NCBI GenBank assembly: GCA_951406725.2
Contig: OX597816.1
Span: 91,698,001 to 91,762,000 of the forward strand
DNA length: 64,000 nucleotides
Source of the DNA: Octopus vulgaris
Lineage: Eukaryota
Direction: 5' to 3'
Shown here: positions 1-64,000 of the stretch, piece after piece
Layout of the letters: each line of letters starts with the position of its first letter
Numbering within the stretch: position 1 is the first letter of the stretch
Position numbers and translations under genes: made by a program
Notes under the pieces: generated by a model
Databases searched by the model: none
Told to the model about the DNA's origin: nothing
The model's input: only the letters and a program-made list of their open reading frames with translations

Positions 1-85
1 ATGAGAATTAATTCTGTAATGCAATCATTCTATTGTTCCAGTCCCATGTTGAATTCCAACTTTTGGCCAATTTGTCCCAAAGTTC
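1..85 (-). pseudogene. Possible degraded gag N-terminus running off the window edge
   Basis: Minus frame GQIGQKLEFNMGLEQ*NDCITEL loosely resembles Mag-type gag starts (G.I.EF....E.W..Y.ERL) and lies downstream of the PBS. Confidence 0.3.
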
Positions 86-167
86 TTATCTCGAAATAAA
101 ATTAATGAAGCAAATATCATTTATCTCCCACTTGATCTCTGACATCTTTTTTTTACCTTCATCTGTT

Positions 168-469
168 TCCCACTGTTGTGGAGCGCATGAAATTAGACTC
201 CTCATCACCATTGTTATGTCTTGTGAAACCTTCATTGCCACTGTTATATCTTGTATGTGTTTGAAATCTTCGTCAACAGGATTTTTAATATTATTTGTTC
301 AAATCCTTCTTTAATATTTTTACTGTGTGTAGTTCGAAATCCTTCTTCAACAGGATATTTGATATTTTTCTCAGCGTTGCCACTGTTGTATCTTCACTGC
401 ATGCATTCGAACATTCCTCATCTCCACTGTTGTGTCTTCACTGCGCGTAGTTCGAATCCTCATTGCCAC
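168..469 (-). repeat. Tandem array of LTR-end + primer-binding-site units
   Basis: About six copies of CCAYTGTT(A/G)T on + (near 170, 209, 238, 380, 424, 466), several preceded by a TTCGAA T-loop-like sequence. Confidence 0.6.
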
Positions 470-618
470 TGTTATGTCCTGCATTATAACAACATACTTC
501 ATCATCTGCATGACTGGCCTGAATGATGTACGTCAGCAGCTGACTCCACTCGTATCTGTCCACTAATTATTTGTGGTCAAATAGCCCACTTCTCTCACTC
601 AGGGTGTCCTCCACAACA
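470..618 (-). mobile_element. Short (~149 bp) 5' LTR of a Gypsy (Mag-like) retrotransposon
   Basis: Minus strand begins TGTTGTG and ends CATAACA (TG..CA, 6/7 inverted termini). It is followed by G and a PBS-like TGGCAATGAGGATTCGAAC. Confidence 0.6.
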
Positions 619-650
619 ATATATATATACACACACTCACACACACGTAC

Positions 651-683
<33 letters not shown>

Positions 684-702
684 TATATACATACGCACAT
701 AC

Positions 703-3585
703 ATCATCATCATCATCGTTCAACATCCGTTTTCCATGCTGGCATGATTTGGATGGTTTGACTGAGGTCTGGAGAGCCAGTGGCTGCACCAGGCTCCAAT
801 CTGAGCTGGCAATGTTTCTACAGCTGAATGCTCTTCCGAACGCCAACATCTCAGAGAGTGTAGTGGGTGTTTTTTATGTGCCACTGGCATAGGAACCAGT
901 CAGGCAGGCCTGGCATTGATTATGTTCAGATAGTGCTTTTTATGTGCCTGTCAGTGGGTACTGGCATTGGCCACATATGAATGGTGCTTTTTGCATGCCA
1001 CTGGCACGGGAGCCAGTCAGGGGGCACTGGCCACAGCCATGATATTGGTTTTCCTTGACCCAATGGGTCTTCTCATGCATATCATATCACCCGACAGTGG
1101 CTGCAATCTCACTTTAGTTGCTGGGTCTTCTCAATCACAGCATATCTCCAAAGGTCTTGGTCTCCTGTCATTGCCTCTGTGAGGCCCAATTTTCGAAGGT
1201 CATGCTTCACCAACTCATTCCATGTTTTCCTGGGTCTACCTCATCCAAAGGTGCCTTCCACAGTTAGGGAGTGGCATTTCCTCACACAGCTATCCTCATT
1301 CACATGCAAACCATGACCATACCGGCACAGTCATCTCTCTTGCCCACCACATCTGATGCTCCTTATGTCCAACTTTTCTCTCAGGGTGCTTACACTCTTG
1401 TGTATGTACCCTGACATTACACATCCAGCGGATCATACTAGCTGCATTTCTTTCAAGCCTACGCATGTCCTCAGTAATTGTGGTCCATGTTTCCCTGCTG
1501 TGTAGCATGGCATCGTACAGTCTACTTTTCATCCTGAGTGAGAGGCTCTTAGTCACCAGTAGAGGTAGGAGCTCCCAGAACTTTGCCTAGGCTATTCTTA
1601 TTCTAGCCACTACACTCTCAGAGCAACCACTCCCACTACAGACTTGGTCACCTAGGTAGCAGAAGCTATTAACTACTTCCAGTTTCTCCCCTGGCATGTG
1701 ATGGAATCTGTTTTCTGTACATCTTCAGTGTTTATTACATCTGTGCATCTGCCACACACAAAAATTATTTTCCCTGTTAACCTTTCTTTGATATTTCTGC
1801 ACATTTTATGTGTCCATAGGTTTACACCAGGTACATTGTATGGAGTTCCTACCTACACCTTTTCTACGGATTGAGCAAGGCCATCTACCTGAAGGGGTTT
1901 GTGATTTGATAGCCTTCCTACTTACTATGACTTTGGTTTTTGCTAGGTTAACTCCAAGGCCCTTCAATTCTAGACCTTGCTTCCACACCTGAATTTTCTT
2001 CTCTAGTTCTGGTAGTGACTCAGCTATTAAAGCAAGATCATCAGCACAGAGGAGCTCCCAGGGGTAGCCTGTCTTGAATTACTCTGTTATTGCGTGGAGA
2101 ACTATAATGAATAAGAGGGGACTGAGGCTAACTCTCTTCCTAATTAGTTGGGCTATGACCCTCTCAGTAACTTTCATCACCTGATCCAATAATTTGATAC
2201 CCCTATAGTTATTTCTGTTTAAGGCATCACCTTTACCCTTGTAGTAGTTGACTATGGTGCTGCTACACCAGTCATTGGATATGACTCCTTCATGAACTAC
2301 CTGATTTGCAATACAAGTGACAAGACCATAACCCACACTGCCCAATATTTTAAGCATCTCAGCATTGATTCCTGGTGGTCCAGGTGCCTTCCCTGTCTTC
2401 ATATTCTTAATTGCTTTATCTACCAGTGTACTGTTGATTCGGGTAGCTGGTCCCTCAATTGGGTCAACCTTTGGCAGACTCTCCTCCTCCCATTCAATCT
2501 CCACATTCAGCAGCCTTTCATAATGGCATCTCCAAGCCTCTTTCTTTGCAGAATCATTAAACGCAAGGGCACCATCATCCATGGGGACATGCCTCTCCTA
2601 TGACATCACTGTTTTCCCTCACATACTGTCTTGCAATCCGAAATGCTTCAGTTCTCTGGTCCTCACATTGCTGAACATTGGTAAACTATTTCTTTTCTGC
2701 TACTCCCTTGGCTATATATACCTGTCTCCTAGCTTTCCTTTTGGCTATCTGATACATTCTCCTGCTACCCCCACTCTTCCAGGCCTTCCAAGCCTGTTTC
2801 TTTTCTCTAATGGCCCTGTCTAGAATATTGTTCCACGACCATGTTACCCTAGGTCTGGAAGTGACATTGCACCAGCTGCAGATTTGGTCTGTGGCACTCA
2901 ACAAGCTGTCTCGCAGGAATTCCCAGCTGCCTTCTATCTCACAAGACTATAGCTCCTCCTCTCTACCATCAAATTTCTCGGTAAGGATATCCCTAAATCT
3001 CTGATCATGTGAAAGGTTCTTAAGCTTCCAAAGCCTTCTTTTCCAGATTGGTCTGCTTTTTGGCATACTTCTGGCCTCGAGTCTCAAGTCACTAATAACT
3101 AGTCTATGTTGCAGGGTACATTCTTCACCAGGGAGGGTCTTTGTATTTAAGAGCAACCATGCATCCTGCTCTCTGGTGAGAATGAAATCAATCTGGCCAA
3201 CAGAGTCACCTGATTGATAGTTTATCAGGTGGCTAGCTGGCTTCCTGGAGTTGGTGTAGCAGATTAATAGGTTATTTGTATCACAGAACTCCAGGAGCCT
3301 AGTTCCTTCTTCATTTCTGGTAGCAACTCCATGGTCCCCATGTACACCATGGAAGATGTACACCACAAAGACAAGATCATTGTCACTCGCCTTTGAGGTA
3401 GCCTGCAGAAGAATATCATAAAAGTGATCCTTCTGTTCATTTGGTAGGCCTGCTTGTGGGGCGTAGGCAGAGATAATTGTAGCTATACTATTCTGCAAGA
3501 CTAGCCTGAGTTTAATACTCTATCACACACACCCTCACTACCTCTATGACTTATCCACCCATTTCTCTGCAAGAAGTATGCCCAT
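703..3585 (-). mobile_element. RTE-clade LINE, 5'-truncated, internally deleted and frameshifted
   Basis: APE motifs SAYAPQ, N.EG.RLLEFC, IDFIL, QHRLV.SD. RT motifs KAPGP.GI.AEMLK, NYRGIKLL, SPLLF, PWELLCADD. 3' UTR ends in a (GAT)n tail. Confidence 0.92.
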
Positions 3586-3773
3586 AGGCGCAGGAGTGGC
3601 TGTGTGGTAAGTACCTTGCTTACTAACCACATGGTTCCGGATGCAGTCCCACTGCGTGGCATCTTGGGCAAGTGTCTTCTGCTATAGCCTCGGGCCGACC
3701 AATGCCTTGTGAGTGGATTTGGTAGACGGAAACTGAAAGAAGCCTGTCGTATATATGTATATATATGTATATA

Positions 3774-3855
<82 letters not shown>

Positions 3856-4061
3856 TGTGTCTGTGTTTGTCCCCCTAGCATTGTTTGACAACCGATGCTG
3901 GTGTGTTTACGTCCCTGTCACTTAGCAGTTCGGCAAAAGAGACCGATAGAATAAGTACTGGGCTTACAAAGAATAAGTCCTGGGGTTGATTTGCTCGACT
4001 AAAGGCGGTGCTCCAGCATGGCCGCAGTCAAATGACTGAAACAAGTAAAAGAGTAAAAGAG
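3586..4061 (+). mobile_element. tRNA-derived SINE family A (full length, internal TA/TG microsatellite)
   Basis: A-box TGGCTGTGTGG, degenerate B-box, conserved body and (GTAAAAGA)n tail; many copies in the window. Confidence 0.9.
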
Positions 4062-4124
4062 TATATATATATATATACATATATGTATATATTATATCTT
4101 TGTGTGTATATATATATGTGTGTG

Positions 4125-4156
<32 letters not shown>

Positions 4157-4187
4157 CGTGTGTGTGTGTGCGTATATATATACACAC

Positions 4188-4408
4188 AAGGCAGAAACGT
4201 TAGCATGCCGGGCGAAGTGCTTAGCGGTATTTCGTCTGTCATTACGTTCTGAGTTCAAATTCTGCTGAGGTCGTCTTTGCCTTTCATCCTTTCAGGGTCG
4301 ATAAATAAAGTACCAGTTTCGCACTGGGGTCGATGTAATCGACTTAATCCCTTTGTCTGTCCTTGTTTGTTCCCTCTATGTTTAGCCCCTTGTGGGTAGT
4401 AAAGAAAT
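4188..4408 (+). mobile_element. SINE family B (core GCCTTTCATCCTTTC.GGGTCGATAAA..AAGTACCAG)
   Basis: B-box-like GAGTTCAAAT; the same core recurs near 13180, 23480, 38165 and 62110 (minus). Confidence 0.8.
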
Positions 4409-4652
4409 ATATATATATATATGTATATTTATGTATATATATGTATTTGTATATATATATATATATATATATATAGAACTATACACATACATATAGTGTG
4501 GCATGTATGTGTAATAGTGCCCTCTATATATAAATTAATATGTTCAATAAGAAAGAATTATTTTCGAAATTTTTTCTTTTATGAGGTTTTTCACGCTATC
4601 TACCCGATAATTTCTTGTTAAGTTTTCCTTATTAAGAGGTTGTCCTTAATTG

Positions 4653-4700
<48 letters not shown>

Positions 4701-4711
4701 GTATGTATATA

Positions 4712-4754
<43 letters not shown>

Positions 4755-4989
4755 GCATGTATATATTAGCTGTTGGACCCAGCGTTACTTGTGTTTTCCG
4801 TGTTGAAGTTAAGCCCACCTCTGACCTTGTAATGAAATCTTCTACATTCCCTGTGCCAACTATTACCCATTAAGATGCTATGTCTGGTTCAGCAGGCTGT
4901 TGCAGGATAAGTAGACGTGTGGCAGGTAGAAGAAAAAATGGTCAGAGCAGGTGACAGAGTTTTGTTGACAGAGTGGGTTCTTGCAGATA

Positions 4990-5401
4990 CCACATTTCTG
5001 AGAGTGACACTTGTGGCAGGTCTTCCAGATTGCTCATCATCTTCCAGGGCTGTTCTTCCACTATTAAAGTGCTTGTGCCACTCGAAACATTGCGTATGAC
5101 CCATTGCCTTGTCGCCATAAGCTTATCAAAACATGCTGAATGTCTCTGTAGCAGACTTCCCAAGTTTAATACAAAATTTCACATTGGCTCTTTGTTTCTG
5201 TCCACAACAAATTCGCAGACTACAGCATACACATACCCACAAAAACACAAATTTCACAACTTGCCAAGTAAACAAAACAATATCACTTGGTACACTACTT
5301 CATGAAGGTCACTGCTAGCTCTCACTGCATACACAACTGTTTGCTGCCATCTCTTAGCACACTACAAAATTAGTCTGGTAACTTTTTGATACTACCTTGT
5401 A
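4990..5401 (-). mobile_element. Mariner transposon 5' fragment
   Basis: HTH segment FEWHKHFNSGRTALEDDEQSGRP; TIR-like TACAAGGTAGTATCAAAAAGTT at 5401. Confidence 0.8.
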
Positions 5402-5404
5402 CAT

Positions 5405-5558
5405 CCCCTGTAACTTATTTTACCAAAAGAGACTGATAAAATAAGTACCAGGCTTTAAAAAAGACTAAGTACTGAGATTGACTTGTTTGACTTACACCCT
5501 TTATGATGGTGCCCCAGCATGGCCACAGTTCAGTGACTGAAACAAGTAAAAGATAAGA
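5405..5558 (+). mobile_element. SINE A 3' fragment
   Basis: CCCAGCATGGCCACAG..GACTGAAACAAGTAAAAGA tail. Confidence 0.75.
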
Positions 5559-8109
5559 ATATATAAATCCTCATTTATTTATTTGTTTGTTTCTTAATAC
5601 ATTTACAAAAAAATAACCATAAATACATATTTCTTTGTATCTGATAATAGCAGACACCCAAAATGCAAGAGAAACTATGAATTATGTCAGTTATCTCATT
5701 ATGTTAGTACACATATAATGAGTAGCTGACTGAAATTGTCATTGAAATACTACTTTCATATGTGGCATAAAATTGCTGCTAAAACAATGTACAAAAGAAA
5801 AAAGGGATATATGTAATAGGAAAATATTCCTCTTATGATCCAACAAATGGAGCATTCTACTAAAAGCTTCTACCCTTATATAATTATTTAGGACAGCAAA
5901 TAAACACTGCTGTAGAGGTTAGCTGTCCAGCAGATGCAAATATTTCATTTAAAATCAGTAACACTGCAAACATTAAACCCAGATTATAAGTTTACATTTG
6001 TAATGATAATCATTGAGGTACTTGGTTATGTTACAAATTGTTTAAATAACAAGCTGACTTTCCAACAAAGAAATAAACCATCAGACACAGCAACTCTCAA
6101 GTGAGAGGCACTTGGCTCCCAGGGGTAGAATTTCAAATCTAAAGAAAAGAATTTTAGCCAGTGAAGGAATTGGAGAAGAATGTTAAATCTAAGGTAAGGA
6201 ATTTTAGCCAGTGGAGAATTGGATAGGAATTTCAATCAAAGAATGATCTCCAAACTGAAAAAGAATGTATCTTGTGCACTTTATATATCAAATGAAATAT
6301 CAATATACACAACTATCAAGACAATCACAAGCCAACATTTCTCGAAAAGGAATTGCTGCTTCAGATTTAATCCCATTTGGGATGATCACTTATTGAGATT
6401 TAGGAAACCTGCTCATGGTCATATGATATTCAAGTTCAGCAAATGCTTTTGACTTTTTCATTTACATACTTAGTTAAGTGTGCTTTTAGTGCTGTTGTGC
6501 ATATACTGATTAAAAAAAACAAGAATGTATCAACATTTGTGAATGTAGGGACCTTTGAGCAAAACTAACTGGATTTGTTCTTTGGGTATTCTTGTTTAAT
6601 TTTTCTGCACTCAGTCCAAAATGGACATTAAATTAAAGGGAAGTTTTTATGATCCATTGAAATAAAGATTTCTTTTTTTATATATATAAATATATGATTT
6701 TAATTAAAATTATTAGTTTCAGAAATTTTTTTGCAATAAATGCCACTGTAAAAGTGTAATGGTGCAAAAATTACAAAATGACAAATCAAAATGGGGAGGA
6801 ACTGAAAAAACTTTGGATCCCATGGGGAGGAATGTATCTGGACACTGAAAACCACTGATTTGGCACATATTCTACAAATTCAGTCTGTAAGCAGAAGAAT
6901 GAAAATATGCCAGACTCTTCTACAAGTCAGCATAACATCCTTTGTTATAGTTCTTATCTAAATTCTAGAAACCAATTTCTTCTTAAAGGACATTTTCAAA
7001 AAATTAAAAATAAGAAATATTCATAAAATCTTATATACAGGATTCTAGCCTCTCCCATAACGACTGATGTCACAATTTAATGTTTATAATTTTGCAGTTT
7101 AATAACAAAAAATATAGATATGAACTAGAGAGGCCTTTAAATACTCATAGAAGTAAATGTTATGTTAGCTATATCACAATTCTATGATAGTCATTACACT
7201 TATAATATTTTTTTCATTATAACATGATGCTCTTGAAAAAGCAATGATATCTATAGAAATTACTTCCTTATATGATAGAAACATTACACTGAAATCTCTG
7301 CTCAACATATTTGATAATATCACCAAAGAAAAAAACAAGTCGGGTCCAATCAGTTACTCAATAAAAATTGTTATTTCTTCCAATGTCAATAAAAACAAAA
7401 TTATTTGTGGACAGTTGTTTTGGAATCTAGAATGTCTATAATCTGATTGAAGGACAACATTCATACCTATAATCAATGAAGTTCTTGGTTATATTAGAAA
7501 ATACTTAAGCAATAAGCAAAAGTTTTTGTTGACAAAAGTAAAAAAAATCTTGAAAGTCAAATTCTATTAAATTTAGTCAGTATGTAGGGAAGATAGCAAA
7601 AAATAAGCAAATGTTTTCTATGATTTTGTATAAAACTTTACACAGTTCATGCTGCAGAATTCCAGGGAAGTTTACTTTTAGTTTGTTATTTAATTATGAA
7701 CCATCTTATTTGTGGACAAAAGTTAAAAAATATGATGACACAGATATATACAGAAATAACTAAAAGTAGTTTCTGAAAAAGAAAATACCAGCTACATAAC
7801 TAATAACTAATAACAAGGCTAAATAAAACGTTAAGAGCTAATCAAACCTTGTTTTGAAACATTTAAAAAAAAATCCTGTAACTTAAAACAGTGGGAAATA
7901 ATTTGACAGAAAGGAAATAGTTGTGACCTTGATAAATTAAAAGAAACAGGAACATGGTATTATTTGGTATTGTAAAAATATGAATAAGTAGAAATTTGAA
8001 ACTACATGCATAATGTAATAAGAACCCAAGCATCTTACGAAAACAAATCCTCAGTTTTTCAAATATTGATTTGTTGCATAGGCACAAAGTCATAAGCGTA
8101 GTTGGTTAA

Positions 8110-8329
8110 CCCTTTAACAATTAAACAATTATAAACCAAAATATTCTACCAGTTTTATGTTGAAACCAGCCAGATCCAGCCTCTCACACCTACCCTACAA
8201 TGTCATTATAGAAATAAACAATATCATCATCAAAATTTCAAAGCTAATTTCAAGATAATGCATTATTAATTAAAAACAATGTGAATAAATAAGCATTACA
8301 TTTGAAAGAGTAATATGAATGCTTAAGGA
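8110..8329. mobile_element. piggyBac-like MITE
   Basis: TTAA|CCCTTTAACAATT at the left; degenerate AATGCTTAAGGA|TTGA at the right. Confidence 0.55.
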
Positions 8330-9760
8330 TTGAATTGGTCTAGTATTTAGCTGGTTCTTATTTTAATGGCCCTAGTATATTGAAAAACAAGATGATCCCA
8401 ACCATTTTACATTTATAGGTGCTTATCTCTTCGCTGCAAAACAATGACAAATATTTATAGTTACAGCATTTGTGTGTCTGTCAGAAAATAACCCTCTTTC
8501 TATCCTAAGGATAATATGCATATGATATGGCAATGAGACAGATGCTTTTGGCTGTGTGCAGAGGCATTGCCTTTGCTCATATGATCTTATCAGGATCATG
8601 AATTGGCAATACAGGATGGTATTAAAGAAATGCTAAGTGATCTACTGGTTTCAGTACTATGCTTAACTTTACCTACATGCCTAGTTTGAGGTTGAATAAT
8701 CCTACCAGAATAACTTGCTCTAGATACACTACATAAAGTTTAAAATATTCAATGATGCTTCAATGATTTAAAGGGTTATGGGACTCAATGTGATACCTCA
8801 ATGAACCTAAAAGTTCAGTCATAACTGATGACAACCTCAATTATACTAGAATATAAAGTCAAACAAGTTAGACTAATATAATAATGTTTGCATGCTCCAT
8901 GACCTCCACATTTAAGAATATAATGAAATAAAAAAAAAGTATTATATACCTCTTAGTTTATAAACTCTTTGATAAACACTCACTTAAGAAATTCTAATGT
9001 TCTATTTCTTACTTTTCAGAATTTGACTGTCTGCATCAGTTTTCACATTCACTATCCTTGTGACATTTTGTTTCTGTTATATATCATATGTTTTACTATC
9101 TTTTATCATTCAGTTTTCCTTCAGAAATACAATAATATAAAAGTTTTTCCTGCTGTAGTATATCAACTGGAATTCTAGCCATAAAGCATTTCCTTTTTAT
9201 TTCTCCTTATCCAGCTGTTACACAGCCTATTGAATTGACTTAATTTCCTTTCAGAAAAATGCATTTACTAAAACATAACTTTTCACTATGCACAAGTTAT
9301 TTTTAGCTTCTCCTCAAAAAACAACTTTACTTTGAAGAAGGGTCTTGCTTGAAATGTTAAATATTCTTTCCCAGCACAGCAACAAACCTACTTTATGTTC
9401 TCTTATGACCCTATTCTTACATACTCACAGAATTGCTAACAGATTGTCACAACTAATATTGTAAACTAATTTTTCACACACACACACACACACACTGATA
9501 TTGATGTTAATAACTAATACAAGCAATATACTAATTTTGTATTGAGGCAATAGCTGAACATTAGTTTTATATTTAGGAAGAAGTTTTAATATAACTTTTA
9601 AATTTCAAAACAAGCTATTAGTTTTAAGATGACACTGACCATCTAGAAAGTGATATGTATATTCTTTCTCATAAATCTATTTCTGTTTCATGTAAGTCTT
9701 CCAGGTTTACATGGATGATAACAGGGTATCATCAGTGAAATGGAAAAAAAGCCCATATAT

Positions 9761-9779
9761 ACATACACACACACACACA

Positions 9780-9850
<71 letters not shown>

Positions 9851-9863
9851 ACACACACACACA
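9761..9863. repeat. (CA)n microsatellite
   Basis: ~100 bp near-pure CA tract. Confidence 0.95.
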
Positions 9864-10439
9864 TTGTGTTACAGTCTGGATGTCCTTCCTAGCAACCAGT
9901 TCCTTCAGGCATTATCTATAAATAAATTATGAATATGCAACATCTTTTTTCAGAAAAATATATTTGATAAATAAATATAAGCAAGAAATGATAAGATTTT
10001 GCAGCAATTGAAGTAGAAACCAGTGAATATGGCTTGATATGTAACACAGGGAAAAGATGACAAATATTGAATTAAAAAATGCAGTGAATTCTGGTGGAAG
10101 ATATCTAAAGTAAAAGCTGATTAAAGATGACATGAAGGAACTAGGTAAGAGAAAATCTGAGGATGTTGGACCACAACAAATGAGTTGATGTAATATTAAA
10201 ATATCTGAAGATATATTATCCTGTAAATTTTTCCAGCAGAGAAATGATGATGATGACACAGCTGCCAACACTGCCAATGACAACGATACAATTTTATTTA
10301 TCAATTCTGATGTAAATATTTACTGCAAAATAATATTGATAATTATATTTTCATCATCAACATCAAAGTTTTATGACAGACGTCATGTCACCTACTTTAA
10401 CATCATTACTACTTGACTTTTGGATTACTTTAGTAGAGT

Positions 10440-11830
10440 CCATTCTATATAAACACCCAGTCTCAGTCTCTGTTTTGAGGATAACTTCTCCCCTTCCTCC
10501 CTAAAGATGTTATGGGTAATACCTTGTTGACTTGGGTAAGCTGGGTTCATGTTGCCTCTGTGCTTGCAAAAATTTATCTGTAGTATGGTGTTGCAATTTT
10601 TCTTGACTATGCTGGATCTATGAACTGTACTCATGTTGAAAAAGTCTCCTCATTTGCTGCCCACTTTGCAGTCAGCAACATACAGCACACATTCAGTCAA
10701 TCATCTCAAAACTATCCCTATGCTCTCCAACAGGTTCACCACCTTCTACACATACACGCCAAGTATGAAGACACCACTGGTTGCTTCAGACTAATGTGGC
10801 TACTGCCTTTGATATTGTTATTTCCATTACTCTCAAAGAATGTAACCCAGACTTAGCCCCTGTCCTTCCCAAAGAATTCTACTCTTTCTACAATGATATA
10901 TCCAAATTCAGGGAAACATATGAGATTATGTCTCATTCTTAACAAGAGCAACTTCTCTGACTTCACCATTGTTCCATTGCATTCCTTTCCAATATCCCAA
11001 AGATGATGGTGATAGCCTTTAACAACAATCCTCTTCCATACCTTGGGTTCCTCTCCCATCTTAACATCTACCAGTGCAACTTTCATAAAGCATCTATTTG
11101 GAAACCTCCAATTCTTTACCACTCACAGAGAGCCTTTACCCTGAAAAAAATTTGGTGGAAATAATTTTGTTATACCTAATGTATTCAATATCGAATAGTC
11201 ATAAGTCCACCTATGGACACCATTCATCTCCCATCTCTTGGATTGATGATCTATTATGGTATGTGCTGATACAGATCTCTGGGCCTACATCAAATCTGAT
11301 GTGCACCAAGGTTCAATTTTGTCCTCCATGTTCTTTCAATACACCAAAAAGTTTTTTGTATTCACCTTCAGCAAAGCCTCCACCTATGTAGATGATGCTA
11401 TTCTGCATTTCATTCTAAACTTTCACATAAAAGCATTGTCTGCATACAACCAATATACCTTAAGTCACCTACACTGACTCCATAAACAGATACTTCTAAA
11501 ACCTTTTTTTAGTGGGTTGTGCTAATCTTGTTTCTGTCAACTACACAGAGACACAATCACTAATTATATCATGACCACAATTTTGCACACTGCTCTCACA
11601 TTTAGCATGGTGCTACAGCTATACATACAAAAATCCTTCACCACATCTAGAAAAAAGGTTACTCGATTGATTGATATGAAGGCATACTCTTATTTCTAGC
11701 TTTTCTATCAATATAAAAGTGAACTCTGATGTTTGACAATGGCTGGCCTCATGGCATTTCTCAAACATTCTTGACTTACATGTATCTTCATCTCTCATTA
11801 CCCATGTTGTGTTCACCATCCCATTAGCAC
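10440..11830 (+). mobile_element. Old CR1/L2-superclade LINE relic
   Basis: Degenerate RT motifs DVHQGSILSSMFF (GVPQGS.L.P.LF) and STYVDDAILH (YADD); upstream EK...FAAHFA-like segment. Confidence 0.6.
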
Positions 11831-11892
11831 CACCAAACTAACTTCTTCCTCAGAACATTGGCCAGCTAAAATCCCTTCCTATGTGGTTATCT

Positions 11893-12338
11893 TTGTTGTT
11901 GTTGTTGTCATTTAACATCCACTTTTCTTTACTTGCATAGGTAAAATAGAATTCGTTAAAGTAGCTTTTGTATACCCAAATGTCCTTCTTCTCACCTACC
12001 TTCATCTGTTTCCATGCAAGGTAATATTTCCCATAGCCAGAAACATTTTCCATAGAAAACTGGAAAGATACAAAATTGCTTGTATGATCACAGTGACATT
12101 CCGTTACAGCTATAACATGTTATTAAGACAAGGTATACCCAAACACACACAAACATACACATATACATTTATATTATGGGCTTCTTTCAGTTTCCATCCA
12201 TCAAATCTACTCACAAGGATTTGGTCAGCCTGAGACCATACCAGAAGACATATGCCTAATGTGTCCCACAGTGGGACTGAACTTGAAACCACGTGGTTAG
12301 GAAGCAATCTTTTGAACCACACAGCTACACCTATGCCT
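11893..12338 (-). mobile_element. SINE variant A2: family A tRNA head with a different body and an RTE-type tail
   Basis: Head matches family A; 3' end GGATGTTAAATGAC(AAC)n resembles the RTE tail. The body recurs at ~47320-47560 (+). Confidence 0.7.
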
Positions 12339-12366
12339 ATGTTTTATTTATTTCTTTATATCACAG

Positions 12367-12515
12367 CTGTCAACTTGTGTTATTCAATGAGAACATTAAT
12401 GTTGTCAGTCTCACCAATGTCAGAGAAGCTGAAAACATCATGAGCAGACTGCCTTTCTCCAGACAAAACCAAACAGTATCAAAGGCTCTTTGTAAATTTA
12501 AAGAAATTCTTTCAA
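12367..12515 (+). CDS. Candidate isolated internal exon of unknown gene
   Basis: Pyrimidine-rich acceptor ...tttctttatatcacag and donor A|gtaagt flank an open frame CQLVLFNENINVVSLTNVREAENIMSRLPFSRQNQTVSKALCKFKEILS; no recognised homology. Confidence 0.3.
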
Positions 12516-13111
12516 GTAAGTTCTAAAGCTTGTGTAGTTCAGTTACTCGTTACTTAATTTACTGAAAATATTTCAGGTTTTATCTCTAGCATTGCTTACG
12601 ATTCTACATCAAGTATAAATACTAAATTACCCAGCATACAAAATGACAGAGTATATATAGTGTAAATGGGTAGAGTAAACATTCAAACATTGTCACTATC
12701 TTTGCTAATCCTGCTGCATTTTACCTGGAATTTTTGGTCCTCCAAAATCATCTTGGTGAATGAATCAAACTACCTTTTTTTGGGTTGTTAATTTTGGTCT
12801 GAAAAATTTGACTTGCATGCTGGAAAATATAGTATGTTTTAAGTTTATAAATATGTTGTAGCTACATGCAATGCTTCTACATGCTGCATTGTTTAGTAAT
12901 CAAGCGTTATAGGATTATAACTATGTCAATATGTTACTTTTGGTATTTTGGTTTTGACCAAGCTGACTTTTTATACCTTTTGGAATGGAGATAATTTTTC
13001 CAGGGTTGAAAGGGTCTTAAAAAAATATGTAATAAAGTAATATGAGTATGTGAGTGTATTTGTATGTGTGCGTGTGTATATGTGTGTGTGGAGGGGGTGC
13101 ATGCATGTATG

Positions 13112-13156
<45 letters not shown>

Positions 13157-13174
13157 ATATATGTGCATATAGTT

Positions 13175-13325
13175 TAGGGCAGCAAGCTAGCAGAATTGTT
13201 AGCATGCCAAACAAAATGCTTAGTGGCATTTCATCTATCTTTACATTTTGAGTTCAAAATCCATTGAGGTTGGCTTTACCTTTCATCCTTTTGGGGGTTG
13301 ATAAAAATAAGTATCAGTTGAGCGA
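13175..13325 (+). mobile_element. SINE family B
   Basis: Same head and core as the copy at 4188. Confidence 0.75.
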
Positions 13326-13327
13326 TA

Positions 13328-13512
13328 CTTCCAATTATTTTAAATATAACAAAGAATTTAGTAAAACAACTTAGTTATCATTAAGCTAGTGTTTGGAACA
13401 TAAATTATGACTAAGGCTTGGTGGAATATTTTAATTCAAAACCTATGAAAACAAGACATTTTACCACAGAGCCAGAGCCGGTTTTGGCCGTGTTAGTAAC
13501 AAAAGGGTTTAA
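13328..13512. mobile_element. piggyBac-like MITE end fragment
   Basis: Ends ...AACAAAAGGG followed by TTTAA. Confidence 0.4.
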
Positions 13513-14904
13513 CTGCAGCCATTTTGGGGCACTCACTGCCTTGAAGAGTTTTACTTGAACAAATCGACCCCAGCACTTATTTTTTTAAAGCCAAATGCTT
13601 ATTCTCTCAGTCTCTTTTGCTGAACCCAGAACCATGTGGTCGAGAAGCAAGCTTCTTACCACACAGCTGTGTCCACACCTATGTGTGATTATGGAGATAA
13701 CTTTCTCTTTTTACTCCAAATTTGCATCTGATTTTTTAGATACATTACTAGCATTAACCCAGATAATGATAAAAAAATATGCGAGACATCAAATTCCACT
13801 AGTCTCCATTATTTCCAAAAAAAAAAAAAGAAAAAAACCCCCCAAAAAATAATAAATAAAACAGAAAAAGAAGTAGTTGATTCTATTTCATAAACTTTAC
13901 AAATCACTGATCAAATTAATGATTAATTAAGTTGTAGCTCAATGATGGTGGAGGGGGAAACTCAACAATATATTCCATTCCAATATTTTTTTATTTTAAA
14001 GGTTAAACAAGAGAAGAAAAAACACAATAATTTTAGATATAGTCCAACCTAATCCTGTCCTTAAAAACATCTGCTTCACATATGTCCTAATAGATATAAT
14101 TCTACTCTTTGTGGTTGAGATCACTTTAGCAGGTAGGCCCTATTAACATTCTTTTATAACTTGCTAAGTTGCCTAGAAACAACTTCCTGTTTTCTCCTTG
14201 CCTCTCTCACTACTGCTATTGAATATGTTTAATCAGTCACACAGCATATTGGTCTTAGCCTTTCATTATCTTTATAATCAGTGCTCACTGTACTTATGGA
14301 ATGTTGATGGTTATTCCATTTTCCCCAAATAGATTTGATTAATGAAAAATTAACATTTCCTTTTTATTTAAATGAACTTGAAATCACTTTTATTTATAGT
14401 GTTTATACAACTGTCGTTCTTGTTTTATTCATAATTTTTTTTTCGTTGTTGTTGTTCTTTTAATAGGAATGGTCATACATTAGAGTTGTATATTATGAAT
14501 AAATATATGCCTTGCTATTCCTGTTGCTGCTGGAGAAGAGTTAATCATGCTGGTGGCAGAGCTGTTGCTGTTGCTGCTGATAAAGATGACAACTACAGCT
14601 ATATGCAGACCTATATATCATACATACATACATACATACATGCATGCATGCATGCATTTATCATACATATATACATACATACATGCATGCATACATATAA
14701 TGTGCATGTATGTGTGTAGGTATGTCTACACACACATACACATCTATAATAATCAAATGGCTGCGACTTGATTCTGTGCAATGCTATCACTTCATTTTTC
14801 TCTTAAACATGAACAGCACAGATGTGGCAACAATGGGCACATCTTGTGACAGGTGTTCAGAGACACACATACCTTCATTCCATCCTGGACATTTTCATCC
14901 AGTA

Positions 14905-15298
14905 CTAGCAGTATCGCCCAGCATTGCTCCGGGTTTTTTTTTTCGACCCTTTAGAATTAAAATTTTTGAAAAGTAAAAATTTTGCATTATGTAGCTTGTT
15001 ATTCTCATTAAGTGAACATTTTTCTGGTTGAAATACACCAAAAAATGGCGACACAGCAGTAAAAAAATCGTAAAAAATAGGGGTTTTCATAGACAAAATG
15101 CACCTTTTTGATGTAAATAATTTTTGGTGGTAACATGGTCTGCATTTGAATTTTTTCTTCTATGGAAGGAAGAGCAAGCCTTCTATCATACTCTCAACTT
15201 TGGTCAACTTGTGCCGCAGGGTCTCGGAGGAGATAGTGTTAGTTGAAGGCTACCAAAACTACCATATACAGACAACTTCAGCTTTATATATATAGAGA
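14905..15298 (-). mobile_element. Non-autonomous Helitron
   Basis: Minus strand starts A|TC and ends CTAG|T, with subterminal hairpin CCCAGCATTGCTCCGGG ~12 nt from the end; no TSD. Confidence 0.8.
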
Positions 15299-15464
15299 TT
15301 TACCTTTTTTACTGTTATGGCTAGCCATAGCATGCAGCATTTAATAGATATGTCAGAAATCAAGCAATGTCAGTACGTAAAGCCTTTTAAAATGAGGAAA
15401 GGCCTTGCACAAATTCCACTTTCTAAACAATGTATGCATTTGTCCAAAAAGAACTAATCTACAT

Positions 15465-15643
15465 CAGTGCTCCACAACTGTATTCTGCGGCACACTGGTG
15501 TACCACAAAATGATGCTAGGTGTGATGCAGTGTAACCTGAATATAATTTTTTTCCCTATAGTTACATTTTTAGTTCAGGTGTACCACCAAATTTTGAAAA
15601 GTATATAAGTGTACCGCAAGTGAAAAAAGGTTGTGGAACACTG
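15465..15643. mobile_element. hAT (Charlie-like) MITE
   Basis: TIR CAGTGCTCCACAAC / GTTGTGGAACACTG; 8-bp TSD ATCTACAT/GTCTACAT. Confidence 0.85.
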
Positions 15644-15809
15644 GTCTACATCAATGGATTCAACTGAATCACAGGTGTTATATCAGAATTTTCCTTTTCT
15701 TGGAGAGATGTCTAGATCAGTGGTTCTCAACTAGGGTCCATATAAGAATTTATTGTTAAGAATTATGCACAATAAATTGGTTATGCTTCTAAAATACACA
15801 AGATTTTAT

Positions 15810-16221
15810 AGGCGCAGGAGTGGCTGTGTGGTAAGTAGCTTGCTCACCAACCACATGGTTCCAGGTTCAGTCCCACTGCTAGGCACCTTGGGCAAGTGTC
15901 TTCTACTATAGCCTCAGGCCGACCAAAGCCTTGTGAGTGAATTTGGTAGACAGAAACTGAAAAAGCCTGTTGCATATATGTATATATGTGTGTATGTGTG
16001 TGTATATGGTTGTGTGTCTGTGTTTGTCGTCCCAACATCGCTTGACAACCGATGCTGGTGTGTTTACGTCCCCGTAACTTAGTGGTTCAGCAAAAGAGAC
16101 CGGTAGAATAAGTACTAGGCTTACAAAGAATAAGTCCTGGGGTCCATTTGCTCGACTAAAGGTGGTGCTCCAGCATGGCCACAGTCAAATGACTGAAACA
16201 AGTAAAAGAGAGTAAAAGAGT
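15810..16221 (+). mobile_element. SINE family A, full length
   Basis: Head GGCGCAGGAGTGGCTGTGTGG, B-box GGTTCAGTCCC, tail repeats. Confidence 0.9.
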
Positions 16222-16251
16222 AAGGTATTTTAACAACCTTTTTATACAGTT

Positions 16252-16590
16252 CTTTTATTCTTTTACTTGCTTCAGTCATTTGACTGTGGCCATGCTGGAG
16301 TACTACCTTGAAGGATTTTTAGTTGAACAAATGAACCCTAAGACTTATTTTCAGTTGTCAACTGCTTGTAATATTTATTCTTTTATTCTCTTACTTGTTT
16401 CAACCATTTGACTGTAGCCATGCTGGAGCACTACCTTGAAAAACTTGAAAAACTTTTAGTTGAATCCTAGTACTTATTTTCTTTTTAAGCCTGGTACTAA
16501 TTTTATTGGTCTCTTATGCTGAGCCGCTAAGTTATGGGGATGTAAACAAATCAACACTGACACAAAGACACATGAACATAGATATATAAA
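16252..16590 (-). mobile_element. SINE A 3' halves (duplicated tail); matching head probably at 19270-19413
   Basis: Two reverse-oriented tail copies followed by (TA)n. Confidence 0.7.
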
Positions 16591-16601
16591 TAAATAAATA
16601 A

Positions 16602-16654
<53 letters not shown>

Positions 16655-16658
16655 TATA

Positions 16659-17753
16659 CTAGCTGGTGTACCCAGTAATTTCCGGGGGTAAAGATGTTCT
16701 ATTGAAGCACCTTTTATTACTCTGATATCAGAAAGCAATTTTGTTATAACTGCCACAAAAGGTGTATTTTCCATCACAAAAAAGTGCAAAAAACTGTCAG
16801 CTGGAGGAAGGAGAGATTGTTGGAGGTTGGCGAGAAAGATTGTTGGAGGTTTGTGAGAGAGGTTATATAAATATATGAATGAAGTATTTGAAGAAAGTGC
16901 AATAATAATGTTCACACTCACTAATAGCCGCTCTCAGTAACTGCCTTTAGCTTATGGAGTTCTTGTTTTTATAACTATTGAAAAGCAGCCAGAAAGATAG
17001 ACATATTGTTGAGAACAAATGATTTCGTTGTTGCTCTGTTATCTCCATTCCAGCCAGTGGTGGCCTAGAAGAGGTTGGAAGGGTCAAGTGGCAAAGACAT
17101 TATTCTGCTTAGTGGAGGCATCTGGGAAATGTATAACTGCTGTCATTCACAGAAAAACTATTGTTTCACTGTAAGAAAAGTGCTGTTGAAGTGTTAAGTG
17201 ATATTTGGCAATTGAGGATCGAATCCACACTATGCCTGCATGAAGCCACTACAAATACGTTGTGGAATAAAGAATTTATCTACTGTCATGGAAAAAGTGT
17301 AACTGTAAAAATGGAGAATTATCGGAGTAATGGGCATTCAAAAAAAGTATGTATGTATAGAAATGTATGAATGAAGTCTTTAAGGATTAATATTCAAATT
17401 AAGGAAGTGCAATAACAATGTTTAGCAGTGCAAAACTGTGAGTAGTGAAATGCAGAATTAGGTCAGCTGGTGGTGAGAATCAAATATTGATCGCTTTGCT
17501 AAAAACTGCAGGTGGTATGGGTTATTTCCCTTGAGTTGTTTAAATAAAATATTACTAATGTGTAGTAGATAGAAGGATCCATTGGAGGAGCCCTATTGTC
17601 AATTTTTTTCAATAATCTAAGTATGTCACGAGGTTTTCAGACATGAGTTCTACTCACGTGTCAAGTTTAATCAAAATCAATAAAATGATGCAGGAGGAGT
17701 TAGCTAACAATGCCACAAACAAACAAACACTAATTTTCCACATATGTAGTAGA
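16659..17753 (-). mobile_element. Non-autonomous Helitron (~1.1 kb)
   Basis: CTAG plus hairpin CCCAGTAATTTCCGGG at 16659; the far end resembles the 14905 element (GGAGGAG.TAG...TAGAT). Confidence 0.6.
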
Positions 17754-17757
17754 TAAA

Positions 17758-17933
17758 GATCAAAACAGCTTGATTGAAATTCATTGAAATTCTGAGTTTC
17801 AAGCGTGATGCTAATCTTCAGCCATTCTGAATTTGAAACTCAGAGTACCAAGAAATTTGAATCAAACTGCTTTGATCCATACATCTAACTCCCAATAAAT
17901 TTGTGGAGTGCCCTTATTTTGCTTGTCTACTCA

Positions 17934-17987
<54 letters not shown>

Positions 17988-18027
17988 AGTAGACAAACGA
18001 AAGAAGGGCACTCCACAAATTTATTGG
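17758..18027. mobile_element. Penelope-like non-coding fragment with two inverted repeats and a split hammerhead core
   Basis: IR 17758-17802/17833-17877 and IR 17892-17934/17985-18027 around a TA/TG tract. TGG-CTGAAGA...GAAAC on minus; GAAACTCAGAGTA-CCA on plus. Confidence 0.55.
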
Positions 18028-18192
18028 ATCTATATCTATATCTATATCTATCTATCTATATATTTATTTATTTATTTATTCATGTATATATCTATGTGTG
18101 TGTGTCTTTGTGTCTGTGTTTGTCTCTCTCCGGTATATATACTTATATATATATATGTTGATTTATATACTTGTATGTATGTATGTATGTAT

Positions 18193-19252
18193 GGATCAGT
18201 TTGTCTACCTGGGAAGCACTATTAATAGATATGGCAATGTGGATGATGAAATTCCATATAGAATTAGGAAAGCAAGTGTTGCTTTCGGAAGGCTAGAAAA
18301 GCGCCTCTGGAGTCGGCGAGACATATGCAGAAAGACAAAGATAAAGGTGTACAAGGCATGTGTGCTCCCTTCTCTTCTCTATGCCTGCAAGACGTGGGTC
18401 ACATATCGATACCACCTTAAACAACTGGAACGTTTCCATCAGATGTGCCTCAGATGGATCTATGGCATTAAGTGGAAGGACCGCATCAGTGATCTTGAAA
18501 TATTGGAAGGCTCTCGGTGTGAAAGTATAGAAGCTCTTGTGTTAAAGCAAAGGCTCAGATGGAGTGGTCATCTGGTCAGAATGAAGGATTCAAGGATGCC
18601 AAAACAACTCTTTTATGGAGAGTTAGCTAAAGGAGAATGACCTCCACATAAACCAAAAAAGAGGTATAAGAACTTGCTGAAGGATTCGTTAAGAGATGCT
18701 TGCATCTCTCCTGACACATGGGAAGGCATAGCTATTTATCGTAGCAGGTGGAGAAGGATTGTGCATGAGGGGACAGCCACATTTGAGAAATCTCGAGTTG
18801 CACATGAGAAAGTAAGGAGGGATGTCAGGAAGGGCATCGCTGTTACACTTCCAGAAGGGAAGGGTCTTCCTTTGATTCTGACATGCAATGTCTGTGCAAG
18901 ACCCTGCCTCAGTAAAGCTGGACTCATCAGTCATCTTCGTAGTCATAAAATGAGACAGATGAGTGACAACCTGGCCACTGGTGGTGGTGTAACACACCAT
19001 ACTAATCATATCTGTCGGGCATGTGGAAGAGAGTGTAATTCGGCAGGAGGACTTAAACGACATGCAAAGGTACATGAAGCCCAGTTACAACTACAGCCGG
19101 CTATTACCAGTAAAGGTTTTAGTTGCCAATTTTGTACAAGACATTATAGATATTTAGCTGGGCTAAAAAGTCACATTTGATCACAGCACCAGTAACAGTT
19201 AAGCTTCATGCAATGGCCATACTCGATAACGAGGGGGCAGCCATAATAATAA
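18193..19252 (+). mobile_element. RTE-BovB-like LINE 3' portion with three C-terminal C2H2 zinc fingers
   Basis: FVYLGS, LLYACKTW, RLRWSGHLVRM, PKQLFYGEL and three CxxC..HxxxH fingers; only point stops; short 3' UTR and (TAA)n tail. Confidence 0.9.
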
Positions 19253-19269
19253 TGTATGTATGTATGTGT

Positions 19270-19413
19270 GATGGGCTTCTTCCAGTTTCTGTCTACCAAA
19301 TTCACTCACAAGGCTTTAGTCAGCCTGAGGCTATTATAGAAGACACTTTCCCAAGGTGCCATGCAGTGGGATGAACAAGGAATCATGTAGTTGGGAAGCA
19401 TTCTTCTTACCAC
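19270..19413 (-). mobile_element. SINE A head
   Basis: Reverse complement of the family A 5' half. Confidence 0.8.
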
Positions 19414-19468
19414 AATTTTTAAAACAATTCCTAATAATATTTAATTTTAAAAATATAATGCGATTTTT

Positions 19469-20487
19469 GGATTTAGTTGGTTTGACTGCCAGCACTTCAA
19501 AAATTAAAGTTTACCGAAAATTTTAAAATTTGGCACAATAGAAAAATGCTTTTAAAAAGTTATAGAGGTTTAAATTTTGATCATTTTCACCCAGTCAGGA
19601 AACAGGATTTGGAAGCTGTCATTTTGTGTGTGACTGCGCATTTTGTTGTCAACATCCTGAAAATAGCACATATTGTCAAGAAAGAGTAAACAACACATCT
19701 TTTGTAGTTTTAAGCATTGTGATAGCACAAACTTAAAAGATTTATCCAAAAACGTTATTTAGCTGTTATTTTTAGCATGACAAAAAGAAATGAGTAAACA
19801 ACACATATTTTGTAGTTTTAAGCATTCAACATACATTTAATGAGATAGCATGAACTTAAAAGATTTATCCCAAAACATTATTTAGCTGTTACTACAATCC
19901 TAAGAGGAAGGGTACCACCTTCAAACCATGTGTCTTTCCTCACCGACACAGACTCTACGCATTCTCAGTGTGAGCATCACCAGTACATGTACCCACTATG
20001 TCTTTTTGTACATATAACATGCCTCTTTCTTTTACCTAGTTTTCTTTTGAGTATAACACCCTGTTCTTGAAGGTATGACACAGTATCCTCTTCTGTTTTC
20101 TGTGTCTCCATCACAGAAGCAAAGTCAGAGGAGCTTATTGCCATAATCAAACAGTAAAATTTCCAGCAGAACACAGCATCAAATTCGTCAACAAGTGCTT
20201 TCTCACAGATAAAAGAGTTCTCAGTTCCACTTATTACTATGGAAACAGGCATGTACTTTCACACAGACAAAAGAGTTCTCATGTTCCGCTTTTTACTAAG
20301 GAAACAGGCATGAATGAGTCTGTAGCTTACAATTAGCTAAAATTACCAAAATTTTCAAACTTTAATTTATTGATTTATAGCAAAAATGACTTCCACATCA
20401 TTCATTAGCCAATAAAAGTGTATCATTACCCTGAATATGAAATCAATTTGAACAGAATGGATGCTGGCAGCCAAATCGACTAGATCC
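19469..20487 (-). mobile_element. Merlin (IS1595/IS1016-like) DNA transposon, internally deleted
   Basis: ~26-bp TIRs starting GGAT; 8-bp TSD CGATTTTT/TGATTTTT; N-terminal zinc-ribbon relic YLQEQGVI...YW*CSH*EC..SVSVRKDTWFEG. Confidence 0.8.
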
Positions 20488-20496
20488 TGATTTTTT

Positions 20497-21990
20497 ACAT
20501 GCCATCAGGCAGCACTGGCAATGACCCACGCATAAATGGTACTTATTGTGTGCCAGCAGCATGAGAGCTAGTCAGGCAGCACTGGCATTGGCAACAACTA
20601 CAACTTCCATTTGATTGCAATTTGATTTTTGATTGTAACTTTGATTTTCATTTTACTCAACTCAGTAGGTCTCCTCAAGCACGACGTGTTGTCCAACGAT
20701 TCAAAGGTACTTTTTAAATGGGTTGGTTATGTGACACTGGTATAGGCTATGGCTGTGATCTCACTTTACTTGCTGGGTCACAGCATATCTCCAGAGGTCT
20801 CGGTCTTTTGTCATTGCTTCTGTGAGGCCCAACATTCGAAGGTCATGCTTCACCACCTCATCCCATGTCTTCCTGGGTCTCCCTCTTCAACCGGTTCCTG
20901 CCACTTTTAGGGAGTGACACTTCTTCACACAGCTCTCCTCATCCATATGCAGCACATGACCATACCAGTGCAGTCATCTCTCTTTCACACCACATTTGAT
21001 GCTTCTTATGTCTAACATTTCTGTCAGGGCGCTTACACTCTGCCAGATGTGCATACTGACATTACTCATCCAGTGGATTATACTAGCTTCATTTCTTTCA
21101 AGTCTATACATATCTCCAGCAGTCACAGCCCTAGTTTCACTGCCATGTAGCATGGCAGTTCACACATGTGCATCACACAATCTACCTTTCACTCTGAGCA
21201 AGAGGCCTTTTGTCACCAGTAGAGGTAGGAGCTTACTGAACTTTGTCCAGGCTATTCTTATTCTAATGGCAATGTTCTTCGAGCATGTACCCCCACTACA
21301 GACTTGGTCACCTAGGTAGCGGAAGCTATCAACTACTTCTAGCTTCTCCCCATGGCATGTGATGGAATCCATTTTCTGAGCAACTGTGATGTTTATTGCC
21401 CCTGTGCATCTGCCCTACACAACCTTCCTTTGATGTTACTGCACCTCTTATGCATCTATAACTTACACTGGGTACATCTTATGGAGTTTCTACCTACACC
21501 TTTTCTACAGATAAAGCAGGGTCACCTTCATGAAGGGGTTTGTGATGTGTTTGCCTTCCTACTTACCAGGACTTTAGTTTTTGCAACATTGACTCTAAGG
21601 CCCATCAATTCTAATCCTTGCTTCCACACCTGCAATTTCTTCTCTAGTTCTGGTAGTGATTCTGCTATGGGAGCAAGGTCATCAGCATAGAGGAGCTTCC
21701 AAGGGCAACCTGTCTTGAATTCCTCTGTTATTGCATGGAGAACTATGATGAATAAGGAGCCCTGAGGGCTGAACCTTGGCGAACCCCTACGTCTACCTGG
21801 AATTCTTCACTATACTCATTACTGACCCTTACCTTACTAATGGCATCCCTGTACAGCTCTTATTAACCACTCATCAGTTTCCATTTTTTCATCGCCAACC
21901 AAATAAGGGACTAGGGGACCCTGTCAAGGGCTTTCTCCAAGTCAACAAAAGCCAAGTATAGGGGTTTATCTTTGACTAGGTATTTCTCCC
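20497..21990 (-). mobile_element. RTE LINE fragment (related to 703-3585)
   Basis: GVRQGSAL, GCPWKLLYADDL, Cys/His finger, FRYLGD and the 3' UTR. Confidence 0.9.
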
Positions 21991-22184
21991 ACATATATAT
22001 GTATAATGTTTGTTTTTATATTGAATTAGAATAAAAATAATTTTACATTAACCTGATTGGTTACTCTGCTCTTTTGTACAGAACGATTTTATTATTCTTA
22101 CCACACAACCATGTCTACACCTATGTATGTATGTGTGTGTGCGTGTATTTATGCTTGTATATGTGGGAGTGTACATACACACAT

Positions 22185-22270
<86 letters not shown>

Positions 22271-22344
22271 TCATCATCATCATCATCGTTTAATGTCCGT
22301 TTTCCGCGCTAGCACGACATTTTAATTTGAAAATTACACAATTA

Positions 22345-22518
22345 TAAATAAGGGCAAAAAAAAAAAAATTTCTTTGCAAATATGCTGAAAAATAGACACT
22401 AAATCATCTAACACCATAAAATATTTTCACTTGTATTATTACACCAAGTAAAATATTTTGTGGTCAGACAATTTAGTGTCTATTTTTCAGAAATTTTTTC
22501 CTTTCTGCCCTTATTTAT
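22345..22518. repeat. Imperfect fold-back palindrome next to (TA)n
   Basis: ATAAATAAGGGCA..CTGAAAAATAGACACTAAAT..AAAATATTTT.ACTTG is mirrored on the other arm. Confidence 0.7.
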
Positions 22519-22552
22519 ATATATATATATATAGATAGATAGATAAAACGTG

Positions 22553-22584
<32 letters not shown>

Positions 22585-22994
22585 CACGCATGAAAGTGAC
22601 CCTCATGCAACCAGTTGATGTTTTAGACGTTTTGTATTTTTCACTATTTTTTCTGGAACAATCAGAGACTAATATTTTCATAGTCAGTTCTGACTAAATA
22701 AACAGAACTCCTGCTGTTTCCTTTTGTTTTCCCCCTGAAGATCAAAGTACCTCAAGAACCAGCAGATTCTCTTTTCCTTCATATGGAACGTTCATTTCAG
22801 CTAGTCATAAATAAGAAAACATGTTGAAGCAAAATGAGAATTCAGCTCACCGTATCTACTTTTTAACTAGTTTCCCATACCTTGTATGTTTGTTTTCTTT
22901 TTTGTTTGTCAGCAACATTATCCACTCATATATGTGACACCCAAGAAAACTTTAATTCAAGAACATGTAAAAAGGATATTTCTGCAACATCGAC

Positions 22995-23380
22995 GAAGTA
23001 TTGAAGGCTGATCTCAAAACGTTGAACTTTATGAAGGAGATGACAGATGACCAAGATGTGTGGCACATTGCAGTACTTGAGAGGATCCACCCATCACAAC
23101 AGAATTGAGATCCTAAAACCGAGGTGCCAAGTAACAAACATTGGTGTGGGTACTGATGCCATGTAAAAAGCACTGGTGATGATACTGTGAAAAACACCCA
23201 GTACACTCTGTAAAGTGGTTAGCATTAGGAAGGGCATCCAACCATAGAAACCAAGCCAAAACAGAATATGGAACCTGATGTGGCCCCAAGCCTTGCCAGT
23301 TCTTGTCAAGTCATCCAACCCATGCTAACTTGGAAAACAGACATTAAATATTGATAATGATGATGATGATGATGATGATT
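22995..23380 (+). mobile_element. RTE LINE 3' end
   Basis: AGGAAGGGCATCCA..CATAGAAACC motif, ACATTAAA and (GAT)n tail. Confidence 0.8.
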
Positions 23381-23474
23381 GAATTATAAATCTCACTTTA
23401 TAAATCTGAATGTATGCATTAACATTTTCTACAACACATTGATTTAAACTTGTTTTCACAAAAGTTCTAACAGG

Positions 23475-23690
23475 ATGGCAAGCTAGCAAAATCATTTGCA
23501 CACCAAACAAAGCCCTTAGCTGTATTTCCTCTGGCTCCTTACATTGAGTTCAAATTCAGCTGAGGTCAACTTTGCCTTTTTGTCCTTTCGGGGCCAATAA
23601 AATAAATATTTGTTGAGCACTGGGATCAATGTAATCAACTGGCCCCCTCACCACATAATTTAAGGCCTTGGGCTTATAATAGAAAGAATT
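23475..23690 (+). mobile_element. SINE family B
   Basis: Core match to the copy at 4188. Confidence 0.7.
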
Positions 23691-23719
23691 AATGCTGTAA
23701 TTTAAAGTTTGATACTTTT

Positions 23720-24128
23720 ATCTCTTTTACTCTTTTACTTGTTTCATTCATTCGACTGTGGTCATGCTGGAGCACCGCCTTTAGTCGAGCAAATCGACCC
23801 AAGGACTTATTCTTTGTAAGCCTAGTACTTATTCTATCGGTCTTTTTTGCTGAACCGCTAAGTTTTGGGGATGCAAACACACCAGCATCAGTTGTCAAGT
23901 GATGTTGGAGGGACAAACAGACACACAAACATACATACACACACATATATATATATACATATATACGACAGGCTTCTTTCAGTTTCCATCTACCAAATCC
24001 ATTCACAAGGCTTTGGTCAGCACAAAGCTATAGTAGAAGACACTTGCCCAAAGTGCCACGCAGTGGGACGGAACCCAGAACCATGTGGTTGGTAAGCAAG
24101 CTACCTACCACACAGCCACTCCTATGCC
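23720..24128 (-). mobile_element. SINE family A, full length
   Basis: Reverse complement of the 3586 element. Confidence 0.9.
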
Positions 24129-24358
24129 TATATCCGTATATATTGGTGTGTGATTCAAGCTTGTACTTCACTAATTTTTGCAAGAACATGTGCTATTTAA
24201 TAATGATTGAGCCTATAAAACTAGTAGAGCAGAAGTTTGCATAAAAAATAAAAGAGAACTCCTACAATTATTTGTTGTTCTTCTCTCCTTATCTCTATGT
24301 ATCCATATTCTGTATATTGGTGATCCAGAATTGATTCAATCATACATGAGCTGTACAG

Positions 24359-24650
24359 CAGTGCTTCTCAAACTATCTGATGTGGTGTACTGGTAGTTTT
24401 TTTTTTCCCCATTATGCCAGGGACCGGTAATATTTATTAGTAATATTAATTTATACCAGAAACATTATATATAATGAATATAATAAAGTTTGACAATTTT
24501 TTTATCTTATATTTATTTTGTAAACGAATAATACAATATTACATAAGCATTTTATAATGATACTTTCTTTTCTGGAAACTCGTCGCATACCGGCAGTTGA
24601 TGGCTCGCGGACTGGCACCAGTCTGAAGACCACCACTTTGAGTCACACTA
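24359..24650. mobile_element. hAT (Charlie-like) MITE
   Basis: CAGTGCTTCTCAAA start; perfect 8-bp TSD CTGTACAG on both sides. Confidence 0.85.
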
Positions 24651-25436
24651 CTGTACAGCACATATTTATAGTGCATTTTGAGATTGTTGAACAGTAAGTA
24701 TTTACAAACACATGTGACCTGATTGAACAGCTCAGAATGAGTTTACAAGCAAAGCATGCATCTACAAGTTCATCAATATCTTCTACATTACTCTACACTG
24801 GTAACTGACTTATGATGAAACAGACTTATTTTAGATAACAACTGTAAAAATGTCAGCTATCATTCTCCTTGTCTCAAGTAGCATCAATTTATCAATCAAT
24901 AATTAGCTTTAAGCTAGTCCTTTCTTAGCTAATGATCTGGCTCTCTGGTATCCATGGGCTTAAGCTTATTTCTTCATACAATATAATATCTAAAGTTACT
25001 GCTTTCACTCATGCTCTCAGCTTGCTCACGTCAGAACACCCAGTGAGAGATAATACACAATTCTAAAAGAGAACTGATATGGTGCTCTTTCACATCAGAT
25101 CAGAAACAGTTACACCAGTGCCTCATTACAAAACAATCGCAAGCCATCTCAGTTACTACAAAACATTCAAAGCTTCAAGGAGGAAATTACTTAGAAATGC
25201 CATTATGAAATAAATATTTCTGTAATGATTCCCAAGGAATGTACTATTCATTGTTAAGGATATATCATCAACACCTTCAAATTAGGTGTATTGGCAGACA
25301 CGATAATGGCAGTTTTTTCACCTATGCCCTTCAAAGTACGCATACATTCTGCAAAACCAACACCACTATCAATACAGGAGAAAGGGAAATAGAGAGAGAG
25401 AGAGAGAGGAAGAGAGAAGTGAGTGAGTGAGTGAGT

Positions 25437-25499
<63 letters not shown>

Positions 25500-25500
<1 letters not shown>

Positions 25501-27030
25501 AATGATTAAGTAGCTTCTCTGACACTACAAGAATACAAGCACTAATGCTACAACTGTATCAGGAGCAACAGAAGCCATGAAGCACAAGTAACTAGTTCCA
25601 TAATTAGGGAAGAGACCACTCCCAAAGCAGAGGAGATAACTACTGATGTAGTTATCCTGTTGCCACAGTCAAGGAAGATTACAAAACTGGTATCCCTGGA
25701 GGTTTTGCAATCACACCTTATAACAATATCAGTCTGTGTTTATATGAGATACATCTTTGCTCAAACAAGGAAAACTGCTCATGAAGGATTAATGGTCACC
25801 ACTCTATCTGGCCAAATTTCAACCAGTGTCCTACTTTGTATAACTGTCAGGAAGATCAACACATTTTCCTATGGTCACTGAAGCAGAAATGAGTATTCTA
25901 CCATGTCCTCAAACAGACTGTAAGCACCAAGCCACTTTCATATTTCTACAGTCTGTTATCCTTTCTCCAATTACTACATACACTGAGAGATTTCTTACAC
26001 TTTTTTTGGAACAGTGATGAGCTTTTAGATAGGTATTCATTGTCACAGAGATGTATGCTTTCATAGCTGAAGCTGATTTCCACTCTTCAGCTCAGTCTAG
26101 TCAGTGATATGAAACCCACTGGTTTATTGACTCTACAACCAGCCTTCATATGCTAGGAATCCATGTATGGTCTTAGTCAACCCTGTTTTAATACATACCA
26201 TTTTACTCTGTATCCTTTGAATATTATAATATCAGAGTTTGATCACATGCTTGAATTTGAAATAATTCCGATTAAAAGTGCATTAGGTTATCACCATTGT
26301 GTATGATTCTCAAAAAACATCAGGTAATTTATATCTTTGTAAGGACTGTTATACATTCAACATCAGTATTCAACATCTAGGTCATTCATTAGTTGACCAC
26401 TCACACACAAGAGTCTCCTCCCTCACTAAACAGTGCACTGGTTTCCTCAAAGACATATTTTGTCAGGGCATACAGCCAGATGCTGGGGGATGACATTCAC
26501 AAGACAATAATTAAAATGCCATTTGGCCTCCAAATGGTATTTGTATAAATGAGTTTGTATAAATAATATCATAACTGAGATAGTCAAGGCTTTTATATAG
26601 CACTGGATTTCCATATATGCCACCCCAGTCAACATCACAACTGGTAGGGAAATGGCATACTTGTTATGCCAGCAATCAAATCCATACTACCACTTGCCTT
26701 ACAGTTGCTAACAGTGAAGTGAAACATTTTTATTATAAACATATATCAGTACAGAAACACTAGACAAACTGCAATAAGTGGTACAAGTACCTTCCTCTTG
26801 TACAACTAGGTACATGCTCCATTGTGAAAGATCAATTTGGATGTACCCCAGGCAAACCTCAGTATGGTAGCACCAAGACATAATTGCACCTAGTAGTCCT
26901 ACTGCAACACCAAACCTTTTGAACCATATTCATAGGCTAAATGAGCACTTGATTAGTACATTCATTACCAGTTATTACTTGGGTTACAATGGCCAACAGT
27001 ACAAGTCTAACTAAACCTCTCCAAATGTTT
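25500..27030 (+). mobile_element. Highly decayed Gypsy pol relic (PR, RT start, integrase)
   Basis: MVTEAEMSILP (DTGA.VS.LP-like), FVRAYSQM..DDIHKT...PFGL, WYKYLPLVQLG...GCTP...YG. Confidence 0.65.
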
Positions 27031-27097
27031 ATATGTTTTGTTTGATGTGACAATCAAGAACCACTTAGGAAACTCTTTTCAAAAAGAGTGTGTGTGT

Positions 27098-27140
<43 letters not shown>

Positions 27141-27298
27141 TGTGCGTGTATGTGTGTTTGTGTGTATATATATATGTAAAATACAGTGTACATTTAAACA
27201 CATTAAGGGGTAGCCATCATAGGACTCCCTTACGTTAGAAGGAACAGCTAAAGTCCAAAACCACTAATTAAGGATATATGTATATGTATGTGTGTATA

Positions 27299-27365
<67 letters not shown>

Positions 27366-27490
27366 CATGCTAGCATGGAAAGCGGACGTTAAATGATGAT
27401 GATGATGATGATGATATATGTATACATGTATATGTATATATGTATATATATATATGTATATATATATATACACACATATGTATATATACA

Positions 27491-27548
<58 letters not shown>

Positions 27549-27830
27549 GCACTTGTGTCCGTGCTAGTAGGGTGCCAAGAGCACCATCTGAGTGTGATCG
27601 TTGCCAGAGCAGCCAACTGGCTTCCATGCCAGTGGATCATAGCGGATCTTCTTCTAGCATAATGGATGTCCATTTACATAATGGATGTCCATTTACTTTT
27701 ATATCTATGTAATATAATTTTTCTGAAACTTCAGATTTTTCAATATGCTAGACCACTGGTTTTAAATTGACATTAATCAAATTAATATCCAATTTTTCAC
27801 CCTTATTATTTTAAATTTATATATATATAT

Positions 27831-28735
27831 ATCATCATCATCATCGTTTAACATCCATTTTCCATGCTAGCATGTGTTGGATGGTTCAACCGGGGTCTGG
27901 GAAGCCAGGAGGCTGCACTAGGCTTCAGTCTGATCAGGCAGTGTTTCTACAGCTGGATGCCCTTCCTAACATCAACCACTCCGTGAGTGTAATGGATGTT
28001 TTTTATGTGCCACCGGCACAGGGGCCAGAGGAGGCTGGCGAATGACTACAATTGGCCGGTGCTTTTATGTGTCACTGACACGGACACCAGTCAGGTGGTG
28101 CTGGCATCTGTCATGTTCGAACGGTGCTATTTACGTGTCACCGGCTCAGGTATCTTAACTACAATTTCCATTTGATTTTTATTTTGATATTGGTGTTGAT
28201 GTACTTGACTCAGTAGGTCTCCTCAAGAACAGCGGGTCACTCTATGATCAAAGGTTAGCACAGGAGGCTATCCTGTGAGCCATGAACTCACTTCATTTGT
28301 TGGGTCTTCACAGTCACAGCATATCTCAGAGGTCTCGGTCTTTGTCATTTCCTCTGTGTGGCCCTACATTCCACCGGCATGGGTGTCACAACTACAATAT
28401 CCATATGATTTTTATTTTGATGTTGATGAACTTGACACAATAGGTGTCCTCAAGCGCAGCAGGCCATCCTGCAAGCCATGAACTCACTTCATTTGTCGGG
28501 TCTTCGAAGTCACAGTATATCTCCAGAGGTCTCGGTCTTTCATCATAGCCTCTGTGAGGCTCAACGTATGAAGGTCATGCTTGACCACCTCATCCCATGT
28601 CTTCCTGGGTCTACCTCTACCCTGGATTCCTTCAACAGTTTAGGAGTGGCACTTCTTCACACATCTCTCCTCATCCATCCGTAGTACATGACCATACCAA
28701 TGCAAACGTCTCTCCTGCATGCTACATCCGATGCT
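27831..28735 (-). mobile_element. RTE LINE 3' end with internal tandem duplication
   Basis: (ATC)n tail at 27831; ~28140-28370 is repeated at ~28372-28565. Confidence 0.85.
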
Positions 28736-30353
28736 TCAACAGCTTTGACTGTCTAAAACCAGTGGATTTGTAGAGCAATCAATCTCTCAACAGTACCTTA
28801 TCCAATTTAAACCTATTTTCAGCACATCAGAGATACTCAATCTTCAATCTCCTATCAGGAAGCTCAAGACAAAAATGACACTCGCTCTGGCTAGCCTAAT
28901 TTGTGCATGTGCTCCATTTCTCATAAAAAAAGACTTTTGTATCACCATTTACACTACTTTTTGTTTTGATGCTTTTTGATAAGTGCTTTCCAACAATCTA
29001 ACTGGGAAAATACTAGATCATCATTTTTCATTTTCCATTGTTTTTGTGGGCGTCAATAAGCCACTTTGGCTATATAAACACAATGCAAATTGTTTCACAT
29101 TTATCTCCTTGGTAGATATCATTACTGCAGAAATCAACAGAATTTTTTTCCTTCTGACATATCGCCCATTTAGACTAGTTTTAAATACTAAGACATGTTC
29201 GAGCTGAATGAGAAATCAATTTGTTGTTTCTCATTTTCTTCAAATTTTCTTGTATCACAAATCTATTTTCTTTTCTCCTAGCCTCACCGACATTGTCTGC
29301 TCCCTTCTCTATTCAAGGACATATTCTTATCGTTGTTTGTACAACAGTGAGTTATACATTTGACTCTATAAAAACATTTATGAAAACATACATTTTTGGA
29401 AACTCTGCTTTTATTCATGTAATTTGGACAATTTTTTTTCTCTGTATGTATTGTTGCCTACTTTGAACATGCAATTCACCAACTTTTGGAAGAACATGTG
29501 CTGTTTAATTAGTTTGAATTATAGTACCAGTAACATAGAGGTTTTTACTTCTGGCAGCATACAGGAAATAAAAGATAACTATTTTAATTTATTCATTATT
29601 GCTATCTCTGTGTAAACTCATTTTCTACACATGCACATACAGACACACAGACACAGACCCCCCCACACACACACACAAATACACATCATATTATCATCCT
29701 CATTTTTTACCCATTTCTCCATGGGTTGGATGCATTTTTATCTGCAGAACAACACCAAAAACAGTGACCTCACAGACAACACCAACATGCTATACATGCC
29801 ATCAAGACTGATAGATGAACAAAAATACTGTTGCGTAACCAAGTGTAGTATGCAGATCACTTTGTAAATTTCTTTCTATCATCTGATATTGGCAAGTTTT
29901 GAGTAGGGCGGTTGGAGAATGAGAGCCATTTTATGCTTTGCCAAAAAAGCCATAGGTAAGAAGTGACATATGAATAGGTGCCTTGTCATTGTTCAGCATC
30001 TAGATTTTGTTTGTCCATGTCATGGTTAGACCCTTCATAATGTGTGTGTGTGTGTCTTTATGTTTGTGTTCTGCCCTCACTACCAATTGATAACCAGTGT
30101 TGGTTTGTTTAAGTCCCCACAACTTAGCAGTGCCAGGCTTACAAAAAAAAGAGATATGTACTGGGGTTGGTTCTTTTGACCAAATAGTTCTTCAAGACAG
30201 TGTTCCACCGAGGCTGTAGTTTAATGACTGGAAAAAGTAAGTAATAAAAAGTAAAGATATATAATTTCTAGCATTTAGGGAAACACTTTATTACAAAAGA
30301 AGCAGATACAGTTTCCTTGAGAAATGGGGATTAATATGCTAAGTTCAACAAAG

Positions 30354-31543
30354 TGTAGGAGTGGCTGTGTGGTAAGTAGCTTGCTTACCAACCACATGGT
30401 TCTGGGTTCAGTCCCACTGCATGGCACCTTGGGCAAGTGTCTTCTACTATAGCCTTAGGCCAACCAAAGCCAGATGGAAGCTGAAAGAAGCCTGTCGTAT
30501 ATGTTTACATGTGTACGTATGTAAGTATTTATTAACAAACCAACTGTAACGAAGACAATTGAAATTTAAATGTACCGGCCAATCATATTTAGCGTTCGAT
30601 TCTTAACTATTTCTGAACGTAATACTTTACACATATCACAGTCGAAATTATGACTTGCACTCGCATATACGTCTGTACACTTGTGGAACTTAATATCATG
30701 TAAACCAATGTTTTCATTTTTCATTTTATATGTATATGCCAATCTTTAATGCTTTGCATGGTACTGTAGTATTATTGTTGTTGTTGTTTTTGCTATTATG
30801 TTGCTAACCGCATGATGTATATATTGTTTTGCTGGTATTAATGTTATTAATAATAATGATATTAGTAGCAATAGTGGCAATGATAATAGTAATGATGGTA
30901 ATATTAATGGCATTTTGTAACTTAATATAATGAACTCTTGACTTTGTATATCTGCATTTGAATATGGATATGTGTATGTTTTCTATATTGTAATATCATA
31001 ATATTATGTTGACCAACTGTAACATTGAATATTGAACATGTGATTGTATACTGATTTATATTATTATGTATATGTATATATATATATGTATAGGAGTATG
31101 GGTATATGCACTCATATGTATGTGTATATTATATATTATGGGTATGTACCCACTATTGTATGGGTGTACCTCCTCAGATATTCATATTTAATTTAGTTTG
31201 TATTTCATAATCACTGAATAGGCCTTGGGATATTTTTGTAAGTGTTTCATTTATAACTACATATTGACCTATCAAACATGGCTAATATGAGCATAATGAG
31301 ACACCCATATCTGCATGGCCGAAACAGCTGTAAGATGTAGTTTATATTTATATTTGTATTTATTTATATTCACTTATACATACTGTACTTATTGTATCAT
31401 ATTACTCTTTCATGTACATTGTTTTGTTCTATATTATTATGTTTGACCTTAATGTTTATATGTTGTGGTTTAATAAATTATGTGATTGGGTATTATCTGG
31501 TAGTTGATCATTGATTAAGATGTGTTTCTCCATTTTCTTATTT

Positions 31544-31592
<49 letters not shown>

Positions 31593-31812
31593 ATGTGTGT
31601 GTATATGTTTGCGTGTCTATGTCCCCCCACAACATCATTTGATAACTGATGCTGGTGTGTTTACATCCCCGTAACTTAGCAGTTCGGCAAAAGAGACCGA
31701 TAGAATAAGTACTAGGCTTACAAAGAATAAGTCCTGGAGTCGATTTGCTCGACTAAAAGGTGGTGCTGCAGCATGGCCACAGTCAAATGACTGAAACAAG
31801 TAAAAGAGTAAA
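30354..31812 (+). mobile_element. SINE A split by a ~1 kb AT-rich insert
   Basis: Head at 30354-30520 and tail at 31573-31812; the insert lies inside the internal microsatellite. Confidence 0.8.
31209..31337 (+). ncRNA. Degenerate hammerhead ribozyme with ~100-nt stem II
   Basis: CTGAATA (one mismatch to CUGANGA), GGCC...GGCC closing a long hairpin, GAAAC-AGCT-GTA. Confidence 0.55.
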
Positions 31813-31844
31813 GCTACCATGCTGAATGTAGTTGTTATTTGTCT

Positions 31845-32003
31845 ATCTGTTAAGTGTTTAGCATTAGGACGAGCATCCAGTCATAGGAACCATGCCAAAA
31901 CAGACATGGAGCCTGGGCAGCTCTTCAGCTGGTCAGCTCCTATCTAACCGTCCAACCCATGCCAGCATGGAAAACCGACATTAAATGATGAGGATAATGA
32001 TAA
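31845..32003 (+). mobile_element. RTE 3' tail fragment
   Basis: CCAACCCATGCCAGCATGGAAA..ACATTAAATGATGA. Confidence 0.75.
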
Positions 32004-32270
32004 TGTTTCTTCTCAAAACCCACTCTGTATGTGAGTCAATGAGTGTGTGCATGTGTATGTGTGTGTGTGAGACAGAGAGACAGACAGAAAGAGAGAGGGA
32101 GAAAGGGAGAGAGAGGGAGAGAGAGGGAGGGAGAGAGGGAGAAAGAGAAAGGGGGAGAGGGAGAGAGAGAAAGAGAGATGGTGAAAGGGTGATAGATCAA
32201 AAAGATAGATAGAGAGGGATATATATATAGAGGAATAGAGAGAGAGAAGGAGAAAGAGAGAGAGAAGGAG

Positions 32271-32301
<31 letters not shown>

Positions 32302-33063
32302 GCATATATATATCTCTCTTCTTCTCTCCCTCTTTCTCCCTCTCTCTCTATTCCTCTATATATATCCCTCTCTATCTATCTTTTTGCTCTATATCTATAT
32401 ATATATATATATATATATATGCTGTCTAGTTGTTAAAGATGCCTTTACCATTAATAAAAAAAATAGAAGAAATAATAATCATTTGACAAGTCCCATCGTG
32501 TTCAATCTTTCCAGCATCAGTTCGTATTCAGGATTACTGTACTCCCATATGGGTAAATTGACTTGGCGGCATTCTGATGGCATAAAGATTGTCTCTGTCA
32601 TGTGGGTAGAGCTTAGGAAGGGTACAGAGTTATCTTAACAGCTGGAAATGTTGACAGTCTTTACCATGCTATATGTTGGGTGTGGAAGGATGGCTGAGAA
32701 AGAGTGGAGAAGTCAGTGGTAGGGCATAGAATATATAATGTGTGACATTTTTCAAAAAGAAAGATGCCCTAAATTCAGGCTAAAAATATTGTAAATTTAA
32801 GGTTAAAAACTACGCTGAGAAGCTGTATACACTGGATACTTTATATTATTTTATACACACTCATTCATAGACACATACATATGTCATGCACGTATATATA
32901 CACATATATGAACAAAATATATATACATGCACATATATATGCATACATGATATATATATATGTATATACATATATATACACACACACATATATATATACA
33001 CATATGTATATACATATATATGCACATTCATATATATATATGTGTGTGTGTGTATATATATAC

Positions 33064-33167
<104 letters not shown>

Positions 33168-33989
33168 TAGACAAACAGTCATATACACAGACAGACAAAT
33201 AGACAAACAGATAGTTAGATATATATACATATATATACATATAGGTGGATGTTAAACGGTAATGATAATGATGATGATGATGATGATGATCTTAATTATA
33301 TATACATTATATAATCTAGTTCTTTCTGGCTTTCATTTCTCAGTTCATCTTAGAATTATCTTAATATCTGATTCCATGTTCATTTTGACTGAAACTTAAA
33401 TGTTTCAGTATCCAATGCATATAATTTATCTGGTTCAAACAAGAACTTGCATGGAAGACAAGTTGCCACAAATAGATATACTGAGTCCTGTAGCATTTTT
33501 AAAACACTCTAAATTCAAGTCAAAATTATCTCAACAGTTCAGGATATAAAAGTTGTTATTCTCCAAGAGATTGTATATATTGAATAAATATATTTAACAA
33601 ACAATAGTTGTTTTTTTGGAGGTTTTTTTTTACTGGCTTTAGCTTCTCAATTCTGTTTAGTGTTTCATATTGTCTGATATACAGTGAGTATAAATGAAAA
33701 TGTCACGACTAGGTAGTTAGGGAAAAGAGTTTATCAGAGATAATGAGAAAGAAAAGGATGTATTACTATGAAGAGAAAGAAACCAAAAACATAACAAAAA
33801 TATTACTATGAGCAAGTGAATAAATGAATTCAGGAAAAAGTCAAAGTGCACTTGGTGATCCACCTCAATTAAGAGTTCATCAATGTTATTTGTAGCTACA
33901 AGAACATCTTCATAATTTGTGTGTTGTTTGTAGGGTTGTTAAACAGAAATTTTAAAAAGCAGTATTTCAATAGCTAAAAGGCATCAAAT

Positions 33990-34440
33990 TATCATCATTG
34001 TTTAGTGTCTGTTTTCCAAGCTGGCATGGGTTAGCCAGTTTGAGTGGAACTCGTAAGCTGGAGAGCTGTACCAGGCTCTAGTCTGTTTTGGTTTGGTTTC
34101 TAAAACAGACTGGAGCCTGGTGTAGCTCTCCAGCTTACCAGTTCCTGTCAAATCATCATCATTTAACATCCACTTTCCATACTAGCATGGGCTGGATGGT
34201 TCGACAGGGGTCTGGGAAGCCAGGAGGCTGCACCAGGCCCAGTCTGATCTGGCAGTGTTTCTACAGCTGGATGCCCTTCCTAATGCCAACCACTCCATGA
34301 GTGTAGTGGGTGCTTTTTATGTGCCACTGGCACAGGTGCCAGGTGAGGCTGGCAACAGCCATGATCGGTTGGTGCTTTTTACGTGCCATTGGCACTGGTA
34401 TCACAACTATAATTTCCATTGATTTTTGATTGATTTCAAT
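33990..34440 (-). mobile_element. Two RTE 3' tail fragments with a local inversion
   Basis: 3' UTR motifs; hairpin at ~34047-34146. Confidence 0.7.
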
Positions 34441-35064
34441 AAAATACCAATAAAAGCACCTGAGCAAGAACATCACATAAATAGGTGGAAATATCAAAAG
34501 ATTTATATTAAAAAATTCATGTGAGACTGTGTTTGAATGATATAACAACACCAACCAAACATTGAATAACTTTTATTTCAACTCGCATATTATTGAGGTT
34601 GGTCATGAATTATAAGATTCCACAATAGCTCAAAACATTTGAAGGAATAATTCAGTAGTGTTCATAAATAGTTGATTACAAAAACTCTGTACTGAGATTT
34701 GTCAAGATAGGAGAAAAGTACACAGTAGATTCATTTCAGCCTACTAAATTGACATATTGAAGCTAGGCAGATGGTCATGAAAGAAAAAAACAACTATTAC
34801 AAACATCAATAGGATGTGGGTAACAGGTCTGCAGATTACTATGCACTCAGAAAGTTGATGCTATAAACAAGCCTTTATATAACTCTTGTACCAAGATGTT
34901 CCAGAAAGATCTATATTGATTTATCACAAGAAGCCTGGCTGTTGATTGGCCCATAACTTGGCCTCTCATTTAAACAAGGTTGTGCTATGTTGTGACATAA
35001 ACTTTGTAATTTGCCCAGTCAGTTTCAAGTCTGGCTACATTCCATATTTTCAAAGATTTCCTGA

Positions 35065-35850
35065 TCAGATGTAGAATCTGCAAGTTTCAAATGATTTATA
35101 AGCAACAATGAATCCAATTTTTTTTAACAGTTCATTTGATAGTTCACTATCATAACAACATTTACCTCTTTGTTTAAGTCCATATTTGATGTTCAAAACT
35201 TTTCTTAATATTTCCATACTTTGATAGTTATGTTCATTTGATTTCATAAAATCCATGTAGCTAAATATTCATCCCATATCAGCATTTGCACGTGGTAAGA
35301 TGAGATGTGTTAAAGCTGACTAGAAAAATCTTCAAATGGATCTAACCCTGTTGACTCCCGATACACTGAAAATTCAATCAAGAGAGAACTGTGTCTGAAA
35401 CTTTTATTCATCAAACATTTAAAAAAATTTTCTACTGAAACCAATTTTTGCCAGAATCTCTGAATCTTCATTAAAATGCTTTGCTAGGTCTATAATTCCG
35501 AGTTTTATTTGTTTGAGACATTCTGTTATGCTAAAATAACTCATTGACTGTAAAAAATGAAAACTCTTTGGAAAGCACTGTTTAATTTGCTCCAAATCTT
35601 CAACATCAAATTTTATGCGTTGGCTTCTTATCTCATTTTCTTGTAGCTCAGTAAATTTACACTCTGAGATTTTTATTTTGAGAATTGAGAATGAAGATAT
35701 GGTTTTAGATCCAAATTACTTTAATTGAACTTCTATCCTGGCATTATAGTTATTGAACTGGGTGAATCAATGAAGCACAGAAGATCATTCAAATTAGCGG
35801 AGTCTTGTGATTCCATTTCAAATTTTTGTTAACTCTTCAAACTTCAGAAA
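35065..35850 (-). pseudogene. hAT-type transposase C-terminal relic
   Basis: LILPRANADMG*IFSYMDFMKS..NIKYGLKQRGKCCY..LLKKIG (LP.SNA..ER.FS dimerisation motif); upstream LPKSFHFLQSMSYFSITECLK. Confidence 0.7.
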
Positions 35851-36360
35851 CTTTAAAAAGGGTAGAAAAACAGATTTTCTTGTTAGAGAAAATTTCTACC
35901 TGAATTTTGGGCAGTAAAATCTGAATTAAATTTTGATTTGACTTTGATGGAGATGCACTAACCTTAACAGTAAATTATAATATACTAAAAATATGCAAGA
36001 ATGTAATTTAGTGGAATTTGTGATGAAAATAATGAAAAAGCACAAAATTGGCAACTCTGTTTGCTCAAAGGGAAAACCACAAGACTGTGGAAGTGTTTCC
36101 TGGTGGAATATTTGGTTGGGATATTCATCTTAGTCACCAGCATTAGAAAATACTGAATATACATGTCATGTTACAATACTATCGAAAGTGTTTTCATCTG
36201 TACATGTCATATATTGTCAAATGACTGACTTAAATATTTTGTTTCACGGCCTAAGAAATTGAATCAAAGTGTGATGCCTTCATATATAGTGTACAATTCT
36301 TATACTGTCAGTAAATAACTGATTTAAAATATTTCTTTGTCTTATTGCTTTAATTATGTT

Positions 36361-36712
36361 TTATCTTTTTCATGTTTTGGTCATTGGACTGCAGTAATGT
36401 TGGGACACTACTTTAGCATGTTTAGTCAAACTAATCATCTCAGTATCTTCTTTCTTTTTAAACCTGGCATTTTGTCTATCAGTTTCCTTTTACCAAGCAG
36501 CTATTACAGGAACATAAATGAACCAACACTTGTTGTCAAGTGGTGGTTGGCTACAAACACAAAGACACACACACACATGACAGGTTTCTTTCAGTTTCCA
36601 TGTGCCAAATCCACTTACAACCCTGTAGATGGCTCAGAGCTAGTTGCCCAAGGTACCACATGATAGGGTTGAACCCAGAATCATGTAGTTGTGAAGCAAA
36701 CTTCATACTACA
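36361..36712 (-). mobile_element. Old SINE A copy
   Basis: Diverged reverse match to family A. Confidence 0.7.
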
Positions 36713-37049
36713 GCTAAAAGAAAGATGATTTGTTTTATTACTTTGTTTAAAGTATTGAAATAAACTGATTTTTCAAGTAACTTTTTTCTGTGACTTTTTT
36801 TCCTATGACTTTTTTTCAGGTGACCAAATAAATACATGTAGGGGAAGAAAAATGTGAGAAAAGGAAATGTAGTTGGTACCAAATTATCAACAAATATTTT
36901 ATACTAATATCAAATATTTTTCTATAGCGACCAACACACCAAAATAGCAATAAACACCCTAATTGAACAATTGACATACTGCTCCATTAAATGCTGAATC
37001 TAAAAAAAAAAAACCCCTTCTAAAATGTCTACTTTAATGAAGTGTTTAG

Positions 37050-38070
37050 TTTAACCACTCCCTACAGTAACAATGCTAAATTTAACAACTTTCTAAATCT
37101 AAGCCATTCAAGTACACTCAAATCTAACAGCATTATAATCTAACAATGCATTAACCTACCATTCTAATCTAGCAACACCCTAATCTTACAATATTCGGAT
37201 CTAACAACATTCTAATCTAAGCCATTCAAATCTAACAACACAAATCTAACATTATAATCAAACAACACTCTAATCTAACAATACTCTAATCTACCAAATA
37301 TAATCTCACAATACTAGTCTAAGACGCTAACTGAACAAAATTCTAACCTTAGAAACTTATAACTAAGACACTTTTGTAACAGGATGAGAGGTCCCCACAC
37401 TGGATGGGTGCAGCTTGCATCCTTTACATTAAAATATTAATCGAAGGAAAGAGTCAAGACTTCCGATTAACTTCAACAGCATAAATATTTTATTTCTGGA
37501 TTCGCAATATGTACATTCTTCCTTCAGGGCAAATCGGCAGCCTAGGAGCTCGTCGCAGTAGTTGAGTAGAGTGAGCCAAATCCTATCCATTCAAGCATTG
37601 CGGAGAAAACACCATGAGGTAGCAGCTTGAGAGAGCTGCTAAAACACGACTGTCCTGTTCGGCTGCCAGCGTTCGAGAGGACGATATGAGGGAAATCTCG
37701 CTGCTGCTAGTTTTCTGTGCATGCGCATGAGGGAACTTCCGGCAGGCCTCCGGAAGAATCCAACTCTGTGCATGCATGCTGGAGATTTCCAAGATGGTGT
37801 CACTACACTCTTATCTCACAACATTAATCTTATAACACGAATCTAACAACATTAATCTGACAACAAAAATCTAGTAACATTAATCTAACAATGCTCTGAT
37901 CTAACAACACTGATCTAGCAACATTTATCTAGGAAAACACTAACAACATTAATTTAATGTCCTCAACCTAATAATACTCTAACAACACTAACTGAATAAA
38001 ACAAATTTAAGGCCCTCTAACCTAACAATATTGTTATCTAACACTACAATAACTTAACACAATAATTACT
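37050..38070. repeat. Degenerate ~16-bp minisatellite (CTAATCTAACAACACT-like), interrupted by a solo LTR
   Basis: Repeated AATCTAACA units at 37050-37370 and 37808-38070. Confidence 0.7.
37375..37807 (-). mobile_element. Solo LTR (~433 bp)
   Basis: TGTA...TACA termini, 4-bp TSD-like CTTT/CTCT, GC-richer than flanks, AATAAA on minus near 37490. Confidence 0.65.
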
Positions 38071-38162
38071 CTCATAGTTTGTCGAATAATTAATAAGACA
38101 AATAATTACCATTAACAATGTTTATTACTAACACAAAACATTTTTAATATACTGGTATGGTA

Positions 38163-38482
38163 AAGCTGCAAGCTGGCAGAATAGTTAGCATGCCAGGCAA
38201 AATGCTTAGCGGCAATTCATCTGTCTTTTTGTTCTCAGGTCAACTTTGCCTTTCATCCTTTTGGGGTCAACAGAATAAGTACCAGTTGAGTACTGGGGTT
38301 GATAAAATCAACTTATCATTTCCCTGAAATTGCTGGCCTTGTGCCAAAATTTGAAACCAATATACAGGCGTCGCTGTATGGCAAAAGTTTGTTTCCCGAC
38401 TACATGGTTCCAGGTTCTGTTCCTTGTGAGTGGATTTGGCAGATGGAAACTGGAAGAAGCCTGTTGTAAATAAGTGTATACC

Positions 38483-38532
<50 letters not shown>

Positions 38533-38610
38533 TGTGTGTGTGTGCATATGCATGTTGTTGTGTCTGCTTGTCTTGATATCCCATGATTGTTACTGTCATA
38601 CAAGCACTGT
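38163..38610 (+). mobile_element. SINE B followed by a deleted SINE A/A2 head
   Basis: Family motifs present. Confidence 0.7.
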
Positions 38611-38619
38611 CATTAATTT

Positions 38620-39400
38620 ACTTATCATATCTTCCTTCACCTTGTCATCTTTTATTTTAGTTCCTAGCTCTGATTCTGAAATTACCAGCCACTAATCTAT
38701 GTTGTGTTGTACATTCTTTGCCAGGAAAGTTTTTGATTTTTACGATAGCCCTTCTGTCTCTATTCCAGGTGAGAATGTAGTCTATCAGCCTCATGTGTTT
38801 ATCAGATTGGTAAGTAATGAGGTGGGTGGTCAGTTTCCTAAATTGTTAGGTTAGTTGCATAACAGAACTCCAGTAGTCTTACAACATTCTTTATTTTTCA
38901 AATCATAACCATAGCTTCCATGTAGGTTGTAGAAGCCATCAACATGTTGGTCAACTTATCCTTTGAAATCATTAGCCATGATAACGAAATCTCTGTCAGT
39001 CATCATAGTGGTAATTTGTAGAAGCATAGAAGTGGTCCTTCTGCTCCTCTTGCAGTCCTGCTTGTGGAGTATATGCCAAAATAAATGTTGTTGAGTTGCT
39101 TATAATTAGTTTCAACCTTATTATCCTATCAAACACCTTGACTACCTCAATTATTTTATCTATTTCTCAGCTAATGATACATTTACTCCATCCTGATGTT
39201 ATTGTTACTCATCCAGAAGAATTTTTTCTTCTCGCTCTTGCCTGTAAAGGGTTTGGTTGATGATCTTTTCCATCTTAACTCTTGTACACAACATGCATCC
39301 ATTTGTTTCCATTCCAGCATCTCCACAATCTCACCAAACCTACCTTTCATTGTGCCAATGTTTATGATGCCATCCTAAAATTTTGGAACGTGGGCAAGAT
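38620..39400 (-). mobile_element. RTE LINE endonuclease-domain relic
   Basis: INIGTMKGR..EIVEML....DACCVQELRWK and FPGKECTTQHRLV. Confidence 0.75.
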
Positions 39401-39983
39401 CTTCAATAGTAAGCTGCTTGGGTGTTGGTCCATTATATAGTCTGACTGCAGTACTATCTGTGGGGAATAAAAAAAGTTGGGCTGTGCTTTACCAGCAATT
39501 AGCAGATTTATGCACATGATTATTTTTCCTTCATTTAATTTGCCATTATTAATTCATTTTCCAGTGCTTACTGCACATGCTACAGTGGGTGCTAATCGAA
39601 CTATTCTCAACAAATAAATAAATGAAGATTCTTAATGTCATTAAAAGTACCATTATCATGTGCATTTGCTATGACTATTTTGTAGCTGTTGCAGACAGGA
39701 TCTTAATGCAGGGCTAGTTGTATCTGGTATATAGAATAAATGAACGAGGTGAGGGGAAAACACAGATAGTCACAGAGAGTGGGAGGTGGGTGTGTTTTTT
39801 ACTGATCATGCAAGAGAAGTGAGAAAATGAGAAAACAATTTCCAGTACAGGTGGAGGGAATTGGCTATGGCAGTTTCATTGTGAATGAGGGACCCTCAAG
39901 GTTTGTGGGAATGTTGTTTTCTCCTTTCTTTCTTATGATATTATGTTGCTATGTATGTATATGTGTATACATACATACATACA

Positions 39984-40019
<36 letters not shown>

Positions 40020-40544
40020 TATATATGTATCATACATATGTATATTCATATATATATACATACATATATACACACACATATATACATGTATATACACATA
40101 CACATATGCACACATATATACATATTATATACAATCTATATATATACATACATATACATATATACATACACACATACATGCATACATGTATATATACACA
40201 TACATATGCATACATGCATGCAAACATAGATTACTTTCATACATGCTTACATGCATAAGCACATATATTTGTTTATTTTATAAATTCCTATTATTTTATA
40301 AATAACTGTTTACTATTGGGACATTCTGTACACATAAAGGGAAAGCAGAACAATATACACAGAGATTCCTCTCTCTTTATATAAATATTCTTTTAAGGTT
40401 TTTAATTTTTTACAGGTTTCAGTCATTGGAATGTGGCCATACTAGGGTATTGCTTCCAGAGCATAGACATTTCTATAGATTCTTGTATTTAGCTCAAAAG
40501 GATGAAAGGAAAAGCTGGTCTAGATTGTATTTGGAATGGGGTTG

Positions 40545-41571
40545 CATTTCCAGAAAGGTAAAAAAACACTGTTCAAACAGCAAAAAAGATGTGTGCAACT
40601 TATGGAAATGAGGCAACTCATAGGTTTGTAATTAAAAATTTTGATCTAGACATCTATGAGAATTCCAGTAGGTCTACAGTCATTGATGACCAAATTGAAA
40701 AGCTAATAAAAGATAATCCAGGTCACATGATATGAGACATTGCAGATACATTCCACATATCTCAAATGAGCATTATAAGGCATTTAAAAACACTCAGAGA
40801 TGTGAATCTCTACAATATTTGGGTGCCTCAAAATTTAATGAAAAAAATTAATGGATTACATTTCCTGCTCAAATGCAATAGCGCTCCATTTGTGACAAGA
40901 ATGATTGCATATTAAGAAAGATGGATTGTTTACAACAATGGGAAGCAAAAATGGTTCTGGAGAAAATAAAATGAACTGCTTATAATCACTCCAAAAGCCA
41001 GTCAGTATTTGGAGAAAGTGACACGCTATATTTGGTGGTGTTAGAAGAGCACTGACAATTCTTAGCTCCTTCTGCAAAATCAGACATTGAATTTAGACAC
41101 TTATTGTTCCTAATTAGACTGATTAAAGGTGGCAATTGATGAAAAACATCTAGAATTGGCCAATCAAACTGGTTGATTAAAAGGCCTAGCATTATCCTTT
41201 GGAATAATGCTGGACCTTATGTTACCTTGCAAATTTGGTAGAAATTTGTGCAGCTAGGCTAGGATGTCCTACCACATCCACTATACTCACCTGTCTTTGC
41301 ACCTTTGGATAAACATTTATTTCAGTCCCTAAAAATTCTCTTGATGGAAAGAACTTCAATTCTTTGAAAAATAATGTGAAAAATACTTAGATAAGTTCAT
41401 GACCTCTAAAAATGCTAAGTTCTAGGAGGATAGGATCATGAAGCCAAAAGTGGCAAAACGTAGTGGAACAAAATGGGACATATATGTAGTCGAATAAAGG
41501 TATTTACAAATATCTAAGCATTGTTTTTGAATTTTACTTAAAAACCGTACACATTTTTGTTCCAACTTAAT
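40545..41571 (+). mobile_element. Mariner transposon relic
   Basis: WVPQNL (WVPHEL) and DVLPHPLYSPVFAPLDKHLFQSL (YSPDLAP); right TIR-like end. Confidence 0.85.
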
Positions 41572-41572
41572 G

Positions 41573-41604
<32 letters not shown>

Positions 41605-41641
41605 TGTATGTATGTATGTATGTATGCATGTATGTATGTAT

Positions 41642-42918
41642 GTCTCTTCTATTTTTTAATTATTATAAATCTTCCACTGAGGAGGGAGCTGGTTTCCAAC
41701 AAAGAGACAAGGCTCCATCTTTGGGATATAGTTAACACAGACAAATCCACATTTGTAATTTGAGAAAATCTTGCATATTTTTGCTGTTCCACTCACAGAT
41801 TGCACTTGTAACGTATGAATCAGCTGGTTGATTTCTCTTTCTGAAAATCCCAGTATATCCAGATTCTCCTTTAAGCATTTATTAACAAAACCTGTTGCTC
41901 CAATTATTATTGGTATGAAAATGAATTCATAGCCTGGATATAGAAGCCGAAGGTTTCGAAGCAGTTGTCCTTAGATATCCCCTTTTTCTTTGATTTTCAA
42001 AGAGATATTTATATCTGCAGGGCAGCTGACTTCTATGACAGTACATACATTTGCCCCTCTGTCCCAAACAACAATATCTGGCATGTTATGTTTACATTTG
42101 ACAGAAGTTTTGATGGGAATATTCCACCAGTATTCCCTGAGTTGGTGTTTATGGATGTATTCCATAACAGAGGGATTTTCTAAGTTTATTTCAGGACAGG
42201 TTTTCTTGTGGATGGCATTGTAAACTGTTTTAGCAACAATATCATGCTGCATAGGGAGGTAGTACTGTGACAGCATTTTAGGACAGCAGCTAATCACATG
42301 TGTGATGTCTTCCACAGAAACATGACATAGCCTACACATATGGTTGCACCTTGGTATTACATGAGCGTCACTGTCTCTCTTGTTCACCAGGTACTTTGTG
42401 GCAATCTTCTGTTCCTGGATTGCAAATGCACAGCCTTCGAAGTGTAATTTGATGTAGTGGTCTTGTGTCCAAGAAAGGCTGTACTTCATGTCAATTCTAC
42501 TGTCTTCTTCAAACTTCCGGGTAACATACCCATGCATAGTCTTTTTTTGTATTCTGAGTGCTTTCTATCCAGGTCTTCTTTTTGGTAAGTGAGCCCAGCT
42601 GTTTTGGGGCTGTATAGGAGATCATGAGGGAGAGAGTGCTTCTTGAGGAGCTCACTGTCAACTTGTACAATGTTGCTCACTTCACTTTTCAGCTCTGCAT
42701 TTATATATTTATTTTTGCTGCTATTGTTCAGCAGGTGCTGTCTGAGTGATACCATACGGCATTCGAAGGCTGTCTGCACTGATCTCAGGCCTCTACCACC
42801 TTCATGTCTTCTTAAGTAGAGCCAGCCAACATCATTGTTTCTGTGCAACTTCCCAGTTGTTGTCAAGATTTTGCAGGTTTAATATCAATGGAGTGGATTT
42901 TCTCTACAGACCAATCAA
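41642..42918 (-). mobile_element. R4/Dong-like LINE 3' portion (restriction-like endonuclease)
   Basis: LYL.R.EGGRGL, CCHC knuckle CRLC....EDITHVISCC, HD.VA and PD.....IEVSCP; flanked on both sides by (TATG)n. Confidence 0.88.
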
Positions 42919-43715
42919 GTATGTATGTATGTACGTATGTGTGTACGTATGTGTGTATGTATGTATGTATGTATGTATGTATGTATGTATGTATGTATGT
43001 ATGTATGTATGTATGTATGTATGTATGTATGTATGTATGTATGTATGTATGCATGCATGCATGCATGTATGTATGTATGTGTTTATGTTTATCTTGCTAC
43101 CATTTGACAATTGGTGTTGGCTTGCTAATGACCCTGTCACTTAGTAACTGAGCTGAAGAGATGAACGGAATAAGAACCAGACTTAAAAACAAATTAATTA
43201 CTGGCATTGATTTGTTCAACAAAACCCTTCAAAGCAGTGCCCCAGCATGGCTGTAGTCAAAGGACTGAAACAAATAAAAGGTAAAATATAAAGGGTTACA
43301 AAGTTCATTGCGAGTGACATAAGAATGTTGATACATTCTTTCTAAGCTGTTGAGGTGCAGACAAAAAGGGAAGGTCTCCTGTGATACAATTTTGATGAGC
43401 AGAGTTGAAATAATTACATGAGAAATGTATAAAAATTCAGGCAAGGAATCATGAGATTTTTGCATTATTAATTTTGTTATTCACTCCTGGATATTTGCTT
43501 AATAAAAGAGAGATATAGATACAAACCTCTCTCAAAGTCAAACTAACTAAAGAGGAAGAAGTTAGTAATTAGGTCAGGGTTAGATATTCCATTTAGTGAG
43601 GAATTTGAAGTTCAATTGTGAATTCACCAAATTTTTATTCTTAGGTCTATCTTAATCCTCTTGGTACATGAAATTATTATGAAAACATTTCAATAGTATG
43701 TTAGCAGCATACTGT

Positions 43716-43894
43716 ACAATGAAAGCTGCTTATTATAATCACGGATAATGTTATCAAATGGCTATTGTCATTAAAATCAGTGGAGGCCCACATGTGCTCA
43801 GGAAATTGTTAAATTCTCTGCATAATATTATCAGCTGGTTATTGTAATCTAAGAGGCTCCATCCCAGAATAATTGTAATAAGTGGCTTTCGCTT
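43716..43894. mobile_element. Tc1/pogo-like MITE
   Basis: TIR-like CAATGAAAGCTGCTTATTATAAT / ATTGTAATAAGTGGCTTTCGCT. Confidence 0.55.
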
Positions 43895-44389
43895 ATATCA
43901 ATTTTTCTGCTCCATTTCTAAACATATTATATTGCTATTAGAATATCTAGCATTTATTTCACTTATTTATAGAAACAACTTGTTTCAGTAGCCTCTAAGA
44001 CATCTCCCCACTAATAGCTCCCTATTGGGTGAATGAACCAACAATGGAGCCTCTTATAGTCACATGACCTGCTAGAAATAGCACATAAATCTCCCTTAAT
44101 CCAAATCCTACTATTTCAAAGAAAAGGAAAGGGCACATTAGATAATGTAGTTTTAGATACTCTTAAAACGATAAGATGTTCATGACCGGACTGCCTATGA
44201 TCATAGATCTGTTTGATCAGAGTTGATCAGCAGATAACTAACAACCCATAGGAGTATATGTAAGAGGGGATGCTGAAAAGTTCCTGACTTTAAGGGTAAC
44301 CCTAAAGGCCTGGCAGGAGGCCCAACCTTCTGAGTTCTTTTACGAAGGATCACTGCAATAAGTGTGTGAATCTGAGAGGGGCATCTTGA

Positions 44390-44689
44390 ACTTCAGGATG
44401 GAGATTTTCGGATCATGTCTGCATTTTAGAAAATTCCTGCTGGCTCTTTGCAATCTGCATGGTGGGACCACATCTGGAAAGCAATAGCCAAGGCTGAAGG
44501 GAGACAATCGTTTACCATCATGGTGCATTTTTTTAAATTGTCACTGCTCCTTATTTACATTCAACGGATATTTATCCTCGTCTTGTTTGTTGTTAACACA
44601 ACGTTTCGGCTGATATACACTCCAGCCTTCTTCTGGTGTCTTGGGGAAAATTCAAACCTGGGTTCTCATTCCTAAGGTATTTTTCGATG

Positions 44690-44721
<32 letters not shown>

Positions 44722-44861
44722 GTTATTGTTCAGGTCACTGCTTGGAATCAAACTTGCAATCTTGAGGTTAGTAGCTCGTGCTTTTAACCACTACACTCTT
44801 AACCCCAAGATTCCAAGTTCGATTCTAAGCAGTGGCCTGAAAAATAACAATAATAATAATG

Positions 44862-44924
<63 letters not shown>

Positions 44925-45515
44925 GTAATAATAACATCGAAAAATACCTTAGGAATGAGAATCCAGGTTTGAATTTTCCCCAAGACACCTGAAGAAGGCT
45001 GAAGGGTATATCAACCAAAACACTGTGTTAACAACAAGCAAGATGAGGACAAATATCCGTCAAATGTAAATTATGTAAATAACGTACACAATTCCTCACC
45101 TCTTAAATATAGAACTGTATCACCACTCCTTTTCATACTTTTTATGAATTGGATTGATATGTGCAGCTGTTGTGGAAGTGGTATCACAATCTGTGGGCAT
45201 AGGATTGGTCAACTGATAATTACAGATGAGATGGTACTATTTTGCTCATCAGAAGGTGGTCTCCAGCATGACTGAATGAATATGATTGCAACTACAAGTG
45301 GTCAAAATGTGGTTCTTTCAAAAAATGCCTGGAGTAACATTATTTGACAGGGTTCATAACTCGGAAGTCAGGGAGTCTCTCCAGGTGGGGCTGTTACTTC
45401 TTCAAATTGAGAAGTCACAACTCCACTACTACAGACATGTGATGAGAATACTGCAGAAAATAAAACACAAGGCCCATTCTTCAAGACAAGCCAACTGGCA
45501 GGAGACCTAGGGGAA
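44390..45515 (+). mobile_element. RTE-type LINE relic interrupted by a palindromic insert
   Basis: LSPLL|FILFMNWID spans the insertion; downstream GVTLFDRVHNSEVRESL..IEKSQLHYYRHVMR. Confidence 0.7.
44553..45119. mobile_element. Head-to-head palindromic tRNA-headed element carrying hammerhead cores
   Basis: ~240-270 bp inverted arms, A/B-box-like head, (AAT)n, GACAC-CTGAAGA-A-GGCTG..CAGCC-GAAACGTT-GTGTT consensus; 12-bp TSD. Confidence 0.75.
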
Positions 45516-45722
45516 GATCAGTCATTCACAACTGGGGTCCATATAACCCTTGGGGGGTGCATGTCCATATGAGAAATTTGGGAATCCAAGCAAACAAAAT
45601 GGTAACTTGAGGATCCTACAGCAGTATGTTAAGGGTCCATTAAAAAATTTTGCTTTTTATGTATTTATTGCAACAGCTACATTTCTTTCTCTAATGTTTT
45701 ACATAGTTCAATATATATATAT

Positions 45723-45848
45723 ATCAAAATAAGCAACAAGGATATCCAGAGGTAATGCAGTACGATTGTTTCATGCGACTCCATTTAATTGAACAATGCA
45801 AACAATTGTACTGCATTACCTCTGGATATCCTTGTTGGTTATTTTGAT
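45723..45848. repeat. 49-bp near-perfect inverted repeat with 28-nt spacer
   Basis: ATCAAAATAAGCAACAAGGATATCCAGAGGTAATGCAGTACGATTGTTT and its reverse complement; adjacent to (TA)n. Confidence 0.85.
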
Positions 45849-45936
45849 TATAATCACCCCATTTTGAATTATATGGATAATACCATACCAAATTCTGGTG
45901 CCTTTAACTTAAGTACCATAGTCATCTGAATCTAAA

Positions 45937-46458
45937 CTTTACTGAACTTATATATATATATATATGTAAAAGTAGGTGTGGCAGTGTGTATATATATGCA
46001 TATATACATATATGTACATACTTACACATAAATACGTATATACATATGCATATATAGGCACAGATGTCACAGAATGTAAACATGAAATACGAAATATGAA
46101 AACATGGAATACAAACTTTTTTTGCAAACAATGAAAGAAACAAATGCATTTCAAGCAAACTGTAAATTGCTCGAAATACGGTGTAGAAAAACAACCAACA
46201 ACTGATGAAGGATCATTCTTTATGATGCTTGTCTTGTTTTCCATTTCTTTCATTGTTCGCAGAAAAAAAGTTTGTATTCCATGTTTTCATATTTCGTTTT
46301 TCATATTGTTTACGTTCTGTGATGTCTTGTGCCCATATATGCATATGTATATACATATTTATGTAAGTATGTACATCATCATCATCATCATCATCGTTCG
46401 CTTTCCATGCTATATGTATGTTTATATGCATATATATGCATATATGTGTATGTATATA

Positions 46459-46490
<32 letters not shown>

Positions 46491-46503
46491 CTTTCAGTAA
46501 AAG
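45937..46503. repeat. Palindromic element (same family as 56853-57240)
   Basis: Inverted arms with a partly deleted left arm; short RTE tail inserted at ~46374-46410. Confidence 0.75.
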
Positions 46504-46720
46504 TATATATATATATATATATATAAATAATTAGATATAGACTAATATGGATATTAGAATATGGATTTTCTACCTTATAAATTAAAGTTAATATTTAACA
46601 TTATAGTCGATTTCGATATAATCATATTTAATAATAGAGTTTATTATAAGTAAATTATTATTTTAGATTATATAGATTATTTATATCTTAAAAATATTGA
46701 TTATATTTTAGATTTTGAAA

Positions 46721-46783
46721 CCACCTGATGAATGTCTGCTACTCAAAAATTTGATGACAGAAGACAGGAAACAATCGTAGTGG
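46721..46783 (+). ncRNA. Minimal type I hammerhead ribozyme
   Basis: CCAC-CTGATGA-A-TGTCT...AGACA-G-GAAAC-AATC-GTA-GTGG; stem I CCAC/GTGG. Confidence 0.7.
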
Positions 46784-47222
46784 ATATTAATTATATTTTT
46801 TAATAATTGTTACATATCTAAATAATATAAATTAATTTATGTATTGGCTTAAGTCTTTCATTGTTTGATTTGCATAATAGTGGTTTTGTCTCTAATTTAA
46901 TATAATATTATATATATATATATATATATAAATATTATTTATATTACATGACTGAACGCCATGCATCCATTTCCAAGTATATATATAGTTGAGGTGGGTT
47001 CTGTTAATAACATATAAGAGTACAAATAGAGCTTGTTCACCCTTAGAATTCCCAAATAGCCGGCAGTGTTCTTATGGTATGCTACCAATTCTAGTCTTAG
47101 GTATTCCTCATGTGTGAAACATTTGTAGCGATTAAAAAGCTGCCTGACTGTACTTACTCTTCCTTTTGACTTACCAAACTTATGTATATATCTATATCTG
47201 TATGTAGGTGTATATATGTGTA

Positions 47223-47262
<40 letters not shown>

Positions 47263-47699
47263 CATACAGATACACATACACATGCACACATTTATCTGTG
47301 TGTGTGTGTCTGCATGTGTGTGTTTGCATACTCCAGTCTTGACATCATGAAATGATTGTAAATGAGGAACATTATCATACAAGCAACATTGTTTCTAGTC
47401 TTCTATGAAAAATATGTCTGCCCAAGTGGAAATATTACCTAGTTTGGAAACTCCTAAGGGTTGGTGATAAGAAGCACATCTGGCTGTAGGAAATCTGCTT
47501 CAACTATTTCTGTCTGATCCATGCAAGCATGGAAAAATGGACATTAAGTGATGATAATGACATGCAGGTGCGAGCATGTGCACACACACATACACACATG
47601 CACGGACACACACACATGCACAAACATGCACACATGTGCACACACAAAGACATGTACATGCATAAACACATGTAGACATATACATGTATATATGTATGC

Positions 47700-48295
47700 C
47701 ATCATCATCATCATCATCCTTGTCATCATTATTTAACGTCCATTTTTAATGCCGGCATGGGTCAGATGGTTTGACAGGAGCTGGCCAACTGAAGAATTGC
47801 CCAGACTCTGTATCTGTTTTAGCATGGTTTCAACAGCTGGATGCCCTTCCTAACACCAAACACTTTACAGAGTGTACTGGGTGCTTTTATGCAGCACCAG
47901 TCCTGGTGGCTTTACATGGCACTGGTACATGTGCTTTTTATGTAGCACCAGCACCCGCAAGTCCACAAGATTAGGAATGCTCAGCTGGAGAGTGTTGCAG
48001 GAGACGAGCCTGTATGCAAGGACAATCAAACTTTTACTTAGCTTGATGTGACTTTTCAAGCACAGCAAACTACCTGGAGTCTTAGACCCCTGTCATCCCC
48101 TCTTTGAGTCCTAATGCCTGTAGATCCTTCCTCACCACTTCATCCCACGTTTTCTTGGGTCTTCCCCTTCCACATGTTCCCTCTATAATTAGAGATTAGC
48201 ACCTCCTGATGCAACTGTCTTCATTCATATGATTTGCATGGCTATACCAGTACAGTCTTCTCTCTTGCACACCACATCTGCAATATGTAAAGACT
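47700..48295 (-). mobile_element. RTE LINE 3' end
   Basis: (ATC)n tail, 3' UTR and ORF end (GRPKKTWDEVVRKDL). Confidence 0.8.
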
Positions 48296-48395
48296 ACTTT
48301 CTCTGTCAGTCTCCCAGTGATACTGCCGCACCTCTAGCACAGAAGTAGTATATAATATATAATATATATATATGTGTATATATATATGTGTGTGT

Positions 48396-48464
<69 letters not shown>

Positions 48465-48651
48465 GGAGTGAGCACATTAATGTGAAACAAGGTGGAAAAA
48501 AATGTACTCAAATACCAGAGGTAGAGTAATTTGCTTTATTTAAAAGCAGCAGAAATATAACAAAAGCTTTTAAATAAAGTATATATATATATTTCGTTTT
48601 TGGATTTGGTTTGCAAGATTCTTTATATGAGTTTGTGTGTTGAAGAATATT

Positions 48652-48856
48652 CTGTTGTGTCTGGGGAGAGTCATTTTCTTTTTGTGCCTTATAATGTAAC
48701 ACACTCTCCGGTAAAATTTCCACTTTTTTCTTATTTTTATTTTCCTAAAATTTTCGTTTTAGGAAAAATAAAAATAAGAAAAAAGTGGAAATTTTACCGG
48801 TCAGTGTGTTATATTATAAGGCACAAAAAGAAAATGACTCTCCCCAGACACCACAG
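48652..48856. repeat. ~100-bp-arm palindrome between TA tracts
   Basis: GTGTCTGGGGAGAGTCATTTTC...CCTAAAA ttttcg TTTTAGG...GACTCTCCCCAGACAC. Confidence 0.9.
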
Positions 48857-48903
<47 letters not shown>

Positions 48904-48906
48904 ATA

Positions 48907-48965
<59 letters not shown>

Positions 48966-50063
48966 AACTATATATATATATATGTAACTATATATATGTA
49001 TGCATGTATGTATGTATTTATATATACATATATATATATATATGTATGTAGCTATATATATATATGTAACTATATATATGTATGCATGTATGTATGTATT
49101 TATGTATGTGTGTACAAGGTTAATTCACTTCTCTCACTCCTTTCCTGTTCTACATAGCTATCTATTTAGCCATCAGCAAGTATCACCTTCGTCCAATCAA
49201 AATGTGTGTGTGTATATATCTATATATGGGTCTGTACATAAATGTGTATGCCTTTGCATGTATGTAGGTATCTGTGTAAGCATGCATGTGTTATTATCAT
49301 TGTCATCATCATTTAACGTCCGTTCCCTATGCAGGCATATATGTAAGTATGAAATTGTATGTTTGTTTGCATGCATGCGTGTGTGCATGTGTGCGTGTGT
49401 TTTGACGAAAGTAGAATTATTAGATTAATTACTTGCCTTAGTATTTATTGTATCTCATTGAAAACCTTTTTTTTTTTTTTTACTTTAGACACAGGAGGAT
49501 TTAATAGTACTATAGCCAACATTGGCTTTTATTAGTGTTATACAGGAAACTAGTGATATGGTGGTTAAGTGCTTATCCTGGCAGAGCTTCTAATAGTAGA
49601 GTCTAGAGAGGTGGGACCAGCTACATTTTGAAACTATATGGTAATTTTCTCTAAAATGAGTTAGTTTCAAACCGGTCTTATTACCAAGTAAGAAAATTTA
49701 AATTCTTTATTTTTAAACTTTTTAGTCTCTTCTAAAATCTGACAACGAAAAATCTTTGCAAATTCAGAAACTTAGATGAATACTTGATGTCACTTACATT
49801 TAAATGCTCTTCTCACTACTGTTCTATTTCAAACAACCATAAATTATGACGTATATAAAGCAAGGTCAATTTGCTACTCCCCAGTGGTTACAATTTCTGT
49901 ATTTAGCAAAGTAGATCAGTCATCTACAGAGAAGCCACTTTGCCTGAACAGTTAGATCCTCAACAGTAAGAACAGCTACACTGTGCCCATTCTCTGCTCA
50001 TTGTACTGTACTACAAAGATCTCCGCACCTTAATAAAAGACAAATAACCAAATCTGAAGAACC

Positions 50064-50135
50064 GTCATCATCATCATCATCGTCATCGTCATCATCATCA
50101 TCATCACCACCACCACCACCACCACCACCACCACC

Positions 50136-50224
<89 letters not shown>

Positions 50225-50238
50225 CCACCACCAAAACC

Positions 50239-50287
<49 letters not shown>

Positions 50288-50465
50288 CCAAAACCACCAC
50301 CACCACCACCACCACCACCACCACCACCAACACCACTAACACCACCAACACCACCACCACCACCAACACCACCAACACCACCAACACCACCACCACCACC
50401 ACCACCACCACCACCACCATCATCATTGTCATCATCGTTGCCGTTATCATCATCATCACCACCAT

Positions 50466-50513
<48 letters not shown>

Positions 50514-50520
50514 TATCGTC
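50064..50520. repeat. Compound (CAT)n/(CAC)n trinucleotide array; expanded tail of the adjacent RTE fragment
   Basis: ~460 bp, continuous with TTTAACATC.GTTTTCCATGCTGGCATGG (RTE 3' end, 50520-50835, minus). Confidence 0.9.
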
Positions 50521-50849
50521 ATTTAACATCTGTTTTCCATGCTGGCATGGGTTAAATTGTCTGACTGGTACTGATAAGCTGGTGGGCTGCGCCAGACTCC
50601 AGTTGTTGGTTTCGGCTTGATTTCTAAAGTTGGATAACCTTTCTAATGTCAACCACTTTACAGAGTGTACTGGGTGGCTTTCATGTGTCACCAGTACAGG
50701 TACATTTTTATGTGTTACCAGTACTGACAATGACCACATTTCACTTAGTTTGATGTGTCTTCTCAAGCACAGCAAATCAACAGTAGTCTCAGTCGCTTGT
50801 CGTTGTCTCCATGAAGCTCAACAGCAGGAGATTATATTTAACTTACATT

Positions 50850-52715
50850 TGCATTTCTTGCCACAAGATAGGTTTTGCTGTAGCTCTTGACAACAGGAGA
50901 TCCAGTTTCGTTTTGAAGTTATCTACATCCATCCCATGTAGTCTTCTCATGCTTTTTGGGAGAATATTGAAGAGCTGGGGATCCTGGAAACCCAAATTGT
51001 TGGAGTATCTGGTTCTGTATCTTGATGACAATGTTGGGATTTTTGGCACTATGCAGTGGTGCCTTGTTCTGATGTTTATGTAACTTTCAATGCCAAAGTT
51101 TGATACAAGTTTTGGTACAAGTTCCTCCAAGATTTTCCAGATGTATATCACTGCATATCTTTACTGATTTCGTTCTAGAGTCTTAATGTTTTCAGGCTTT
51201 CCCAGTAGCTGACACATTGAGATGATCTTTTTTGTGTAGCTTCACTGGATTGCTTTGAGTTTCGCCATTAATTTTGCACAGAGTGTCGATCATAGTTTGG
51301 AGCAGTAGTCTAAATGGCTGAAGAAAAATGTCCTCCAGGTGACCCTCATGGTTTCCTGTTCTCTCATCCTGAAAGTTCTAAGGATCAAGCCAGCCAGCAC
51401 CTGTATTTCATTACCAACTTAGTAATATGAATTTGAAAAGTGGCATCATTACTCATGAAAATGCCCATGTGGCACACAGATTTTGATTCAGAGACTGCAG
51501 TCTCTCCTGAACCAGTGTATCCTGTTTGCATTTCATTCAGCTTCATGTGCTGATAGTGTAGGGTTTGGAATTTTCCAGCATTAAGCTGTGTGTTATTGTG
51601 CTCAGCCTACTTGTATATTGTGTTTAACTCCTGTTGCAAGTGTGCAACATCTCCAGGGTTCTGTATCCCATGAGAGACTTTTATATTGTCTGCATAGCTA
51701 GCAAGGGTGGTTATCTGAACAGCTGAGGGCATGTCTGAGAGAGCCACTATGAATAGCAATGACATTAAGAAAATGCCCTGTGGAATACTACTCACTCTTT
51801 GTGTTTCTGTTGGGGCAGCTCCATTGGCTTCCACTGCCTAATTTCTATCTTCTGAAAAGTCATGTAACCACTTGCCATGTTTTGTGACATATATCATAGT
51901 CACCTTTATCAAATGCTTTTGCAAAGTTGAAATATATTATATCTACATTTGAATTGTTGAGCAGCTGCTTTAGCACCTGTTTGTTGTAACACTGTCAGGC
52001 AGCTCCTACTTGGTTGAAAACCATGCTTTGTACCAGTCAGCAAGGAATGCAGTTAGTTTCCTTCTAACTTTTCATTCCATGACTTTACTGATGTGTAAGG
52101 TCAGAGAGTTAGGTCTATAGTTTTTAGAATCTGCTCTGCTTCCTCCTTTATGGACAGAGCATATTATTCCCTCCTTCAATTTACCTGGGAGCTTATCATT
52201 TGCAAGGAAGCTCTGAAAAATTAGCTGCTGTGATTTTGCAAGAGTTCATTTGCATGATATGAGAAGGATTGCTGGGAATCCAGCAAGGCCAGCTGCTGAG
52301 GTTGACCAGTATCACATCTTTTTTGATGCTGATGCAATAAATTACTACTGCTTTCCTGTTTACGAGTGCAGTGGCAAAGAACTCCACTGGTTTGTTCACT
52401 TGCCTGTGTTCCAACTGGGTAGTGAAAACACTTTTAAACTGTTTGTTCAGTACTTCACTTATCCTTCTTCATTTTCCTATGAGGGAGCCATCCTTTTGGA
52501 GGAGGGGCCCTATTTTATAATTTACTGAGATGGTTTCTTTGGCAAAGTTAAAGAAAGCTTTAAGGATTGACTTTATATTTTTTATGATTGGGGCATCTGT
52601 ATCTGTTTTCTCTTTTCCATGGGATTGTTGCAAACTTTTCTTAATCTCCATTGTTGTTGTTTTCAGGCAGGACGTTTCGCAACTTTTGAGATGTTTGCTT
52701 AAGCAGTTTGCAATC
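50850..52715 (-). mobile_element. CR1-clade LINE relic
   Basis: IYFNFAKAFDK, IPQG....LLFI, SYADNIKV, IYIWKILEEL, QLFNILPKS.R, FKTKLD. Confidence 0.85.
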
Positions 52716-52975
52716 TATGATGATAATATAATATAATATAATATAATATAATATAATATGATGCAATATATGTATATATATAGTTTATAGATGAGATCCA
52801 AATGTTCTTTTATAGAATACACTTAATAGTGCCCAAGAGATTTAAACTTGAGCGGGTTTAGAGGTAAATGTAGGGATATATAAAGTATATTAAATACATG
52901 AAATACAAAAAAAAAACTGCATATATGTATACATTTAAAAAGGCCCAACTTACTCAGATAACAAAGTATTACAAA

Positions 52976-53066
52976 TCCAGCAGCTGTTTCTTGGGGCTTG
53001 GCAATCCATAATAATGTTTGTAGATAGATTTCATCATTGGTTGAGATGAACCTCTGTCTTCAGGGA
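52976..53066 (-). ncRNA. Degenerate hammerhead with long stem II
   Basis: TCC-CTGAAGA-~66 nt-GAAAC-AGCT-GCT-GGA (cleavage triplet mutated). Confidence 0.4.
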
Positions 53067-53233
53067 AGAAATTTTACATTTGAGATGTTAAAGGAGAGAA
53101 GTTCAAAGTTCATATATAATATGTGTGTGTTAATAGAATGTATGTTCCTACTTACCTACCTGTTACGTAACATTAAGGGAAGAAAATTACATAGAGATGC
53201 ATTGGGGAAAAGGGAGAAAGAGGAAAAGGAGGT

Positions 53234-53281
<48 letters not shown>

Positions 53282-53592
53282 TGGACAAAGAAAGAATTAG
53301 AAAGTGATACAAGCAAGGGAAAAAAGTGAAAAGGAAGAGAGTCAAGATTCAGTCACAAAGAAAGAAGGGGAAAAAGAAGAAGATGATGATGTACCAAAGT
53401 TTGTAATGTCATTGCATCTTGAGTTATCTCATTTTCTTATTCTCCTTATTCTGTCTGTCTGTCTGTTTCCCTGTCTCTCTCACTTTCTCTCTCATTCTAC
53501 AATTATTTCAAGTGGTTTTGAATTGTATCTAAGTATGTAAGGTACTTATTTTGCTCTGAGAATGGTAAAAATATTAAAACCTTTTTGTATAG

Positions 53593-54049
53593 AGGTGGCT
53601 GAGTGGTAAGAAGTTTACTTCTCAACCACATGGTTCAGGTTCAGTCCCAATGTGGGGTACCCTTGGCAAGTGCTTGCTATTATAGCTTCATGTCAATCAA
53701 CCAAAGCCTTGTAATATATATGTGTGTGTGTGTGTGAGTGTACATGTTTGTAAGTGTGTGTGTCTTTATGAGTGTGTGTGTGCATGTGTGTGAGTGGGGG
53801 GGTGCATGCGTGTGCATACGTGTGTATATATGTGTGTGTATCTACGTGCGTGTGTGTTATTGTTTGTATTTGTCCATCCCACCACTTTACATTCCTATAA
53901 CTTGGCAGTTTGGCAAAGCAGATTGATAGAATAAGTACCAGGATTAAAAAATAAGTACTGGTGTTGATTTGTTTGACTAAAAGCCTTCAAAGCAGCGCTC
54001 CAGCATGGCTGTAGTCTAATGACTGAAACAAGCAAAAGATAAAAGATAA

Positions 54050-54101
<52 letters not shown>

Positions 54102-54246
54102 GTATATATATATAGGCATGGCTGAGTGATAAGAAGCTTGCTTCCCAAAAACATGGTTCTGGGTAGCTTCGGTCTGACCAAAGCCTTGTGAGTGGATCTG
54201 GTAGATAGAAACTGAAAGAAGCCCATTGTGTGTATATATGTGTGTG

Positions 54247-54292
<46 letters not shown>

Positions 54293-54432
54293 CTGTGTGT
54301 GTGTTTGAGTCTGTGTTTGTCCACCCCACCACCACTGGTTGACAACTGATGTTGGTGTGTCTATGTCCCTGTAACTTGGTAGTTCAGCAAAAGGGACTGA
54401 TAGAATAAGTACTAGGCTTACAAAAAAATAAG
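53593..54432 (+). mobile_element. Two tandem SINE A copies
   Basis: Heads at ~53593 and ~54113. Confidence 0.8.
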
Positions 54433-55173
54433 TCAGTAGAAGGATAAAAGAATATACATGCATAGATGTATGCATGTATGCGCAATACATCTGCATGGAA
54501 AAGCATACAGAAAAAAAGATGACGATGATGATGAAGATATTGGCAGTAGTGGTGATGATGGTGATGATGATGATTAACATATTCATGCACATGGACATAT
54601 ACTACATGGATAGACTGAGGAAAAGGTGGCGGGAACAGGTGGAGGAGGGGATTGGGAGGGTTGGTTTGAAAAAGGAAGATACCCAAAACTGGGCAAGATG
54701 ACGAGGTGGTGTGAGGGCGGTTGCTATGGCATTGAGATAGATCCAGCCACCCCACCGTTAATGGGGACAAAGCCTGGATTTAAAACAATGGATGATGATG
54801 CTGATGATGAGTGTGCTAAGTAATATACATACAGCTAATATATTTGCTTATGTTCTTTGGTTCTTTAGTTTGTTTAATCCAGTCCATTATAGCCAAGGCC
54901 ATGATAACGCATCTTATGTATAAAGAATTATATATAAACAGAAGACTGGAACCAAGCAGCCTGTTTTTTAACATTATTACTTTTAGCATTTGAGAGCCTT
55001 CACTGCTGTGTTCTTCAGTACAGCAGGTTTGTATTTTCACAATGTAGTTTATTTCTCTGCCACACCTAAACGGTTCCCTGCATAAACTTAGTAAATGCCA
55101 TTAGAAAACATTTAGCATTTTTGTTGACTTTTCAATCTACCCATTTCTCACCCCATGAGTACTTGTACATACA

Positions 55174-55231
<58 letters not shown>

Positions 55232-55628
55232 CATATATATATATATGCACACACACACATATATATACATACATATATATATATACATGCACACACACAC
55301 ACACATATATATACGTACACACACACACGCACACACGCACATACACACACACACACGCATATATGTGCATGCGAGTGTTGTGTGTCAGTATATAAATATA
55401 TATGTGTGTGTATATAGATCTATATACTATATGTATATATACATATAGATTATATAAAAGATGGATTGGTGGTTGTTAGTCGCATCAAAGCATTTATAAA
55501 ACAGTTACTCAGAAGCGAGTATAAATATAATTAAGCTTAATTGTCTCTATGATACACCTTGTCAGTCTTTACCCATTATATGCATATACACACGCATACA
55601 TACATACATACATACATACATACATACA

Positions 55629-55661
<33 letters not shown>

Positions 55662-55912
55662 GAAACCATCCCTTCATGAGGTTAACACAACCTCTAATTA
55701 AATTATATATGTATATCTATCTATTTATCTATCTATATCTGTATTTATATCTATATATATCTACACACACATACACATACACACACTCTCTCACACACAC
55801 ACATATACATACATGCATATATATATGTATATATTTATGTGTGCTTACTTTATGAAAATTTGATTTCACACAATCACAAACACACTTACATACATATATA
55901 TGATGTATAAAG

Positions 55913-55969
<57 letters not shown>

Positions 55970-56381
55970 GCATGTATGTATATATATACGTATGGAAGTG
56001 TGTATAGATATATGCATATATATATATACATCATTATCATCATCATCATCATCGTTTAACATCCACTTTCCATGCTAGCATGAGTTGGACGATTTGACTG
56101 AGGACTGGCGAACCAGATGGCTGCACCAAACTCCAGTCTTATCTGGCAGAGTTTCTACACCTGAATGACCTTCCTAACACCAACCACTCCGAGAGTGTAG
56201 TGGGTGCTTTTATGTGCCACTGGCAATATATATATATATATATACATATATAATATAAATAGCACATATATATATGTGTATATACATACATATATGTACA
56301 TACTTACATATATATATATATATAAATAAATAAATAAATAAATAAATGGAGTTGAACGAAGATGTTAACAAAATTCCTTTA

Positions 56382-56463
56382 CTTTCAACATATGTTTCGA
56401 AGACAACATGGTTTTATTCCAAAGGAATAAACGGTGCAAGATGCAGTCTTCTCATCAGGAAAG
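56382..56463 (-). ncRNA. Type I hammerhead ribozyme (left arm of palindrome 56333-56685)
   Basis: CTTTC-CTGATGA-GAAGAC...GTCTTC-GAAAC-ATAT-GTT-GAAAG. Confidence 0.8.
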
Positions 56464-56554
56464 AAAGGGAGCCTCTCTCAATTATTGTTTTGTTTACCAT
56501 GTAGGCAGTCATCACAATTATTGTTTTGTCTTGTTGTTGAGAGAGGCTCCCTTT

Positions 56555-56636
56555 CTTTCCTGATGAGAAGATTGCATCTTGCACCGTTTATTCCTTTGGA
56601 ATAAAACCATGTTCTCTTTGAAACATATGTCGAGAG
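56555..56636 (+). ncRNA. Type I hammerhead ribozyme (right arm), GUC cleavage site
   Basis: CTTTC-CTGATGA-GAAGA...TCTTT-GAAAC-ATAT-GTC-GAGAG. Confidence 0.8.
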
Positions 56637-56852
56637 TAAAGGAATTTTGTTAACATCTTCGTTCAACTCCATTTATTTATTTATTCATATATAACACACA
56701 AATTTCTGCACATGAACCCGGAGTTTCTACCCTTGGATAGGCTGCTTCAAACGTGTTTTATGACGTGAATTTGCTACCCTGGTATCGGTTCATCGAATTT
56801 TCCATGTTGATGGTAAACATAGGATAAGTCATTCCTCTATCGAAATATATAC

Positions 56853-57240
56853 ATATATATATGCATATATGGGTACAGGATGTCACAAAACATAAACAAC
56901 ATGAAATACAAAATATGAAACTATGGAATACGGACTTTTGTATGCGAACAACAAAAGAAACAAATGGAAAACAAGACAAGTAACATAAAGAACAACCCTT
57001 CATCAGTTGTCGGCTGTTTTTCAACTCCACATTTCATGCAATTCACGACAATTGCTCAAAATGTGGAGCAGAAAAACAGCCGACAACTGATGAAGGGTTG
57101 TTCTTTATGTTTCTTGTCTTGTTTTCCATTTGTTTCTTTTGTTGTTTGCATACAAATGTTCATATTCCATGGTTTTGTATTTCATATTTCATGTTTTTTA
57201 TATTTTGTGACATCCTGTACCCATATATGCATATATATAT
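56853..57240. repeat. ~185-bp-arm palindromic element flanked by (TA)n
   Basis: Arms are reverse complements around a short loop at ~57040-57052. Confidence 0.9.
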
Positions 57241-57332
57241 ATATATATATATATATAAGAGAACAAAGTGTATGTATGTTGATATATATATATATATATA
57301 TATATATAAGAGAACAAAGTGTATGTATGTTG

Positions 57333-57364
<32 letters not shown>

Positions 57365-57371
<7 letters not shown>

Positions 57372-57690
57372 CAAAACATCCGGACAACTAGGTGATACAA
57401 AAAGGGACATCCAGATAGACAATACAAAAAAATAAGGACGGGGTCATTGAAAGCTTTCTATCCTCAGTCAAGAACCGGATCATCCTCGCAATTTCGGCTG
57501 ATTAGTCTTGAGATTGCTCCAATCTGGCCAGACCCAAGGAAAAACTAAGCTAAGAGCATTAGATTCCTTGGAAGAAAGCATCAAAAACAAGGACGGAAAA
57601 ACAGACAATGTTACACAAATATAAATACAATAAATACAATATAAAAACAATAAAAATAATAACAGGACATAACAACAGACCCAGAGAGAA
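57365..57690. mobile_element. Unclassified repeat, second copy at ~61620-61920
   Basis: Shared GAGATTGCTCCAATCTGGCCA..CCAAGGAAAA..AAGCTAAGAGCA; both copies follow TA-rich microsatellites. Confidence 0.7.
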
Positions 57691-57829
57691 CGAGCAGTAG
57701 ACTGCTCAGTCACGCTCCCTCTGGGTCTGACTGTTGTCCATAGAACATTGATATTCTTCCCTGTGTTTGTGAAACTTTTGTATCTCTGCCATAAGGCTTC
57801 ATTTCCCCACGCGCCAGCTTAATTCAATT

Positions 57830-59435
57830 TGAAAGACTTGAAAGCCTAGGAATAATCAAGATGGATCACTCAGACTGGGAAGCACCTACAGTCTACGTAA
57901 AAAAGAAAAATAGCAAGTTAAGAGTTTGTGCAAAATTTTCAACAGGTTTGAATGATTGCACATAGCTACCCATTGCCGTGCCCTTAGGAAGTGATTGAAA
58001 AGTTTGAATGGAGGGAAATTCTTCTTAAAACTAGACCTCTTGGAGGCATATCTACAAATCCAAGTAGAAGAAGAATGCTCACATTTATTAACCATCAATA
58101 CACACCATGACTTATTTAAATTTAAGCATCTTCACTTTGGTGTGAAAGTGTCTCCTTCCATATTTCAGCAAATAATAGTTACAATACTGGGTGACTGTGA
58201 TTTTGCTATCACCTATTTAGACGATATTCTAATAAAAAATGAATCATGTGAACAACATGTAAAGCACTTTAGAAGGGTATTTGAGAAGATAAGAGAAAAT
58301 AGTTTCAAGTTAACGGAAGAAAAATGCAAGTCCTTTATGAAAAAAATTAAATACTTGAGCCAGATAATAGATAAAAATGGATGGAAACCGGATCCATCTA
58401 GAACAACTGTGATAAAAAATGTGCCAACACCAAATAATGTAACCATGCTAGAAGCATTCTTGGGTTTAGTAAATTATTATCAAATTTACATTCCCAATAT
58501 ACATAATGTAAGGGCCCTGCTCAATGATCTGTTAAAGAAAAATACAAAATGGTGTTGGACTGATGTCAGAAGGCATTTGATGAGTTAAAAAGCATTTTAA
58601 CATCAGACTTATTGTTAACGCATTTTGATCCAAAGATGGATATTATATTGGTTACAGATGTGAGTGACTATGGTGCAGAAGCCATACTTCTGCACAAATA
58701 TGATATTGGTAAATTGTCTATAGCCCATGCATCACAATCGTTATTACCAGCTGAAAGGAACTATAGTCAGATAGAAAAGGAAGTCTTAGCAATCATATTT
58801 GGTATGAAAAAGTTCCATAGATTTAATCATGGAAGAAGTTTCTATCTACAAATGGATCGTTGCCTATTACTGTCAATATACGGTTGTAAAAATGGAATAT
58901 CAATACACACAGAAAATAGACTACAGCAATGGGGCACTACATTATTGAATTATGACTACAAAATGGAATATTTACCGCCAAAAGACCTAGGGCATGTGGA
59001 TGGTTTGTCCAGACTTGCACCGAAACACTGCAAGCTGTTCAAAGATATGGTAATTGTAGCTTCAAGAGCAGAAGGAGAAATAAAAAATGTAATGGGGAAT
59101 GTGATACACAAATTACTAGTAACCCTACAAGACATAAAGTGAAATGCAGTAAAGGACAAATTCGTAACAGAAGCGAAAAGAACACTGTGGTCAGGAAAAG
59201 TAAATTGGAATAGGATTGGTGCGAAACAAAACCAAGGCACGAACCTATACTCAATTTGTGATGGCATACTGATGTATGCACAAAGAGTAGTGATATCTGA
59301 AATACTACAAAAGAAAACGTTGAGGGAATTTCATGTTGGACATTTTGGTTAATACATATAGCTATGTATTAACATAGCTACATGTATTGATCAAAAATGG
59401 ATAGAGAAATCAAAAATTTAGTGAAAGGCTGAAAA
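57830..59435 (+). mobile_element. Gypsy (Mag-like) pol fragment: RT, RNase H, start of integrase
   Basis: LDLLEAYLQI, TYLDDILI, FLGLVNYY, DVSDYG, NYSQIEKEVLAII, GHVDGLSRL; frameshifts. Confidence 0.92.
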
Positions 59436-59439
59436 GGAT

Positions 59440-59852
59440 GTTGGCCGTAGAGTATTGGGCCTCATAGAGGCAATGTGGCCAATACCGGTGTTGCATAATT
59501 AGCACCTGTGCCAGTTGCACGTAAAAAGCACCTTTTGAGAATTGGGCCTCATGGAGGCAGTGAAAATGATTGAGACCTTTGGCAATATGTGCCATGCTTG
59601 AGTAGAAGACTCATGAAGACAAGTGAAATCATAGTCCTGACAGATACTGGTGTCATGCAACTGGCACCCATGCTGGTGGCATGTAAAAACACCCATCACT
59701 CTCTCAGGGTGACTGGTATTAGGAAGGGCATCCAGCCACTGAAACCATGCTAGATCAGACTGGAGTCTGGTGCAGTCCCTCAGCTTACCAGCCCTGGCCA
59801 AACCATTCAGCCCACGCCAGCATGGACAATGGACATTAAATGATGATGACGA
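59440..59852 (+). mobile_element. RTE 3' end
   Basis: 3' UTR motifs and GGACATTAAATGATGATGAC tail. Confidence 0.8.
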
Positions 59853-59868
59853 TACATACATACATACA

Positions 59869-59902
<34 letters not shown>

Positions 59903-59915
59903 CATACATACATAT

Positions 59916-59995
<80 letters not shown>

Positions 59996-60038
59996 ATGAA
60001 AGAATGGAGTCGAACGACGATTTAACAAAATTCCTTTA

Positions 60039-60121
60039 TTCTCAACATATGTTTCGAAGACTGCATATTCTCAATTCCGAAGGAATAAAGGGTGCATTAT
60101 GCCGCCTTCTCATCAGGAAAA
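60039..60121 (-). ncRNA. Type I hammerhead ribozyme, third copy of the 56.4 kb family
   Basis: TTTTC-CTGATGA-GAAGGC...GTCTTC-GAAAC-ATAT-GTT-GAGAA. Confidence 0.75.
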
Positions 60122-60599
60122 ACAAGGAACTTATGTCAGCATCATGACGAACAAAAACTTTTAGATGACTGCCCACACGGAGTCCATAGTGATATTATAT
60201 ATATGATTGTATTTGGTGCATGAGAGTCAGAGAATTTTTTTTTTCAGTTTCTTTTCCTTTTTTAGGATGATCTTGATAAAAGGTAGAATAAACAAATCGC
60301 TTGGAGGACTCACACAGGGACTTATTCAAAGTGGTAATGGCTTGTGTGGGATCATTCACACTCTTTTGATATCGCTGATAGTAACACCTGGTGCAACTAT
60401 GTTATGAGACTTATGAACAGCTGACCTCAAATGGATGGTCATTGACTCTCAGAAGTTCCTCTGCCCTTTGACGAGTCTTGTTTTTCCTCCTACAGGATAA
60501 TTGCCCTCCTCACCAAGGTGGGGTTGCTGTTTTAGTTGCCAATGACCTGACCTTGTGACAGATTGGATTGGTTTATGTGTTACAAGTAGCCCTCAAAGA

Positions 60600-60737
60600 G
60601 TGAAGCTTGCTTCCTAACCACATAGTTCTGGGTTCAGTTTCACTATGTGGCACTTTGGGTAAGTGTCTTCTACTGTAGCTTCAAGCACTGACCAAAGCCT
60701 TGTGAGTGGATTTCGTAGACAAAATCTGAAAGAAGCT

Positions 60738-60800
<63 letters not shown>

Positions 60801-61050
60801 CATAAATATATATAAATATGTATGTATATGTATATCTCTATGTGTGTGTGTGTCATTGTGCCTGAGTTTGTCCCCCACCACCACTTGACAACCAGTGCTG
60901 GTGTATTTACGTCCTTGTAACTTAGCAGTTTGGCAAAAAGAGACCAATAGAATAATTACTATGCTTAAAAAAATGTCCTGGGATCAATTTGCTCAACTAA
61001 AATCCTTCAAGGCAGTGCCCCAGCATGGCCTCAGTAAAAGATAAAAGATT
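60600..61050 (+). mobile_element. SINE A
   Basis: Family match. Confidence 0.8.
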
Positions 61051-61160
61051 GATATATATATATAGTGAATCCAAAGAAAGAACAAACATGAAAAAACAGT
61101 AATGCAAGGACGTGGTACAAGTACTGCATTATCAGACGCTCAGGAAAGGACAGAAAGAGG

Positions 61161-61195
61161 ATTTTACGTTTTGAGCAAAGCTTTTCTTCAGAAAT
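61161..61195 (-). ncRNA. Degenerate minimal hammerhead
   Basis: ATTT-CTGAAGA-A-AAGC-TTT-GCTC-AAAA-C-GTA-AAAT; two G>A changes from a perfect minimal core. Confidence 0.5.
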
Positions 61196-61377
61196 AGAGG
61201 AAAGTCCAAAGGAAGGAAAGATGGAGGACAAATTGTAATGACTCCGAACTGGTATAATCCAAATGAACAGGAACAGTAATCCGATGGTAGAAGAATTCCA
61301 TGAATTAAGTACTCCAAAGTCAGTCAGAAGGCCAGGATCCATGTGAGTGTGCAGTATATAGTTTAATGCAAACAAAG

Positions 61378-61432
<55 letters not shown>

Positions 61433-61523
61433 TCATCATCATCATTAAACGATGATGATGATGATGATGATGATATATATATGATATATATATATATGTA
61501 TATATATATATATTTATATATAT

Positions 61524-61615
<92 letters not shown>

Positions 61616-62699
61616 TTATAAAATACAAAAATTGGGACAAGAATGCAAAACATCTGGACAGACGATATAAAGAAAACAAGGATCAGTCATTCGGAGTTTT
61701 CTTTCCTCAGTCAAGTTCAAAATTTTCTTTGCAATTTTGGCTGGTTATACTCGAGATTGCTCCAATCTGGCCAACCCCAAGGAAAATCTAAGCTAAGAGC
61801 ACTAAATTCCTTGGAAGAAAGCAGCGAATGTATATGAAAACAAGGATGGAAAAAAATGGAGAAATGGTACACAAATACAAATAACAGGACATTAACAACG
61901 GGTGTCTTTCGGCTACACACAACAGACATCTTTCAGGTTTTGTCAACTAATTCCACTCACAAAGCTTTGATAAGCCTGGAGCTATAGAAGACATGAAGAC
62001 TTTTGCCGCACATGCTGCTCAGTGGGACTGAATCCCAGACCACATAACTGGAAATTTAAAAAATTTCTTACATAATTTCACATTACATTTGATGTTAATT
62101 TCAATTTTTGGCACAAGGCCAGTAATTTTGGGGTAAGGGAATAAATCGATCACATCGACTCCAATGCTCAACTGGTACTTATTTTATTAACTCCAAAAAG
62201 TAAAAAGGCAAAGTCAATCTTGGCGGAATATGAACTCAGACCGTAAAGACAGATGAAATGCCACTAAGCATTTTGCCCAGCACAGTAGTGATTCTGCCAG
62301 TGTGTCACTATACATTACAAATGATATTACCAATATAAAGAACTGGTGTAACCTCACTTTTAATACTTTAGTTAGAACTTGTATGACAAGTAACCAGCTA
62401 CTAAACATATAACTTCTAGAATTGTCACACATGATTCACAACTCTGTTGTTTTCAGCATTTTCTGATTCTCATGTAGAAAAGTCTAATCTCAGCATTCTG
62501 AACTACCAGAACCACTTATTCATTTCCTGTCAGTTCAGATTCCCGGACAACCAAATTGCTAATTTTTTTTCTTTTTTTTTATGCTTCTTACTTGTTCTGG
62601 TGTAAGGTAAGTGGGTCACGGAAAGATATTTTTAAAGTTAACTGTTATAGTGGAAAATGTTTTCTTTCTCTTTTATATATGTATTTATATATGTATGTA

Positions 62700-62916
62700 T
62701 GAGGTGATGCTGAAAAGTTCCTAGCTTTGGGTAAAAGAAAATACAAGATGATCAGTTAGTTATGGTTTTATTCAACATATTCCCCTCTCAGATTCACACA
62801 GTTATTGCAGCAGTCCCTCAGTTTTTCTAAGCCCTGTAAAAGAACTCAGAAGGATGGGTCTCCAACTAGGAACTTTTGAGATATACTTAAAGCCAAGAAC
62901 TTTTCAGTACACCCTG
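62700..62916. mobile_element. Mariner-type MITE
   Basis: TA-flanked; GCTGAAAAGTTCCTAGCTTT / AAAGCCAAGAACTTTTCAGT inverted ends; partial relative at ~44262-44380. Confidence 0.75.
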
Positions 62917-62944
62917 TATATATATACATATATATGTATGTATG

Positions 62945-63268
62945 TCATTATTCAGTTTATTTCAAGATTTTTTGCCAATAGAGAAAGAACTGATTTCTAA
63001 CCTATATCTAAGTTCCTTCATTGGAATTTCAATGTATTTTTGTTTGTATGTATGTTTTATGTTTATGTTCTCAGCATATAGTTGCGTAACTAGACATGCT
63101 CATATATATTTAAATGATAAACTTCTGGCAAGTTTTACAGATTTTTACAGTTCCAGTGAGGGATTGGATCTGTAGTCTTTGAATTATCTTTCTCCTTTCT
63201 GGTTTTGAAAAGCCTAATTTCTTAAGATTGGTATTTAGGCAATGTGTTACATATCCCAGGGTCCCAAA
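62945..63268 (-). mobile_element. R4/Dong-like LINE extreme 3' end
   Basis: GTLGYV...L..LGF...IIQRLQIQSLTGTVKICK parallels the end of the 41642 element; flanked by (TATG)n. Confidence 0.7.
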
Positions 63269-63285
63269 TGTATGTATGTATGTAG

Positions 63286-63527
63286 GAGAAGGTAACTCAG
63301 GTAACTGGGATAACTCCGACATAAAACCTGTGGCTCAGTGGTTACCGATGATGTTGACTTGTTCTTCTTTTCGGATAATGGCTGCTGTTGCTTAGTGAGT
63401 GGGATTGACTCAATGCGCAGCCTTTTCTCACTTTAAAGAAAAATCTTCTTGCACAGGCATTGCATGATAACAACATTGATTAAGCTTCGTGCAATGGCCA
63501 TACTCGATAACAAGGGGGCAGCCACCA
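63286..63527 (+). mobile_element. Short non-autonomous RTE derivative
   Basis: 3' end nearly identical to 19199-19243 (AAGCTTC.TGCAATGGCCATACTCGATAAC.AGGGGGCAGCCA) but preceded by non-coding sequence. Confidence 0.6.
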
Positions 63528-64000
63528 TGTATGTATGCATGTTTATCCGTGTGTGTGTGTGTGCGTGTATGAGATTGTGTGTGTGTATGATTGATGATTG
63601 TGTGTATGTATGTGTGTGTGATTTGTGTTAGTGTGTGCATGTATGTATGTATATATAGGTATGTAAGTAAGTATGTATGAATATAAGAATGCAAGTACAT
63701 ATGAATGTATGAATGTATGTGTACACATGTTTAGGAATGTATGTTATTACATAATAATTATGTGTACTTCGCTGAAATCAGAATAGCAATCCAATTTTGC
63801 TTGAATTGATACTTCGTACTAGTGTTTATGCACACATACATACAGACATGCACACACACATACACACACACACACGCATGCATATATGATGATGATCATG
63901 ATGATCATGATCATAATCCTTACAGTGATGATGGTGATAGTAACCATAACTGAGATATAATGTCATTACTTTTAACGACAATTATGTTTAATTACCATTA

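Follow-up and report, generated by a model that had tools for sequence, protein, structure and literature searches.

A probable decayed type I hammerhead with a 100-nt helix II arm in the terminal repeat of an octopus Penelope-like element, with sibling copies predicted to be slow dimer cutters

The window, a 64,000-nt stretch of the Octopus vulgaris genome (contig OX597816.1), contains what we consider, on balance, to be a mutated type I hammerhead within the terminal repeat of a Penelope-like element, the siblings of which are predicted to cut slowly as dimers. The coordinates of the motif, its parts and its surroundings are given in Table 1. The hammerhead reading proposed earlier from the letters of this stretch is supported, and the unusually long helix II arm is a lineage-wide trait and not a single oddity. 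The window copy itself is probably a mutated hammerhead in a decayed fragment, for which a function is unlikely.

Table 1. Features of the hammerhead-like motif and of the element that carries it (window coordinates)
Feature	Position	Strand	Remark
Left half of host repeat; its last part, at the insertion point, is a short TA run	30354..30502	+	matches in many unrelated loci
Penelope-like element, 5'-truncated 3' end (3' UTR and pseudo-LTR)	30503..31546	+	
Hammerhead-like motif with all named motifs	31214-31336	+	sequence check
Stem I 5' strand, ATCA (ATCT in siblings; first pair broken in window copy)	31210..31213	+	
Core C3-A9, CTGAATA (siblings CTGANGA; G8 lost in window copy)	31214..31220	+	
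Domain II, 100-nt unbranched rod: GGCC/GGCC closure, three stacked helices, 10-nt loop	31221..31320	+	
Core G12-A14 (GAA)	31321..31323	+	
Palindromic helix III, ACAGCTGT, predicted intermolecular pairing	31324..31331	+	
GUA triplet, predicted cut after 31332	31330..31332	+	hammerhead consensus
Stem I 3' strand, AGAT	31333..31336	+	
Right half of host repeat, preceded by (TA)n(TG)n	31547..31800	+	

The sequence-only reading had described a hammerhead-like core closing a stem II of about 100 nt, and each motif that it named was located where it had been placed, with GGCC at 31221 and 31317 and GAAAC at 31321. The arm pairings were recovered as well (GGATAT at 31228 with ATATCT at 31307, GTGTTTCATT at 31242 with AATGAGACAC at 31295, and CATATT at 31260 with AATATG at 31284), the terminal loop of the arm lying about 45 nt away from the core. 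Folded alone, the insert 31221-31320 formed a single unbranched rod of -28.3 kcal/mol (z -3.02), with 1 of 200 shuffles as good. Since the opposite strand gave a nearly equal fold (z -2.80) and the z score went down to -1.19 when the flanks were included (31180-31370), folding alone does not single out the motif. An Rfam scan of 28000-35000 gave no hammerhead match at E values up to 10, which bears out the expectation that standard descriptors would miss the long-armed form.

The window copy departs from a type I hammerhead at G8, with T at 31219, and at the core-adjoining stem I pair, with A at 31213, and both changes are private to it. It is probably inactive because G8 is lost, and the change G8C abolishes cleavage of the anole element (PMC11167929). 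A small hairpin at 31144-31168 (GTACCCAC...TGGGTGTAC), 45 nt upstream of the core, is kept in the siblings. A second CTGAGGA on the minus strand (31171-31177) was dropped as a private change, with A at 31176 in 2 rows and T in 32.

The earlier description of an AT-rich insert of about 1 kb within a SINE microsatellite stood as to the insert and the TA/TG repeat that it interrupts; the insert itself was recognized as a truncated Penelope-like 3' end, and the host repeat around it is taken to be an octopus SINE. The insert was searched for ORFs, and no long ORF was found in it. Copies of the element have a common right end at 31546 and ragged left ends, often with an inverted partial arm, and the element was covered by four runs, which cannot show ends or strand. 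Elsewhere in the window, a near-perfect 80-nt inverted repeat at 34056-34135 lies in another repeat, and its matches to miRNA models were below the cut-offs and at the level of chance only.

Longer siblings extend upstream into reverse transcriptase (RT) and GIY-YIG-like coding sequence, the protein order being RT with DKT and YRDD, a linker with CxCX5C, and, at the C-terminus, a GIY-YIG-like end. DKT was present in 11/11 copies shown, RWK in L102, L103, L104, L113, and L116, RWR in 4/11 and RWL in 2/11 of the copies shown, and CxCX5C in L061, L065, L102, L104, L105, and others; CxCX5C was looked for in L114 and L118 and not found there. After the RT follow VYQC...VYIG and then CxxC and CxH near the protein end. 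The Pfam GIY-YIG model gave a match below the cut-off (E 0.018) in one of three proteins and none in the other two. The near-full relative L103 combines RWK, DKT, and a direct terminal repeat with a 100-nt motif as in the window family. A direct upstream repeat was found in 8 of 11 long copies, six of the eight repeats containing the whole hammerhead, and the distance from repeat to repeat was 3.7-5.6 kb in L103, L107, L114, and L116. RWK, DKT, and CxCX5C are described as marks of the Hydra clade of Penelope-like elements in PMC8557442, and further Hydra-clade traits, namely, (TA)n insertion, pseudo-LTRs, and inverted truncated arms, are present. To judge from these motifs, by which it was assigned, the element is a Penelope-like retrotransposon with Hydra-clade protein motifs. 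Open frames of 860-1090 aa occur in several families (L105-L110, L112-L118), the copies of which are 92-99% alike, and this suggests recent activity; in the same loci a long, Asn-rich stretch separates RT from endonuclease.

The window stretch belongs to a dispersed repeat with 1062 first-look candidates, 40 of which were scored and showed 93-97% identity. The 30 best loci gave the sibling set of 36 rows, four of them being the same arms fetched twice. The core base and stem I had been called degraded in the window copy, and the siblings bear this out: each of the 35 rows that extend over both sites (31 distinct copies; the 36th row falls short) has T at 31213 and G at 31219. Siblings hence read ATCT-CTGANGA-[100 nt]-GAA-ACAGCTGT-A-AGAT, and their consensus core is CTGAAGA, with CTGATGA and CTGACGA as variants, rather than CTGAATA, next to a stem I that pairs (ATCT/AGAT). 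The whole motif was intact in 30/36 rows. The intact family pattern had 48 exact matches in the genome and none in the reversed control. The family follows the type I order, with core CUGANGA, GAAA, and an NUH triplet, and the core GAA was invariant in 45/45 rows, which were chosen by that core. In a 28-row alignment, stem I was paired in 84.8% and the basal helix II in 85.0%, the first helix II pair G10.1-C11.1 was G-C in 22 and G-U in 6 rows, and the palindromic helix III ACAGCTGT was present in 26/28. A young sister family with an 85-nt arm has just 2-3 bp of adjoining stem I and a C-U mismatch in the basal helix.

The pairing of the arm was analyzed with RNAalifold. In the wider alignment of 45 rows from three subfamilies the arm was not recovered, only a local hairpin of 4 pairs, and the analysis was therefore repeated on a trimmed alignment of 28 rows; left out were the 17 rows of the more gapped GGCCTATGG group, and those retained comprised the window family, the 82-86-nt sister group, and three copies of 99-101 nt. 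In these 28 relatives 18 arm pairs were recovered unaided, 6 of them with changes on both sides. The named structure was paired in 89.5% of 1018 cells, compared to 30-51% in slid controls. Double-change cells numbered 31 versus 14.6 in shuffles, and 0/500 shuffles were as high, a result that is inflated by related rows and is not a probability, because the 28 rows are relatives selected for an intact core; the number of pairs changed on both sides (8) was not above shuffles (271/500). Compensatory examples include A-U to G-C in 5 and 9 rows and U-A to C-G in 8 rows. Helix 3, 20-25 nt from the core, was 95% paired with three pairs changed on both sides, and the 100-nt and 85-nt subfamilies have unlike top helices. 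As far as aligned copies can tell, the arm pairing is conserved by compensatory changes between subfamilies.

The genome was then scanned with the core pattern CTGANGAG-N-YGAAACRNNYGTH, in which pairing was not required and helix III was of the form ACRNNYGT only. Matches (reversed control) numbered 688 (23) for a domain II of 8-38 nt, 19,112 (26) for 44-74 nt, 3,698 (23) for 74-104 nt, and 552 (34) for 105-135 nt, where 74-nt domains are counted twice and 39-43 nt and >135 nt lie outside the pattern search. Long arms (44-135 nt) thus make up about 23,000 of roughly 24,000 core matches. Some of the core matches are not sound motifs: among 75 folded ones (18 relatives and 20 others chosen by hand, 7 tandem copies, and the 30 unselected longest), stem I had at least 3 bp in 42, the basal helix at least 3 bp in 53, and z was -2 or lower in 46. 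A descriptor search with stem II up to 150 nt, as had been proposed for checking the motif, found long arms at 10 of 20 loci of the octopus genome.

Long arms are also found across distant families. Families about 50% apart in the RT have arms of 55, 57, 60, 85, and 100 nt with unrelated sequences; common to them are the core, a helix III that is palindromic, and a stem I that pairs, although its sequence and that of helix III differ. Those traced to an ORF have arms of 55-100 nt, a unit of 3.7-5.6 kb, and open frames of 785-1091 aa. Metagenome relatives were obtained by a scan with an alignment, a single protein as query giving no match, and 50 of the 77 carried a sense-strand hammerhead (control 0), all with arms of 10-29 nt under a descriptor that allows 150 nt; some long arms may be missed among the other 27, since the descriptor overlooks the 85-nt family with its weak stem I. 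A protein of Argonauta hians was among 47 homologues. A quick RT tree of 62 rows, rooted at the midpoint with no outgroup and no published Hydra sequence, separated 13 rows of the octopus genome, the Argonauta protein, and three further proteins from the other 45 (SH-aLRT 99 for the split). All 11 long-armed rows had at least 55 nt, with no reversion among the families sampled by similarity to the query, and for rows so sampled this fits a single gain of the long arm in one lineage.

Further hammerheads were observed within the window and in other loci. The window positions 56560-56631 (+) and 56458-56387 (-) carry intact-core hammerheads with 53-nt arms, an inverted pair about 100 nt apart in a TA repeat, and this is another family of the same kind. 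A descriptor hit at 60116 (-) has a 54-nt arm and a GUU triplet, and a weaker one at 46725 (+) a 36-nt arm. Non-coding units repeated in tandem, each with one hammerhead, were found in L169 (534-bp units), L170 (1774-3650, 594-bp units, TA repeats on its flanks), and L204 (545-bp units); their arms are 50, 70, and 26 nt, and they are retrozyme-like. The metagenome relative L265 shares the ACAGCTGT-A helix III of the window family; its domain II has 10 nt and its stem I 11 bp, which makes it a natural short-armed control.

In monomer fold predictions the closure probability of helix III was about 0, the core CUG paired with the palindrome's CAG (with a probability of 0.82 in L007), and the basal arm pairs were near 1.0. 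The predicted dimer was better than two monomers by 5.3-9.7 kcal/mol in 5/5 sequences (5.3 for the window sequence), and the self-duplex of ACAGCTGT, an 8-bp helix III, gave -11.1 kcal/mol; stem I lay outside the minimum-energy fold in the dimer predictions of L007 and L114. The predictions agree with what is given for minimal hammerheads of Penelope-like elements in PMC4209133, namely, a dimer model and low activity. In intact siblings, two RNAs would pair through the palindromic helix III, followed by a slow cut after GUA. The long arm may serve as a stiff extension fixing helix II in a motif whose stem I has 2-6 bp, and the element's own protein may assist cleavage, as shown for the anole element. 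Slow, dimer-dependent self-cleavage of intact siblings, perhaps protein-assisted, is a model that we judge somewhat probable.

The predicted cut lies 214 nt before the common right end of the element and, where copies stand in tandem as in L107, some 520 nt ahead of the start codon. Arms run through it in 47/59 cases (21/29 in the window family and 26/30 in the sister family, where for several rows a single insertion supplied both paired arms), and the ends of insertions are hence not usually set by cutting. No pile-up of 5' ends at the cut was found, with 0/29 in the window family and 1/30 in the young sister family. Between +8 and +46, eight ends of the window family lie in low-complexity AT sequence with varied junctions. 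Cutting may trim or release transcript units and, as most copies were copied through the site, would not be needed for insertion. In the young sister family (L107 6430-6640; L358-L387), ends were seen at two distances from the predicted cut, about +206 and about +410, with an optional tail of about 200 nt and a small hairpin just before the second end.

The readings that invoke cleavage, a neutral arm, protein docking, and circular RNA are mutually compatible. There is nearly an even chance that the ribozyme works and that its arm length plays no part, in which case the basal helix would suffice, the loop would have grown by insertions, and the pairing would merely spare the core. This would suit arm lengths from 50 to >120 nt with no sequence common to distant families, the TA and TAA runs that expand within some arms, the 688 short-armed matches in the same genome, and a top helix that is unlike between the 100-nt and 85-nt subfamilies, but it sits less well with compensatory pairing kept 20-25 nt from the core and with long-armed tree rows that, under similarity-based sampling, show no reversion. 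That cleavage and ligation yield a circular or re-joined RNA copied for more than one round is a doubtful proposal, which would explain both the tandem repeat and the run-through. The whole hammerhead in 6/8 upstream repeats, the 47/59 arms that pass the cut, and the long-armed motifs found elsewhere in 534- and 594-bp tandem arrays speak for it, and such a route was proposed in PMC4209133 and shown for animal retrozymes in PMC7229834; an uncut tandem transcript, however, yields the same pattern, and the main in vitro substrate of the anole element is uncut RNA (PMC11167929).

We regard it as unlikely that the motif is kept as a protein-binding or folding signal that cuts seldom or never in the cell. 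Ends do not accumulate at the cut, among RNA reads of the anole element none begins or ends there (PMC11167929), and stem I is weak in the youngest family, yet the catalytic letters and the NUH triplet are constant across families with unrelated arms and stems. A chance match in AT-rich repeat DNA is so improbable as to be negligible. The z score with flanks, the absent Rfam match, and the failed core of the window copy would agree with it, but the 74-104-nt class alone has 3,698 matches and its reversed control 23, and distant relatives carry the motif at the same position in 50/77 cases with none in the control; together with the 48 exact matches versus 0 and the counts in the length classes, this refutes chance at the level of the family. 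A further scenario we put forward only tentatively, as improbable at present: one octopod Hydra-type Penelope lineage would have gained a helix II rod of 50-130 nt, kept it through the radiation of the group, and had it bound by its own RT-endonuclease, so gating cleavage. If this is true, tens of thousands of cephalopod hammerheads are invisible to Rfam and short-loop descriptors, and there is a natural handle for testing the role of the ribozyme in retrotransposition.

Hammerheads in Penelope-like and Hydra elements have already been published (PMC8557442, PMC4209133). Those of the Hydra clade (Craig et al. 2021, PMC8557442) are, like the motif described here, of type I, on the sense strand, and near the 3' end, and several families in that paper have an ACAG..CTGT-type helix III with GUA, as here; RWK, DKT, CxCX5C, and (TA)n targets are common to both. 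The octopus family Hydra-1_Obim of the same source (2507 bp) has a domain II of 7 bp with an 8-nt loop, and none of the 26 Hydra rows in its File S2 has a domain II of more than about 24 nt, compared to 100 nt here. Hydra elements are generally <3 kb by the same text, a typical and not diagnostic size, whereas those here have 3.7-5.6 kb. The minimal hammerheads of Penelope-like elements (Cervera and de la Pena 2014, PMC4209133) likewise have a short helix I and a palindromic helix III, are mostly solo copies of truncated elements with predicted dimer activity, and occur as opposite-strand pairs 100-700 bp apart; a helix II called "larger than usual" there has 7-8 bp, in contrast to about 30 bp in three stacked helices here. 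An enlarged domain II of 53 nt (9 bp, 35-nt loop, 9 bp), flagged as non-canonical, is listed for PLE-X1_sMoe of Selaginella (PMC8557442 File S2), but this element is from a plant, lacks the endonuclease, and has half the length, and a genome-wide occurrence is not reported there.

The hammerhead of Poseidon PAc from Anolis carolinensis (Frangieh et al. 2024, PMC11167929) also lies in a pseudo-LTR, its copies are likewise not defined by the cut, and two reverse-transcription start sites lead to an optional tail, as in the octopus family. Its cut falls 26 nt inside the ORF and the tail has 30-40 bp, whereas the octopus cut is predicted about 520 nt before the ORF, with ends about 200 nt apart. 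Cleavage of the anole element is protein-assisted and dispensable for insertion in vitro (PMC11167929). Animal non-LTR retrozymes (PMC7229834; bioRxiv 10.64898/2026.07.22.740005) similarly have type I hammerheads linked to Penelope-like elements, and retrozyme-like arrays with 50- and 70-nt arms occur in the octopus genome (L169, L170). A non-LTR retrozyme consists of short non-coding tandem units; the window family, in contrast, is dispersed and joined to an ORF and falls outside that class. No report of a 100-nt arm or of genome-wide long arms in cephalopods was found in the available portions of the literature (also PMC7229834, PMC7761336, PMC13725137, PMC3088659, bioRxiv 10.64898/2026.07.22.740005), although the supplements of PMC4209133, PMC3088659, and bioRxiv 10.64898/2026.07.22.740005 may list longer arms. 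The pairing of motif and element is thus known, and what sets the octopus family apart is its arm of about 100 nt, in a genome where long arms make up most core matches.

Many families are present here, some with frames of 950-1090 aa and copies 98% alike, with a ribozyme that has a long covarying arm. Short-loop descriptors or Rfam can miss most hammerheads in such a genome, with about 23,000 long against 688 short arms for one core pattern. Swapping arms between relatives with long and with short ones would make the role of the hammerhead in Penelope-like elements testable.

Follow-up and report, generated by a model that had tools for sequence, protein, structure and literature searches.

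A double-armed Penelope/Poseidon-type insertion in the octopus genome and a tRNA-like segment as its candidate Pol III promoter

Penelope-like elements (PLEs) are the closest described relatives of the sequence analysed here. As far as the available parts of the sources go, Poseidon PAc from Anolis (PMC11167929) and PLEs in general (PMC8557442; Craig et al. 2021) encode a reverse transcriptase (RT) with a C-terminal GIY-YIG domain, their pseudo-LTR runs into the ORF's start, a hammerhead ribozyme lies over that start, and the signature of a Penelope insertion is an inverted 5'-truncated copy with a 30-40-bp tail at one end. In PAc, RT starts at two internal sites with the tail located between them, nicking and extension affect both target strands, and the hammerhead is dispensable for insertion of this lizard element in vitro (PMC11167929). 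The octopus element shares the domain order, the pseudo-LTR and hammerhead over the ORF start, the inverted truncated copy, the one-end tail, the two internal RT starts and the AT-rich targets. Compared with what those accounts state in the parts at hand, only the octopus element has a tRNA-like segment with A and B boxes, an (AAT)n tract, copies that mostly begin at the segment and a sense strand with no T≥4 runs.

To our knowledge, the Pol III promoters known in retrotransposons belong to non-coding passengers (SINEs, TRIMp3). Octopus carries the tRNA-derived SINEs OK, OR1 and OR2, reportedly described by Ohshima and Okada in 1994, possibly with a tRNA-Arg-like head; tRNA-Arg is a weak best match for the segment studied here. 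OR2 is classed as a CORE-SINE in the part of the source available (PMC4758252), whereas here the head is directly followed by (AAT)n. The short form of the element may nevertheless be filed as a SINE in Repbase, Dfam or SINEBase.

Four further systems offer partial parallels, again within the available portions of their accounts. Penelope of Drosophila virilis has, as is proposed for the octopus element, an internal promoter in the pseudo-LTR that fixes the RNA start, but it is a TATA-less, LINE-like promoter (initiator/DPE) with an intron, not a tRNA-like A/B box (Schostak et al. 2008, PMC2377424). The SM-alpha SINE of Schistosoma is a dispersed repeat in which a Pol III promoter is followed by a type I hammerhead; it is a non-coding, often tandem SINE, while the candidate promoter studied here sits in the terminal repeat of a coding element inserted head to head (PMC6765202). 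TRIMp3 elements (Cassandra, Helenus, Ajax) bear, as is proposed here, a small-RNA-derived Pol III promoter in the terminal repeat, yet are non-autonomous LTR elements of up to ~1.3 kb, in contrast with an autonomous PLE of 2.7 kb; Pol III has been argued to be too weakly processive for autonomous elements, and Pol II is held to be obligatory for autonomous partners (Kojima 2024, PMC10886601). Non-LTR retrozymes, which are PLE derivatives, are similarly short pLTR-derived units with type I hammerheads, but are defined by head-to-tail tandem repeats, and their description, in the part available, mentions no tRNA-like promoter (bioRxiv 10.64898/2026.07.22.740005).

The inverted insertion and its target site

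The window is the whole stretch of 64,000 nucleotides of Octopus vulgaris DNA that was analysed. It contains a palindrome of two divergent arms, ~90% complementary, left at 44553-44796 (minus strand) and right at 44800-45119 (plus strand). Element positions are given below relative to the tRNA-like head and to the 188-nt 'body', which corresponds to the first 55 codons of the element's ORF. The features are:

44541-44552, plus strand: target-site duplication, left copy, in SPLL codons of a decayed LINE RT; single copy in eight of nine homologous LINE loci
44553-44796, minus strand: tail-less arm, a pseudo-LTR truncated at its 5' end and spanning head position ~+15 to body position 140
44553-44669, minus strand: start of the Penelope ORF, cut by the arm end (ATG at 44669-44667)
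44595-44640, minus strand: minimal type I hammerhead of the left arm, core broken (U4 = A), stems I and II intact
44690-44730, minus strand: (AAT)n tract of the left arm, between tRNA-like segment and ORF start
44731-44796, minus strand: tRNA-like segment of the left arm, with truncated A box (44788-44796) and CpG-decayed B box (44744-44754)
44797-44799, no strand: head-to-head junction, a short element-derived snippet plus microhomology
44800-45119, plus strand: tailed arm, a pseudo-LTR from head position ~+40 to body position 188
44816-44826, plus strand: B box of the right arm (A box absent)
44840-44934, plus strand: (AAT)n tract of the right arm
44955-45119, plus strand: codons 1-55 of the Penelope/Poseidon-type ORF, in which CpG decay has created an early stop on this arm
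44984-45029, plus strand: minimal type I hammerhead of the right arm, broken at G12, stem III and stem II
45072-45119, plus strand: 48-nt 'tail', right arm only
45120-45131, plus strand: target-site duplication, right copy, whose first 3 nt are shared with the continuation of the element's ORF

Against the pseudo-LTR majority of ORF-bearing copies the left arm shows 90-94% and the right arm 93-95% identity. The arms are not equivalent, the 3' end of the left one falling 48 nt short of that of the right one. A preliminary description had recognised two divergent arms, each with an (AAT)n tract and a hammerhead core, exactly as they are seen here. It had also given each arm a tRNA-like head, which fails on both sides: the right arm, starting mid-head, lacks an A box; in the left one the first two A-box bases are lost and the B box is CpG-decayed. 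What it took for a second T-loop-like motif lies in codons 4-7 of the ORF and shows no tie to a tRNA. It had given each arm a different lesion; the left core is broken by U4 = A, and the right hammerhead has several lesions. Both hammerheads and both candidate promoters in the window are broken; the predicted family cut site in the right-arm hammerhead falls after 45024.

The outer ends are flanked by TCACTGCTCCTT (44541-44552) and TCACCACTCCTT (45120-45131), which differ by two mismatches. The 12-mer occurs once, within SPLL-type RT codons, in eight of nine homologous LINE loci (the ninth is misaligned), and the pair is thus a target-site duplication that splits the SPLL codons of a LINE, as had been proposed. 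The accompanying proposal that both mismatches stem from one CpG is plausible and no stronger, given that the Pro codon is mostly CCT in the homologous LINE loci. Homology of the left flank to these loci is weak beyond ~20 nt. The first three bases of the right copy (TCA), like two at the left junction, agree with the way the element itself continues, which leaves the boundary ambiguous by 2-3 nt.

The Rfam scan of the region returned neither a hammerhead nor a tRNA, and the loop-less hammerheads may lie outside the Rfam models; ARAGORN made zero tRNA calls over the whole window. A second inverted repeat, with 49-nt arms of 96% complementarity and a 28-nt spacer, lies at 45723-45848. Judged by its sequence, the locus holds a double-armed insertion, shortened on the 5' side, of an autonomous Penelope/Poseidon-type element, which the genome contains in very many copies.

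The autonomous element and its hammerhead

The partner ORF was traced by aligning the sequence upstream of 107 head anchors, a minority of which share an extension into an RT and GIY-YIG frame. Among 40 long copies fetched, 23 reach the end of the UTR, and in 21 of these the RT–GIY-YIG ORF continues directly into the head. The unit of ~2.7 kb consists of the ORF, a stop codon, ~25 nt, the tRNA-like segment, (AAT)n, the ATG, the hammerhead and two preferred 3' ends. The ORF, of ~838 aa, encodes RT with GIY-YIG at the C terminus; in the column majority of 38 copies the frame stays open over 798 codons, counted from codon 41. In one copy (L314) the body frame runs unbroken into the Penelope N-terminal domain, and two others (L308, L321) have the same junction. 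The motifs HLTFLCRC, DKG, YGLPKIHK, GSPLSP, YVDD, YKGET and RVEEH all lie in one frame. A Pfam search with copy L300 gave RVT_1 at E 2.7e-6, just under the cut-off, and did not match GIY-YIG, so the endonuclease assignment rests on motifs and relatives.

On this contiguity of ORF and UTR with the head in coding copies, the tRNA-like head, the (AAT)n tract and the hammerhead are the pseudo-LTR of the autonomous element, and the window insertion is a truncated copy of that element, not a separate SINE. The link to Penelope machinery that the preliminary description had drawn thereby holds, and the autonomous PLE that it had suggested looking for exists. Two expectations for a SINE likewise find no counterpart: there is no non-autonomous head apart from its partner, and instead of a 3' simple-repeat or A-rich tail in single orientation, (AAT)n is internal, the 3' ends form two fixed non-repeat zones and most insertions are double-armed.

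By every feature testable here the element belongs to the Penelope/Poseidon clade, an assignment made on motifs and architecture. The extra Zn-finger-like linker between RT and EN that, in the part of the source available, marks Neptune/Nematis (PMC8557442) is absent from the element and from P0004, and present in the Neptune-type copy L132. P0004 is a full-length relative of 847 aa, 55% identical, whose N-terminus is encoded by the hammerhead in the same way and agrees at 12 of 20 residues.

ORF variants common to at least four copies comprise 45 synonymous and 19 non-synonymous changes, against 247 and 863 among singletons, which indicates that several coding source lineages carried the pseudo-LTR. 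From this pattern, the coding lineages bearing the tRNA-like head, AAT and hammerhead were formerly under purifying selection. No intact ORF was found among the 150 scored of 9,523 candidates from a protein search, the longest open frame being 569 aa.

Other routes to the partner led elsewhere. The Pfam GIY-YIG profile led to Neptune-type families, but their 3' ends differ; 52 matches to a pattern designed for non-AAT sequence upstream revealed no recurring non-repeat sequence there; a degenerate GIY-YIG motif found other PLE families; and the 55-residue peptide yielded no long frame among the 150 scored of 37,150 candidates, and one database protein, the Octopus sinensis gene model P0001. A search for relatives' loci in metagenome contigs found none.

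Several related sequences were observed on the way. An Octopus sinensis gene model (P0001) opens with 37 residues of the element, followed by a cysteine-rich, receptor-like part with its own signal peptide, and is either an exonisation or a gene-model artefact. At G000:C2:16238375-16239143 a 3' piece of the element's ORF/UTR is repeated tandemly, the units spaced 150 nt apart. A young Neptune-type PLE family (L131-L133, L146 and many others) has many intact 781-aa frames; its 3' region holds a hammerhead-like core (U3/A8 variant) with palindromic stem III and adjoins (AT)n targets, and its ORF gave no match to solved structures. Further abundant PLE families (L241-L270; 1,832 motif matches, control 15) include some with loop-less hammerhead-like cores of their own.

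The hammerhead of the octopus element lies within the first 25 codons of the ORF. According to the available part of the report on minimal PLE hammerheads (PMC4209133; Cervera and de la Pena 2014), these have no loop 3, a palindromic 15.2-16.2, an extra base between 9 and 10.1, a G10.1-C11.1 pair and a short helix I, and occur as opposite-strand pairs 100-700 bp apart. The putative ribozyme, known here from its sequence, shares all of these motif features and shows no difference in the motif itself, in line with its earlier classification as a minimal, dimer-type hammerhead of the Penelope kind. The intact consensus that had been reconstructed from the two damaged window copies is the family state: the 42-nt form (N7=U) has 1,055 and the 36-nt form (N7=A) 508 exact genomic matches, with 0 in either reversed-pattern control. 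At non-CpG positions within the hammerhead, N7, which is free in the core, carries the sole frequent variant. The arms deviate by ~4% from the column majority at non-CpG sites, and the family is star-like, offering no stem covariation to score.

In isolation the hammerhead is predicted to fold stems I and II (z ~-1.9), and in the predicted fold of the full body a competing hairpin masks the cut site. Such masking fits the need for protein help reported for PAc. The prediction for the hammerhead is cleavage only in dimeric form or when assisted by protein.

Insertion anatomy and integration

The loci sampled were picked by similarity or by a perfect hammerhead and lie mostly on contig C1. In a set of 99 loci, 86 are complete at the 3' end, and an inverted partner arm accompanies 61 of them; a duplication scoring at least 8 joins the outer ends in 39 of the 61, as against 81 of 3,660 mismatched pairs. 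The inverted structure with target-site duplications, for which a test had been suggested, is typical of the family's insertions. Duplications measure 8-16 nt, one microsatellite case aside. The tail-less arm ends at body 137-160 of 188 in 38 of 39 well-bounded insertions; the tail is 28–51 nt long. Of 127 loci in another set, 64 combine exactly one arm that has the tail with one that lacks it, and 2 consist solely of two tailed arms. Having the further 5' reach fell equally often to either arm (31 versus 30).

Partner arms share subfamily alleles: the partner of an N7=A arm also has N7=A in 11 of 13 pairs, as against 1 of 34 for arms selected for N7=U (P 5e-8), and the window arms have in common the N7=A variant and one more. 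Both arms therefore come from one source, and the palindrome was inserted as one unit, as had been surmised. The same alleles speak against two independent insertions in opposite orientation. A long inverted repeat with a duplication could equally suggest a DNA MITE or fold-back element, but the ends are asymmetric and the inner junctions variable, where a MITE has symmetric, fixed terminal inverted repeats unconnected with an RT. This reading, named beforehand as one that would overturn the description, is refuted by the contiguity of the arms with the RT ORF; together with independent insertions we consider it exceedingly improbable. What is found instead, a pseudo-LTR in inverted arrangement that continues into the ORF start, is the arrangement of a PLE. 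The tandem organisation of retrozymes is not the rule here, short head-to-tail tandems being rare and the head-to-head arrangement present in 64 of 127 loci.

On the 5' reach, simple fold-back from the tailed arm is rejected as the mode of synthesis. The even split, with the pairing of one tailed and one tail-less arm, fits twin priming from two nicks, which we infer as the mode of integration. The element's protein would nick both target strands ~12 bp apart, and reverse transcription would be primed by each nick at an internal RNA site, at body 186-188 for one nick and at 137-160 for its counterpart. Both cDNAs would extend toward the RNA 5' end, stopping there or earlier, and would be joined head to head by microhomology into the palindrome. 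The templates of short copies would be long RNAs, through their 5' pseudo-LTR, or short RNAs made by dispersed copies, or both kinds. Where tail-less arms begin, a 9-11-bp stem was noted around A/U-rich 9-nt repeats (L080:2050-2132, z -1.7); it is possibly, by analogy, the counterpart of the stem-loop at which PAc starts reverse transcription.

The tRNA-like segment as a candidate promoter

The tRNA-like segment begins 25 nt past the stop codon, with A and B boxes at tRNA spacing (13 and 58 nt after the start) and a TATA-like TTTATAA near -30. Compared with 20 genomic tRNAs of six amino-acid types, the head matched two tRNA-Arg best, with a score of 55 (shuffled mean 35, maximum 51). Copies begin sharply at this segment: 64 of 73 arms reaching +12 stop within -12..+12, compared with 24 of 97 in the next 25 nt. 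Genome-wide, exact matches number 3,735 immediately within the start, 896 immediately beyond it and 584 at another 38 nt of distance; by these counts, which vary with the mutability of each 20-mer, roughly one head in four continues upstream.

We consider the segment likely to be a captured Pol III promoter that marks the RNA start, and we lean, with appreciable doubt, towards its acting as an internal promoter that sets the 5' end of the element RNA, which would start at the tRNA-like start. The 5'-end pile-up could also arise if the segment were a passenger or processing signal, through RT stalling or switching at the GCCC/GGGC hairpin or through RNase P-type cutting. The start is itself a small hairpin used by many junctions, the head is predicted to fold stably, and a shoulder of ends at +5..+12 lies near the equivalent of tRNA +1. 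The mode, however, is at -1..+1, six bases before that equivalent and at the far edge of the structure, not on the side where RT enters; the A and B boxes are intact and normally spaced; and ARAGORN finds no cloverleaf in the head even at a lowered threshold. We therefore rate an origin of the pile-up in stalling or processing as decidedly unlikely.

The coding strand was examined for Pol III terminators. No T≥4 run occurs on the sense strand of the 2,698-nt column majority of 38 copies, while five Neptune-type ORF regions have 1.4-4.7 per kb; natural copies contain 26 such runs scattered over 20 sites. The deficit has P values of 0.041 under codon shuffling, 0.005 under a third-position null, and 0.076 and 0.178 under Markov orders 1 and 2, and G≥4 runs are likewise absent from the majority. 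As a sign of Pol III use the deficit is modest, suggestive and not decisive. Against such use stand the uncapped transcript, the element's own hammerhead, which would cut inside the ORF if active, and one ATG upstream of the ORF start.

A division of labour would avoid the translation problem of an uncapped RNA: Pol II, by read-through or from an ordinary internal promoter, would make the full-length coding RNA, and the captured tRNA segment would drive only short Pol III RNAs, a SINE-like parasite that accounts for most copies. This is close to the SINE-like parasite of the preliminary description, of which the Pol III promoter probably stands and the separate SINE does not, the head being the pseudo-LTR of a coding element. 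In keeping with a division, among 41 copies selected by the head 35 have their start there, and a foreign module of 570 nt recurs inside the AAT tract (L002, L005, L025, L026, L027, L327, L348). Yet the 41 head-selected matches lead to the body in 36 cases and are preceded by the UTR in 6, so the head is not an independent family; it belongs to coding lineages, leaving no SINE-specific sequence. Nor does a division predict the absence of T≥4 runs in the ORF, and 8 of 70 flanks match the ORF continuation 4-7 nt past the tail, weakly suggesting templates that run into the ORF. We regard separate Pol II and Pol III transcripts as unlikely, if less so than stalling or processing. The module itself, ~570 nt long and in one orientation, represents either a composite non-autonomous subfamily or a retroposon targeting (AAT)n.

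Under Pol III transcription from the segment, intact-head copies would be potential sources of short transcripts with both priming sites, giving rise to self-made SINE-like copies; short copies with intact A and B boxes could have acted as SINE-like sources. In its fullest form this reading holds that a coding Penelope is transcribed end to end by Pol III from a captured tRNA promoter, that its 2.7-kb coding strand has been purged of terminators, and that its pseudo-LTR is a self-made SINE spreading tens of thousands of self-pairing, ADAR-edited hairpins in octopus genomes. We offer the whole of it tentatively, as a possibility that is on balance doubtful. Among the titles and beginnings of abstracts that our literature search covered, none described a tRNA-derived promoter in a PLE; the sharp beginning of copies at the tRNA-like start and the sense strand with no T≥4 runs appear to be new here.

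Raw reads from three RNA runs of one organism label, possibly another species, were unstranded. They cover one copy on both strands, mostly continuing into unlike sequence, and on two copies the ends of these unstranded, fragmented reads form no pile-up at the cut site or the start. At L038:1453-1623, 12 A/T sites show A>G or T>C at 6-28% in RNA reads and at 0-6% in 157 genomic arms, which served as the DNA reference; rates at two G>A sites and at the CpG sites are elevated as well. None of the 12 has a 5' G neighbour, and 8 lie outside the hammerhead used to select loci. The excess is likely ADAR editing of inverted-arm hairpins. In the available parts of the literature, lizard Penelope is heavily edited, and octopus is rich in double-stranded RNA with very high repeat editing (PMC5625713).

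As a natural data set on how Penelope integrates, the family is unusually large. Its pairing of a tailed with a tail-less arm from one source, duplications of 8-16 bp and truncation that is symmetric speak for twin priming, which would extend the in vitro result on PAc. Each insertion is ready-made double-stranded RNA and may feed the very high repeat editing of octopus, as reported in the accessible part of that source (PMC5625713). A Pol III promoter of its own would be unusual for an enzyme-encoding retrotransposon. If the Pol III reading is true, an uncapped 2.7-kb Pol III RNA would be translatable into a retrotransposase, and one route to the origin of SINEs would lead from within their own partner element.

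Follow-up and report, generated by a model that had tools for sequence, protein, structure and literature searches.

A hammerhead-bearing palindrome in Octopus vulgaris DNA is probably the footprint of a Penelope-type insertion

Is a palindrome with a hammerhead motif in each arm a mobile unit in its own right, or is it what an insertion left behind? The question is raised by a locus within a 64,000-nt stretch of Octopus vulgaris DNA (contig OX597816.1, hereafter the window), from an animal genome that is AT-rich and rich in microsatellites. The original prediction placed at 56333..56685 two inverted arms of ~150 bp with two intact hammerheads, and took the whole for a non-autonomous unit related to Penelope-like elements (PLEs) or retrozymes.

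The inverted arms are real. They occupy positions 56326-56481 and 56537-56692, are 156 nt each and 96% complementary (mismatches at 5 of the 149 positions over 56537-56685), and are separated by 55 nt. The predicted extent was too short, since contigs of public sequencing runs show that the right copy reaches ~56845. The parts of the locus and a third, solo copy of the repeat are as follows.

56226..56344, no strand: (TA)n/(TAAA)n tract, the left target, read from the sequence
56326..56481, minus strand: left arm, an inverted, 5'-truncated repeat copy that halts at the short end, within a (TTTA)n/(TA)n tract
56482..56845, plus strand: right copy, 5'-truncated, extending to the long end, ~364 nt; the right boundary is approximate
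56482..56536, plus strand: the "spacer", which is the 5' part of the right copy and no separate linker, from the solo-copy match and loose ends of contigs
56693..56845, plus strand: tail-like extension between the short and long ends, ~150 nt, in a single arm only, from contigs
59983..60186, minus strand: solo copy of a second subfamily, its hammerhead with a 54-nt stem II, within (TA)n, from alignment and descriptor

Contigs from public runs were aligned to 56482-56830 (right copy) and, separately, to the left arm. Four runs yielded, for the right-copy stretch, 2160, 1281, 715 and 159 contig pieces; many letters varied among these, and each run covered at least 29 of 30 bins. The left arm was represented by 1096, 671, 385 and 83 pieces; because summed depths are not copy numbers, the claim is limited to many variant copies. 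Position 56690 was bridged by contigs of runs X1 (56640-56738), X5 (56625-56725) and X6 (56615-56741 and 56640-56750), and 26, 20, 10 and 7 contigs with loose ends at 56827 ran into TA. Thus, the right copy continues ~150 nt past the palindrome, to ~56845, and its long end adjoins a TA-rich tract at ~56846-56870. Past 56481, 35 (X1), 18 (X4), 11 (X6) and 5 contigs continued with sequence matching the reverse complement of the spacer, and the solo copy matches the right copy from ~56491-56497, from which it follows that the spacer forms the 5' part of the right copy itself. Five contigs of run X13 turned into TA after 56693. The extension at 56693-56845 has no second copy elsewhere in the 64-kb window, and no long ORF was found in the frames of the ~364-nt right copy. 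The end positions rest on three copies and short contigs, and the locus's own junction was not seen among the matches listed (32 contig pieces, beside 2226 unlisted ones).

The insertion consists of two copies in head-to-head orientation, the short-end one of 156 nt and the long-end one of ~364 nt. A closed 350-bp unit is ruled out: since the spacer belongs to the right copy, which has a further ~150 nt, the palindrome is not itself the unit but the insertion footprint of two truncated copies. What stands of the proposed PLE/retrozyme-like unit is the link to such elements, through the many variants, the third copy, the TA targets and the published layout.

Long inverted arms around a short spacer would also be expected if a hammerhead had been captured by a MITE or foldback DNA transposon, with its long terminal inverted repeats. 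However, the ends differ by ~150 nt between the arms and are thus asymmetric, the spacer consists of sequence that lies upstream in the family itself, and one of the copies has a single arm, so that symmetric terminal inverted repeats are not found at every copy. Right-copy contigs also hint at inner junctions that vary from copy to copy, which a MITE would not show. We regard this origin as extremely unlikely.

Another route to the left arm, which we consider unlikely, is fold-back, in which one cDNA would have primed itself at the junction and recopied 156 nt, with no second priming event. The junction lies near 56479-56482, where a small palindrome is present and where CAATTATTG starts a 15-nt direct repeat of 56515-56529; the arms are 96.6% identical and have in common a (TTTA)n form that is lacking in the solo copy; and self-priming is proposed in the part of PMC3846280 that we consulted. 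However, the left arm ends where the armless solo copy ends, both in the same A/T stretch followed by (TA)n, which indicates that the short end serves as an end even where no fold-back took place. Opposite-strand joints at 56557/56770 (X1) and 56640/56708 (X6), one contig each and with direction not given, would unite non-overlapping parts if they are head to head, which fold-back could not do; this is a weak hint against a recopied arm.

The hammerhead features identified in the two copies are listed below.

56555..56636, plus strand: type I hammerhead motif of the right copy, GUC site after 56631, from descriptor and folding
56382..56463, minus strand: type I hammerhead motif of the left copy, GUU, G10.1-C11.1 kept, from descriptor and folding
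56567..56619, plus strand: extended stem II of 53 nt, with a basal helix of ~11 bp, an asymmetric internal loop and an 8-bp apical hairpin, from folding
56623..56630, plus strand: self-complementary stem III/loop III, forming 2 bp and a tetraloop in the monomer and an 8-bp helix between two copies

Both motifs read outward, with CUGAUGA at 56560 (+) and 56458 (-), and the coordinates, strands and GUC/GUU triplets predicted for the two cores were all confirmed. The core of each arm consists of CUGAUGA, GAAA-CAUAUG-U and the triplet GUC (right) or GUU (left); the predicted cut site follows 56631 in the right arm, and N17 of the left arm is 56387. Stem I comprises 5 bp, a U bulge and a further 5 bp in each arm. 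The palindromic stem III and the ~53-nt stem II with an inner hairpin, likewise predicted, were both found: A9 to G12 spans 53 nt, including the inner 8-bp hairpin, and the computed stem III self-duplex amounts to -7.0 kcal/mol. A common loop III variant at 56627 can also self-pair (-6.0 vs -7.0 kcal/mol). Pairing between loop I and the first 10 nt of the internal loop is no stronger than -2.9 kcal/mol, counting canonical contacts only. All three copies keep the type I core order of CUGANGA, GAAA and NUH (GUC, GUU and GUU), stems I-III can be formed, and G10.1-C11.1, the family majority being G-C, is present in the left arm and in the solo copy. In isolation, adopting the active fold requires 3.1 (left), 3.2 (solo) and 6.0 (right) kcal/mol relative to the free ensemble, a cost to be expected of a dimer-acting motif whose stem III has 2 bp, going by the part of PMC4209133 consulted.

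Our own type I descriptor gave three matches in 64 kb, namely both arms and the solo copy (60116, minus strand); 100 block-wise dinucleotide shuffles gave a mean of 0.07 matches, and 93 of them had none. The Infernal-type search proposed with the original prediction gave no hammerhead: Rfam returned no matches at gathering score across the window, and with E up to 10 there was no hammerhead family among 65 matches in 56000-57400, where the microRNA matches reflect hairpins only. The Rfam hammerhead models were probably defeated by the long stem II. Pattern scans for the motif returned no viral contigs and, in metagenomes, no match with a strict pattern and nine with a looser one; these nine were rejected by eye as chance, being devoid of stem III, NUH and stem I.

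The three copies allowed us to ask whether the core is better conserved than its flanks. Identity between the solo copy and the arms is 79-81%, and none of the three stems has been lost in it. Across the three copies, one of 32 predicted pairs is changed on both sides and six on one side, and in the second subfamily pair 5 of stem II is G-C instead of A-U, a compensatory change (loose-end consensus and the solo copy's 5' strand). All 12 letters of the core are the same in the three copies despite ~21% divergence, and none of the 20 left-arm variants listed falls on them. The invariant core is suggestive, although at a chance level of ~0.06 it is not significant. Some support thus exists, at the level of sequence, for the hammerhead motif as a trait of the family.

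At this locus the motif is changing. The right arm has a private C11.1-to-U change (56619) and a G-to-C change (56614), which weaken stem II and leave the right copy with G10.1-U11.1 and one broken stem II pair; the family letters, C at 56619 and G at 56614, make up ~99% of depth in all four runs. The left arm has a private C17-to-U change (56387), at which the family C holds 92-99% of depth in the three DNA-type runs; GUU is still within the NUH rule as given in the consulted part of PMC3884650. Two of the five arm differences fall on C11.1 and C17, each at a CpG, and two of the four CpG sites of the arms are hit. Judged by these letters, both motifs appear to be drifting away from the family majority. 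The cores are in place, but to call the hammerheads intact was an overstatement, as each arm has a private change at C11.1 or C17.

We next consider what an RNA crossing the locus would do. For a 367-nt RNA of either strand a ~150-bp hairpin is predicted (-254 and -251 kcal/mol), within which folding as a hammerhead costs 112 (+) or 102 (-) kcal/mol. Transcription from either strand would indeed place one ribozyme and its antisense copy in the same RNA, as the layout had suggested: the sense core starts at nt 235 on both strands, and the antisense copy is made earlier. With the antisense arm first and a penalty above 100 kcal/mol, cleavage of read-through RNA is unlikely, which speaks against the suggested cutting of pre-mRNA. 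A transcript that covers the two copies is predicted to hold the motif closed within the ~150-bp duplex, a locking that an RNA starting inside the spacer would escape. Were the locus transcribed, double-stranded RNA would form.

The same duplex could be seen as a selected regulatory device that cleaves host pre-mRNA or is retained as an editing substrate, since a near-perfect hairpin of ~150 bp is predicted on either strand. None of the public runs on record as RNA contain the stretch, and those guessed to be RNA contain contigs of the family only. In run X12, which is guessed to be RNA, four letters are clearly enriched relative to three DNA-type runs, and three of these (56379, 56421 and 56428) are A>G or T>C; they hint weakly, at the level of the family and from another individual, at editing and are not informative on the palindrome locus. 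Against selection stand the folding penalty with the antisense arm first, the private changes at C11.1 and C17, and the lack of a host exon among the 132 frames scanned in the window. Moreover, similar palindromes of other families lie at 44553-45071, 46012-46376, 48647-48861 and 56845-57248, which makes such a layout routine here. We hold a selected device to be very improbable.

These other palindromes have features of their own. The one at 56845-57248 (404 nt, 90%) is a second head-to-head palindrome that adjoins the long end; it has a related copy at 46012-46376 and an outward-facing CTGATGA, and the descriptor found no type I fold in it. In the palindrome at 44553-45071, arms of 178 nt (90%) enclose an insert bounded by (TTA)n/(TAA)n, and a degenerate, short-stem hammerhead-like motif was read by eye in both arms. 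Palindromes at 48647-48861 (216 nt, 92%) and 45718-45852 (139 nt, 85%) lie beside TA tracts and are negative with the hammerhead descriptor. Another TA-anchored repeat is present in two copies (57223-57627 and 61492-61883, 74%), and in both of these CTGAGGA lies on the minus strand (57467 and 61710).

The frames mentioned above were scanned with Pfam (132 frames, from 178 passing a length and complexity filter). A CDT1 match at 35422-35715 was rejected as a host exon, its relatives being hAT transposases and the window copy having stops; the surrounding 35080-35828 (minus strand) is the decayed remnant of an hAT-family transposase, containing stops and a change of frame, and its CDT1 match is weak and spurious. 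Between the palindrome and the solo copy, 57995-59139 (plus strand) is an LTR-retrotransposon fragment with reverse transcriptase (RT) and RNase H. At 17993-19177 (plus strand) a non-LTR-like RT C-terminal frame is followed by a C2H2 zinc finger frame (zinc fingers at 18641-19177). A bacterial promoter scan and ARAGORN on the window were uninformative.

Taken together, the palindrome very probably consists of two 5'-truncated copies of a hammerhead-bearing repeat, set head to head in a TA tract by what was likely a single PLE-driven insertion. The arm geometry, the motifs, the many family variants, the short and long ends and the TA flanks were all observed. The traits of insertions of endonuclease-bearing (EN+) PLEs are found here: an inverted, 5'-truncated, head-to-head copy, a one-sided extension, and an AT-rich or (TA)n target at both insertions. 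A target-site duplication is unreadable in the microsatellite flanks. No ORF for a PLE RT or GIY-YIG endonuclease was found in the 364 nt of the right copy or among the 132 frames, the copies being truncated, and the sole RT that Pfam found in these frames is the LTR-type fragment at 57995-59139.

In the mechanism that we propose, a PLE RT with endonuclease would nick both strands of (TA)n, and the element RNA would serve as template for two cDNAs, the one primed at the long end reaching ~364 nt and the one primed at the short end 156 nt. Premature termination of both, followed by joining of the truncated ends, would complete the insertion. In the parent family, two copies in the same direction may pair via the palindromic stem III and cut multimeric RNA; at the palindrome locus the same-direction partner is absent from the insertion, and folding predicts that the ~150-bp duplex encloses the motif. 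A host RNA crossing the locus would likely form a passive double-stranded hairpin open to ADAR, with no cut.

The parent of such a footprint may have been a non-coding tandem retrozyme, with a monomer of more than 364 nt that is cut by its hammerhead and circularised and that borrows PLE enzymes. This possibility, to which we give about an even chance, refines the insertion reading, the remaining share going to the 3' end of a coding PLE. An ORF is absent over 364 nt, the extension is long, and the family has a stem III of 2 bp with a tetraloop, and C17, like the invertebrate retrozymes in the consulted part of PMC7229834. However, tandem copies are found at neither the palindrome nor the solo-copy locus, and no joint leading from the long end back to the 5' part was found in contigs over 56482-56830, a stretch that the monomer could exceed. 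Pairing of the 5' 45 nt with the extension is weak, the observed value being reached by 3 of 60 shuffles and, for the duplex, by 181 of 1000. A 10-nt perfect complement between 56491-56500 and 56811-56820 closes a 364-nt fold and is not clearly above chance.

More speculatively, the family may be an abundant non-coding cephalopod retrozyme whose conserved, branched 53-nt stem II either takes the place of the usual loop-loop contact or serves as a binding site for the Penelope protein, with two RT starts ~150 nt apart. If this were true, which is possible but doubtful, two-armed insertions would record two separate primings and would seed the genome with ready-made ADAR hairpins.

The locus itself is likely ordinary genomic debris with a layout that is already known, and only the long stem II and the long extension are uncommon. 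As one more PLE-type stub it is of little weight, and its value is that of a test case. The long stem II is a hammerhead form that was missed here by the Rfam models, and hairpins of this kind would, if they lie in introns, provide extra passive editing substrates.

We compared the locus with known systems; unless a supplementary file or database is named, what follows reflects the consulted parts of the cited papers. Among animal non-LTR retrozymes (PMC7229834; bioRxiv 10.64898/2026.07.22.740005), the family has counterparts that are non-coding, AT-rich and PLE-related and that carry a type I hammerhead with a 2-bp helix III and a tetraloop. These elements are defined by tandem units and circular RNAs, whereas a tandem arrangement was not seen here.

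The minimal and dimeric PLE hammerheads (Cervera and de la Pena 2014, PMC4209133) are likewise of type I, with a palindromic helix III suited to dimers and G10.1-C11.1, and they include dual motifs on opposite strands, 100-700 bp apart, as in the palindrome. Unlike them, the motif described here has no extra nucleotide between A9 and 10.1, its helix II is far longer than their 7-8 bp, and its stem I is 10-bp and bulged. Over the 26 animal rows in File S2 of PMC8557442, by our own count, stem II plus loop takes 10-24 nt, compared with 53-54 nt here. The spike moss element PLE-X1_sMoe in the same file likewise has 53 nt (9+35+9, own count), which provides a precedent for a long stem II in a PLE hammerhead. 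It differs in being a plant element, endonuclease-less, 28S-targeting and flagged as non-canonical, and its sequence looks unrelated by eye. Seven short motifs of the palindrome family are absent from the PMC8557442 supplement, which places the family outside its octopus consensus sequences unless line breaks hide a match, and a title-level search with partial journal coverage for literature on octopus hammerheads or long stem II found no paper on the family.

The closest likeness is to the inverted, 5'-truncated pLTR insertions of EN+ PLEs (PMC3846280, PMC8557442; e.g., Penelope-13_HM and Hydra-1_Obim), which are also head-to-head truncated copies. In these the inverted pLTR is shorter than the direct one and the head-to-head arrangement is the most frequent (PMC3846280); the insertions have an inverted 5'-truncated copy, a tail at one end only and a (TA)n bias (PMC8557442). 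The palindrome has the same shorter inverted copy, one-sided extension and (TA)n target. Both have a type I hammerhead near the 3' end, which places it on both strands, as in the Repbase consensus Penelope-13_HM (PMC8557442 supplement). The differences are that the extension here measures ~150 nt, about four times the published 30-40 bp for PLEs, and that no ORF is linked to the family in the present data. In the anole PLE (PMC11167929), the protein acts on both strands of AT-rich sites, cutting and extending them; hammerhead cleavage needs the protein and is dispensable for insertion, and two RT start sites flank the tail. The short and long ends described here, ~150 nt apart, offer a genomic test of this two-start-site model, which comes from work in vitro.
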